64,000 nt of DNA, taken from Macrostomum hystrix (lineage: Eukaryota > Animalia > Platyhelminthes). The stretch's first letter is position 1; every line of letters begins with the position of its first letter. A model generated the notes under the pieces. That model worked only from the letters and a program-made list of their open reading frames with translations, did no database searches and was not told where the DNA came from. The position numbers and the translations under genes were made by a program. Positions 1 to 64,000 of this stretch are shown here, piece after piece. The stretch lies in NCBI GenBank assembly GCA_950097015.1, contig CATNEN010000007.1, forward strand, positions 1,302,001-1,366,000, given 5' to 3'.

Positions 1-637
1 ATGACGCGTCGCCGACGCTGTCGCGATCTTCAATTCGCGTCACTGTGCCGTTCTCGCTGCAGCCGAAGATCACGGCTGGCAGCTGGCGACCGTTGACAAG
101 AAGGCCGAGATTGCGCGACTCTTCGAGCGGGGCGAACACAGACTTGGCCGTGGTGGCCGGTGGCGCGCGGTCATCAATGATGAGGCAGACGGCTTTGCCC
201 ACATTTTTAGCCAGCTGCAGATGTTTAAGCAGCAGGTTGATGTTCTGCTTGGTCACGCCCAGCTTGACTAGGTTGATCTCGCGCCGGACTAGTTCGCGTT
301 GCATCGACTCCGCGGCCGTCTTGCAGTCGAGTATGGCGCCAAAGACTCCTAGCTGGCCTAGGATGGCGCCAAAGTCGGCATCCAAGACGCCCTCTCGGAG
401 CAGCGTGCTTCGCGGCATCACTACCGGATAGAAGCCGGACTCCTCGGCAATGGTGAGCACGCTCTCCAGGCTGTCAGCGTCACGAATGCGGCTCCACAGG
501 AGCTCTCGGTCGCCAGTGACTATGGCCCCGATCTGCTGCTGCTGCTCCGATAAAGGCGAATGGCTGTTACTGCTACTACTACTGTTATTGCTAGGGCTAC
601 GATAACCGCGAACCTGCGACAGACTGCTCGGCGACAT
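1..637 (-). CDS. Uncharacterised protein, first coding exon running off the left edge of the window
   Basis: ATG at 637 (minus), with a strong pyrimidine-rich acceptor TTTTCTTTCTAAG ~25 nt upstream. At least 212 open GC-rich codons: MSPSSLSQVRGYRSPSNNSSSSNSHSPLSEQQQQIGAIVTGDRELLWSRIRDADSLESVLTIAEESGFYPVVMPRSTLLREGVLDADFGAILGQLGVFG... It is absent from the ORF track because there is no stop inside the window. Family not recognised. Confidence 0.7.
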   Translation of the reverse strand, partial: MSPSSLSQVRGYRSPSNNSSSSSNSHSPLSEQQQQIGAIVTGDRELLWSRIRDADSLESVLTIAEESGFYPVVMPRSTLLREGVLDADFGAILGQLGVFGAILDCKTAAESMQRELVRREINLVKLGVTKQNINLLLKHLQLAKNVGKAVCLIIDDRAPPATTAKSVFAPLEESRNLGLLVNGRQLPAVIFGCSENGTVTRIEDRDSVGDAS

Positions 638-2295
638 TGCGTTGGGTGAAAATCTTGTGGCGCTTAGAAAGAAAATCTATAGAAATTTTGCCTGTAGGCT
701 TTGAGAAATCAGACTGCTAGGCTGACTCAACTTGGCTCTTGGGGCTAAAGGCCGCCCACGAATTCGGCTTTATCAGTCCAGGAAAAGGGAGAAGGTTGAA
801 TGGAGGACAAACTGCCCATTCACTGAATACGTGCCTCTCGATGGAAACCTCCGTGCGACCTTGAATGCGCGCAAATTCATTGGCCAGCAGTGGGGGTTCC
901 CGGGGTATCCCGCACGCCAGCTGGGACTGATAGCTTTTCTCAGGCAATTTCCACTAGCCTAAACGCCCTCCAGCGCACATAGACACTGCACAAGATTTGC
1001 GCAGCTGTCACCGCAGTGCGCGCCTTCAAAGCTAAGCGATCGTCTAATATTGTTTTTGTGTATACTGTGTAGATGCGTGATTAACTCAAGCGAAAAACAG
1101 TTATAAAAAGAAATTGTCATTACTTCATTTCTAAATTTCTTTACTAGGAATAAAAGCTTTATGTAGAACATTCGTTTGCATTTATACATTTGCGGATACA
1201 ATTTATACAAATGCGGTCGCCGGTCTGTCTTCATATCTTGGCCATGATGCAAAACCACACTACTTGTTTCAATTATTTTTATGTTTACCAGTTTGTTTCT
1301 AGTAAGAGATGCTTATTTTTTAATGTTCTCTACGCTCGTAGATGAGAAAGCTATTATAGTACATAAAAATTTGACAGGCGTAATATTTACAATTACGCCT
1401 ATCATAAATTATATTTACTTATTTACAAATTGGCGTAACTGAAAACACTTGTGGGAGAGAGAGGTTACTACTACTTGCTTTTATCAGAGCTGATTAATAA
1501 TAATATATCTGGTGATTTAGGTGTTTTCAAGAATTTACGAGTCCTTAAACTTAATGTCGCTGATTTGCCCCTTGCAGCTTGACCAAGAAATCGAAGTAGG
1601 TATTTTTGTTATGCGCCTACTCAACGAGTTACTTAAAACAGTTAAGTAGTTCTTATTTCAGCGTCCCAGTCAAAGCATAAGATTTAAGAAAAAAAAATCA
1701 CACGCTTTTTTACTTTCTGTCAAGCGGTCTCAAAATCAACCGACAAAAAATGCCCATCGTACTACTAAGACAGTAGTGAGCTTAGAACAGTTTACCAAAT
1801 ATGACACTAGTAACAAATAATTATCCCTTCATATGTAGACTTAACTACAAGTCGAGTGCTACGTTTGCACCACTACTGCTTGCTGACTGTCTGGCGTTGC
1901 GGCTTCTTCATCAGTGCTACTTGCTGACTGTGCTTTAACTGCGTAATTGTTTGTTTTTTATTCGTTTTTTCCGAGGTTTTGCCACCAGATAAGCCACAGT
2001 TAGAACTTTCGATTGTATATTATTAAATTATTAATAAGTCCTGTTGAACTAGAAGATATATATATTATATACTTTTTCAACTGTGCAGATATCTATGTTA
2101 ATGCCCATTATGCAAACTATCTATTCTGATTGTACCTAACGATCGATACTGAAAATTAGCACTCTTCTTCTGCGTTGTTTTCTGTTATTGCAGCCCTATA
2201 TACTCGTACATTCAATTTCACTGAACTCAATATTTTTATAATACAATAGCAGTAAAACTCTATCGATTCTTATTTTAATCACCTTGCTTTTTAGT

Positions 2296-2495
2296 GACCA
2301 CCACCCCGAGCATTGACGACGCTAAGTCAGTTAGGTGGCGCTCAGCTGTTCGCTGTCCTGGACTTAACCAACGCCTACCCATGCTGCAGATGCCAGTTAA
2401 TGAGGCATCTTAATTTGGTCTCTATCAGTCAAACTCTTTGGCCTATGGAATAAGGCAGGCGCGAGCAATCTTTCAAAGTTACATGGACAGGACAG
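2296..2495 (+). mobile_element. Degraded Ty3/gypsy reverse transcriptase remnant
   Basis: Broken frames give PSIDD, LGGAQLFAVLDLTNAY and FGLYQSNSLAYGIRQARAIFQSYMDR, matching the gypsy RT motifs LDLxxAY and FGLxxAPAIFQxxMD. Confidence 0.6.
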
Positions 2496-2709
2496 TCTTC
2501 TGTCATCGCTGACAAATGTACTAAGCTTAACTGAGCTAAAATGCTTTGACATTGCAGTTAAAAAATTGTCACGTTATAAATATATTAGGAATTTTTCTTG
2601 ATTCTCACTATAGTACAATTTTTCATTCTCTTAGTTTTTATGCTGAACATTCATCACTCGGTCATTTAGTAAGTGAACAAACTTTTTCAAAGCATTTTCC
2701 TCGATTATC

Positions 2710-4404
2710 ACGTCCTATTTTCCAGTACCAGTAACAGTACCAGTACCGGAAAAAATAAAGTTAAAACAAAGGGTCGTAATATAGAAAAATATTAATTGCC
2801 ATGGCTGTAGATGAAGCACGTGCAATTTCAGCTTCCTACAGCATCCAGCGCCGGAGCAGTGCAGGACCCTCCGTCGTCGAGACTAGCTCGGTGAAGTGCT
2901 TCGCCGAGACGCCAAATTGGCGCAATAAACTGAGTGCGTCTCCCCACCCCAGCCATAGAAGCCTCTGCTACTAAGTTCATGACGACCCTTATTGCGCCAG
3001 CATGACTGGTCGGAGGCAACTAATAACCATCAGAGCATCAATTGCCATGGGTGTAGATGAAGCACGTGCAATTTCAGGAAAACGATTGAAAGCAACTGTC
3101 AGAAATTATCGATGGAATCCGACACTTGCAAAGTATGCAAGGACAGCACCAGAATTGAGAAATTGTGGATCCAGCAGTGCGATCTCTGTGATGCCTGGAT
3201 TCACAGTCGATGCGCCGATTCCGAATTATTAATTCGTCTTCAATCTGGTGCCTTGTGTCTTGCTGCACTAATTGATCGAGTCTTCGGCGTTTTGGCTCAG
3301 GCCTCAGCACCGCGAGTCACATTCGCTTTCGTATCAATAGCTTTTCCTAATCAATTTTTTGTTGAAGTGCCACAGATTAAAACCGTTGCATATTGACTGG
3401 TACCATGCTAAACTACTTAGTAGTACGAGAGTATATTGATTCCAGCGCATTTCTTATGCACAAATGTGTTTTCTTATTTTGCATGCTTGCTCACAAAAAG
3501 AAGGTTGGCTCATCACTTATTGTACCTGTATTTTGCCGTTTATTCGCTGTTTCTCATTCCATTTTTATGTGTGCATCATATAGCTTCAGTGGTAACAGTT
3601 TGCTAATTTTGCTTACATAGCTAAAAAACAATTATTTTCGATTTGGTCTGTATAGGGCTCAACTCACCAACAGCTTTGACATTCTCCAGTCATAGCCAAC
3701 AGATCCCTGACCAAGCATGTGTTGAATGAAAATATATTATTAGGCATTAGAGAGGCAATTTCCAACAAATAAAACTACCATATATACTAGTCATAGAAGG
3801 TAGCTTTATATGATTAACGTAGTCGATTCTAAAAGAATATTTATATTCTACTTAGCAAATTCATTTTTGACGAAAAATGAAAAATATTTTTTGTATTATT
3901 TTCATTTTAGTTCAGAAATAAAAATTAGCAAACGATTGTTAAAAATTGTGTTTAAAACTCTAAGCAGCTATGCTTTGTAATCATAGCATACGAATAAAAA
4001 ACTAATTGTGAGTAACTTCGCCAAAGTCGGTCACAAGCCCGATTGAAAAAGATGGAGGGTGCACATATGCCTAATTTACTGCTCTAACCGAATCCATTAA
4101 TTAACTCTGCCAACAAAATACTTCAAAACCCTTCTGCACCATTCACAAACCTTCAAAACCTTGTCACATCTTTGTCCCAGCAGTTTCAACGAAGAACCTT
4201 TCACACTTTTTAAAGGGTCGTCATGGCTGGGGTGGGAAGACGCACTTTAAGGGTCCACTGCTCCGGCGCTGGATGCTATAGGAAGCTGAAATTGCACGTG
4301 CTTCATCTACAGCCATGAGAATAATATTCTTCTGTAACGACCCTTTGTTTTAACTTTATTTTTCCGGTACTGGTACTGTTAACTGGTACTGAAAAATAGG
4401 ATGT
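2710..4404. mobile_element. Probable non-autonomous foldback/TIR element: ~150-bp inverted repeats enclosing a PHD-finger remnant
   Basis: 2710-2861 is the reverse complement of 4256-4404 (about 90% identical by eye). A third partial direct copy lies at ~3040-3078. Internal ORF 3112-3396 reads CKVC...WIQQCDLCDAWIHSRC. No TSD recognised. Confidence 0.5.
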
Positions 4405-6197
4405 CGAGTCCGATCCAAAGTCGAGATTTTCGTTACGAAAAGGAAGTAAAATTGTTCTAAAATGACATACTGTCACAAAAATTGATAGAAAACACTTACC
4501 CAATTTTTTATATGGATATGTGGACCTACAGGAACAGGCGGACTGAATTATTCTCTCTCCTTCAATCTGAAATGAACTTGCCAAGGAGCAAATTCTCCAA
4601 AGACAAAGGGGCAAATTTTATAAACAACTAGGCCTAAAGGCTCATACTGCTTAAATTGCAGCTAAATTTTCTCAAGTTGCATTCTGAGTTCTCTGAAAAT
4701 ACTGAAATCCCATTGGTGTTCTGAATTCTCTAAGATCCAATACTATCTTATCTAATATTCTATTTCTGTAGGGGGCCTATTACTTGATAGGGTATCAATG
4801 ATACCCCATTATCAGAAATTATCTGAAATCTCATTTCAAAATCTATTTATTCTTAATCTTAGCTACTCTACCCAATATTCTAGGATATCCAGTTTTTTTA
4901 GGCCCCTAATCAACTTTTTATCAAGGGATTCAAATCCCTTTCAAAATTATAAAAAACCTGATTTACATTTAAAATAGTCTGAAATCCCATTCTAATTTCA
5001 GTGAAAACCTATTAGACAACAGCAAAGTACAATGGGTTTTTACAATTTCTATGAATTTTTATGCTTCTATTAAGCTTTGGCTCAACAGCTTTAAGATCAT
5101 AGCTAAAACTGCTAAAATATTATGGTAAGCTAAACTATTGAAATATTATTGTAAAACCAAAGCCTAGCTTAAAAAACATTAGCAAATCTGTTATAAGATT
5201 ATAATTACATGATTATAGTTATTAGCAAAAAATTCTGAGAATATAGCTTAGCTTAACAATTTATCCTAAAGCTGCAATACAGTTATTGCTTAAAAGTTTT
5301 TAGCAAAAAGTTAAGATAGGCCTATTGGTTAAACTTAACGTGAAACTGCTATCTGCCATGTGATTTGTGGCTATATTGCCATTTCAGTATCAGCATTCTA
5401 TAATTTTTGTGGGTTAGATTCTCTTAGGCTCATTTTTATTAGTTGATTGTTTTAGGGACCAAGCCTAGAAACTGCAATTTAGAACCTTTGCTAAATAATA
5501 ATCAAGTGTTCAGTTTTTAAGTTACTATCACTTATAAAACATTTATATTAGCACTGATTTAGATAAGAATTTTTTAATTTATTAAGATGTATGTATGTTA
5601 ACTTTTTATATTAAACATATAGCTAAATGACAATCAATAAGGTTCAATAATGTTTCTTGATTAGGGGCCTAGCCAAACTTCAAGTGTATATAGGCTTTTG
5701 TCTGTTTTTTTTACTTTTTTGCAGTTTCTCATAAGAATGTTTCATTGTCATTAAATCAGTTTCATAACAAAAAACTAAAACTTGTAACAACATGGAAACA
5801 AAAATATAGTTGAAGGGCTTATTGAGAATGCACAATAAGATCTAAAGTTTAGGCAGAATCTATTAGGTCACATGATTGAGTGATGCATAATTTATTATCA
5901 TTTCCTAATGGATGGAAAAGCTAGCCCCATCCCAATACAGCCAATAGCAAATCTAACATGTTTTATTGCTGCATATTTTATGCCACATTGACTATAAAGC
6001 TTGTAAATTGAAAAAAAGTTAGTAAGTCCAGACACACCTATGTGAATGAATACCTGTCTATGTAGTGCATGTGTGCATGCTTCAGTCTTCGTGCATATTG
6101 TTATCAAGGCGCGGACTGCAAAATCAGATTTGTTCTCTTATCTCTTCTATTTGCTTCTTTAAGCAGCTTCGCGCGAGTCTCTGAAAATCAGCGCTAG

Positions 6198-8478
6198 ATG
6201 AGCGCAGTGCAACCAATTCAGCAAGCGGCGGTGGTGGTTGATGGAATGCCGAATCGCCAGCCGCACTCACCACCGACGCCACCGACGCCTCCGCCGCCAA
6301 CAGCTGCAGCAGCTATGGCTGTGCTCCAGCCTCCAGCCGCGGTTGCGGCTCCGTTAAATCCCTTCAGTGGCAATGGCAACAGCAATGTCACGGCCGCTGC
6401 AGCAGCCGTGGGCGACAGGCCAGACAGTGCTGGAGAGGCATCCGATGTCTATGGCATGCTGGTTGTGCTGGGCTGCAACGGCCACCTCCCCGGCGATGAT
6501 GGCGCCGGCCGGCGAACCTCTCGACTGTTGCTTCGGAGACGAGCAAACTGCGGCAACGCGCTCCGGCCAACCAAGAAGCAGTGGCGCGCCAGCAGCATCA
6601 AGGAGCTGGAGGGCAGCCGGCCGCAGGCTTCCGTGTCCTACACTCTGGGGCGCAACCAGGGCTACGTTGTGGTCGAGTATGAGCCGGACTCTCAGTGCGA
6701 CATGTTTCAGGTGAGGAAATTGTGTGAAGCTACTGCTCTACAGCTTCATAATATGCTACTAAAACTTTAGATTGAGCAGCTACGAGCGTATCCTGCTAAA
6801 TCCTCATTTAAGCCCAGATCTCCTACTTAGGCAGCTATTCAGCCGGATCCCTAACTTCAGCATCTATTCTCCCAGATTCCTAACTTGAGCAGCCATTCTC
6901 CCAGATTCCTAACTTAAGCATATATTTTCTCAGATCACTAACTTGATCGAGCATCTATTTTCCCAGATCCCTAACTTGGCAATCATTCTCCCAGATCTCT
7001 TTTTTTGAGCAGCCATCCTCTCAGACCATCTCAGATCTCTAGTTCAAGCAGCCATTCTCTCCGATCCCTAACTTAAACAACCATCTTTCCAGATCCCCGT
7101 TTGAGTAGCCATCCTCCCAGATCAACCAATTTGAGCAGTTATGTTGCCACTTGCCAGATCCTCATACCATGTTGAGCCAGTTTGGCAAGTTTCGCTGTCT
7201 CCCATCCGCAGGTGGGCCGCTCCACCGAGTCTGTCATCGACCTGGTGGTGAGTGACGCCACTCCGCCAGGTGAAACTGCCGCTGCCGACTCCACAATCAG
7301 CAGGTACGCCTGCCGGATCATTGTGAACCGCACGCCGCCTTACACGCCCAGAATCTTCGCTGCCGGCTTCGACTCTGCCAAGCGCATCATGCTGGGTGAG
7401 GATGGTAGAATTTGATCTGTGCTGGGATGGGAGTTGAGGATCAGACCGAACGCCCAGCTGGGTTGTTGGGATATTTGTATATCCAACGGCCCTCAAAGTT
7501 AATTAATTTAAGTTAAAATATTTCTATTTAGCTTTTGCATGCAAAGCAGGTCTCGCTCCGATTTTTGCGGTTGTTGGTTCGATTCTTGCTACTATTTAGG
7601 CTCTAGCATTATCTCAGGGGCTACGATTCTAGTTTAAAGCTATAATTAATCAGTTTGTCTATTTGACTGACTCCCGCTATCCAGGCGAGCACGCCATTCG
7701 CTGGAACGTCACCACGGACGAAGTTGACGGCCTGACAACCAATGGCGTCCTTATTAACAAGCCGGTAGGTGGCTACTGCTTCGGCAGTCAGCCGGGGCCC
7801 TGGTACGAGGTCAGCATCGAGGGCCGCCTCTATCCAATGCGCGAGCACCGGGCCACGCCGTCGCACTCGGATGTGCTGCACGCTGTCGACAACTCCCTGA
7901 TTGACGGCACCGTGATTGATCTCTGCGGCGTCTGCCTGGTGTACCGATCCGCCGAGGGCCTGCGCCGCAGTCCAACCCACATGGAGCTCTGCTCCCGGGT
8001 CGAGTCGCTCAATCAGACGCACATCCTCTGCCCCGTGCGCTACCAGACCCTGGTCATTCGGAAGCCCCTCCAGGCCAACTCGTCTGCCATGTCCATCTCG
8101 GACGATCGCCAGCCCTACGTTTACACCGGCTGCGGCCACGTCCACGGTCATCACAGCTGGGACCGGCCGCCTGCTCCGCAGCAGCAGCAGCAGCAGCAGC
8201 ACCAGCCATCGGACCGTCGCACCTGTCCACTCTGTCTGCAACAATCCGCTTTCATTCCTTTGAAGCTCGGCGAAGAGGCGGCGCTCTACCTAGACCGCGA
8301 CGGTGTGCCTAATTATGCATTCAATCCGTGCGGTCACATGGCCTCAGAGCTGACTGTTAAATACTGGGCTGCCCTGCCGCTGCTCACTGCCAGCCAGCTG
8401 CGGCCGCTCTGCCCGTTCTGCTCAGTGCCTCTAGCCAGCCCGGCCACCATCAGGCTGCTCTTCCAGTCCGACATATGA
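6198..8478 (+). CDS. PELI: E3 ubiquitin ligase Pellino (FHA domain plus atypical RING), 3 exons, ~496 aa
   Basis: Exons 6198-6710, 7212-7395 and 7685-8478, all GT-AG and phase-consistent. Motifs: VLGCNG, YTLGRNQGYVVVEY, DMFQ|VGRSTESVIDLVV, STISRYACRI, RIFAAGFDS, DGLTTNGVLI, LIDGTVIDLCG. RING cysteines/histidines: YTGCGHVHG, CPLC, FNPCGHM, CPFC. Confidence 0.95.
6780..7125. repeat. Degenerate tandem repeat in Pellino intron 1
   Basis: Recurrent TTCTCCCAGATYCCTAACTTRAGCAGCC-like units. Confidence 0.7.
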
Positions 8479-8519
8479 TCCACCTACCCACCGGCTGCGG
8501 ACTGGGGCTCATGGACTGA

Positions 8520-9390
8520 GTGTTCTGTTTGTCAGGCCATAGACTGGGTATGTTCAGTTTGTGAGGCCATAGACTATTTATATTCAGTTTGTGAGGTCAT
8601 AGACTAAGTATATTCGGTTTGTGAGTTTATAGACTAAGTACATTCAGTTTGTGAGGCCATAGACTGGGTATGTTCAGTTTGTGAGGCCATAGACTATTTA
8701 TATTCAGTTTGTGAGGCCATAGACTAAGTATATTCAGTTTGTGAGGTCATAGACTAAGTATATTCAGTTTTTGAGGCCAGTAGACTAAGTATATTCAGTT
8801 TGTGAGGCCAGTAGACTGAGTATATTCAGTTTGTGAGGCCAGTAGACTTTGTATATTCAGTTTGTGAGGCCAGTAGACTAAGTATATTCAGTTTGTGAGG
8901 CCATAGACTAAGTATATTCAGTTTGTGAGGTCATAGACTAAGTATATTCAGTTTGTGAGGTCATAGACTAAGTATATTCAGTTTGTGAGGCCAGTAGACT
9001 GAGTATATTCAGTTTGTGAGGCCAGTAGACTTTGTATATTCAGTTTGTGAGGCCAGTAGACTAAGTATATTCAGTTTGTGAGGTCATAGACTAAGTATAT
9101 TCAGTTTTTGAGGCCAGTAGACTAAGTATATTCAGTTTGTGAGGCCATAGACTAAGTATATTCAGTTTGTGAGGTCATAGACTAAGTATATTCAGTTTGT
9201 GAGGTCATAGACTAAGTATATTCAGTTTGTGAGGCCAGTAGACTGAGTATATTCAGTTTGTGAGGCCAGTAGACTAAGTATATTCAGTTTGTGAGGTCAT
9301 AGACTAAGTATATTCAGTTTGTGAGGCCAGTAGACTGAGTATATTCCGTTCGTGAGGCCATAGACTGTATATTCAGTTTGTGAGGCCATG
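8520..9390. repeat. 30/31-bp minisatellite just 3' of Pellino
   Basis: Unit TTCAGTTTGTGAGGCCATAGACTAAGTATA with variants, roughly 28 copies. Confidence 0.95.
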
Positions 9391-9649
9391 GGCTCAGTAT
9401 ATCAGTATGAAGTCCCAGTCTATGAATTCATTCATATTACCAAGTCTTCTAAAATGTCATAGACTGGTTGTTCTTTAATACTCATGAATTAAGTTAGTGG
9501 TTACTCATTAAGTTAGTAATTAAGTTAGTCATTAAGTTTATTGTTGTCCTGTCTGTGTTTTTGAGCTAGAATTTAAACTGCAAAGTTATGAAAAGTTTAC
9601 AGCCAGATTTTCGTTATTGGTTGGTTGATTTTTATTTCGTCGCTTATTC

Positions 9650-10440
9650 TGAGTTCCAAACTTTGGAAATGGTTCCTGCCAAATGAGAATTAATGCTAAA
9701 TAATGATTTTCCTGTTCACTATTGGCAGTTTTCTGTTTATTCGTGCAGAATTCATAGAAGTACCTTTTTCTGCCCCTTGCAGTCCATTCGAATTTCCCCA
9801 TCGAATTTTGCCTCTCTGGCCTTATGCTCTAATCACCTTTATCCTACCTCTCTCTCCTCACACCCAAGTCGCATTGCAGTCTCCTACTCTTGTCTTCTTC
9901 ACCCCAGTGTGTTCCTGTCACCATTGCCGGTGTGTAAGCGATTATGAAAACTCGAATGATTCATTATTAATCATGATCGTTTCAATTTTTGTAGAGGTTC
10001 TTTTGTTCAGGTCCAAAGATTATCTGGTAATTCAAAAATAAGTTTTTGTCGTTTCTGCTCAGATATTCTTGCTTATGAATATGCTATTTAACTGTGTCTA
10101 AACATGTACTTAATTCACTCTTTTTCCTGTAACCAACGCAAAACAAATTGCTGCGAAAGTATTTTGGAGTTTCTTGCTGGTCACAAATATGCTCTGCCTA
10201 AAGATTACAGTGTGGTAATAAGTACAGTAAAAAGTGCTATTTCAACATAATTTCCGTGAATTTCTTAGCCCCGCATGTCTTCACAAGTCTGTGAGTGCGT
10301 CCTTTCATTTCCTGCAATCCTTTGCTTCGAATTTAAGCTTTGTCCCTCGTTTTTCTCTTTCCCCTTTTGCCTTTCCGCTTTAAGCCGGCAAAATGGCATT
10401 GGTGCTAATTTCAAAGCGTAGATCAGTGCTAATTGTTGTT
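9650..10440 (-). mobile_element. Highly degraded LINE (RTE-like) endonuclease remnant
   Basis: Minus-strand fragments VFIIAYTP, VGDCNA (cf. VGDFNA) and EFCTNKQKTANS (cf. FCxxNxLxIxNT). Many stops. Confidence 0.35.
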
Positions 10441-10499
10441 TCATGGCTCAACGTGCCCTTATAGCATCTAACTCTCTGCCCTGAAGACCCAATTAACTC

Positions 10500-11182
10500 A
10501 TCCATCTGCCTATCAGATTATACCTCTACCTAATCCAATCCACCTATCTGCCTAATCCCATCCACCTGTCTGCCTAATCCCATCCACCTATCTGCCTAAT
10601 CCCATCACCTATCTGCCTAATCCCATCAACTATCTGCCTAATCCCATCAACTATCTGCCTAATCCCATCCACCTGTCTGCCTAATCCCATCCACCTGTCT
10701 GCCTAATCCCATCCACCTGTCTGCCTAATCCCATCCACCTATCTGCCTAATCCCATCACTTATCTGCCTAATCCCATCCACCTATCTACCTAATCCCATC
10801 AACTATCTGCCTAATCCCATCAACTATCTGCCTAATCCCATCCACCTGTCTGCCTAATCCCATCCACCTATCTACCTAATCCCATCAACTATCTGCCTAA
10901 TCCCATTCACCTATCTACCTAATCCCATTCACCTATCTGCCTAATTCCATCACCTATCTGCCTAATCCCATCAACTATCTGCCTAATCCCATTCACCTAT
11001 CTACCTAATCCCATTCACCTATCTGCCTAATTCCATCAACTATCTGCCTAATCCCATTCACCTATCTACTTAATCCCATCCACCTATCAACCTAATCCCA
11101 TCAACTATCTGCCTAATCCCATTCACCTATCTAACTAATCCCATCCACCTATATACCTAATCCCATTCATCTATCTGCCTAA
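10500..11182. repeat. 21/22-bp minisatellite
   Basis: Unit CCTAATCCCATCCACCTRTCTG, roughly 30 copies. Confidence 0.95.
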
Positions 11183-11834
11183 ACAATGGGCGTACTTTCC
11201 AATGCCTTCATATTTAGCCTGAAATTCACTTGAGTCCATTCTCAAATTCCTGTAGATGCGTAACGTGTCTTCATTGTATGATTATCTACCTTTGATGCTA
11301 AGATACCACCTAATCTGTAGGAATTATTGTTTAAGATGATCAGTTAGTTTTTTTAGAATTTGATTTTGATAGGAAATCCACTATGCTTCTCCGTTAATCG
11401 TGTACTTAGCGATCTCTTCTACATGTACTAGATTCATGCTACAACCAGTTTTAATGAACTCAAACTTATTTTCATTTGCCTGTCGTAAGCTTAAAGCGTT
11501 GTTGAAATTCTTAGTCGGTCTCGTCATCTGCTAGAATGTCGCTTTTCTTTACCGTTAGTTGGTTTTGTTGCCCTACTGTTTGTCAAATTATAATATTATT
11601 AATATTTGCGTCGCTATTTTTTTACCTGAAAACGATCACCTAATAACTGATGTGAATTAGCTCTATAGTCCCTTCCCTGTCCGAGTTTTTTACATCAAGA
11701 GAATAATGTTTTTATGGATTTTTTTCTTATCGCCAGTGGCGCCACGAAAAGTATTCTTATTGCAGGCTAATTAAGCTTATCAGGTGTGAACATGTTAGCT
11801 TTTGTTAGTTAAGTGTAACCGGCTTTCGCGGTAT

Positions 11835-12690
11835 ATTAAAGTGACCATAGCATGGGATTTGTTGGTACTTCAAAGTGACCATAGCATGGGATTTATTGGT
11901 ACTTTAAAGTGACCATAGCATTGGGTGGTGCCTGGCGGTACTTCAAAGTGACCATAGCATTGGGTGGTGCCTGGCGGTACTTCAAAGTGACCATAGCATT
12001 GGGTGGTGCGGCTGGTGCCTGGCGGTACTTCAAAGTGACCATAGCATAGGGTGGCGCCTGGCGGTACTTCAAAGTGACCATAGCATAGGGTGGCGCCTGG
12101 CGGTACTTCAAAGTGACCATAGCATGGGGTGGTGCCTGGTGGTACTTTACAGTGACCATAGCATTGGGTGGTGCCTGGTGGTACTTTATAGTGACCATAG
12201 CATTGGGTGGTGCCTGGCGGTACTTTATAGTGACCATAGCATAGGGTGGTGCCTGGCGGTACTTTATAGTGACCATAGCATAGGGTGGCGCCTGGCGGTA
12301 CTTCAAAGTGACCATAGCATAGGGTGGTACCTGGTGGTACTTTATAGTGACCATAGCATAGGGTGGCGCCTGGTGGTACTTCAAAGTGACCATAGCATAG
12401 GGTGGCGCCTGGCGGTACTTCAAAGTGACCATAGCATAGGGTGGTGCCTGGTGGTACTTTATAGTGACCATAGCATGGGGTGGTGCCTGGTGGTACTTTA
12501 TAGTGACCATAGCATAGGGTGGTGCCTGGTGGTACTTTATAGTGACCATAGCATGGGGTGGTGCCTGGTGGTACTTTATAGTGACCATAGCATAGGGTGG
12601 TGCCTGGCGGTACTTTATAGTGACCATAGCATTGGGTGGTGCCTGGCGGTACTTTATAGTGACCATAGCATGGGGTTGGTGGTACTTTAA
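11835..12690. repeat. 39-bp minisatellite
   Basis: Unit ATAGTGACCATAGCATAGGGTGGTGCCTGGCGGTACTTT, about 21 copies. It explains ORFs 11893-12699 and 12124-12690. Confidence 0.95.
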
Positions 12691-13294
12691 AGCAACCATT
12701 GCATTTTAATGGGATTCGAACATCTAACGGTTGAAAAATCTGCTCAGATTTTTTAGAATGAAGCGACGACAGAACATCAAATAATCAATATGAGGCAATG
12801 CTGCCAATGCTGAAAGCTAGGTACAAGCATTAGCTGTATTCGATATTAGGGCGGATATAAATGAAGAAACTACAGTTTACTATTTTGGCCACGTAAAGTT
12901 TCTCTAGGTCAAACCAAGCAAAAAATGTAGTTGCGCACTGAAACAGTTAATTCACATATTCTCGTGTTTAATTGTTTAATTTTATGAACTTGAAATGTGC
13001 GCGTGTCAGCCTAGAAGTTTAGAATAAAATGGTACAAAACTCCGTTGTACAATGTACAGCAATAAGAAATTTACTGGAAAATGTTTTTTCTAACACAGAG
13101 GAACGTGACATACTACTACAATTAGCCGATTGACACCTTATTTTACATATTTACACTTGAAGTTATTCACAAACGGTGGTATTGTTACGTAGTACAGGCA
13201 AATTCGAAGACGACCCTGTTTAGGAGAAACGTTCGGAAAACTCGATCTCCTTTAAGAAGGCTTTGTGAAGACAGTCTCGCTTCGGCTTCAGCTT

Positions 13295-16200
13295 TTAGAC
13301 CACAATTTCGTACATGACTTTGCTTCGCGTGCTGGTACTGTCTCGCGGAGGCTGCTGCTGATCCTGGGTGTTGTTGGTCTTCTGTCTCAGGCCGATCATG
13401 GAAGAGCTGGATGTGGTAGCAGCGGCGGCAGCTGCAGCGGCAACCGCCTTTCCGTTGTTGCCGACGGTGGCTGTCCGCGGCGGGCCAAGGGTGGAGCTAC
13501 TAGACAGCTTGCGGCCTGCGGGCGCAATGCGATTGTGGATCGAGCAATTGATCAGTAAATAATCGTCAGTTTAGATGTTTATTAAGTACCTTGGATATAG
13601 AGAATTTAATAATGATGCCATGATTGACAATTTCAGCGATCAGGGCATGCGTATTCAAGATGAAGCCGAGGGTCTAAGACATTGGAGATTGAGGCTTGTT
13701 GATAATGGACTAAGGCCTGGAGATTTGTTAAGGGATCAACGTGTGTAGATTTGAAAGATTTGAAAGAAAGTGCCTGGAGATTAAGGACCAAGGCCAGTGG
13801 ATTAGGGATCAAGGCCTGTGGAATAGACAGGGATCAGGGGTCTGGAGATTAGAGATCAGAGGCCTGGAGATTAGAGATCAGGGGCCTGGAGATTAGAGAT
13901 CAGGGGCCTGGAGATTGGGGATCAGGGGCCTGGAGATTGGGGATCAGGATCGGAGTATCAAATGTCAAAATAAGTTACCACAAAGTATGAAAACTTGGGT
14001 TGCTATTAAAAACTAGGGATTAGAGAGCAAGATAACGGAATTCTCAGTTAAGGATCCAGAAAACACGGATTGGGTGAACAATTAATCGATTCTCGCTTGG
14101 CCACCGACCTGCGGCCCCTCCAGAACCCGATGGTAGCAGCGATCCCAGCTCGGCCAATCGAGGCGAAAATGCTCCCGCGCTGCCGCCTTCCGGACTCTCC
14201 ACCGTGGTGGCAAAGGTTGTGTCCACCACCTTGCCGTCGACCGTCGCGCCTTCCTCATCGAAATCGCCCCATGGACTGCCGGAGCTGTTGGAGAAATGTT
14301 CGAGGGAGACGACTGACTGTCCGCCTGTTGCATCTACTCCACACAGCCTGACTCTCAGCCTGTTGCATCTACTCCACACAGCCTGACTCACAGCATGTTG
14401 TATCTACTCCACACAGCCTGACTCTCAGCCTGTTGCATCTACTCCACACAGCCTGACTCTCAGCCTGTTGCATCTACTCCACACAGCCTGACTCTCAGCC
14501 TGTTGTATCTACTCCACACAGCCTGACTCTCAGCCTGTTGCATCTACTCCACACAGCCTGACTCTCAGCCTGTTGCATCTACTCCACACAGCCTGACTCT
14601 CAGCCTGTTGCATCTACTCCACACAGCCTGACTCTCAGCCTGTTGCATCTACTCCACACAGCCTGACTCTCAGCCTGTTGTATCTACTCCACACAGCCTG
14701 ACTCTCAGCCTGTTGCATCTACTCCACACAGCCTGACTCTCAGCCTGTTGCATCTACTCCACACAGCCTGACTCTCAGCCTGTTGCATCTACTCCACACA
14801 GCCTGACTCTCAGCCTGTTGCATCTACTCCACACAGCCTGACTCTCAGCCTGTTGTATCTACTCCACACAGCCTGACTCTCAGCCTGTTGCATCTACTCC
14901 ACACAGCCTGACTCTCAGCCTGTTGCATCTACTCCACACAGCCTGACTCTCAGCCTGTTGCATCTACTCCACACAGCCTGACTCTCAGCCTGTTGCATCT
15001 ACTCCACACAGCCTGACTCTCAGCCTGTTGTATCTACTCCACACAGCCTGACTCTCAGCCTGTTGCATCTACTCCACACAGCCTGACTCTCAGCCTGTTA
15101 TCTATACCATATATTTTTTGTCTCTGAATTCAATATTATTTGTAAAGTATTTCTATATATTAAATGCCGTAGATTTGCTTCTCTTGCCGGAATCGCATCG
15201 AGATAAAAATCTTTAGATAAGAAATTTCTTGCATAGAAAAAAGCAAATAAAATGGGGTGCAGCATATAATTGCTACCCTTTTCAAGCCCCACAGAGCTGA
15301 TGACATAACACAGTACAGCTGCTGCCTGCATGGCTAAAACTATCTTGCTTGCTATTTTCACCTGCTTCCCGGCAGACCGGTTGTTACTAAAGAAGACAGC
15401 GCCGATTGTCTTCTGCGGCCCCTCCTACTGGGCCGGCCGGACGAGCGCTGAGCTGCTCCGTCGTAATTATCTGTTGCCTTGGCAACAGAATCGCGCAGAC
15501 GCTTTTTATTTCTTCGACAGCACATGCAGACCAGGACAATGAGTAAGGCGACTATTATTGTGCCGCAGATTGCAGCCACAATGCCAATGGTGCCCACTGT
15601 TACATTCGGCAGCTTGCCAACTGTACGTGTGTGCGGGTGGGTGGGCGTTTTTGGGTGACGGCAAATGTTTTGAGTTCCAGAATCTGTGAGGAGATGCTGT
15701 GTTGATGCTGAGAGGAGACGAAGGCCTTGACTGGGTTCTAAAGCTAATATTAATCTTAGCTTTAATTCCCAATCTTCAGACTTTACACCGCTTAAACTTC
15801 AGTCGGCTAATTTGCCATTATAGCCCTCAAACTTCAGTTGCCTAATTTGCCATTATACCCCTGAAACTTCGGTAGCCTAGTCTGCCATTATACCCCTGAA
15901 ACTTCGGTAGCCTAGTCTGCCATTATACCCCTGAAACTTCGGTTGCCTAATCTGCCATTATACCCCTGAAACTTCGGTAGCCTAGTCTGCCATTATACCC
16001 CTGAAACTTCGGTAGCCTAGTCTGCCATTATACCCCTGAAACTTCGGTAGCCTAGTCTGCCATTATACCCCTGAAACTTCGGTAGCCTAGTCTGCCATTA
16101 TACCCCTGAAACTTCGGTAGCCTAATCTGCCATTATACCCCTGAAACTTCGGTAGCCTAGTCTGCCATTATACCCCTGAAACTTCGGTAGCCTAGTCTGC

Positions 16201-16908
16201 CATTATACCCCTGAAACTTCGGTAGCCTAATCTGCCATTATACCCCTGAAACTTCGGTAGCCTAGTCTGCCATTATACCCCTGAAACTTCGGTAGCCTAA
16301 TCTGCCATTATACCCCTGAAACTTCGGTAGCCTAGTCTGCCATTATACCCCTGAAACTTCGGTAGCCTAGTCTGCCATTATACCCCTGAAACTTCGGTAG
16401 CCTAGTCTGCCATTATACCCCTGAAACTTCGGTAGCCTAGTCTGCCATTATACCCCTGAAACTTCGGTAGCCTAATCTGCCATTATACCCCTGAAACTTC
16501 GGTAGCCTAGTCTGCCATTATACCCCTGAAACTTCGGTAGCCTAGTCTGCCATTATACCCCTGAAACTTCGGTAGCCTAGTCTGCCATTATACCCTGAAA
16601 CTTCCGTCGCCTTATCTGCATTATAACCATTTAACTTCAGTCGCCGAATCTGCCATTATAGCCCTTAAACTTCAGTCGCCTAATTTGCCATTTCTGAATT
16701 AAATTGAAAGGCTAAGGCATGGTAATGATTTCGAATATTATTAGTTGCCTAACTTACAGACACTATCGACAAATTCGGCATTCCTGTGTCCGTCGACTTC
16801 AACCAGATTATTAGATGGAGTTGTAGCTTTGGCATGCCGGACTAGTTCAGTGTGATTCCGATTTCGAATTTCAGCTATTCCGGATTCAGTAGCTGGTAGC
16901 GAGTCCAT
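13295..16908 (-). CDS. Uncharacterised single-pass (type III-like) membrane protein, probably 4 exons
   Basis: Exon 1 is 16908-16758 (MDSLPATES...NHT...DSV, donor GTAAGT). Exon 2 starts at 15620 (GKLPNVTVGTIGIVAAICGTIIVALLIVLVCMCCRRNKKR: TM helix, Cys cluster, basic stop-transfer). Exon 3 is 14324-14109 (216 nt). Exon 4 is 13515-13295, ending SKVMYEIVV*. The exon 2 donor is unresolved. Confidence 0.6.
13790..13950. repeat. ~23-bp intronic tandem repeat
   Basis: Unit GGGGCCTGGAGATTRGRGATCA. Confidence 0.8.
14325..15097. repeat. 35-bp intronic minisatellite
   Basis: Unit CTGTTGCATCTACTCCACACAGCCTGACTCTCAGC, about 22 near-identical copies. Confidence 0.95.
15830..16690. repeat. 35-bp intronic minisatellite
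   Basis: Unit TCTGCCATTATACCCCTGAAACTTCGGTAGCCTAG, about 22 copies with degenerate edges. Confidence 0.95.
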
Positions 16909-18241
16909 CCGCTAGATTTAACGTTCTCTGATGAAACTTCTGCTAATTCGGAATCAGGCTTTTCTAACTTTTTACTATCAATGAAAATGTAGCTGAGTTG
17001 AGAGATAAAAAGCTAGTGAATAAGACAACTCTTGTTTTATACAAAATTTTGCTTCGTTGGGGAGGGTGGACTAAAATTGAAATAACAAGACAGCAGAGGC
17101 GAATGGCAAAGAAAAGAGAAATATATAAATGGTGCGATGACTCACAAAACCAATTAGGTCTCGAGGACCCAAAGGAAAGGCATGAGGGAGACCCGTGCTA
17201 CCCCTTATTCAAATAGGCCTTGTCGTTTTATATTTAGCTAATGCTTTGGACTGGGCGAAACCCCTCCAGGGGCCCCAATTGCATGTGTACATTGCGCAAT
17301 GTACATTTATAATTAAAGCATTCGAACCCTTCCTCCACCACAAACCCTCAATGTGCGAAGCTGTCAGAAACTTCGGCGCTGGGGGTTGACGCTCATTAAG
17401 GGGTTAAAGTCGCACAAATTATTGATTGAATAAGTGAGGGACTGAAGTGAAGAGAGTCAGAGAGCGAATTGAAGCAGACAAAGGAAACAAAGTCGAAGGG
17501 TGAGCGAGGAAAACCAACAGCGCGCTGGCGAATTGGGCCGGGGGGTGAACTGAACGACTAACTGGTTGATCCACGGTCCATGGAGTTCTGGATCTAGAAA
17601 CTTTCTAGATTTCTAGAGATCCATGCATGGTTGATCAAAATTTCAGTGTACGAGGCGTAGCATTTGACGTACGTCACAAAATCTATATATATAAAAGTGA
17701 AAACTCTGTCTGTCTGTCTGTCTGTCTGTGTGCAACCTTTTGTCTTTATAGACGCCGAAACCGCTCAACCAAATCGCACCAAACTTTGCACATACCTAAA
17801 ACCACCTACGCTGAGTGCAATAGGCTACTCAAATTCCCGAAAAATCATTTCCTTCCTGCTCAAAAGTGCAAAAAACTGCTCAAAAATCGTCAAAAAATCA
17901 CTCAATTCGACATATCGTCGCCCCACTTTGTCAGATTTTCTCCAAATTTGATCCACTTACACTTTACATGTTTTCCAACAATGCTGTCAATTTTGAACAT
18001 CTCTACTCAATCGAGAGCAAAGCTGCATCATCTCAAAGTGAGTCACTTTTTGTTTTCCGAGGACAGCCACCCCAACTCCCCTCCGCCACTCTGCGGGCCA
18101 AATTTTATTACAGCCACCCCCTCCCTTCCCCGGGCGCCGAAGCCCCAGACTGTACATTGTATTTCAAGCCGTGAATGTACACAGCCCAAACCCCTAGACT
18201 GTCTACTGGCCCCCAAGCAGCACTGAGACTGAGTGCGGTGA

Positions 18242-18943
18242 GTGCGGTGGCGTCCCAGTGCGCAGGGCTCTCCGGTCGATATTTCTCTCCAGCCAGCCTG
18301 GGATAGAAGAAAGAGAGAGGCTGGCGTTGACTGGCTGTCAGAGAGGGCAATTCTGTGTCCTAGAAATGATGCCGCCAACGAAATTAACTACCAACTGCTT
18401 CAGGAGTTGCCAGGTGCAGTTTTCACCTACAAGTCAATTGATACAACGTTGACTGATGACACCGCTGTGGAGTATCCTGTTGAGTTTCTGAACTCTCTAG
18501 ATCCTCCTGGAACTCCATCGCACAACTTGCAGCTGAAAGTTGGGGCACCAATTATGCTCCTCCGCAACCTGAATGCGCCAAGGCTGTGTAACGGCACCAG
18601 ACTGATAGTCAGGCGGCTCTTCCCACACGTGATTGAGGCCACGATAATGACTGGATCTGGCAGAGGAGAGTCTGTGTTCGTTCCCCGGATTCCAATTATC
18701 CCCACGGACCTGCCATTTCAGTTCAAGCGACTGCAGTTCCCTGTGAGAGTGTGCTTTGCGATGACTATTAACAAGGCTCAGGGACAGTTGCTGAAGGTGG
18801 CTGGCATCAACCTGGAGACTCCTTGCTTCTCGCATGGGCAGCTTTATGTCGCCTGCTCCCGTGTTGGAACTCCAGCTGGCCTATTCATTTTCGCACCAAG
18901 GGGAAGAACGAAGAATGTGGTGTATCCCCAGGCCTTGAGGTGA
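18242..18943 (+). pseudogene. C-terminal half of a Helitron Pif1-family (RepHel) helicase
   Basis: WLSERAILCPRN, EFLNSLDPPGTPSHNLQLKVGAPIMLLRNLNAPRLCNGTRL, FKRLQFPVRVCFAMTINKAQGQ, FSHGQLYVACSRV. The Rep domain and Walker A are absent. Confidence 0.92.
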
Positions 18944-19095
18944 CTCGCAAGCAATTAATAGAAAAGTAGTCACGAATTGACCTTGACCTGTCTAACTCTG
19001 AACTCTGAAACAGTTTAATTTTGTTTCTTTGACATTGTTATTGTTATGCCATGGCTATTTTCCTTATGTATACGCGTGTACATGCATACTGTATA

Positions 19096-19368
19096 CAGAG
19101 GCAGATTTAGGGGGGGGCGGGGGGGCAGTCGCCCCCCTAAATTTTAATCATGGGAATAAGATGCCCCCACCAGGGGCGCCAGTCGCAGCACTGGCGCCCC
19201 TTTTCGGCCGCTGGCGCCCCTTTTTCAGCCGCTGGCTCCCGTTTTTCAGCCGCTGGCGCCCTTTCTTGGCTCCTGGCGCCCTTTTTCGGCCGCTGGCACC
19301 CACTCTGTGTTTCTCATGGCGCTCCCCTGACAGACCGCCCCAAAACAAAATTCCTGGATCTGCCACTG
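19096..19368. mobile_element. hAT-type MITE (273 bp) nested in the Helitron
   Basis: TIRs CAGAGGCAGATTTAGG and CCTGGATCTGCCACTG. Perfect 8-bp TSD ACTGTATA at 19088-19095 and 19369-19376. Internal GCTGGCGCCCC tandem units. Confidence 0.9.
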
Positions 19369-19787
19369 ACTGTATAGAGGAGTGGCTAAGCTAAGAGACA
19401 TGTTTCTAAAGAAGTAATCAAGAGGGGGCTGTTTGGACAAACTTTTCACTTATTTTTTACTTAAAACGCCCTTAAACAAACTCTTCACTTTTCATTAATG
19501 CAGTAAATAAATAAATGGTGACCTTCACTATAAAGTTAATACAGAGACGTGAATTGCTTACTGCTTTGCTTTAAATTTCTGCCCCAAAAACAACGGGCAA
19601 AAAAAGCTAGTATAGCCATAAGACTCTAGGCCAAAATTTAGACGTGAAGTGTGCTAGATCAAAATTTTTGTCTAGGACTAGGACTAAAATCACGGTTGCT
19701 GAACGGGAGTTTACCAACTTCTTAAGCTTTCTTATTTGTGTTATTACCCTTCTAAAGACTTCGTTTCCGTTCGTTAAAAAGCTATAG

Positions 19788-21034
19788 CTGTGAGCTCTGT
19801 CGCTGACACTAATTCAGACCGATCGAATCTACAACTCATGGTCTCCGGCGCCGTTGTTCCGTGCGATGATGACAATCCTGCCTCAAAGATTAGCTTTGGT
19901 AAAGCGGCCAAGGACAAAGTAGCGGTGAGTGGCAAAGTAAAAAGGCTTAAACACTCAAAGGGAGTTCCTAAAGTGCTGAGATCCACAGAATATGAACACG
20001 ACTCAGATTGCTCAACTAGCCGTATTGAATCAAGCGATGATATTAGGCATGATATTTCTAGCTCGATAGAGAAGTACAATACGACAGAGGAGAACAAGAC
20101 AACAAAGGAGGACAAGACAACAGAGGAGGACAAGATGATAGAGGACAGGACGACAGAGAAGGACAAGACAACAGAGGAGGACAAGATGATAGAGGACAGG
20201 ATGACAGAGGAGGACAAGATGATAGAGGACAGGACGACAGAGGAGGACAAGACAACAGAGGAGGACAAGATGATAGAGGACAGGACGACAGAGGAGGACA
20301 AAACAACAGTGGAGGACAAGATGATAGAGGACAGGACGACAGAGGAGGACAAGATGATAGAGGACAGGACGACAGATGAGGACAAGACAACAGAGGAGGA
20401 CAAGACGACAGAGGAGGACAGCACAACAGAGGAGGACAACACAACAGAGGAGGACAACACAACAGAGGAGGACAAGATGATAGAGGACAGGACGACAGAT
20501 GAGGACAAGACAACAGAGGAGGACAAGACAACAGAGGAGGACAAGACGACAGAGGAGGACAAGACGACAGAGGAGGACAAGACGACAGAGGAGGACAAGA
20601 CGACAGAGGAGGACAAGCTAGATACGGACATTAAGAAAGAAGTAGCTCATGAGGCGCACAAGAAAGCAGAGGCAGACAAGGAGTCTGAGGAGAACGAGAA
20701 CGCTGAGGCGGACAAAAAGGCGGCTGCCAAAAAGAAGAGCAGTACAGATGCTGTCTCGAAGGAAACTCCTGCAGATGCGGCTGCCAAGGCCGCTAGACCC
20801 ACGATGGCACCGGTTATTAAACCCGGAGAGAAAGCAAAAAAATATGACATGACCAAAAGTGCTGCAGCCAACACCAAAGAAGAAGAGGCCAGATTGAAAA
20901 AGGTCAAGCTAGGAGAGATGGGAAAGAAAAAACGAGCAAAGAAGGAGAATAAGAAAGAAATGGAAACATACAAAGGCAAGAAAAAGGCAAAGGAAGAGGC
21001 ACAGAAAGGGAAAATGAGGCGAAAAAGCTGGTAG
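19788..21034 (+). CDS. Long low-complexity ORF/exon with TEEDKT/MIEDR repeats and a Lys-rich C-terminus; unknown protein
   Basis: About 414 open codons, a candidate acceptor TATAG ending at 19787, coding-like non-repeat flanks and AATAAA at 21173. No homology recognised and no upstream exon found. Confidence 0.5.
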
Positions 21035-21468
21035 ACCTGAAGAAGAAGTAAAAACTGAAAGTTGACGATAAGAGAGGCCGAGTACCTTCGACTAATGGTT
21101 TCTGTTCTGCCCTCGGTTTCTCATTTTTGTTTTATTCGTTCTAATTTCATTGACGCCCAAATGATCAGAGAAAATAAATATGTGCCTTAGTCAATCCATA
21201 TAAAGAATTTTAAATTCGAAGCAATTTAATTTCATACGAAATATAAATTCTTCCCTACTTATTGAAATAGTAAAAATGCCTGAAGTATATTGGATAGGAA
21301 AGTTTATAGACCTGCACTTGATCGTAAAGTTGTGTATTTTGCTAAACAGCATCAAGCACAGAATCATATGTCAGAGTCAGTAAGGGCAGTACCGATAGGT
21401 CGCATGGTGGCGGTGAGGCATTCTGTTCAGAGGCATTCTGAATCTTAATACGAGCTCAAGATTCTAGT

Positions 21469-22392
21469 TTACTCATCTTCTTCATCTTCCTCCTCTCCCT
21501 GTCCTCTGTGGCCTGTTGGGCTTGGTCTTGGTCGGTTATGATCTCCATTGTGATCATCATCGTCGTCGTCATCATCATCATCGTCATCGTCGTCGTCATT
21601 CTCCTCATCATCGTCGTCGTCATTCTCTTCATCATCGTCGTCGTCATCGTCGTCGTCATTCTCCTCATCATTGTCGTCGTCATCGTCTTCGTCATTCTCC
21701 TCATCATCGTCGTCGTCATCGTCGTCGTCATTCTCCTCATCATCGTCGTCGTCATCGTCGTCGTCATTCTCCTCATCATCGTCGTCGTCATCGTCGTCGT
21801 CATTCTCCTCATCATCGTCGTCGTCATCGTCGTCGTCATTCTCCTCATCATCGTCGTCGTCATCGTCGTCGTCATTCTCCTCATCATCGTCGTCGTCATC
21901 GTCATCATCATCATCATTCTCCTCATCATCGTCGTCATCATTCTCCTCATCATCATCGGTCTCTCTTTGTCTTCTGTGACCTGCAGTTGGGTTTGGTCTT
22001 GATCCATCATGATCTTCCTCATCTTCCTCCTCGTCTTCTTCCTCATCATCTTCCTCCTCGTCCTCTTCGTCCTCTTCGTCGTCACTGTCTCTTCGCTTTG
22101 GCTTGGGTCCTTTGTGCGTGTCGTCGTTGTCATCATCATCGCCTCCATCGTGATCGTCACCGGTTGGTTCCAAGTTGTCATTGTCCATCTGGTCACGCTT
22201 AGACATCAGCTCAGAGCCAGAGCCGTGTCGCTGCGGCATCTGTCGGTGGAAGCGGCAGGGTGCAGAACAGTTGGTCATTAAAACGAAGATAAGAAGAACT
22301 GAAAATAAAAAAGCTAGTCAAGCAGTGTCAAGGATACTCACCGCAGCGATCGCAGCCACACCAACAAGCAGCAACAGCAGGATCAGCCTCAT
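21469..22392 (-). CDS. Secreted Asp/Glu-rich protein, 2 exons, ~273 aa
   Basis: Exon 1 (22392-22342) is the signal peptide MRLILLLLLVGVAAIAA with donor GTGAGT. A 102-nt intron is followed by exon 2 (22239-21469) in phase 0: MPQRHGSGSELMSKRDQMD...KRRDSDDEE...(EENDDDDDDDD)n...RPRPSPTGHRGQGEEEDEEDE*. Confidence 0.82.
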
Positions 22393-22487
22393 TGCTTTGC
22401 AGTGCTCGATTTCAAAGAAACTATCGTTGCACAACCTTGAGAGAACTTGCTCGAATTTGGCTTAATAGCGAACTAAAATATGCGCAG

Positions 22488-22495
22488 ATTTATAG
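22488..22495 (-). promoter_or_regulatory. Candidate TATA box of the Asp-rich secreted gene
   Basis: CTATAAAT on the minus strand ~96 nt upstream of the ATG. Confidence 0.5.
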
Positions 22496-23185
22496 CCACG
22501 CAGAGATCCGGACTGCCATTGTTGGCATCCTGAGGCACCAGTCTTACAACTGTTTACGCAGCTTTACGCTTGCATAAGCTTGCGTCACTTTTCGAAATCT
22601 TCTGGTGCGTCCAGATGTGTTTATTCAGCATTTTAGTACAATGACAATTCAATAAAAAGGATCCGAAAAGTTTTTAAGCGTCTCTATTTAGAAGACAATG
22701 GTGAGACTTTAAAGAAATTTATTTAACTTTTAAAAAGAACTTCAGTCCATATGCAGTGGTGCAGTGGTTAATGCGCACTACACTTATATCAGATCAGTGG
22801 TCAACAGGTTCTGTCGGATCTCACGATTGATTTCGGATTCCAGCTATCATGAATGGCGACATGAGAACCCTGGCCAATGGCAATAAATAGCATTATTGTT
22901 AGCGAATGTTGACCTGTTAGCAGGTGAGGATCATGAATAAGTCTTACTAACCAGTGAATGAATAGTGAAAAATGAGAAAAAATTCACAATAACCATTTCC
23001 TTCAGAGTGTTTGCTTTTTCAGGCTTCAATGCTGAAATGTGAATGGAAATCGCAAACTAAGTTACTCTTTGCTCTTTCAACTCCAAAATCGCAGGACGTT
23101 GCATTCTATTAAATATTCTTATGAATCAGTTTAGAAATTAAGTTATTAAGTTAAGTTAAAAATTAACTTAAAAAAATTAAGTTAA

Positions 23186-23325
23186 AACAGCATCGGTCGT
23201 CAACCCACATCTTCAATGCGTCGGTCGTCAACGCCGCGCCTTGAAGGCGTCGGTCGTCAACCCGCGCCTTCAAGGCGTCGGTCGTCAACCCCGCGCCTTC
23301 AAGGCGTCGGTCGTCAAACAGCATC
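23186..23325. repeat. ~28-bp tandem repeat, about 5 copies
   Basis: Unit GCGTCGGTCGTCAACCCGCGCCTTCAAG, bracketed by AACAGCATC direct repeats. Confidence 0.8.
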
Positions 23326-23604
23326 TTCTTCTAATGTGCTCCTATTCAAAAAATGAAAAAATATTTTGCATTGGGGAAGCATAGCAAAAGAAGCATCATG
23401 GTTACATCGTTTGTTATTTTACAAAAGTGCCGACCAGATATGAAGCGCTGTCAAAACTGAGAATACCTTCGTGTTTTTATTTTGAGAAAAAGAAATATAT
23501 TTATTTCTTTCTATTTATACCAGCTTAGTAATGTTATAACGGACCAGCAACGTAGTTAATATATAATAGTTTATATTTAATAACACCTGCCCCAATTAGG
23601 CCAG

Positions 23605-24197
23605 ATGTGCAGCGGAAACTTACCTCGGCGGTCTGGTGCTCAATGGCGCAGAGGACTCGCATGAGCGGCCTACCGTTCGATCCGGGCCGTCCTCCAGTCC
23701 ACAGCGCTGCCTGACCGCCAGAGGGCTCGGCTGTGGCAGGCGGTGGTCGAGACCGTCCTGCTGTACAACGCCGAGTCGTGGACGCTGACGGCTACGCTGG
23801 AGCGGCAGCTGGACTCGGCGCACTCGGGGCTGCTCCGTGCGGCCTTTCAAGCTGACGAGAGCGTCGGGACCAAGGCTCTGTACGAGAGAGCCCAGCTGCA
23901 ACGCCCGTCCACCATCCTGCGCCAGCGGCGACTTCGACTAGCGGGCCACGTTATTCGGGCCGAGAGCTACTGCCGCCGGCCCGCCCAGGACGACCTGCTG
24001 CTTACCCTGCAGGGCCCGTTCAGGCGCGGCCAGGCTCGAACCCGCCGCTACGTCGACTGCTTGCTGAGCGACGCCGGGGCGCCCGACACTGCCACCGGCG
24101 CGGACCATGTTCGCGCACTGGCTCTGCGGCGCGCCATCTGACGCTGCCTCCCTGACTTTTGGGGCTAGCTTATTTTGTTGTTGTTGTTGTTGTTGTT
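23605..24197 (+). mobile_element. 5'-truncated RTE-like LINE, 3' end with (TTG)n tail
   Basis: YLGGLV, QAVVETVLLYNAESWTLT, LRQRRLRLAGHVIR, GPFRRGQ, stop at 24141, then (TTG)8 at 24175-24197. Confidence 0.85.
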
Positions 24198-24714
24198 GCA
24201 GCCGAAAGCACAGCCGCAGTCATTGCGCGGCGCATCTAAAGACTGCGTACGGCTGTTCAGTCCATGGACTGGGACATCCATTTCTTGAGCTGCTTTTCTC
24301 ACAGAACGGGTCCCATCTTTCATTGTTTGAGAAACACACATAGAGAGGTCTGATGATTCATCTTCATATAAAATTTCGATAAATTTTTCGTCATATGTCA
24401 TCATCATCAACAAAAGGATGAGATATTTCAAAGCCGTGCATGCATCTTTAGTCTCTTAGGTGCGTTCAGAGCTCTGATATTCTAGACAAGAAGCATACGA
24501 CAATCAGCAAGCTTTTGCCTGGACATACTCTACTACTTTAAGAGAATCAGTAGTACGTTAAGAAGTATAAGCATTTTTTCAAAATAAAAATGTTTTTGCT
24601 TAAACTAAAAGATTGTACCAACTGCCGAGAACCCTAACATTGTTTCACAATCTAAAACCAAGAACCCAACATTTTAGCCACTCCAGAGTCCAGAAACTAC
24701 AGGGCAAACTACTA

Positions 24715-25979
24715 CTATACGAGTAGCCCGTTGGGTGCCACGGGCGTTGCGCTCGGAGCACAAGGCCCAGCGCAGCGAGTGCGTAGCAAACCTTCTCAAC
24801 CGCCTGGACACTGACGCCGACGATTTTTTTCGAACGGTTGGTGACTGGTGATGAGACCTGGATCTACCAGTACGATCCAGAGTAAAAAATCCAGTCAAAA
24901 GAGTGGCTGCCTCAAGGATCTGCCGGGCCAAATAAGTTCCGGGCCGACCGCTCCGTGGCCAAGGTCATGGCAACCATTTTCTGGGATGCCGAGGGAGTCA
25001 TTCTAGTGGACTTCCTAGAGGAGCAGCGTTTGATCACTGCCTTTGATAGGAACAAGTCTGTTTTGTCTCGAGCTTGGTCAGAGTCGGAGAGCTTCTTGGT
25101 GCGCGCTGTTGCCGATAGCTGTTGCATCCACGCCTCGGCCATTTCTGCATTTTCCAAATCAAGCTCTTGGCTCTGTGGCCTGCCTGCTTGCGATGCCATT
25201 GTCATGTCGCAAATGACTGAGAAAAGTTCATTTTGCTAGTTTGAGAACAAGGCGAGCAAAATTCTATATTTCAGTGTGCGATAATCAATAGCGAGATATT
25301 CTATAGCGATCAGGGGAGAGTGGTGGAAGGTGACAATATTTAGGGTGGTGGGCTAGGCGCACACAGGTAGACAGAGTGTAATAGAGAAAATGAGTATGCA
25401 CTTGCAGTGGATTAAAATAAGTGAGAACAAAATATAGTAAACAAGTTGTGATGCAAAATAAGTCAGACATTCATCGAGTTCAGTTCATCGAGTCATTTAG
25501 ATGAGCTACAGTTAAACGCCGCCTCAGCGCCTACTACGAAGGTGTGCTGCAGAAGCTGCGAGCAGAATTAGCCAGGAAGCGACCTGGCAAAATCCACCGG
25601 CGCATCCTCTTCCACCACGACAATGCCCCGGCACGTACTTGACGGCTCTGTCGAGGCGTCCTGTGCGAATTTCGCTGGGAAATTCTCTCCCACCCTCCCT
25701 ACAGCCTTGATCTTGCGCCATCAGACTTCTTCCTGTTTCCAAAGTTGAAGGAAGCTATTAGAGGAGTGCCACATTCGAGCAAGGAGGAGGCGAAAACAGC
25801 AGCTCAGCAGTGGCTCGCATCCCAGCCGCCTGACTTCTTCAGGGCGGGGCTGGAGCTATTGTGGCATCGTGTGGAGAAGTTCCTAGAGCTGGATGGAGAT
25901 TTCGTGGAGAAACAAGCCTTTACATTGGTTTCTGATCTTTGAAAAATAATATTTATCATAACTTTTTGACTTCCCCTCG
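24715..25979 (+). mobile_element. mariner (DD34D-type) transposon remnant, 5'-truncated and interrupted
   Basis: ARWVPRAL, LVTGDETWIYQYDPE, KVMATIFWDAEGVILVDFLE, then an insertion, then ILFHHDNAPA and HPPYSLDLAPSDFFLFPKLK. The right TIR ...ATAACTTTTTGACTTCCCCTCG is followed by TA at 25980-25981. In-frame stops present. Confidence 0.9.
25042..25520 (-). mobile_element. Insertion in the mariner, probably the 5' part of an LTR retrotransposon (LTR/leader plus gag start)
   Basis: It interrupts the mariner frame after EEQRLITA. The minus strand gives MASQAGRPQSQELDLENAEMAEAWMQQLSATARTKKL...DLFLSK, which resembles a gypsy-type gag N-terminus. Confidence 0.45.
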
Positions 25980-26080
25980 TATGAGATAGTAAAGATCGCA
26001 ATCAAACTAAATTGACGCATAAGGACAATGCATTTCAGATGTTTCAGCTTTTTCGCCACTCTGCTGACGCCGGTAGGCCG

Positions 26081-26286
26081 CTGTGGACTGTAAGAGCTGT
26101 GGACTGTAAGAGCTGTGGACTGTAAGAGCTGTGGACTGCAAGAGCTGTGGACTGTAAGAGCTGTGGACTGTAAGAGCTGTAAGAGCTGTGGACTGTAAGA
26201 GCTGTAAGAGCTGTGGACTGTAAGAGCTGTGGACTGTAAGAGCTGTGGACTGTAAGAGCTGTAAGAGCTGTAAGAGCTGTGGACTG
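26081..26286. repeat. 16/9-bp satellite
   Basis: Units CTGTGGACTGTAAGAG and CTGTAAGAG. Confidence 0.95.
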
Positions 26287-26668
26287 ACGGCTCTGCCGCC
26301 GGAGGGACGGAGAAAGGTGGCACCGGTGCCATCCTTCTCGCCAACGACGTTGTTGTTGCTAGACTCCGCGCCCCAGCGGGAGCAGTTACCTCGTCCTTCC
26401 GTGCGGACGAGGCCGCGCTCCGCCTGGGCCTATAGAGGCGCTGCTTGCTTGCTGAACTCCGAAGGCCTTATCTGCTGCACCGACTCCCAATCGCTCATTC
26501 GGGCCCTGGACGGCGGCCCAGCATGGACTCGCCAGCACCTGGATGAAAACCCGACGCTGGCCGTCCTCACCATCAACGGCCCGCTCGTCCTTTCTTTCCT
26601 GCGCGAGATCGGGCTATGACCCGCCCCCGAAGGGTTGCAACCGGCCGGAATAAACAACAACAGCAACA
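26278..26668 (+). mobile_element. 3' fragment of an RNase H-bearing non-LTR retrotransposon (I/Ingi-like)
   Basis: LWTDGSA...GTGA...TSSFRADEAAL...CTDSQSLIRAL (RNase H D-E-D core), C-terminal VLSFLREIGL*, then AATAAA and a (CAA)n tail. Confidence 0.75.
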
Positions 26669-26866
26669 TCCTTGAGTGCTTCAGTTTCATTCGCGTTATA
26701 GTGCGCGAAGCACAAATTCGAATTGAAAAAGTTTTACTAGAGCGAAACAATTCTGCACTTCGCGAGCTGGTCATGGTTTAACTGTTGAAAATTGCTGAAA
26801 TAGAGTGGTCGGTCTACTTTATATAGAGAAGATGCCTATAATTCTGCCCATACTGCAAGCCTTCTA

Positions 26867-27485
26867 TACTCAGCAACAGCTAAACCCCCCCAACTCACGC
26901 TGTCACACGGGCACAAAAGTTAAGCAATGTCTTTAATTCTAGTCTCAGTATCGTGTGTAGGAACCACGAGCATGCAAAAGTGCCGTGACTCGTCGTGGCA
27001 TCCTGATCACCAGCCGGTTGATGAACTCTTGGGGCAGCTGCTGCCAGGCATTCAGCACCGCCAGTCGCAACTGTTCAGCATTCTGTGGGGCATCCTGCTG
27101 ATCTCTTCGCTTTACAAAGTCCCAGACATGCTCGATGGGGTTCATGTCTGGAGACTTTGACGGCCAGTTCAATGTGCGAATGCCGAGCTGCTCCTTCAGC
27201 AGCTGCACGTGTGCTGCTCGATGTGGCGCAGCGTTGTCGTCTTGAAGCATGCAGTTCTGCGGGCCGCCAAAGGTTGTCGTAGCAAATGGCAGAAACTGCT
27301 GCTGTAGCAGCTCTGCATAGGTCTGCCCAGTTACATTCTGCTCCAGAATGACAAGCTCCTGTTTTGCCATTCAGTGCGATGCCAGCCCAGGCGTGCAGTG
27401 AAACACATTTCTGAGTCACCGATGGCATACAAAACTTTTGGGCCGTGTGACAGCGTGAGTTGGGGGTTTAAGCTGTTGCTGAGTC
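26867..27485 (-). mobile_element. Tc1-family deletion derivative (619 bp) with ~55-60-bp TIRs
   Basis: TA|TACTCAGCAACAGCTAAACCCCCCAACTCACGCTGTCACACGG at the left end, with its inverse ending GAGTC|TA at 27485. ORF 26945-27370 has LQDDNAAPHRA and WPSKSPDMNPIEHVW (DD34E-type). Confidence 0.92.
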
Positions 27486-29201
27486 TATATCCGAATACGC
27501 TCATATTCGACGCTCTGAACTGCTGCTGCGTCGATAAATAAAAATTTATGATGCACTTTTTTCGCTGCGCTGTTGCGCTTGTGCTTGTGCCCATGCAGCG
27601 TTTTACATTCGAGTCACTTTTGAACGCAAAGCCAAGCACTAAAATATTACTTAAGTCAGTCAGTAATTGCAAAATGACGAACATGACTAAAAGTGTAAAC
27701 GAGTCTAAAATTAATATACTGAGTATAACAGTCACATGTAGGTCTTCAAACTATTGACTGACGCAATTTGTCTGCGGAGAAAGATTGCCAATCGGAAGCG
27801 GAGTTGAAGACATTTGCATTTTAAGTTTGCTACCTTCTAGCTATATAGATATCTGCTGTGGGCCATGAGTGAAGTCTTTAATCATAAACGAAACAAACCA
27901 CAAGTTTTCTATTAAATCCCAACACAGAAAGCTAATAATGGAATTGAACATATTTTTACATACATACAATGCGCTGATAAATATACTTTTCTGCCTAGTG
28001 AAATTTTTTTAAAGTACTTCAAAGAAGTATAAAAGATTAAACCATTGAAACAAAAGCCTATGATACTGTCTTGTATACTCGTACAATAAACGCACAATAT
28101 AGTGCAGGTCTCAGCAGAATCGCAAGCCAAACAATGGCCGCTCTGCAAGAACAATAGGACATAGAAACCTCATGCGCCCCCTGATGTGAGCCAACTAAAT
28201 TCAGTTGCGCGCCAATGGCCTAATATGGATATTGTCGCCATTTCGGAAAAAAACAAGTGTCAACTTTCCTTCAGAGGAAAAACTGGTTCTCGGAAAGTTT
28301 TCTGTTCGTATTTCGAACGTCAGAACAGATCAAGCCCCCATCACTTTGCTTAAATTTTACGGGATCTGCGAGGAAGACAAATTTAGTTGCAGTTAAAAAT
28401 TCTCTATTCAATATTTGTCACGGACTTTCTCCAGTGTTATGATGTCGATTGCGTTTACGATTTAGTGAAATCGCACAATTTATACGGCGTAAAACTGCTA
28501 ACTTTGTCTTTTACTTACAAGTATGCATTTTATATTACGAAATGGATAACTTTTAGATTCATTGAGAATAAATAAAAAGGGCTGAATAAAAAGCAGTGAC
28601 GTCATTCCGGCCTAGACGCAGCTGGTTTTCAATTCGTTAAATCTGGTATGCATTTTAACATAGATCTGTATCTCGTAGATCTCCTCGGACTCCTGATTAG
28701 ATGTCCGGTTGACCAGAACGACGACGTCAGAATAGTTTGGTGAAGGTACACAAACAAAAAACCAGAAGTTTGTCCCCTAGCCTATAGTTGCGAAACAAAA
28801 AATGTTCGCTCAAAATATTCGAGCTAAAATATGCTAATATGGCCTCTCAATTCAAGGAGTTGTACAATAACGCTATCTCATTGCACAGGCCCGAGTCCCT
28901 CGCCACCCATTGTTTATACTGGCTTAGCTTCAAATGCGGCGGACATAAGGACTATCGCATGGGACTGCGCAGTTAAGGCCACCTTGCTACGTAGGACCGG
29001 CCCAAACTGGGTCCTAATTCTCAGTCTCAGGCTCGAGAACCTCCTGAGGCGATTCTCCTGAGTGGCCCGGATCAGGATAGCTCCGTGGTCGCCAGGATCT
29101 TACGAAACTGTCCATTTTACCTACCTAACAACAAACTAAACGCCCCCAGGAAAGTCAGGCCAAAAGAGGGGCATGCAGCGTCGCAGCAAACGCTTAATTG
29201 A

Positions 29202-29658
29202 GAGCGCTGCAGCTGAACGCTACTCCAGCGTGAGCGCTGCAGCTGAACGCTACTCCAGCGTGAGCGCTGCAGCTGAACGCTACTCCAGCGTGAGCGCTGC
29301 AGCTGAACGCTACTCCAGCGTGAGCGCTGCAGCTGAACGCTACTCCAGCGTGAGCGCTGCAGCTGAACGCTACTCCAGCGTGAGCGCTGCAGCTGAACGC
29401 TACTCCAGCGTGAGCGCTGCAGCTGAACGCTACTCCAGCGTGAGCGCTGCAGCTGAACGCTACTCCAGCGTGAGCGCTGCAGCTGAACGCTACTCCAGCG
29501 TGAGCGCTGCAGCTGAACGCTACTCCAGCGTGAGCGCTGCAGCTGAACGCTACTCCAGCGTGAGCGCTGCAGCTGAACGCTACTCCAGCGTGAGCGCTGC
29601 AGCTGAACGCTACTCCAGCGTGAGCGCTGCAGCTGAACGCTACTCCAGCGTGAGCGCT
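29202..29658. repeat. Perfect 30-bp minisatellite, 15 copies
   Basis: Unit GTGAGCGCTGCAGCTGAACGCTACTCCAGC; no variant copies seen. Confidence 0.97.
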
Positions 29659-29659
29659 A

Positions 29660-30050
29660 CTTTCATGCCCGGGTTATGGACGAGACGAGAACTGTAGTAG
29701 ACGAGAACTGTCTCCACGGTCGCTTGGCAGAGCGCGAATCTCAGCTGGTAAGGGTGGAGCTTCGGACTGTACGATTGGTTCTGAAAGATCGATATGCCAC
29801 TCGTGCCATTCCTGAGGTCCACGAACCTCAGCGGGGGCTTAAAGACTTAATCCTCGTTGCCCAGATACCACGTGGCTGTCACGTGATCCCTTGCCAGACC
29901 TTGGAAGAAGATTCAACCTTGAGAACTTGAGTCTTCTTCCGGCTGCATACGAACGGTTTGCTCATTTGAACTAAATTTACTCGCATATCCAGCTGCATTC
30001 CCCGAATCTTCTTGGAGGTAAAACGGTGCCTAACGAGGGTGATTCAGGAG
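29660..30050 (-). mobile_element. Degraded RTE-like LINE remnant
   Basis: Minus-strand fragments WYLGN and LCQATVETVLVY resemble the LINE at 23.6 kb. Confidence 0.4.
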
Positions 30051-31141
30051 TTATACAGTCATTCTCTTGGTGCTGCGGAGAGATGCCTAACTGTTAAACG
30101 TAAGCCAAGAAATTATCGAAGCAGTACAAAGCAATGTTCTCAGGACCTATTTCTGTTAAAGGTCTCCGATGGCATACCAACTAAGGCAAGCTAGTCTTCT
30201 CTCTAGATAGTATAGTTGAAAATGAGGCCCAATTATTATTTAGGTGTGTGTTTGGAATCGGCATAAAAATCCGCTATAAGAACTCTGAATTTCATGTTTG
30301 TGCAGAAGATAAATTAAACTACAAAACGGCACTCTAGCATGCAATTTTAGAAACTTCTCTATATAATTCAGTGAACAGCTCAGCTGAGGCCTAAGCAGTA
30401 AAAACTCAAAGCAAAGTGTTCCAATGATCTATAGAAGACGTGTTATGGGTCTTTTTTCTTATCGGCTTGATGGCTTTTGCCTGTTTTCTTTTTTCTCTGT
30501 TCCATTTTTCTGGCATTTTTTAACTAATTGCTTTGAATATATAATGTTTGCAACAAAATTTTTTTAAATTTCACATTTTCTCGAAAGTCACTCGTAATAT
30601 AAAAAAAATGTATCCAAATAACAATCAGCACCTTATCAAGAACAAGCTTGCGCTTAGTTATTAGGTCCACTAATAACTAGTAGACGAGTAGAAGCTTAAA
30701 CTTTAATAAACTGAATAAGCTCCGTCCAGAAGTGAAAACAATTTCATTCAAGATAATAAACAAAAGCTAGCATTTCACTTGCACACAGCTGTCCGAAACA
30801 AAACTACGAAAATTCACAAAAACTTGAGTGACGCTTTTTGTTGCGTCAATTCCTATCTGGACAATGGACCCAACTCGACACAAAAGAAATCACAGTAACC
30901 AATAGTGAACTGGCAGCCTTCTACCATTAGATTTGTTCGGCAGATACCCATTGTCTGCTTTGTTATACAGGGAAATGTTTTCTTGCAAACTCAGCAAAAT
31001 ATTTTATCATCCAGTAGAAGAGAATAGGTGACACAGAAAACTTGCGACTTTCATGGCGAGAGAGCAGTTTAAATTCAAAGGCATTGTAGGCTGAACAAAC
31101 AGGCATTGTTAAGAAACTTTCGAAGTCGGAAGTCGAAATGC

Positions 31142-31148
31142 TATAAAT
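31142..31148 (+). promoter_or_regulatory. Candidate TATA box of the secreted repeat-protein gene
   Basis: CTATAAATA ~76 nt upstream of ATG 31224. Confidence 0.55.
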
Positions 31149-31223
31149 ATAGCTAAAACGTAAAGGAGAAATGCAGAATCAACTTTTCCTAAAGATTAAG
31201 ATCTGTAAAAGCAACAGGACAGC

Positions 31224-33513
31224 ATGAAGCTGATACTGCTTCTACTAGTGACGGTTGCGGTGGCTGCAGCGGTAAGCACTCTCAGTCGTTTTAACAATTT
31301 AGAATCTGAATTCCACAGGTAGCTGACTAAGAACATTCAATACCGGCAAAAAAATTTAGATACCGCGAGGCTTAAACAGGCCTCCTCCACCAACACCCGA
31401 GGAGGATGATAGTGAGAGAGATGCCGGCCGCCGACCACCACCGTCCCCGACACCTGAAGAGGACGACGATGATGAGGATGATAGTGAGAGAGATGCCGGC
31501 CGCCGACCACCACCGTCCCCGACACCTGAAGAGGACGACGATGATGAGGATGATAGTGAGAGAGATGCCGGCCGCCGACCACGACCATCCCCGACACCTG
31601 AAGAGGACGACGATGATGAGGATGATAGTGAGAGAGATGCCGGCCGCCGACCACGACCATCCCCGACACCTGAGGATGATGAGGATGAGGACAAGAGAGG
31701 TGCCCGCCGCCGACCACGACCATCCCCGACACCTGAGGATGGTGAGGATGAGGACAAGAGAGGTGCCCGCCGCCGACCACGACCATCCCCGACACCTGAG
31801 GATGATGAGGATGAGGACAAGAGAGGTGCCCGCCGCCGACCACGACCATCCCCGACACCTGAGGATGGTGAGGATGAGGACAAGAGAGGTGCCCGCCGCC
31901 GACCACGACCATCCCCGACACCTGAGGAGGACGAGGACGATGAGGATGAGGACAAGAGAGATGCCCGCCGCCTACCACGACCATCCCCGACACCTGAGGA
32001 TGGTGAGGAGGATGAGGATGAGGACGAGAGAGATGCCCGCCGCCGACCACGACCATCCCCGACACCTGAGGATGATGAGGATGATAGTGAGAGAGATGCC
32101 GGCCGCCGACCACCACCGTCCCCGACACCTGAAGAGGACGACGATGATGAGGATGATAGTGAGAGAGATGCCGGCCGCCGACCACCACCGTCCCCGACAC
32201 CTGAAGAGGACGACGATGATGAGGATGATAGTGAGAGAGATGCCGGCCGCCGACCACGACCATCCCCGACACCTGAGGATGATGAGGATGAGGACAAGAG
32301 AAGTGCCCGCCGCCGACCACGACCATCCCCGACACCTGAGGATGGTGAGGATGAGGACAAGAGAGGTGCCCGCCGCCGACCACGACCATCCCCGACACCT
32401 GAGGAGGACGAGGACGATGAGGATGAGGACAAGAGAGATGCCCGCCGCCTACCACGACCATCCCCGACACCTGAGGATGGTGAGGAGGATGAGGATGAGG
32501 ACGAGAGAGATGCCCGCCGCCGACCACGACCATCCCCGACACCTGAGGATGATGAGGATGATAGTGAGAGAGATGCCGGCCGCCGACCACCACCGTCCCC
32601 GACACCTGAAGAGGACGACGATGATGAGGATGATAGTGAGAGAGATGCCGGCCGCCGACCACCACCGTCCCCGACACCTGAAGAGGACGACGATGATGAG
32701 GATGATAGTGAGAGAGATGCCGGCCGCCGACCACGACCATCCCCGACACCTGAGGATGATGAGGATGAGGACAAGAGAGGTGCCCGCCGCCGACCACGAC
32801 CATCCCCGACACCTGAGGATGATGAGGATGACGACAAGAGAGGTGCCCGCCGCCGACCACGACCATCCCCGACACCTGAGGATGGTGAGGATGAGGACAA
32901 GAGAGGTGCCCGCCGCCGACCACGACCATCCCCGACACCTGAGGATGATGAGGATGAGGACAAGAGAGGTGCCCGCCGCCGACCACGACCATCCCCGACA
33001 CCTGAGGAGGACGAGGACGATGAGGATGAGGACAAGAGAGATGCCCGCCGCCTACCACGACCATCCCCGACACCTGAGGATGGTGAGGAGGATGAGGATG
33101 AGGACGAGAGAGATGCCCGCCGCCGACCACGACCATCCCCGACACCTGAGGATGGTGAGGAGGATGAGGATGAGGACAAGAGAGGTGCCCGCCGCCGACC
33201 ACGACCATCCCCGACACCTGAGGATGATGAGGATGAGGACAAGAGAGGTGCCCGCCGCCGACCACGACCATCCCCGACACCTGAGGATGATGAGGATGAG
33301 GACAAGAGAGGTGCCCGCCGCCGACCACGACCATCCCCGACACCTGAGGAGGACGAGGACGATGAGGATGAGGACAAGAGAGATGCCCGCCGCCTACCAC
33401 GACCATCCCCGACACCTGAGGATGGTGAGGAGGATGAGGATGAGGACAAGAGAGATGCCCGCCGCCGACCACGACCATCCCCGACACCTGAGGATGGTGA
33501 GGAGGATGACTGA
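31224..33513 (+). CDS. Secreted basic/Pro/acidic tandem-repeat protein, 2 exons, ~733 aa
   Basis: Exon 1 (31224-31271) is MKLILLLLVTVAVAAA with donor GTAAGC. An 88-nt intron ends TTTAG. Exon 2 (31360-33513) is open in frame +1: IPRGLNRPPPPTPEEDD, then about 32 units such as KRGARRRPRPSPTPEDDEDED and SERDAGRRPPPSPTPEEDDDDEDD, TGA at 33511. AATAAA at 33569. This frame is missing from the ORF track because exon 2 has no ATG. Confidence 0.85.
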
Positions 33514-33894
33514 GCGTGGCTTGTGCGTTTAGAATGCCTATCCAGTGTTTTTTTAAAACGGTTCAATGAATAAATAAACTCTTAGCTCAGCAATAATGGC
33601 ATAATAAAAGTTTCGGCTTTTTTCGAGACTATTTGCTGCTACAGAAACGGGTTAAGAAAAAAAATGAGAAAATATTTTTATCGATGCTATACTGCTAGCA
33701 TCTGGGAAACGGACAATATCTCGCCGCTAAAAAGGTGGAATTGTTACTCGTAACAAACAATACAATCCGATAATAACACATCCTCTAATTCCTCAAAGAG
33801 TTAGGAATTGAAGCTTTTCATTTGATAATACACAATCCTTACACACCCGTTACCGATGACGATAGGAAAATATATTCAATTGTGCAATTCTAGG

Positions 33895-34782
33895 TGTTTA
33901 ATAGTCGATTCTAGGTGCTTAATAGGCGGTGCTAGGTGCTTAATAGTCGATTCTAGATGCTTAATAGTCAGTTCTAGGTGCATGCTTAATAGTCAGTTCT
34001 AGGTGCATGCTTAATAGTCGATTCTAGATGCCTAATAGTCAGTTCTAGGTGCATGCTTAATAGTCGATTCTAGATGCTTAATAGTCAGTTCTAGGTGCAT
34101 GCTTAATAGTCGATTCTAGGTGCATGCTTAATAGTCGGTTTAAGTGCTTATTAGTCGGTTCTAGGTGCTTAATAGTCGGTTCTAGGTGCATGCTTAATAG
34201 TCGGTGCTAGGTACATGCTTAATAGTCAGTTTAAGTGCTTAATAGTCGGTTCTAGGTGCTTAATAGTCGGTGCTAGTTGCATGCTTAATAGTCGGTGCTA
34301 GGTGCTTAATAGTCGATTCTAGGTGCATGCTTAATAGTCGTTTCTATGTGCTTAATAGTCGGTTCTAGGTGCATGCTTAATAGTCGGTGCTAGGTGCTTA
34401 ATAGTCGGTGCTAGGTGCTTAATAGTCGATTCTAGGTGCATGCTTAATAGTCGGTGCTAGGTGCTTAATAGTCGGTGCTAGGTGCTTAATAGTCGGTTCT
34501 AGGTGCTTAATATTCTGTGCTAGGTGCATGCTTAATAGTCGGTGCTAGGTGCATGCTTAATAGTCGGTTCTAGGTGCTTAATAGTCGATTCTAGGTGCTT
34601 AATAGTCGGTTCTAGGTGCATGCTTAATAGTCAGTTTAAGTGCTTAATAGTCGGTTCTAGGTGCATGCTTAATAGTCGGTTCTAGGTGCATGCTTAATAG
34701 TCGGTGCTAGGTGCTTAATAGTCGGTGCTAGGTGCTTAATAGTCGATTCTAGGTGCTTAATAGTCGGTTCTAGGTGCTTAAA
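33895..34782. repeat. 21/25-bp minisatellite
   Basis: Units TTCTAGGTGCTTAATAGTCGG and TTCTAGGTGCATGCTTAATAGTCGG, interspersed. Confidence 0.95.
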
Positions 34783-37700
34783 TGTATATGCGAGTATATT
34801 CTGTGTCATAGGCAATATGTGTCTCTTTAAATAGATTAACTATTGACATTACTTTACTGTAACTCGAGGGTCACTCATTTGGTAAAAAAACTGATTGCAC
34901 TGATTTGACGTGAATTTCTCACAATTGAGCCTTCTAGTAGCTCGTAGAATCGCGTTACAATGGGCAGTATGCCGGGCAATAGCTGCTTCTGTGCAGTCGG
35001 CTGCACATCTAACTCATTTGGGGCAATTGTAATCAAAGGTTGTATTATTATTACAGTTAAATGTAGAAACACGCTGTGCTTCTTATGTCTTTGGTTTGCG
35101 GTGTATTGTTCAGCCACTCATTTGGCAACAGCCAGTAGTTAAAGGCCTCAATTATAAAATCCATATTGTTAGCAAACTACCCAAAAATATTCCCTCAAAA
35201 GTTGGCCGGTTCCCCGAAACTGAACTGTCCTTAAATAGAAAAACAGGAAAATTTATCATTTCAGCAGACTTCCCCCTAAGCTGTCGATTTTCCCAAAGCA
35301 GGGAAACTTTCCACGATATATGACTTCTCTCGTCAACGGTAAATCAAATCCCAATGTAACTGGCTGATCACAGACACCTTACAAATACAATGACGTCATT
35401 GCAATAATCTCATTACAGATTACCAATATTAGTTTTACATATTAACTGTAACGAGGCTTAATTTTGGCCTACAATGAGAGATAACCCCATAGCAGCTAAG
35501 CAATGAGCACAAAAGTTAGCCAAAACTCTTAACAGATTATCCATAAAAGCTATGATAAAATATAGCATAGCAGGCAGTTTAGCTATACTTTTTAGGGACA
35601 GCCATGTAATAATAATTTAGCAAAGATCAGCCAAACCAAGATTTCTAATTAATTCATAATCTCATAGCAGCCTTACAATACTCTTAGCCATATTCTTAGC
35701 AGCTTAGCCATAAATCTTAATCGACTTTTATCTGTCTCAATCTCAATGCTGAGAGATTATGTCTCAGTTCTGTGGTTTAGCCACATAGTCCGCTTTTGGA
35801 TCTCGTTTTGATCGGAATGGAGTGAGTTGACATATAGCCACTTTTATAGTTTTTTAGTATATAATTGATAATCCTATTGTAGCTTTGCGATAATCTGACA
35901 GAAGACTGAAGTCTGGATAGATAATTGTACAGATTTAGGTGTAAGCTGTCCGATGTAACATTAAGTGCAAAAAAGTAAGGAGAACAAAACACTATCCATC
36001 TATTTTAGATTTGCGAATCAAACACACAAAAAGAACGCAAATTCACTGCATATATGTAACTGACATCTAATTTGTCACTGAAAAAAGTCATATTAAAAAA
36101 CTTGACATTAAAATGGATTGCAAGCAGACATTATAAAAAGGCGATTTGATAGTTAGTCTTTGGACTAACCTCCGTGCAGAGTTGAGATGAAAACCACATC
36201 GTCATCATTTTTTAGCTGATAGGAGAGCTCGCCCTTGTTTGTTGATGGGAAGGGTGGTGGGTAGGCTAAGCATGATGACAACACACATGCCTTTGAGCTA
36301 CAAAAACATCATAAAAAATTGCTCACCAGCAATTCCCAATCAGTGTCATTCACCAGCACAAGAATTCCTGGTCGACTGGAATTCAAGTTAGGGGTCTGTT
36401 CCATTACATTTTAAATAGGCAATGGGATTGTAAACAAAAAATCATGGCAACTGCAGTAGAAAATTTCCTACACTGAAGAGCCTTGTAGAAACAGCTCTGG
36501 CCTCTCCTGCAGTTTGTTGACTTTGATCCATTCAAGCAGTTGGCCTAGAGTCCCTGATTGAAAAGTCAGGCATGAAATTAAATGAGGAATGACTTCTTTA
36601 AACTGAACTCCCAACTAAATGTGACAAAATTAAAATTTCATCAAAATATTAACTATAGTCTCGCATCCTATAGTACCTTTAGTGTGCTAATGTATACCAT
36701 ATACACACAACTATCTACTATTAGGGTGTATATAGCATAGTTTTGTGCAAGTATTTTTTAAACAGTAAAAAATCACTAATTAACTTACACTGTTGGGTGT
36801 CTGGTAGATCAATTGAGTGCTTCTTGACATTGCCTACTAGAAATTCTGCACCACCGCCAAATTCTAATGTCAGTTTCATTGTTAGCTGGAAATTATTCAA
36901 AGTAATGTCTTTATTTTAATAATTAGACTAGGTTTCGCAAGGACACTGGTTAGTAAAGTCCATAATATCCATAATTTTTTATTACTTAGAGTTGATGTTT
37001 AAACACAGTGAACAAAGTGTCAACTTGTATTGTCTATGGTGAAGATGGTAATAAATAATAAGAAAGTAGCATTGGGGAAGGACTAAGACTAAAACTAATA
37101 ATAATTGTTAGAAGTACAAACTGCTAGAGGATAGAAGTAAAAACAGCTATACAATTGACATACAAACCCCTACAATATAGCACCTAGCAAGGTCAAAATT
37201 AAAAAAGGGTTAATAGCTATATCTTCTTTGCTAAAGCTTCGCTAAAGCTATGCAGTCACCAACAGCCAAAAGGACTTTTGCAAACATCTGTCCAATGCAT
37301 TTTCACAATTTTTGGTTGGTGTGGGTTACTGAAAATGCATTTTGTATTATAGTGCTTAGCACCATTGCATGGCACTGTTTTGAGCCCAAGTTTAAAGCTT
37401 TACTATTCGTGGATTATGGGGGCAAAGCCTAAAAGGAAGATATGAGGCAGAGGATTAAAAAGTGATTTAGTAGCTAGCCAATCAACAATCATTAAGGCTA
37501 CGTAAGAACAAAAAGTTACTATAATATTCAAGTTGAGTCGTTGGAGCTTTGACTGTGTATGGCAGGCATGCAAGCAAGCACGCTTGATGTGAAAATTCTA
37601 GTTCAAAATCAACATGAAAACAATTCGCACACGAGATGACTTTTTACACAACAAAATAATTTATTATAAAAAATTCATAACAAGGCTTTTGAGCTGTAAG

Positions 37701-37974
37701 TTTTTGATAACAACAAAATAGTAAAATTCTGTAAAAATGTTTTGCTTTTTAGCTTCGTTATACACCTCAGATTTCGCTGAAAAGCGAGTTCTACGAAAAC
37801 AGATCTAAGTTGAGAATGAGACATCATATATGCCTTGGGTGCTTAATGATTGAATTAAATTTTGAATTGCTGATTTTAAGTGAACATTTTTTATTTTACA
37901 TAGAATAATTGCATAGTGTATAGTTATAAGTACTTAAAAACTGGGACTAGCTAGTATATAAACGTGTATGTTTC

Positions 37975-38411
37975 GGATCCTAGACACTTCGTCATCTTAC
38001 AACTTCGTCATCTTACAACTTCGTCATCCACTTGGAAGGTAGGACACTTCGTCATCCAGCCAATTGGCATGCTTTAAATTTTGGTCAGTTCGTCATCTAC
38101 TAATAAGCAATCAAGTTCGTCATCAATAAAGTGAGGGTGGGGTGGTGGGGCAGAGGTGTGAACACACTTCACACTCTAAATTGTCAAAAAGAGGTGTCAA
38201 AACTGATTTCATTATAAGTGTTGAAAGATAGGTGCTAACACGATGTGAGGAGGGGTAGGGAGTGGTGGTTCTGTTCTAACTTTGAAAACTTTTGTTTTAT
38301 AGATGACGAAGTGTTCTTAAGTCTAAGTCTCTTTGTCATCCACCCTCTAAGATATTGGACAGATCGTCATCTGGATGACGAAGTTGTAAGATGACGAAGT
38401 GTCCAGGTACC
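37975..38411 (+). mobile_element. MITE family A copy 1 (GG termini, 8-bp TSD, Merlin-like)
   Basis: Ends GGATCCTAGACACTTCGTCATC and GATGACGAAGTGTCCAGGTACC. TSD TATGTTTC at 37967-37974 and 38412-38419. Subterminal CTTCGTCATC repeats. Confidence 0.88.
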
Positions 38412-38591
38412 TATGTTTCAACAAGACAAGCAAGGCCAGAATTTGGGCTCGCCAGTTTTGGTTTGTCGCTGGGTCTTTGGCTTAGGCATGGACCTAGCCC
38501 TATTGGTGTGCGTTTTGGTATTTTTGTAGATATTGCGCTAGTAATTCTGCAAAATCATTTACTTTAACATTGTATTCGTCAACTAGGACTA

Positions 38592-39233
38592 GGGTAATGT
38601 ATCATCAACCGAACAGTGTATCTTCAAAACTGAACAAGAATTTTGACCTCTTCCTTGGTCTTGTGCAAGACAGAAACAAGCAATTGTGTTTCACAGAACA
38701 ACTAATTTGAAAGTTGAAGAAATTATCTACAAGCTGAGGCATGATGTGCAATGAAGCATTAAGAGGAAATAAAGATATTGATGTTTCAGTAGAAATTTTT
38801 ATTGCAAAAGCATACTTTTTAACAACATTTTTTCAGTATGTACTTTAGACGAAGATTGTATGTGGTTGCTTGCCAATTAAATGACCATAAATGTAGTTAT
38901 TTATAGAGCATGAAAAATGCTTTCAAATTACATAACTCATGATAGTTCACTCCTTAAAATAAGATTAAACCACTCACTCAAATTGTAAAACCAAACATCA
39001 AATTCTCTGTTTGGTTTGAAGATACATGGAAATCATTGTTTGGTTTTAGATAAAAAGCAGGAAAAACTTTTTTATATTTGATAAAATAGCAAAAGCAGAT
39101 ACTTTTTATAAAGATGTAACTGTTTTCTATAACTTGGCTTTTGATTTATCATCATATCTTAAATAGAAAATCTGTAGCTTAGGTTTGAAGTAAAAAAAAT
39201 ACACATTCTTGTTTGGTTGATGATACATTACCC
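38592..39233. mobile_element. MITE family B copy 1 (642 bp, TA-flanked)
   Basis: TIR GGGTAATGTATCATCAACCRAAC at both ends, flanked by TA on each side. Confidence 0.85.
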
Positions 39234-39588
39234 TAGTGAACCAATTTAATTAGGTATGCTGATTGTTGAGGTAATATCATTGCAGTCTCTTCATTTATTC
39301 ATTATTCATATATCTTCATTCATCAGGATCTTAATTTATTTCCAGGTAGGCCTAGGATCGGTGGGATTTGGGATGGGAGGAACCTACCTAACTTAAGTTG
39401 AGAGTCGGAGTCGGAGACAGTCTTTTCGAATTTTTCAAGCTGTTTCTTGATTTTTGCCAAGCTATTCATAAATTAGGAGCATGAGATGAACCCATCTCGA
39501 TTATCAACTTTTGAAGAATCGGGATTGGGATCCTGTCTGACCCCTAGTATAGATTTACAGTATAAGTTATCTACTTGGTATATGCAAG

Positions 39589-40014
39589 GGTACCTGGACA
39601 CTTCGTCATCTTACAACTTCGTCATCCAGATGACGATCTGTCTAATATCTCAGAGGGTGGATTACGAAGAGACTTAGACTTGTGGACACTTCGTCATCTA
39701 TAAAACAAAAGTTTTCAAAGTTAGAACAGATCAAACCACCCCTCCCCACCTCCTCACATCGTGTTGGCACCTATCTTTCAACTCTTATAATGAAATCAGT
39801 TTTGACACCTCTTTTTGACAATTTAGAGTGTGAAGTGTGTTCACACCTCTGCCCCACCACCCCACCCTCACTTTATTGATGACAAACTTGATTGCTTGTT
39901 ATTAGTAGATGACGAACTGACCAAACTTTAAAGCATGCCAATTGGCTGGATGACAAAGTGTCCTACCTTCCAAGTAGATGACGAAGTTGTAAGATGACGA
40001 AGTGTCTAGGATCC
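39589..40014 (-). mobile_element. MITE family A copy 2, inverted relative to copy 1
   Basis: Reverse complement of 37975-38411. TSD TATGCAAG / TTTGCAAG (one mismatch). Confidence 0.88.
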
Positions 40015-40075
40015 TTTGCAAGCACCAAGTTGCAAGGGAACTTATCTGACTGTTCAATTAAATGAATAGGGCCTA

Positions 40076-40719
40076 GGGTAATGTATCATCAACCAAACAG
40101 TGTATCTTCAAAACCAAACAAGAATTTTGACTCCTTCCGTGGTCTCGTGCAAGACAGAAACAAGCTATTGTGTTTCACAGAACAACTAATTTGAAAGTCG
40201 AAGAAATTATCTACAAGATAAGGCATGATGTGCAATGAAGCATTAAGAGGATTCAAGAAAGATATTGATGTTTCAGTAGAAATTTTTATTGCAAAAGCAT
40301 ACTTTTTAACAACATTTTTTCAGTATTTACTTTAGACAAAGATTGTAGGTGGTTGCTTCCCAAATAAATGACCATAAATGCAGTTATTTATAGAGCACGA
40401 AAAATGCTTTTAAATGACATAATTCATGATAGTTCACTCCTTAAAATAAGATTAAACCACTCACTCAAATTGTAAAACCGAACATCAAATTCTCCATTTG
40501 GTTTGAAGATACATGAAAATCATTGTTCGGTTTTTGATGAAAAGCAGGAATAACTTTTTTCTATTTGACAAAATAGCAAAAGCAGATACTTTTTAGAAAG
40601 ATGTAACAGTTTTCTATAACTTGGCTTTTGATTTATCATCATATCTTAAATAGAAAATCTGTAGCTTTGGTTTGAAGTTAAAAAATACACATTCTTGTTT
40701 GGTTGATAATACATTACCC
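40076..40719. mobile_element. MITE family B copy 2 (644 bp, TA-flanked)
   Basis: Direct, roughly 90% identical copy of 38592-39233 with the same TIRs and different flanks. Confidence 0.85.
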
Positions 40720-41990
40720 TATCTTGCTTTTAAATAAAATATGCTGGCATTTTTTATAATTGTGATAATTAGGTGAGATGAAATAAATTCAATGTTTTTT
40801 TGCTACTTAAAATGTATTTTGCTCTTTAATTAGCTTTTGTTATCTTTCTTTTTTAATCTAAATTTTCTCTAATGTTTTGAATTGGCTTATCAGTGTTCAC
40901 TTTAGGGAAATTTTTGGGAGTTGGCATACAATGAGTAATTTCTTAGTATTTCTTACAGTTAAAATAGCTGTGGTTGCAAGATTTAACCTTGTTTTGTAAC
41001 CTTAAAGAATTTTTGCAAGCTCAATTTATGTAATAAATATTTGTGTCCTTTGTGACAAAAACCTTGGTTTCACATTTTGTTTTCTTGTCATTAAATATCT
41101 AGTTCACTGTATACTAGAAATCTGTTTATATAAACACCTTAACAAAACCTAAAGATTGGCAGCAAAAGAACATGAAATTTTTTTTTCCTATTGCTTCACA
41201 AACTCACATCAGAAATTTAATTTTTTATCAAGAAATATCAAGTATGTATTTTGTAACACTTGATGTTTTATCATTCTAGCAAAAATTATGCTTTGAAATT
41301 TTTATTAGTATTTTATATATACTTGTAAGAATTATAGATTAATTTCAAATTCATTTTTGTAGAATGCTCTAGTATTACCAGATTATAATTTTGTATATTT
41401 TTGTGGGTTGCCAAGTTGGCTGCTCTAAAGAGTTTTAGTTTATTTAAATTTGCAAAAAGATGTGAGGGCTCTGTGCCCCAGACAAAGAGCCTTATAATGG
41501 TCAGGGCAACTTCCCCATGTCCCCAACCCCAGTGAGGATTGCAAACCAATACAACTGTGCAAGCAGGGGTGATGCATCCGCCTAGACAATGGTGATGTCT
41601 GGGGCCAGCTGTCTGGAGTAGAGTGCACCCTCTGCCACAATATGAAAAATATATAATTATATATGTTTCACATATATCTAAGTGAAAATTAAAAAGGTTG
41701 ATACAAGTGGTATTGTATTTTTAATGCATGTACTATAAGAGGTGGGTTAAAAAACTTGATGTATAGTCAACATGTATGCTTATCCATATATAGTTTTTTC
41801 TTTGACAAGTGTGTTATGGGACCAAATTTAGTGCCAGTAAAAACTTATTGTCTTTTCAAAAATTTGCCCTTATACCATATTCTTCAACTTCAGCTATACA
41901 GATAATTCAATAGAAATTCTTAGTAATACAAAAGTGCATAATTGACATCGAATTGCAACTTATTTAGCTACTGCATCAACAGTGTTAGAC

Positions 41991-43308
41991 ATGTCTGGCG
42001 ATGTGCATACTTACAATGTGGTTTTTGTGCTTGGCAAGCCCGGTTGTGGCAAGGGCACCCAGAGTGAGCGCATTGTAATGGAGTTTGGCTACGATCACAT
42101 GTCTGCTGGAGACCTGCTCAGGTGCGAAGTTGAATCAGGCTCTGAGCACGGCGAAATGATCAAGCAGAAGATGCGAGATGGTCAGATTGTTCCTGTGGAA
42201 GTCACCTGCAGCTTGTTGGAGAAACGGATGGACAAGCTCTATGCCGAGAAAAAGCAGGTATTCTAGGAAACAGAATGACTTGTTAGCCCTCTAATGTCTT
42301 ATAATATGGGATAAATCTACTTTCAACTTTTTCACTTAAACTTTTTGTTTACCTGTGTCTTATTCTTAATCCTATAGATAATTAGATATAAAGTGAGCCC
42401 GGTGTACTTTTATCATCAGCTCCTGCTATTGTCAGGCGCCTCGAAAGACTGTTCTGCTGTTCTGTCCATGGACTGGGAGATCCGGCGCCTCGAGCCAAAT
42501 TTCTACTAGCTGCTAATGCTGCTATCCGATTCCTAAGTCAATTGCTCAAGGACAACTCGTTTCTATTGGATTAAGACTCGAACTCCTAACCAACTCGTTC
42601 AGAAGTCCAAAGCATCTCTCTAAATATCCAAAGTCCTTTGGATTTGCAAGCAATTGGGTAAAAATGGCACCTAAGCTAGTTAGAGTGGATGAACTGCCAT
42701 TGGAAAATCCGCTTCCAAGAGTAGCGTACAGCTGCTCGCTCAGATCAAAGTGTCTATAAATACCTTGATGCCCTAATAGCCTTTAAATTAGACAGATTTT
42801 AGGTGAGTATTAAACATTTCCCCATATTTTCTAATCCTAGAAAGTTTCAAATCGTTTACACCCTCAAATGATAGTTAAAGCAGCAGAATTATCTAATCTA
42901 TTTGGAGTTCTATCGGTTCCAATGTTTTTCGGTACTCGTTTGTATCAGTGTTACGCAATGCGAAAAACAACATGACAAACGCAGGTGAACTTCCTTGTGG
43001 ACGGCTTCCCTCGCAACAAGGACAATCTGGACGGCTGGAATCGCCAGATGGGCACTAGAGCTGTGGTTCGCGGAGTTCTGCTCATCGACGCCTCGGATGA
43101 CGTCTGCGCCGGTCGTTGCCTGGGCCGGGGCAGCGGTCGCCTTGACGACAATGAAGCTACGCTGCGCAAACGCTTTCAGTCGTTTGTTCGCGACACAATG
43201 CCAATTGTGGAACACTACGAGAAGTCAGGCCTGGTGTTCAAGGTCAATGGCGAGCTAGAGCCTGACCGCGTGTTTGAGGAAGTGCGAGTCGCGTTCTCAA
43301 AGTTTTAA
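41991..43308 (+). CDS. CMPK1: UMP-CMP kinase, 2 exons, 196 aa
   Basis: Exons 41991-42257 and 42985-43308, phase 0. [15 protein letters not shown] (P-loop), [34 protein letters not shown]. Confidence 0.95.
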
Positions 43309-43420
43309 AAACTTGCAAAATTTTTTGGGGCGTTGCTTTACGAGTTATTTTTTCATATCTCGAAAAGTTATATTTTATCATAAAATATTTCCGCTCAATT
43401 TTGTGTTGAGAAGTCTTAGA

Positions 43421-43760
43421 TTAACATTCCCGATTTTTAACTGAGCTTTTAAGAAGGGTACGGTGCTTGAATGGATTTTGAAGATTTAGTATCTGCTTAA
43501 TGGCGTGGGGTGGGTGTACAAGGGCGCGGGGTGGGTGCACAAGGGCGTGAGGTGGGTGCACAAGGGCGTGAGGTGGGTGCACAAGGGCGTGAGGTTGGTG
43601 CTTGAATGGATTTTGAAGATTTAGTATCTGCTTAATGGCGTGGAGTGGGTGCACACGGGCGTGGGGTGGGTGCACAAGGGTGTGGGGTGGGTGCACAAGG
43701 GCGTGGGGTGGGTGCACAAGGGCGTGGGGTGGGTGCACAAGGGCGTGAGGTTGATGCTTG
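43421..43760. repeat. 21-bp minisatellite with a duplicated spacer
   Basis: Unit GGGTGCACAAGGGCGTGRGGT; the segment GGTGCTTGAATGGATTTTGAAGATTTAGTATCTGCTTAATGGCGTG occurs twice. Confidence 0.9.
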
Positions 43761-44498
43761 AAGATTGGAGGTAGTAAAAATTGGAAAGGGGCAGTCTCTT
43801 TGCAGTCGTTTTATCGGCTTTAAATGCCGAAGAATGATTTCATCATTGAATGAATGATGGCCAAAGAATAAAAAAAACTTTCAGTCGTAAAAATCATGGC
43901 TAGGCTTGTTTGTATAAAATCAGTGTTACTCTCAATGAGTAACTCCTTGAACAGTCGTGGGTTTTTATGGGTAACTACTGTAATTATTGCGAAGTTAAAG
44001 TTTTCTCAAATAATTTGGATGGGGATGCTGTAGCATGCTGTAGGCCCGGCAGTTTATTGTGCTGTTTGTTGTTATTTAATTGTTTAATTAATTACTGGTG
44101 ACTTACTGGTTTAGTAGATAATGCGCTGAGTTTTGTTCTCTATGCTACCGGAATATTTTTTAATGCTAATGCGGTTTTGTTTTGTTAGAATTCGCCTTAA
44201 ACACACACGGTGTATATTTTCGCGTTAAACTATTTTAGACTGTGTTAGCTATTTATAATTGTTAAATTTTTGTAATTTTTAGTCCGTTACTGTCTTGTTC
44301 GAGAATTTTAATGTTTCGTGATTGATTCATGAATATTCTGGGCTGAATATTCTTGCAAAGAGGTCAGGGGTTCGAATCTCAGCCTATGAACAGCTGTACG
44401 CACTGGCTGAACAATTGACCCAATATGTTCATGGTACCATTTCTACGCTCAGCAACATTCAAAAGTTCTTCGTCGAAGCGAGATTAAAATTGCCTCGC

Positions 44499-44720
44499 TT
44501 ATTGCTAGTGAGAGTGACGCAACTGACGGCACGCGGGAAGCTTATTGCTAGTGAGAGTGACGCAACTGACGGCACGCGGGAAGCTTATTGCTAGTGAGAG
44601 TGACGCAACTGACGGCACGCGGGAAGCTTATTGCTAGTGAGAGTGACGCAACTGACGGCACGCGGGAAGCTTATTGCTAGTGAGAGTGACGCAACTGACG
44701 GCACGCGGGAAGCTTATTGC
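44499..44720. repeat. 43-bp tandem repeat, 5 copies
   Basis: Unit TTATTGCTAGTGAGAGTGACGCAACTGACGGCACGCGGGAAGC. Confidence 0.95.
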
Positions 44721-44844
44721 GATTTGGGGTGGCTTGGGTCTGCTTATTGGTATAAAACTGCGCAACTTCAGAGGACAAACGTTTAAGCCCGTATTTCGCT
44801 ACATTCAATGACAGATAATTCTTCCTAGATTCCTAGATTCGTCA

Positions 44845-45000
44845 AAGCGGATAGTTACGCAGATCTTCTACAGACTCAGTTAATTTGCGGATGCTGCCTT
44901 TGGTTAAGTCGGCAACTGCATTCTCCAGGATGACAACGCGCCGATGCTGTTTGTGAACTAAAAGAGCAGCTAAACCTGCGATGTGCGACTGGCATTTATT
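44845..45000 (+). mobile_element. Small degraded Tc1-like transposase fragment
   Basis: DSYADLLQTQ, ILQDDNAP and ELKEQL echo the Tc1 ORF at 26945-27370. Confidence 0.4.
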
Positions 45001-45115
45001 ATTGATTCAATTAACTTTCCCTTCCTCCTGGCGGTTTAGTTCCTTAGCTTGAGGGTTGAATTGTGAGTGATAAGTTATCTCTAACTTGACTAAGACTTTT
45101 GACTGTTGCTGAGTA

Positions 45116-46242
45116 TAGCTTTTGTCAGGCTATCTCAGCGAATGGGCATTCAAACTCAGCCAGCCCATCTTGTCACTGCGGTTTTTTTACTGAAGCTGCT
45201 AATTTTTACCATAGACATGCATTTTAAGACCATGCTATCTCAGCTCGGGACGAGCAATCTCAGCCAACATGTAAGTTCTATAGACGAGACGGGGTACAAC
45301 CTCTGGACGCGCAGATCACAGGGAAGGTCGCGACGGGGTCAGCCAGTGAGACGGCGTTGCCCAACACAGAGGGGTCCAAATCTTTCCACCTGTCTGGCCG
45401 TGTCATCTGCACTTGGGTTGGTGTAGAGTGAGTTTTTCAGAGGAGGCCAGACAAAGGAGAGGTTTCAACAATTCATCAATGACCTCGTGGAGCAAGTCAT
45501 CCCGGAAATCGGCAACGCCTGAGTCGTCATAGTCTGCGATGGTCCAAGCTTTCATCGTGGTGTGACAGTGCCGGAGCAGCACCGCCATCAGTTTGAAATT
45601 TAGCTGCTGCCCGCTTACTCGCCGTTTCTCAACCCGTGTGAGATGGCTCATGGTGCAGTGAAGGCTTCGATCAAGCTGCAGCTCGCTGACCCCGCACTGG
45701 TGGAGGAAGAAGCTGGTGGCCGACCTGATGGAGTCACCTGCGTGGAATGGCGCATTTTTCTGCTGGAGCGAGTGGGCCGAGACTCTTTGCAAGCTGTGAC
45801 GCCATTGAAGGTAGCCAGGTGGGAAATTCACTGCAACCGTAGCTTCCCACAATGCATCCAGGAGGTACCTTTCAACTAAACTGAAATAGTCTGTTAACTG
45901 ATCGTCTCTAGTAGCCATTTTTAAAGTTTGCTCTGTATATCCCATCCCATACTCTGTTTTCTGTTACCCAGTTTTTCTCTTGTCAATAGACTTTAAAAAT
46001 GTTAATAAAACTATAGACAGAATAACATAGAACTTATATCACTACCACTTGTGGCCGGTGGCCATTGTATTTATTGTATTGTATTGTATGTTGGCTGAGA
46101 TTGCTCGTCCCAAGCTGAGATAGCATGGTCTTAAAATGCATGTCTATGGTAAAAATTAGCAGCTTCAGTAAAAAAGCCGCAGTGACAAGATGGGCTGGCT
46201 GAGTTTGAATGCCCATCGGCTGAGATAGCCTGACAAAAGCTA
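45116..46242 (+). mobile_element. IS630/Tc1-like (ITm) deletion derivative with ~155-bp TIRs and a DDE pseudogene
   Basis: TA|TAGCTTTTGTCAGGCTATCTCAGC ... GCTGAGATAGCCTGACAAAAGCTA|TA. Internal SIDETGYNLWTRRSQGRSRRG, VCDGPSFH and LLPAYSPFLNPCE, with stops at ~45520 and 45601. The N-terminal DNA-binding region is absent. Confidence 0.88.
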
Positions 46243-46679
46243 TATATCTGTTGTACACACGATAAAAATATAGAAGCTATACTCGACTCTAATCTCTTTT
46301 AGCAGCAACGGACTAAAAAAGTATCTAACTGTTTCGCTTTAAATGGTTTCTCAATGACCCATAACTAGGTCACTGCTTTTATTACATTAGCTAGACTTGT
46401 GGATAAAATGGACTCTACTATAAATTTGTTATGAATGTATACGAGCTACATATATAAATGCAAAAATATACACAAAAAATCAATTTAAGCTCAGTTCACA
46501 CACGAAAAGGTCTGTTAAAAAATCTGTTTTATCAAATGAAATTAATTTTCTTGTTTTATTTGATTTCTGTAATTAAACAATCAAGCTAGAGAACTTAATT
46601 ACTAAAATATCATAACTTTATACGAGAAATTTAACTCTTAAATGACGCCCCTCGCTTCACATAATTTATACAGTATTCT

Positions 46680-48042
46680 TCACCTTCATCAATAGCAGAT
46701 CTTGTCACTCTACCCTCATCACCAGCAGATCTTGTCACTCTACCCTTATCACCAGCAGATCTTGTCACTCTACCTTCATCAATAGCAGATCTTGTCACTC
46801 TACCCTCATCACCAGCAGATCCTGTCACTCTACCTTCATCACCAGCAGATCTTGTCACTCTACCCTCATCACCAGCAGATCTTGTCACTCTACCTTCATC
46901 ACCAGCAGATCTTGTCACTCTACCCTCATCACCAGCAGATCTTGTCACTCTACCTTCATCAATAGCAGATCTTGTCACTCTACCCTCATCACCAGCAGAT
47001 CTTGTCACTCTACCCTCATCACCGGCAGATCTTGTCACTCTACCCTCATCACCAGCAGATCTTGTCACTCTACCCTCATCACCGGCAGATCTTGTCACTC
47101 TACCCTCATCACCAGCAGATCTTGTCACTCTACCTTCATCAATAGCAGATCTTGTCACTCTACCCTCATCACCAGCAGATCTTGTCACTCTACCCTCATC
47201 ACCAGCAGATCTTGTCACTCTACCCTCATCACCGGCAGATCTTGTCACTCTACCCTCATCACCAGCAGATCTTGTCACTCTACCCTCATCACCAGCAGAT
47301 CTTGTCACTCTACCCTCATCAATAGCAGATCTTGTCACTCTACCCTCATCACCAGCAGATCTTGTCACTCTACCCTCATCACCAGCAGATCCTGTCACTC
47401 TACCTTCATCACCAGCAGATCTTGTCACTCTACCTTCATCACCAGCAGATCTTGTCACTCTACCTTCATCACCAGCAGATCTTGTCACTCTACCTTCATC
47501 ACCAGCAGATCTTGTCACTCTACCCTCATCACCAGCAGATCTTGTCACTCTACCTTCATCAATAGCAGATCTTGTCACTCTACCCTCATCACCAGCAGAT
47601 CTTGTCACTCTACCCTCATCACCAGCAGATCTTGTCACTCTACCCTCATCACCAGCAGATCTTGTCACTCTACCCTCATCACCAGCAGATCTTGTCACTC
47701 TACCCTCATCACCGGCAGATCTTGTCACTCTCTCACCTTCATCACCAACACATCTTTTCACTCTCTTATCTTCATCACCAACGGATCTTGTCACTCTCTC
47801 ACCTTCATCACCAACAGATCTTGTCACTCTCTCACCTTCATCACCAACAGATCTTTTCACTCTCTCACCTTCATCACCAGCAGATCTTGTCACTCTCTCA
47901 CCTTCATCACCAACACATCTTTTCACTCTCTTATCTTCAGCACCAACAGATCTTGTCACTCTCTCACCTTCATCACCAGCAGATCTTGTCACTCTCTCAC
48001 CTTCATCACCAGCAGATCTTGTCACTCTCTCACCTTCATCTA
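46680..48042. repeat. 30/33-bp minisatellite, open on the minus strand
   Basis: Unit AGCAGATCTTGTCACTCTACCCTCATCACC (30 bp), with 33-bp variants at the right end. Confidence 0.95.
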
Positions 48043-48140
48043 ATCTGATTCTGTCATGTCCGTCCTTCTTTATCTATCAGTGCTTCAATTTATTAGCAAA
48101 ATACTGCGTATTCCAGTGCTGAGCTAACATAGTGGACACT

Positions 48141-50371
48141 ATGGCAACAGAGCCCGCAAAGCAAAGGCCGCAGATGAGCTATCGCTATCTGGGCAAGTCC
48201 GGTCTAAAAGTCTCAGCTCTGTGCATGGGCGCAATGACATTCGGCTCCAGTTCTCGTCCGGGTAACACGGACGAAGCCGGGTCGCACGGCATGCTCGATC
48301 AGTTTGTAAGCTCTGGTGGCAATTTCATAGACACCGCCGATGTGTACGCTGCCGGCCAATCGGAGCGCATCATTGGCACCTGGCTTGCTGCCCGCCGCTG
48401 CCGCCAGTCTGTGGTCTTGGCCACCAAGTTCTACGGTAGGGTGGACGACTCCAGCCAGGATCCGAACTGTCGTGGCGCGTCTAGGCGTCACGTTGTGGCT
48501 GCTTTGGAGGCGAGTCTCGATAGATTGGCCACTGACAGGGTGAGAAATCTCTTGATTTATTACTCCATCAACACCCACCTCAATCAAAAAACATCCGTTG
48601 ACACCCGCCTCAGTTAGACTGGCAGAAAGCAAGGAGACTATTCTGCCCATTCCACTGGGCACCCATCCAACGCCTACCCCACGTTGACACCCACCTCACT
48701 CCCAATCCCTTGTTGACACCCACCTCACTCACTACCCCTCCGTTGACACCCAACTCACTCCCAATCCCTTGTTGACACCCACCTCACTCACTACCCCTCC
48801 GTTGACAACCAATTCACTCCGATCGCTCGTTGGCACCCACGTCGCTCTCTACTCCTCTGTTGTCACCCACCTAACTCTTTAGCCCTCCGTTGACACCCAT
48901 TTCTCCCTTGACCCACCCTTTGGCACCCACCTCACTCTCTACCCCTCCGTCTACACCCACCTCACTCCTACCCCTCTCTGACACCCACCTCACACTCTGC
49001 CGCCCCTTAAGGCCACTCGCCTAACTCTTGATCTCTGCTCCGTCAGTAGCAGCCACTTTAATGGCTAGTGTTCCATTCTTGCTTTTTAATCTTTAATTTA
49101 CTCAGTAGCTGCAATCAATAAATTCCACTGCCAGGTGGATCTGCTGCAGCAGCATTGCTTTGACCCGGCCACGCCGCTGGAGGAGACTCTGCGCACCGCT
49201 CACGATCTAATCCGGTCCGGCAAAGTTCATTACTTCGGCGTCAGCAACTTCACCGGCTGGCAGCTGCAGAAGGCCGTCTGCGTCAGCGACAAGCTGGGCT
49301 TGGAGCCGGTGCTGGGCCTGCAGCAGCAGTACAGCCTGCTATCGCGGCAGGCGGAGCTCGAACTCCTGCCCGTCTGCGCCAATGAGGGCGTCGGCCTATT
49401 GGCCTGGAGTCCGCTGAAGGGCGGCCTCCTCACTGGTTGGTTTCTTATAACTTTCCTATGAGCCTACATTCTCTGCCTACCATTGTTGTCTAACCTTCTT
49501 CAACACCCAGCTCACTCAAAAAACAACCGTTGACACCCACCTCTGTTAGACGCGTCTCCCTGCTCACCAGTCTCCTTGTTTAACCTACTCTCCCTGCCCA
49601 CCTGTCTCCTTGTTTAACCTACTCTCCCTGCCCACCTGTCTCCTTGTTTAACCTACTCTCCCTGCCCACCAGTCTCCTTGTTTAACCTACTCTCCCTGCC
49701 CACCAGTCTCCTTGTTTGACCTACTCTCCCTGCCCACCAGTCTCCTTGTTTAACCTACTCTCCCTGCCCACCAGTCTCCTTGTTTAACCTACTCTCCCTG
49801 CCCACCAGTCTCCTTGTTTAACCTACTCTCCCTGCCCACCAGTCTCCTTGTTTAACCTACTCTCCCTGCCCACCAGTCTCCTTGTTTAACGTTCCCTTCT
49901 TCCTCGCGTCAGTCTCAGCCATCACTTCCACTTGCAGGCAAATTCCCTCGTCCTGATGCCGCCACGACAGTCGCGGCTCCCGATCCGACCACCCGAGTCG
50001 GCTGGGGCGCCACCGTCGGCTTGGCCAACGAGTCCCACCCGAGCTGGAACCGGTTCGCTGCTGACCCGGCCTACTGGCGCGTCATCGACGCCGTGAACTC
50101 CGTGGCGACAAGTCGCGGCGTGTCTCCTAGCCAAGTGGCTCTGCGCTGGCTGCTGCACCAGCCCACCGTGGCGTCGGTGATTATCGGCGCTAAGACGCCG
50201 GCCCAGCTAGCCGAGAATTTAGCCAGCGAGTCGTGGCGACTCACACCGGAGGAGGTGCAGTCGCTGACAGCGGCTTCTGCCGTTGAACTGGCTTATCCGT
50301 ACGAAATGCAGGCCAGGAATAGCGCGGCAGGCGACCGGCTGAGGTTCAGGAATCCGGACTGCATTTGGTAG
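48141..50371 (+). CDS. Aldo-keto reductase, YajO/IolS/Tas-like subfamily, 3 exons, ~377 aa
   Basis: Exons 48141-48539, 49135-49435 and 49938-50371, phase-consistent [37 protein letters not shown] (catalytic D, Y), LATK (K), DLLQQH (H), [44 protein letters not shown]. Confidence 0.95.
48590..49010. repeat. Degenerate tandem repeat in AKR intron 1
   Basis: Recurrent GTTGACACCCACCTCACTC. Confidence 0.8.
49560..49890. repeat. 34-bp minisatellite in AKR intron 2
   Basis: Unit TCTCCTTGTTTAACCTACTCTCCCTGCCCACCAG, about 9 copies. Confidence 0.95.
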
Positions 50372-51200
50372 ATTGGTTGAGTGCAGGCGGACTGACCTGA
50401 GGTGGGTGTTGCAATAGCGTTAGGTTGTTGTTAAGCGGCGTGAGGTTGTTGTTAAGTGGCGTGAGGTTGTTGTTAAGCGGCGTGAGGTGGGTGTTAAGTG
50501 TCGTGAGGAGGGTGCAACTGCCTTTAACTGGATGTGTTTCAAATGTGTTAAGCAGGTGTTTTAGCTTTTTCGGCTTTTTTGCAGTTAATTTGTAGTTTTA
50601 GGTGGACATTTTTGTCTTGTGCATTGTCGATTTGGTCGTCAGGCACTTTGAAAATCGGTAGTTAAATTCGTATTGTGCCAATAAAAACTGTTTATCATGT
50701 CACTTCGATGGTTTTTTGTGCTGGATTGATTTTTTAATTAAAAAACAGATTTTTATTGTCTTTAATTTCTTGTCCCTTTCGAAAAAAGAAATAGTGCTGA
50801 TCTTTTTTATATTTTATTAAATATGATTATATGAGTAAGCAATTCGTATTGATAGCCTTACTATTTACTATATCACTTTTATTGTCCTTTGTCTCTATTC
50901 TAATTTATTTGTGTTAATAGTTATTCATTACTTGGTAGTCACTAGTTGAAATTTCTGCCCTAAGGAAGCAATTCATTTTGTCCTTTTCGTCGGTGATGCG
51001 TCCCCCATCCTCAGTCCATGGACTGAACAGCTGTACACAGGCTTTAGAAGCGCCGCGCAGTGGCTGTTGCTATGCCATTTTCTATGGTTATTAGAAAATC
51101 TTCAGCTTGTTTGTAATGGTTTTTAGGGTTATTTCGATACATATCGGGTCCTGGTACACCCGAGCCTTTTCCCCTGGGCCCGCAGCTCTTATCAGCGGGC

Positions 51201-53081
51201 ATGGCTGAGCTGGACATTGGGCTGCACTGTTGCCAGCCAGGCTGCGGCCAGCTGGACTTCCTGCCGATCTGCTGCCAGGGTTGTCGCCGAGTCTACTGCA
51301 GGCGCCACGCCTCGCTGTCGGTGCACGCCTGCTCGCTGGAGTTCACCAACTGTCTGGCGACAGCGGAGCCGGAGCCCTGCCCAGCCGAAGCTGCATCTGA
51401 GAGCAGGCTTCAGCGAGAGGCCAGTTGCATCGGCTGCTCTCGGCTGATAGCCGCGCCAATTCAGTGCGCCATCTGCGGCGGCTTCGTCTGCGTGGCGCAT
51501 CGTTTCAGCGATTCGCATCCCTGCCTGGGGAATTCGGATTCGGACAGTCGGGCGGCGGAGCAGCCGGTTAAGAGGGCTGAGCTGAGCAATGAGCTGCTGG
51601 AGCAGCTGCGGCGGGCCGACAGTCGCAATTTAGCCGGCTCGGCTGGTGAAGAAAAAAATGTCGGCGGGCAGCACCGTCGACCCGGTCGCAACGAGCGGCA
51701 GCTGGCGTTGATGAAGCTAAAGCTGTCAGCTGTTGGCGACAAGTCTGTGCCGCAGGCTGATAGGGTCTATCTAATGGTGCGCTGGAATGAAGTGCTTGGT
51801 CCTTAAACACTCAAATATATAGGGTTAGAAAATAAGCTGGTTGAATTGAAAGCATTTAAATTTTCGTTTGAGGAAAATCGGTGTGGGTTTGGCATTGTGG
51901 CAGAGCGTTCTAATGCATTTGCCTATCGCACCAAGGTCAGTGAGCTCGACTGCGTTTGCTTTGCAGCCGCATTGTGGAGGCTTGGGATCTTGTCTTGCAA
52001 TTTACGCCCTCCTTGTCAAGCCAACCTCTAAGCCATCGTGAGAGTGTGCACTGCCTGACAATGAGAGTTTATTGATTGTGTTAGTGTGTGCCTTCGTACA
52101 GTATCTGTGAGCGGAATGCCCGCTGACTGTTGGTCTACTCACCAAAAGATATTACAAATTTTATTAGGGAGTTAGCCAATGGAGTCTCAAGAAAATTAGG
52201 TTGCAGTTTAGTGAGAACAATGAGGGGTTGGTATTAATAGTTTACATTGGGGATAAAACGATGAGGTTTGGTCTTTTATGGTGTACATTGAGGGATAGGA
52301 AGATTAGGGTTTGGTCTTGCAGAGTGTACATTGGGAATAGAACGATAAGGTTTGGTCTTTTATGGTGTACATTGAGGGATAGGAAGATTAGAGTTTGGTT
52401 TTGCAGAGTGTACATTGGGGATAGAACGATAAGGTTTGGTCTTTTATGGTGTACATTGAGGGATAGGAAGATTAGGGTTTTATCTTGCAGAGTACATTGG
52501 GGATAGGAAGATGAGGGTTTTGTCTTGAAGTGTACATTGAGGTTCAGAAAAATAAAGTTTGCGAGTGTTTAGACTACTCTAATAAGGTCCGGAAGTAATA
52601 TGGTAAAATCTTGGAAAACGTACACAGAGAAGTTATGCAATTGATTGTTTTCTAAATCAAGTCGAGTTATTGTCGAAAGTGAAAGGGGGTTCCGTGTAAA
52701 ATATTTTCGGCTATTTGTATTTTACTGACTTCCAACCTTCCTACTTACTTCCACCTTCAGGTCCAACCTGACTGCCAGCAACAGCAGCAGCCGCAGCAGC
52801 CGCTAGCGGTCTTCTTTTCCCGTCACTGGCCAGTGGGCAAGGCAACGGACAGCCTGGCAGCTCGTCTAGGAGTTCCTCCAGTGCGCCGGCAGCCAAAGGA
52901 TGAGCGCCTCTCACTGCTGCTGCCCAGCGATTCAGACGATGATGGTCCTCCGGCGGAAGTTGCGACTCAGCGGCGGCCACGGCGCCTGCTGCTTCCGGGA
53001 GACACCATAGCGACTTGCCTGAAGAGGGGCGACTTCTCTGACGGCGATCGCCTGTTGTTGACCTACTGTGCCGCCCCCTGA
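51201..53081 (+). CDS. ZFAND1: AN1-type zinc finger protein 1-like (two AN1 fingers plus C-terminal ubiquitin-like domain), 2 exons, ~298 aa
   Basis: Exons 51201-51776 and 52761-53081, phase 0. MAELDIGLHC..PGCGQLDFLPICCQGCRRVYCRRH...HAC, second finger C..C...CVAHRFSDSHPC, ALMKLKLSAVGDKSVPQADRVYL, VFFSRHWPVGKATDSLA. Confidence 0.88.
52230..52545. repeat. 84-bp (two ~42-bp subunits) tandem repeat in the ZFAND1 intron
   Basis: GTACATTGGG..AGAACGATAAGGTTTGGTCTTTTATGGTGTACATTGAGGGATAGGAAGATTAG repeated 3-4 times. Confidence 0.85.
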
Positions 53082-53330
53082 CCCACTGTGCCCCCACCTG
53101 ACCCACTGCTGATCTACTGTGCCCTCACCTGACCCACTGCTGATCTACTGTTCCCCCTCCTGACCCACTGTGCCCCCTTACCAACTGTGCCACCTGACCC
53201 AGTGTGCCCCCTCCTGACCCACTGCTGACCTACTGTGCCCCCTCCTGACCCACTGCTGATCTACTGTTCCCCCTCCTGACCCACTGCTGACCCAGTGTGC
53301 CCCCACCTGACCCACTGCTGACCTACTGAA
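53075..53330. repeat. Degenerate repeat beginning at the ZFAND1 stop codon
   Basis: Units of CCTGACCCACTGCTGAYCTACTGTGCCCC. Confidence 0.85.
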
Positions 53331-53891
53331 ATTCGTTTAAGTCCATCTAAAACTCTCAATTTCTTAGATTTCCTTTCACTGTTTCAGTTATATGTATCTG
53401 GTATAAGCCGAAGCTTTGAAGGCTTATCTTGTTGATTTTCTAATGCCTTCTTGTTTTCTATTCATAATTTATTTAGTTCCTCAAAGTTTTTAGAGGTCGG
53501 AGTAACTAGTTGCCTATATGTATCGAAAAAAGCATTAAATATAGTACAAATGAAAAGTTTAATAATAATATTTGCACGGCTGAGGGCACTGGCACATCAT
53601 TTTGTTACAGTAGATTCGCAGTCAGGCAATTCTGCCCATTCCGCTGACTCCTGAGCACACACTCACACAGGCGGGTACATCTGCAATGAATTTCTCATCG
53701 TCAGGCAGTGCACACTCTCACTGTACCGTGGAGGTGGGCCCTCAATGGCGTAAATTGCACGAAAAGTTCCCAAGCCTTCTCTCCGCGACTTCGTCCCAAC
53801 TGCAATTTCAGCACTGACTTATTTGTGCATTGCCAATTGGTAATCTAAAGAAGAGCAGAGAGCAGAAAATTTATTAACTTAGATTTAGACA

Positions 53892-55761
53892 ATGCTTTCG
53901 GCATCGCCGACCAATGCGCCGCCTGTGCCGCTATCTCGGGTGCAGCAGATTGACCCGGCCTGCACACAGCTGCTGGAGCAGTCCGGTCCCTGCGATCTGT
54001 ACAGGTGCGGCCCGACCGGTTGGGCCAAGTGCCAGAGCCAGGATCAGCGCAGCGGCCAGGTAAGGAGCCAAACTCTGGGGATATCTGATCTATAGGGATC
54101 TTGGAATCTACTCCCTGAAAGATGGGATCTTGGAATCTACTCCTTGATAGATGGGGATCTTGGAATCTACTCCCTGAAAGATGGGGATCTTGGAATCTAC
54201 TCCCTGAAAGATGGTGATCTTGGAATCTACTCCCTGAAAGATGGGGATCTTGGAATCTACTCCCTGAAAGATGGGGATCTTGGAATCTACTCCCTGAAAG
54301 ATGGTGATCTTGGAATCTACTCCCTGAAAGATGGTGATCTTGGAATCTACTCCTTAATAGATGGGATCTTGGAATCTACTCCTTAATAGATGGGATCTTG
54401 GAATCTACTCCTTGATAGATGGGATCTTGGAATCTACTCCTTAATAGATGGGATCTTGGAATCTACTCCTTAATAGATGGGATCTTGGAATCTACTCCTT
54501 AATAGATGGGATCTTGGAATATACTCCCTGAAAGATGGCATCTTGGAATCTACTCCTTGATAGATGGGATCTTGGAATCTGCTACTTGAAACATGGGGAT
54601 CTTGGAATTCACTCTCTGAAGTATAAGTGACTTGAATTAACAGGCCCACAAATCCGCAGTTCTAAAATTGCGCTTAATTCCTGTTTCCCTCTCTTTAGGG
54701 CCGGCTAGTTCTCTACAATCGGTCAGCCTCGCCGAGGCACGCCTTCGCCGTCATTGGCTGCGGCGCCGCCGATCGGGTTCAACTGTTGGTGGCTGGTGGC
54801 GCGTGGCCGCACGCGGAGCCGCCCTTCCTGCTGTTCAGCGACGGCGCTGGCTCCGCTGGCGACCGCCACGGCGTCTGGTTTCGCAACGAGACCGACTGCC
54901 ACCGGTTGGCCGACCGGCTGGCCCGACTAGCTCTCGGCGACTGCTCGGACCAGCCAGCAGCTTGCGTCGAGCGCTCCGCCAGCTCTAGCGCTGTGGTGGC
55001 CGCAGAGGACAGGCCTGCTTCAGGCGCCGGCGGCGGCGGCAGCATTGTTGAGATGCTGGGCCGGGCCCAGGCTGAGTATGAAGCCGCGGCCGCGGCTGCC
55101 AGAGGAGCGGAAACCTGCGAGTTGGTGAGAGCCCGCAGATCTCCGGAATGCATGACCCCCGGATACTGACCTGCCCTCCGCCCACTCCCGCAATGACCTG
55201 CAGGTTGCCAGGCGAATTCGTCAGCAGCTGGGACTCGCTCAGCCAGAGGAGAAGGCTGCTGCTGCTGCCGATCACAGTACCAGGGAAGACCAGCGGCAGA
55301 GTCATGTCAGTACATATAACTCACATCTTTGTGTCCCTATATGTATCGAAATATTAATTATAGCCGAATTTAAGATTTAAAGTCCCTTTGATTCTGCCTC
55401 TATATTTCTACTTTTAAATATCTAGCAACAGCAGCAGCAGGAGCCGCTGCCGGAGTCGCCGGCCAATGCAACCGAAGAAGAATTCCTGCTCACTCCCGGC
55501 ATGCTGGAGTCACCGCCTTTGCCTCTGCAGTTACTGCAGCAGCCTCTGGCACCGCCGCCGCCGCAGAGAAGCCAGCCTGACGGAGAGGATACGGAGGCCG
55601 CTCCAGCCGTCCTTGAAGAGGCCAACGCAGCATTGCCAACAGCAGCCAGGCAGCATCTGTGCGACAGTCTGGCGAACCTGCTAGACCAGGACGAGGATTT
55701 CCTGAGCTGCGTGCACAGGGCCTACATTGCCAGCCTGCAGAAGCGACTCAGAGCCGCTTGA
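53892..55761 (+). CDS. DCP1: mRNA-decapping enzyme subunit DCP1, 3 exons, ~309 aa
   Basis: Exons 53892-54059, 54699-55124 and 55426-55761, all phase 0. EVH1-like LSRVQQIDP, GRLVLYNRSASPRHAF, EPPFLLF, GVWFRNETDCHRL. Also IVEMLGRAQAEYE, LLTPGML and the C-terminal trimerisation-type LCDSLANLLDQDEDFLSCVHRAY. Confidence 0.82.
54085..54600. repeat. 30/29-bp minisatellite in DCP1 intron 1
   Basis: Unit GATGGGGATCTTGGAATCTACTCCCTGAAA. Confidence 0.95.
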
Positions 55762-55786
55762 GCAGTGCATTGCTGCGATCTTACTT

Positions 55787-56615
55787 AATGGATTGCTAGC
55801 CTGACCCTACTGAATCAGGTTCTAGAATGGATTGCTAGCCTGACCCTACTGAATCAGGTTCTAGAATGGATTGCTAGCCTGACCCTACTGAATCAGGTTA
55901 TAGAATGGATTGCTAGCCTGACCCTACTGAATCAGGTTATAGAATGGATTGCTAGCCTGACCCTACTGAATCAGGTTATAGAATGGATTGCTAGCCTGAC
56001 CCTACTGAATCAGGTAATAGAATGGATTGCTAGCCTGACCCTACTGAATCAGGTAATAGAATGGATTGCTAGCCTGACCCTACTGAATCAGGTTATAGAA
56101 TGGATTGCTAGCCTGACCCTACTGAATCAGGTTCTAGAACGGATTGCTAGCCTGACCCTACTGAATCAGGTTCTAGAATGGATTGCTAGCCTGACCCTAC
56201 TGAATCAGGTTATAGAATGGATTGCTAGCCTGACCCTACTGAATCAGGTTATAGAATGGATTGCTAGCCTGACCCTACTGAATCAGGTTATAGAATGGAT
56301 TGCTAGCCTGACCCTACTGAATCAGGTAATAGAATGGATTGCTAGCCTGACCCTACTGAATCAGGTAATAGAATGGATTGCTAGCCTGACCCTACTGAAT
56401 CAGGTTATAGAATGGATTGCTAGCCTGACCCTACTGAATCAGGTTTTAGAATGGATTGCTAGCCTGACCCTACTGAATCAGGTTATAGAATGGATTGCTA
56501 GCCTGATCCTACTGAATCAGGTTATAAAATGGATTGCTAGCCTGACCCTACTGAATCAGGTTATAAAATGGATTGCTAGCCTGATCCTACTGAATCAGGT
56601 TATAAAATGGATTGC
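55787..56615. repeat. 39-bp minisatellite starting ~25 nt after the DCP1 stop
   Basis: Unit AATGGATTGCTAGCCTGACCCTACTGAATCAGGTTATAG, about 21 copies. Confidence 0.96.
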
Positions 56616-58501
56616 TTGGTTTTTTGGTTTTTACATTTATGTCAGTCCCACCAAGCCAATCAATCCCCATGCTTGCCAGTTGATATAGATTAGTATTTAC
56701 ACGTTGCAACAGTGCAAGGCTTTTTTCCTTTGTTACAAGCCTGGCTCACCTCATCGCACATCGCACAACGAGAGGCATTTCAATTGCTACGCGTTTTTAC
56801 ACTACTGTCCGCTCACTTCCAGTAGTATAAATAGAACTTAACAGGAGTTGTGCTGCGAGTTTTGCAGTTCCTCTTTTCTTTGAAGGACAATTGTTAGCAC
56901 AAATTTTGTCTTCATAAAAAATGATTAAGCTCGTACAACAGGCAAATTGCCAGACGTTCGATTTAAATATAGCAATAGTTGATCAGTGTATAATGTAAAA
57001 CTACAAACGATTGTTAATATAAAAATGTTCAATAAATAAGTATTAGTTTCATTAAATAAAGAAATTCCAAGTATATAAGAAGGGAGACAGAATTGTAACC
57101 GATGCGAGAGGTCTAGAATAGCAAATGTAAAGCAGGGAATAAAGTAATTGTCAATTTAAACAACAGCCTGTGTTAGCTTTAAAGGCATTGAAAAATTTGC
57201 TTTATCAATAATCCACAAATTAAAGTGATTTTTAATTGCACGATATAACAAACTTTGCTTTGATAACTAACAAACAGATATAATCTTGTCCCGCGATGGA
57301 AATACAGAGAACTTTTACTTAAAATATCGGTCGCTTCGTCATCAAATCGAATTAACTGGTTGATGGCACGCGTGGACCAACGGTAATTGGGACACTAATT
57401 ATTGGGCGAGAATAGCAAAATATCAAGTATACGAGTGTAGAGACAGGGGAAAAACAGACAAACAGGTAAGCTAGATAATTTTTTGCATGCAGAACACAAT
57501 GTCAGACGGAAGCCTTGGGATGGGAGCACAATGGCATGATTGGGTCGCGAAACAGATCTATATATATATAGATAATAAGGCGAGTGGGATTGGTTGGTTT
57601 ATTGAGTCACGTGACCGCAAAATAAAAATTTTAATGAATAGCTAACAAGCAGGGACTAACAGAAAGCATTAAAGTCATGCGTGCGCTGATTAAAGAAGCG
57701 ACTGCGGCTAAATCTCTCAACAATGTGAAGCAAAGATCTGGGTGGCAACTAACAAAATACGCATAGCAACTAAAAATACTTATGGAAACAGATTTTCCCT
57801 GACATATCGCCATAGCAACAGGCTTGTGATTGGATTATAGGTAGCGACCGATCAAATCTCTTACTAATATATATTCCCCCTGTTATCGTCACGGTACTGA
57901 CTCGCCATCAAAACAATGAACTGATTAATAACTGACGGCTGTCAAAAAGTGACTAAAAATGATTGGCGAGGACAATATGCGCAGAAATAATGCTAGAAAT
58001 TCAGTGCTGTTGGACTTAGTGAGTCAAGTTGAGACAAAGAGAGGGGCAGACGCATGACGTAATCAAATAAAAAAGAAATAATAAAAAAACATACAGAAAT
58101 CAGTAATCGAGATAACAGAAGTCACTTACTGCAATGCCCTGCACTGTTTTTGCCACAGTTCTTCGAGTTAGAAAAATTCTGGAAACACGACCATTGCTGA
58201 CGTACTTATATTCAAATTCATAATATGTTGCTGTTGTAACAATAGCAAGCCCCATTATATCTGAATCTTTACAAACGTTAGCCGTTTGTTCTTTTGTTTT
58301 AGCGATATTTAAACTAGCAACGAAGTTTAATATCGGGATCTGGATGACATAATATAATTAAATTGATCTAAAAGTACTTATAACAGAAAGTACTTTTAAC
58401 AAAATAAAAGTACTTTTAATAAAATAAGAGTGTACTTTATCTTATACTCAACAGTCGTGTTTCCCTTAGTTTTGGCGGCCATAATAGCCTTACACTGCGG
58501 C

Positions 58502-61500
58502 CTAATCGGCGTGACTTCGCTTGTCACCGTCGGCCAGACGTTTGTGGCCGCCGCCATTTTCACTCTCGCGTTCGTCGAATTCTCGAGTGTCGTCCACCTC
58601 CTTCTGCTGCCCTGTGGCCACCTTCACTAGCAGGAGTAGCACGAACTGCCGTTTATGAGGGTGAGAAAAAAGTTAGGTTCAGTTCCATGGAGTTTGAAAC
58701 AGGAGCTAAAGGGCTAACCCAGTTCTTGGGATTAAAAGTTGAAACTAGCATAGCTTTGTGATAAAAAATAAAAGGATTTGATCAACGATCCCGCGAATTA
58801 CCCCACGACTGGCCTCGATACAGTTTGAGGATTAGCTAGAGATTGATATAGGATTTGAGGACTAGCCTTGGACTGAGGATTGATAAAGGATTTGAGGACT
58901 AGCTGTGGTGACTGCGTTTCGCTATCAGTGCAGAGTATGGGATTGAGGGTGTTATTTTTCTCTCTCTCTCTCTCGCAATGTACTCGCGCATGTGCGTACT
59001 CTGGAGCGCGTGCACGCCCAGAGGTAGCGGCTGATTGGTCAGCCTGGTCAGGCTGAGAAATAAACTTATATTTATTTAGAGAGCTAGGCTTGGCCTGCTC
59101 TGAAAAGCTTCTCTCTCTGCAAGCCACGCTGACTTTATTACACTAGCCTTGGACTGGGGATTGATATAGGATTTGAGGTTTAGCCATGGACTGGGGATTG
59201 ATATAGGATTTGAGGTTTAGCCATGGACTGGGGATTGATATAGGATTTGAGGACTAGCCTTGGACTGGGGATTGATATTTGATTTGAGGACTAGCCTTGG
59301 ACTGGGGATTGATATAGGATTTGAGGACTAGACTTGGACTGGGGATTGATATTGGATTTGAGGACTAGCCTTGGACTGGGGATTGATATAGGATTTGAGG
59401 ACTAGCCTTGGACTGGGGATTGATATTGGATTTGAGGACTAGCCTTGGACTGGGGATTGATATAGGATTTGAGGACTAGCCTTGGACTGGGGATTGATAT
59501 TGGATTTGAGGACTAGCCTTGGACTGGGGATTGATATAGGATTTGAGGACTAGCTTTGGACTGGGGATTGATATAAGATTTGAGGTTTAGCCATGGACTG
59601 GGGATTGATATAGGATTTGAGGACTAGCTTTGGACTGGGGATTGATATTGGATTTGAGGACTAGCCTTGGACTGGGGATTGATATAGGATTTGAGGACTA
59701 GCCTTGGACTGGGGATTGATATAGGATTTGAGGTTTAGCCATGGACTGGGGATTGATATAGGATTTGAGGACTAGCCTTGGACTGGGGATTGATATAGGA
59801 TCTGAGGACTAGCCTTGGACTGGGGATTGATATAGGATCTGAGGACTAGCCTTGGACTGGGGATTGATATAGGATTTGAGGTTTAGCCATGGACTGGGGA
59901 TTGATATAGGATTTGAGGACTAGCCTTGGACTGGGGATTGATATAGGATCTGAGGACTAGCCTTGGACTGGGGATTAATATAGGATTTGAGGTTTAGCCA
60001 TGGACTGGGGATTGATATACTGGGGTTTGAGGATTATCCTAGATAACTAAAATATGCTGTTGCTGTACCAATTTTATTTGGAACTATCTAAGTGATTACA
60101 GTTAGCCTGGCCAATCCCTAAGTATTTAAAGAGTTAATGGATTAAACCATGTCCTGATAATATCATTAAGGATGGCTGGATCGGAACGAAAGACAATCGA
60201 ATCACGCAATCACTCACGTAAAACCAATAAATGTGGAGAAACTGCAAAGCGAACAGCATTGTATTGAAGAATAGAAACATCTTCGGGTCCTTATCCTTGT
60301 GATATACGTAGACACCCCAGTGAGAGGTGTACAGCACCTTGACCGGGAACCAGAACAGTCGGAACCAGGCCCTGCGAATAAATAGTTAGTAAGAAGGTTT
60401 GTCAACAAGTTGCTTAGTCACAAAGACAAAAACTAAAAATATTCAATAGTAGCGAAGGGAATTCTGATTTAGGGCAATGGACAGTGGAGATGAGGTTAGG
60501 CGGTAGATGGGAGAGGGTAGGCACTAGATAAGAGGGTAGGCACTAGATGGGAGAGGATAGGCACTAGATTTGAGAAGGTAGGCACTAGATGGGAGAGGGT
60601 AGGCACTAGATGGGAGAGGGTAGGCGGTAGATTGGAGAGGGTAGACACTAGATGGGAGAGGGTAGGCACTAGATGGGATAGGGTAGGCGGTAGATGGGAG
60701 AGGGTAGGCACTAGATGGGAGAGGGTAGGCGGTAGATGGGAGAGGGTAGGCACTAGATGGGAGAGGGTAGACACTAGATGGGAGAGGGTACACGGTAGAT
60801 GGGAGAGGGTAGGCACTAGATGGGAGAGGGTAGGCGGTATATTGGAGATGGTAGGCACTAGATGAGAGAGGGTATGCACTAGAAGGGAGAGGGTAGGCAC
60901 TAGATAGGAGAGGGTAGGCACTAGATGGGAGAGGGTAGGCACTAGATGGGAGAGGATAGGCTCTAGATGGGAGAGGGTAGGCACTAGATGGGAGAGGGTA
61001 GGCACTAGATGGGAGAGGATAGGCTCTAGATGGGAGAGTGTAGGCACTAGATGGGAGAGGGTAGGCACTAGATGGGAGAGGGTAGGCGCTAGATGAGAGA
61101 GGGTAGGCACTAGATGAAAGAGGGTAGGCACTAGATGGGAGGGGGTAGGCAGAAGATGGGAGTGAGTAGCCAGTAGATGGGAGTGAGTAGCCAGTAGATG
61201 GGAGAGGGAAGGCACTAGATGGGAGAGAGGGCGGGTAGGCGGTAGATTGGAGTACACAGAAGGCATTAGACACAGCGAAGTAGAGGACAGGTAGTCAGTG
61301 GAGGTAGAGTTAAACCACAAGTAGACTGTCTGTCAGCACGCGGCTCACCAGCTGACTGTGAAGCCTAAGAAGCCGACGTTGGCCAACATTTCGTGAAAGA
61401 CCCAGTGCCGACCGGACCTGTCCTTCATGTAGATGTTGAGCTTGGTGAATTCCAGGATGACGTCGCTTAAGTCGTGTATTAGCAGCACCAGAGCGCCAAT

Positions 61501-63546
61501 CTTGTAGTACCTGAGCATGATTTAGTTAGTAGATGGATTCGTGTGAACTGCTATATCTGCGTCTTGGCCTGTCTGAGTGACTGTAGCTTTTTTCTGTCAA
61601 TCTGTCTGTCAATCTTTCTGTATGATTTGTCTGTCAATCTGTCTGTATGATTTGTCTGTCAATCTGTCTGTATGATTTGTCTGTCAATCTGTCTGTATGA
61701 TTCCTGCCTGTCAATCTGCCTGTATGATTCCTGTCTGTCAATCTGCCTGTATGATTCCTGTCTGTCAATCTGTCTGTATGATTCCTGTCTGTCAATCTGT
61801 CTGTATGATTCCTGTCTGTCAATCTGTCTGTATGATTCCTGTCTGTCAATCTGTCTGTATGATTCCTGTCTGTCAATCTGTCTGTATGATTCCTGTCTGT
61901 CAATCTGTCTGTATGATTCCTGTCTGTCAATCTGTCTGTATGATTCCTGTCTGTCAATCTGTCTGTATGATTCCTGTCTGTCAATCTGTCTGTATGATTC
62001 CTGTCTGTCAATCTGTCTGTATGATTCCTGTCTGTCAATCTGTCTGTATGATTCCTGTCTGTCAATCTGTCTGTATGATTCCTGTCTGTCAATCTGTCTG
62101 TATGATTCCTGTCTGTCAATCTGTCTGTATGATTTGTCTGTCAATCTGTCTGTATGATTTGTCTGTCAATCTGTCTGTATGATTTGTCTGTCAATCTGTC
62201 TGTATGATTCCTGCCTGTCAATCTGCCTGTATGATTCCTGTCTGTCAATCTGCCTGTATGATTCCTGTCTGTCAATCTGTCTGTATGATTCCTGTCTGTC
62301 AATCTGTCTGTATGATTCCTGTCTGTCAATCTGTCTGTATGATTCCTGTCTGTCAATCTGTCTGTATGATTCCTGTCTGTCAATCTGTCTGTATGATTCC
62401 TGTCTGTCAATCTGCCTGTATGATTTGTCTGTCAATCTGTCTGTATGATTTGTCTGTCAATCTGTCTGTATGATTCCTGTCTGTCAATCTGTCTGTATGA
62501 TTCCTGTCTGTCAATCTGTCTGTATGATTCCTGTCTGTCAATCTGTCTGTATGATTCCTGTCTGTCAATCTGTTTTGTATGATTCCTGTCTGTCAATCTG
62601 TCTGTATGATTCCTGTCTGTCAATCTGTTTTGTATGATTCCTGTATGTCAATCTGTTTTGTATGATTCCTGTCTGTCAATCTGTTTTGTATGATTCCTGT
62701 CTGTCAATCTGTTTTGTATGATTCCTGTCTGTCAATCTGTTTTGTATGATTCCTGTATGTTAATCTGTTTTGTATGATTCCTGTATGTCAATCTGTTTTG
62801 TATGATTCCTGTCTGTCAATCTGTTTTGTATGATTCCTGTCTGTCAATCTGTCTGTATGATTCCTGTCTGTCAATCTGTTTTGTATGATTCCTGTATGTT
62901 AATCTGTTTTGTATGATTCCTGTCTGTCAATCTGTCTGTATGATTCCTGTCTGTCAATCTGTCTGTATGATTCCTGTCTGTCAATCTGTCTGTATGATTT
63001 GTCTGTCAATCTGTGATCTGTCTGTATGATTTGTCTGTCAATCTGTTTTGTATGATTCCTGTCTGTCAATCTGGCTAGCCCACGCAACTCACTTCATGAG
63101 ATAGGAGAACTCCAGAAGGAATATGGTTAAGCCGTGATGAAACAGCATCATGTAGGAGTCCTTACGCCACACATCCATGAACAATGTACCGTAGATTGAG
63201 TGAGCATAGAAGCCCAATTGTAAGACGTACATCCAATAGATGTCACCAGGAATAGGCCTAGTCAGGTAGTTGGCTGCGTTGCGTGGAACGGGTGCAACGC
63301 ATTAGTAAATAATATTTATAATAAGCTCAAAAATCTGTCAAAAGACAATAGATAAGAAGCTGTCTCACCATCAAAGACAATATTCTTGAAGATGTCTAGG
63401 GGTTTTTGAAAGAAGTCGTACCGGCCGCTGTGAATTACCACATAGTAGGAGTAGCCCCAGAGGCCTGTGTACACTATAAACTTCCACACGGATTCCGGCC
63501 ATTTTTCACAATTCTTCTTCCGCAGCTTCAAAGCGCCGGCTAACGG
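58502..63546 (-). CDS. CERS1: Ceramide synthase (TLC/Lag1 domain), CERS1-like; last five exons, 5' end beyond the window
   Basis: Exons 63546-63369, 63273-63093, 61510-61349, 60371-60218 and 58645-58502, with consistent phases. KWPESVWKFIVY, YVLQLGFYAHSIY, WRKDSYMMLFHH, GALVLLIHDLSDVILEFTKLNIY, WFRLFWFP, KVATGQQKEVDDTRE*. Confidence 0.93.
59143..60030. repeat. 37-bp minisatellite in the last CerS intron
   Basis: Unit ACTAGCCTTGGACTGGGGATTGATATAGGATTTGAGG, variant TTTAGCCATGGACTGGGG. Degenerate copies also at ~58825-58900. Confidence 0.95.
60500..61250. repeat. 21-bp minisatellite in a CerS intron
   Basis: Unit GGGAGAGGGTAGGCACTAGAT. Confidence 0.95.
61590..63072. repeat. 27/25-bp minisatellite in a CerS intron
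   Basis: Unit TGTCTGTCAATCTGTCTGTATGATTCC. The variant pattern repeats as larger blocks (about 61.6-62.15 kb and 62.15-62.45 kb). Confidence 0.96.
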
Positions 63547-63639
63547 CTGTAAAGATTCGGATATAATGGGGCTTGCAACCATTGCAATTATAGGTATGTG
63601 GGGTATTAGCAGCGACAGGTGAATTTAGGTCGAATATGT

Positions 63640-64000
63640 TGCAGTCAGATACTGGTGAGATAAAGTCAGATACAGGTGGGATACAGTCAGATACAGGTGG
63701 GATAGAGTCAGATACAGTTGGGATACAGTCGGATACAGTCAGGTACAGGTGGGATACAGTCAGATACAGGTGGGATACAGTCAGATGCAGGTGGGATACA
63801 GTCAGATACAGGTGGGATACAGTCAGATACAGGTGGGATACAGTCAGATGCAGGTGGGATACAGTCAGATACAGGTGGGATACAGTCAGATACAGGTGGG
63901 ATACAGTCAGATGCAGGTGGGATACAGTCAGATACAGGTGGGATACAGTCAGATGCAGGTGGGATACAGTCAGATACAGGTGGGATACAGTCAGATACAG
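63640..64000. repeat. 21-bp minisatellite in the upstream CerS intron
   Basis: Unit CAGTCAGATACAGGTGGGATA. Confidence 0.95.

Follow-up and report, generated by a model that had tools for sequence, protein, structure and literature searches.

A probable two-exon gene within a 2-kb tandem repeat of Macrostomum hystrix and a small family of predicted secreted polyanionic proteins

The window analysed here, a 64,000-nt stretch of the Macrostomum hystrix genome to which all simple coordinates below refer, contains a tandem array of 63/72-bp units at 31414-33509 (+ strand; TRF, anchor spacings and unit list). The array raises the question of whether it is a plain DNA repeat or the body of a gene and, if a gene, what its product might do. 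A previous sequence-only reading proposed a signal-peptide exon, an 88-nt intron and a 717-codon exon in a frame overlooked by the ORF track, with a TATA box and AATAAA on either side. The translations and the GT..AG borders bear out this structure, which we call gene A. The coding part of exon 1 (31224-31271, +) begins with the ATG at 31224 and encodes MKLILLLLVTVAVAAA, a predicted signal peptide of 16 residues with the n-region MK, an 11-residue hydrophobic core and AAA at -3 to -1. Judged by eye on the n/h/c-region and -3/-1 rules, gene A would have a signal peptide, a feature also of prohormone-type multi-copy precursors. The donor of the intron (31272-31359, +; 88 nt, phase 0, GTAAGC...TTTAG, delimited from the sequence) directly abuts exon 1, and alternative AG acceptors within the intron lead to stops or to the wrong frame, again by eye. 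Exon 2 (31360-33513, +) comprises 717 codons and TGA with no internal stop; it is absent from the ORF list because its frame has no ATG, GTG or TTG start. Direct reading of the flanks places a TATA box, TATAAATA, at 31142-31149 (+), 82 nt 5' of the ATG, and two overlapping AATAAA polyadenylation signals at 33569-33578 (+), about 56 nt past the stop. In addition, the 3'UTR holds the 9-mer AGAATGCCT (33531-33539, +), 18 nt past the stop, which is common to a second gene described below.

The mature protein starts with IPRGLNRPPPPTPEEDD and continues with 31 full units, each running from a basic block through PSPTP to an acidic block. Together with a degenerate first unit, RPPPPTPEEDD, this gives 32 units of 21 or 24 aa, in agreement with the approximately 32 copies of 21-24 aa claimed before, and each of the three unit sequences quoted at that time is present in the unit list. 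The claim that unit lengths vary only by multiples of 3 holds for 30 of 30 spacings: the anchor CCCCGACACCTGA (n=31) recurs solely at 63 bp (14 times) or 72 bp (16 times). The unit classes follow a higher-order arrangement (S, S, S, two to four K, L, E) in about three rounds. KR is present in 18 of the 32 units and is always preceded by Asp (DKR), while SER or ERD occupies its position in the remaining 14. The acidic tracts consist of GAN triplets that differ, by hand count, in at least eight places at position 3 and once at position 2. Unit variants in the basic block are mostly amino-acid-changing, and therefore purifying selection on the gene A sequence is not demonstrated.

The predicted mature protein has a mass of 83 kDa, a net charge of -126 and a pI of 4.3. 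Charged residues make up 61% of it, Pro 19% and Ser plus Thr 10%; Cys and aromatic residues are absent, and the AlphaFold2 mean pLDDT of 35.8 predicts disorder. Only the PSPTP core resembles a mucin, the repeats as a whole not being dominated by Pro, Thr and Ser as in mucin-type (PTS) proteins. Database searches were made with the exons taken separately, not with the joined spliced protein. Pfam detected no domain in exon 2 of gene A or of the second gene (gene B), and a PDB sequence search with six gene A units gave no match. HMMER against 1.84 billion representatives, including annotated M. lignano proteins, returned no credible relative of gene A and no self-match. A word-index protein search found a match of compositional type only for gene A exon 2 (P0001) and none for residues 1-100 of gene B exon 2; meanwhile, the top score in the ESM Atlas was 0.76, under the useful level. 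Since no relative was found, cross-species conservation is not available as support.

The top HMMER match of gene A was XP_037040249 of Bradysia coprophila ('nucleolar protein dao-5-like'), whose N-terminus is likewise hydrophobic and signal-peptide-like and which carries tandem basic KRRPKPxH blocks, each followed by an acidic block. However, this insect protein also includes EDCEDCDE blocks with Cys and long stretches outside the repeats, and its 36% identity extends across low-complexity repeats. We read the match (E 1.6e-20) as convergence arising from common composition and periodicity, and rejected it as a homologue.

The genome itself contains other genes of the same layout. Gene B, on the minus strand of the window and 9 kb from gene A, has an exon 1 coding part that fits the signal-peptide-exon pattern (MRLILLLLLVGVAAIAA, 22342-22392, -), a 102-nt phase-0 intron (GTGAGT...GACAG, 22240-22341, -) and an exon 2 of 256 aa and TAA (21469-22239, -) that is rich in Asp, Glu and Asn and has a net charge of -157. 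Its TATA box, TATAAAT, lies at 22488-22494 (-), and a motif search found two copies of AGAATGCCT in its 3'UTR (21416-21439, -). The 9-mer thus occurs three times in the window (both strands), each time just past the stop of gene A or B. Two further genes were located elsewhere in the same genome, gene C (G000:C7, ~57.7-59.3 kb) and gene C' (G000:C8, ~4.52 Mb). Gene C is 91% Asp/Glu and carries a near-copy of the 9-mer, AGAATGAC, on its 3' side; in genes B and C the TATA box stands 100-110 nt 5' of the ATG. In 220 Mb, the sole matches to a codon-degenerate pattern for M[KR]LILLLL are genes A and B, and a relaxed signal-peptide pattern combined with a donor gives five matches, four of which are A, B, C and C'. 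All four have a signal-peptide exon M[KR]L[LI]LLLL...A[AS]A that runs precisely up to a phase-0 GTRAG donor, introns of 88-197 nt in that phase and TATA boxes 80-110 nt upstream. Their mature N-termini align as xP[QR][GR]...S[KE]R[DE] before the Asp/Glu tracts, with only five invariant columns and hence moderate support.

Low complexity keeps the mature parts of A and B from a significant BLASTP match; the comparison aligned RPRPSPT alone (E 0.25). This heptapeptide is common to both genes, and among the copies checked in the genome that of gene B (21514-21534, -) is the only other one in an open acidic frame. Aligned as DNA, the A and B flanks show no extended similarity apart from the heptapeptide codons, the TATA box, exon 1 and the 9-mer on the 3' side. 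Gene B has three basic Pro modules (GPKPKRR, SRPNPT and NRPRPSPT), each preceding an acidic tract, compared with 32 basic-PSPTP-acidic modules in gene A, and gene C has none. Gene A would thus encode a polyampholyte, whereas B and C would encode nearly pure polyanions. These comparisons of gene layout suggest that A, B, C and C' form a small, lineage-restricted M. hystrix family of predicted secreted polyanionic proteins, with A the most expanded member.

Several candidates for this family were rejected. The further RPRPSPT copies that were checked by six-frame translation (C31, C7:10.46 Mb, C30 and C9) all lie in closed frames, and a degenerate DNA pattern for RPRPSPT was too loose as a family finder, matching at control level. 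A locus on C38 (L016) with one mismatch to the exon-1 pattern is an unrelated CTG/CAG-rich stretch with no acidic frame downstream, and L056 (MKLFLFLF...) is also unrelated, its donor being out of phase.

We give a probability of about one half to the whole reading that gene A is a two-exon gene whose product is a secreted, disordered polyanion of this family, delivered mostly intact as a gland secretion. Exon 1 would provide a cleavable signal peptide and exon 2 an 83-kDa, Cys-free, disordered protein of 32 tandem units, in each of which a cationic, Arg/Pro-rich block closing with PSPTP is joined to an Asp/Glu block. The family members have in common their promoter layout, signal-peptide exon, intron phase, mature N-terminus and 3'UTR motif, and the gene A array may owe its growth to unequal crossing-over of multi-unit blocks that kept the frame. 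A gland cell would then release a protein still mostly whole, perhaps after cleavage at a subset of the 18 KR sites and perhaps with O-glycans on PSPTP. Core-1 O-glycans (PNA-positive) are reported from Macrostomum gland products (PMC6410801, PMC9229212), and the M. hystrix genome has several proprotein-convertase P-domain loci and encodes a Fam20C-like secretory kinase. In secretory vesicles, the alternating charge blocks could condense with one another, with Ca2+ or with cationic cargo, and outside the cell, as a hydrated polyanion, the protein might bind cations or cationic proteins. We infer this mechanism from composition only. Gene A by itself is an orphan gland-type gene.

The sequence-only reading had left two possibilities side by side, a multi-copy peptide precursor and an uncleaved polyampholyte. 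The distribution of KR weakens the first and leaves the second ahead as the likelier candidate. As a polyprotein, gene A would be cut by convertases after each KR and trimmed by carboxypeptidases to release active zwitterionic peptides of 19-22 aa, such as GARRRPRPSPTPEDDEDED, serving as a signal, a pheromone-like or a seminal peptide; the expected 19-22-mers contain GARRRPRPSPTP. The 18 KR sites do stand in an acidic context, in-silico cutting at KR yields 13 peptides, 19-22 aa long, that fall into a few nearly identical variants, and convertase loci are present in the genome. However, a basic cleavage site does not flank every peptide copy: 14 of the 32 units carry SER or ERD, so cutting at KR also leaves pieces of 46-112 aa, and a clean polyprotein with one peptide per unit is therefore unlikely. 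In addition, KR is never preceded by Gly, hence there is no amidation signal, and 27 of the RR sites stand directly before Pro, an arrangement disfavoured by the established specificity of convertases. Genes B and C, with a single KR each, would be nearly pure acidic polymers, which points to the acidic tract as the conserved function. The polyprotein reading is unlikely on these grounds, even if it survives better than the other alternatives.

A more basic objection is that the array may be a non-coding minisatellite, ordinary for this region, whose open frame, upstream ATG and splice sites are coincidental. About 24 minisatellites are present in the window, and at least one open frame runs through 9 of the 14 with a period that is a multiple of 3; since so many of these are open, openness alone is no better than chance for gene A, whose array is spanned by four open frames, two on the + and two on the - strand. 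We dropped frame openness and whole-array phase composition (Cramer's V) as coding tests, because non-coding minisatellites with multiple-of-3 periods score alike, and used lag-3 identity inside the unit in their place. Within the gene A unit, identity at lags 3, 6 and 9 is 0.51, 0.50 and 0.41 versus 0.21-0.31 at other lags. Among the 15 multiple-of-3 arrays compared, such codon-like triplet structure appears in gene A and two other coding-like arrays and is lacking in the other 12. Meanwhile, an ATG with a hydrophobic stretch and a GTRAG donor is found just twice in the 128 kb of the window (both strands), each time ahead of an acidic frame (A and B), and in gene A the exon is in frame across the 88-nt intron. 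The lack of a homologue in protein searches speaks for the minisatellite; the signal-peptide exon, the triplet structure and the specific paralogues of the same layout elsewhere in the genome make up gene-like evidence exceeding chance, to which the TATA box, the AATAAA signals and the common 3'UTR motif can be added. The + strand gene model predicted earlier is thus well supported by its structure and its paralogues, and its sequence features most likely reflect a real protein-coding gene of two exons rather than a plain 2-kb DNA tandem repeat. We consider a non-coding array improbable.

With the gene A product again taken as a secreted polyanion, more specific roles can be weighed. A part in calcium binding or mineral control, similar to that of Asp-rich shell and bone proteins, or in buffering vesicle Ca2+, has a similarly small chance. 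Long Asp/Glu tracts are present in all family members, poly-Asp tracts bind Ca2+, and the Fam20C-like kinase would fit such a role. However, composition is the sole basis for this proposal, neither Pfam nor HMMER linked the sequence to Aspein, Asprich or SIBLING proteins, and we know of no mineralised structure described in Macrostomum.

A role in adhesion is slightly less probable still. The long-sought releasing factor has been suggested to carry a negative charge (PMC6410801, PMC9229212, PMC8621496), and M. hystrix has a duo-gland organ and homologues of ap1 and ap2 (PMC8621496). The gene A protein, with or without those of B and C, would detach the worm by competing for the cationic cohesive protein ap1 against the anchor-cell surface. 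Stored in condensed form by means of the cationic blocks of A, the three predicted polyanions would, once exocytosed, unfold and pull ap1 off the anchor cell, which would end adhesion; we hold this chain of events to be just as improbable. PSPTP, if O-glycosylated, would be PAS-positive, as are the releasing vesicles described by Wunderer et al. (PMC6410801). However, the low protein density of these vesicles and the small molecule predicted by the same authors do not favour an 83-kDa protein (PMC6410801). Moreover, its own cationic blocks would partly neutralise the gene A protein, and the HMMER search found no homologue among the annotated proteins of M. lignano, the species of the model. 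The link to the releasing factor is speculation.

Least probable of all is a Pro/Arg-rich host-defence precursor in which RRRPRPSPTP blocks, possibly O-glycosylated on Thr as drosocin is (PMC10449632), are freed from acidic neutraliser spacers, since there is no cleavage site between TP and ED and, with the acidic tract ahead of the next KR, cutting at KR keeps an acidic tail on a net-negative product. PRP and RPRP motifs do lie within the Arg/Pro-rich dodecamer of each KR-type unit, and the Pro-Arg-Pro motif defines PrAMPs (PMC11678341). The apidaecin pre-pro-polyproteins of bees and wasps resemble gene A in being secreted precursors with tandem Arg/Pro-rich copies, dibasic sites and acidic spacers, in apidaecin RR plus EAEPEAEP (PMC11549390). 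However, the order is reversed: the apidaecin spacer is a dibasic site and then an acidic dipeptide run, N-terminal to the peptide, whereas gene A has peptide, acidic tract and KR in succession. Unlike apidaecin, gene A also lacks KR in 14 of 32 units, does not contain the conserved C-terminal pharmacophore PRPPHPRL in its translation, would give net-negative products and has no sequence similarity, with no match in the PDB or protein libraries and no insect PrAMP among the HMMER matches.

Secreted low-complexity repeat genes are easily missed in annotation as "simple repeats", and the gene A protein is missing from a 15-billion-protein collection although the source assembly is published. If gene A is real, the gland repertoire of the flatworm genus Macrostomum would gain a secreted polymer with strict cationic/anionic alternation and a small family of secreted polyanions. 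The best-developed Macrostomum model, M. lignano, is used for work on reversible adhesion, seminal fluid and regeneration, and the M. hystrix family offers three or four concrete candidates for the proposed anionic releasing factor. A natural self-neutralising polyampholyte would also be of interest to coacervate and biomaterial work. Vertebrate salivary proline-rich proteins and chromogranin-type granule proteins are likewise secreted, disordered and built of Pro-rich or acidic tandem repeats; they are partially cut at basic sites, glycosylated or phosphorylated, and act as bulk polyelectrolytes. Pfam and HMMER found no sequence relation between them and gene A, and the strict cationic/anionic alternation with a 21-24-aa period seen in gene A does not characterise the salivary proline-rich or chromogranin-type families.

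The two-exon gene A (window 31224-33513, + strand) opens with a signal-peptide exon, in which the ATG at 31224 starts MKLILLLLVTVAVAAA and GTAAGC follows immediately. A predicted intron of 88 nt ends in TTTAG at 31359, and the second exon runs from 31360 through 717 codons to the TGA at 33511-33513, so that 2.1 kb are free of frameshift and stop. By direct reading, a TATA box (TATAAATA) precedes the ATG by 82 nt, and two AATAAA signals that overlap each other follow about 56 nt 3' of the stop. All the elements named in the sequence-only reading are therefore present, and its statement that the ORF track had missed the frame is explained, since the exon-2 frame contains no ATG, GTG or TTG and was left out of a listing that holds other open frames. 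Thirty-one copies of the anchor CCCCGACACCTGA follow one another at 63 bp (n = 14) or 72 bp (n = 16) and at no other spacing, which bears out the claim that all unit-length variants are multiples of three; counting the degenerate first unit, the array comprises 32 units, each 21 or 24 residues long. An 18-codon upstream ORF (31171-31227, +; ATG at 31171) ends in a TGA overlapping the main ATG (gcATGa); as it starts ~22-30 nt past the TATA box, its position may coincide with the transcription start or precede it.

The 717 residues of exon 2 include 158 Asp, 137 Arg, 136 Pro, 123 Glu, 42 Ser, 33 Gly, 32 Thr, 31 Ala and 18 Lys, with zero Cys, His, Met or aromatic residues, and the product would be about 83 kDa with a pI of 4.3 and a net charge of -126. 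Apart from one KRDARRRPRP unit, the units fall into four main classes: SERDAGRRP[PR]P, whose acidic tracts are long (net -8); KR[GS]ARRRPRP (net -1); and KRDARRLPRP and ERDARRRPRP (net -6). The order of the classes repeats about three times, and this constancy indicates that the array grew by duplication of multi-unit blocks. AlphaFold2 without an alignment gave a mean pLDDT of 35.8 and no secondary structure, which agrees with a disordered protein, a single-sequence model being weak evidence.

Minisatellites are very dense in the window (about 24 arrays with 16-72-bp units in 64 kb), and 14 of them have a period divisible by three, most without coding-like structure. At least one frame is open in 9 of these 14, and whole-array phase composition, tried as a coding test, fails to separate the multiple-of-three arrays. 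Therefore, the long open frame of gene A is poor evidence of coding. Within its units, however, identity is 0.51, 0.50 and 0.41 at lags 3, 6 and 9, against 0.21-0.31 at other lags. Such codon-like lag structure was found in 3 of the 15 multiple-of-three arrays compared (gene A, the acidic gene B at 21469-22392 on the - strand, and the 18-bp array of ORF 19790-21034) and was absent from the other 12. In the unit list, the distinct unit types have acidic tracts made up of successive GAN triplets; by manual count the third position varies at at least 8 places, the second at one (GAT/GGT) and the first never. This is the pattern that selection for Asp/Glu would leave; triplet slippage could contribute. 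Both strands of the window were also scanned for an ATG with 13-25 stop-free codons that lack Asp and Glu, have K/R close to the start, encode a hydrophobic core and run into GTRAG. Exactly two sites were returned, 31224 (+) and 22392 (-), each 88-102 nt 5' of an in-frame acceptor opening an acidic frame. Gene A is very probably a real gene for a secreted repeat protein.

Gene B lies 9 kb from gene A on the opposite strand. It has a TATA box, read directly, at 22488-22494 (-), an exon 1 of MRLILLLLLVGVAAIAA followed by GTGAGT, a predicted 102-nt phase-0 intron, and an exon 2 of 256 codons whose Asp/Glu/Asn tracts are broken by GPKPKRR, SRPNPT..HRRQR and NRPRPSPT modules. Across the assembly (220,453,370 bases, 42 contigs), the codon-degenerate pattern M[KR]LILLLL matched only genes A and B in 220 Mb, while the reversed control gave 4 matches. 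With position 4 relaxed and a GTRAG donor added, five matches were obtained: A, B, one unrelated, and two identical exons, namely genes C (contig C7, about 59.2 kb; G000:C7:59239-59291, -; locus L053) and C' (contig C8, about 4.52 Mb; G000:C8:4519658-4519710, -; locus L057). Both have a TATA box, MRLLLLLLLAIAVASA followed by GTGAGT, and a predicted 197-nt intron, and the product of the C7 copy is 443 residues long and 91% Asp/Glu. Over the full extent of the 3-kb loci, the two share the 5' flank, the signal-peptide exon and the first 436 codons of exon 2, so either a duplication took place very recently or one of the pair is a residual haplotig placed on another contig.

The N-terminal ends of the mature proteins can be aligned (A, IPRG...SERD; B, MPQR...SKRD; C, LPQG...SKRE). 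RPRPSPT, the invariant core of most gene A units, occurs once in gene B, and those of its other genomic six-frame copies that were inspected all lie in closed frames. The 9-mer AGAATGCCT has three copies in the 64-kb window, on the sense strand only and no more than 50 nt past the stops of genes B (21416-21439, -) and A (33531-33539, +). Its gene C counterpart, AGAATGAC / ACAGAATGAC, is similarly placed about 60 nt past the stop (L052, G000:C7:57500-62500), and this may be a regulatory element that the family has in common in its 3'UTRs. BLASTP between the mature parts of A and B found no significant similarity, as expected from such composition. For this reason paralogy of A, B, C and C' is judged well supported at the layout of the transcription unit and moderately supported for the mature proteins. 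Layout and paralogues likewise support the spliced, secreted, plus-strand gene model proposed earlier.

In protein searches the gene A exons were queried separately. Pfam had no match to exon 2 of A or B, a word-index search gave a compositional match only, and HMMER, run in full against 1.84 billion representatives, returned 14 low-complexity matches and no self-match. The best of these, from Bradysia coprophila, combines a hydrophobic N-terminus with KRRPKP-acidic repeats and is read as convergence. Nothing was found in the PDB or the ESM Atlas, or with the gene B N-terminus as protein query. Since the collection included the annotated M. lignano proteins, that species either has no recognisable orthologue of gene A or has one unannotated. 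The four genes form a new, lineage-restricted family of a broad kind already known, secreted low-complexity repeat proteins, in which the strictly alternating charge design of gene A is unusual.

Signal peptide, O-glycosylation and convertase sites were judged by rule of thumb. Signal peptidase would cut the gene A product after AAA. In PSPTP, the Ser has Pro at -1, +1 and +3 and the Thr has it at -1 and +1, a context that GalNAc-transferases favour, so that these motifs may be O-glycosylated. The T-P-E of the units conforms to S/T-x-E, the motif of Fam20C-type kinases, and the genome holds one such kinase gene. It also holds several convertase P-domain loci, and convertases could cut at KR sites. 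Since genes B and C encode essentially acidic polymers, the function of the family probably lies in the acidic tract. We propose, with a probability of about 0.5 for the whole, that the gene A product would leave the cell largely intact as a polyanionic, self-neutralising gland secretion, condense in vesicles, and bind cations or cationic proteins outside.

The sequence-only reading had offered both an uncleaved polyampholyte and a multi-copy peptide precursor. The former is now ahead of the polyprotein. Against a release of one peptide per unit, KR is found in only 18 of the 32 units and never after Gly, and Pro follows RR in 27 cases. In silico, KR cutting yields 13 peptides 19-22 residues long (net -2 to -7), one piece of 46 residues and three of 111-112. 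The cationic block is similar to antimicrobial peptides rich in proline and arginine, and the apidaecin genes likewise encode tandem polyproteins in which acidic spacers occur (PMC11549390); however, gene A does not fit the apidaecin type, given the reversed order of spacer and dibasic site, the missing pharmacophore and the net-negative predicted products, and a similar mode of action is unlikely as long as no further protease takes off the acidic tail. That a product of gene A, B or C is the releasing factor countering the cationic adhesive protein, once suggested as speculation, is very doubtful: the adhesive organs of M. hystrix are of the duo-gland type and include releasing gland cells (PMC8621496), and the literature portrays the factor as not yet identified and negatively charged (PMC6410801, PMC9229212, PMC8621496), but Wunderer et al. 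predicted a small molecule and described releasing vesicles with PAS-positive polysaccharide and low protein density (PMC6410801).

Three ORFs that surround and separate genes A and B resemble, by eye, parts of mobile elements: a Pif1/Helitron-type helicase C-terminus (18242-18943, +), a reverse-transcriptase fragment (23743-24141, +) and a Tc1/mariner transposase fragment (26945-27370, -). Further downstream lie, by resemblance, UMP-CMP/adenylate kinase-like exons (41982-43308, +) and aldo-keto reductase (Kv-beta-like) exons (48132-50371, +), and an AN1-type zinc-finger ORF, ZFAND1-like (51201-51803, +; best match M. lignano, 58% identity). These three could anchor a synteny search for A/B orthologues in other Macrostomum genomes. 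No signal peptide was seen in ORF 19790-21034 (+), which probably does encode a charged repeat protein, its 18-bp repeat encoding TTEEDK and MIEDRTTEEDK units, with a Lys-rich tail.
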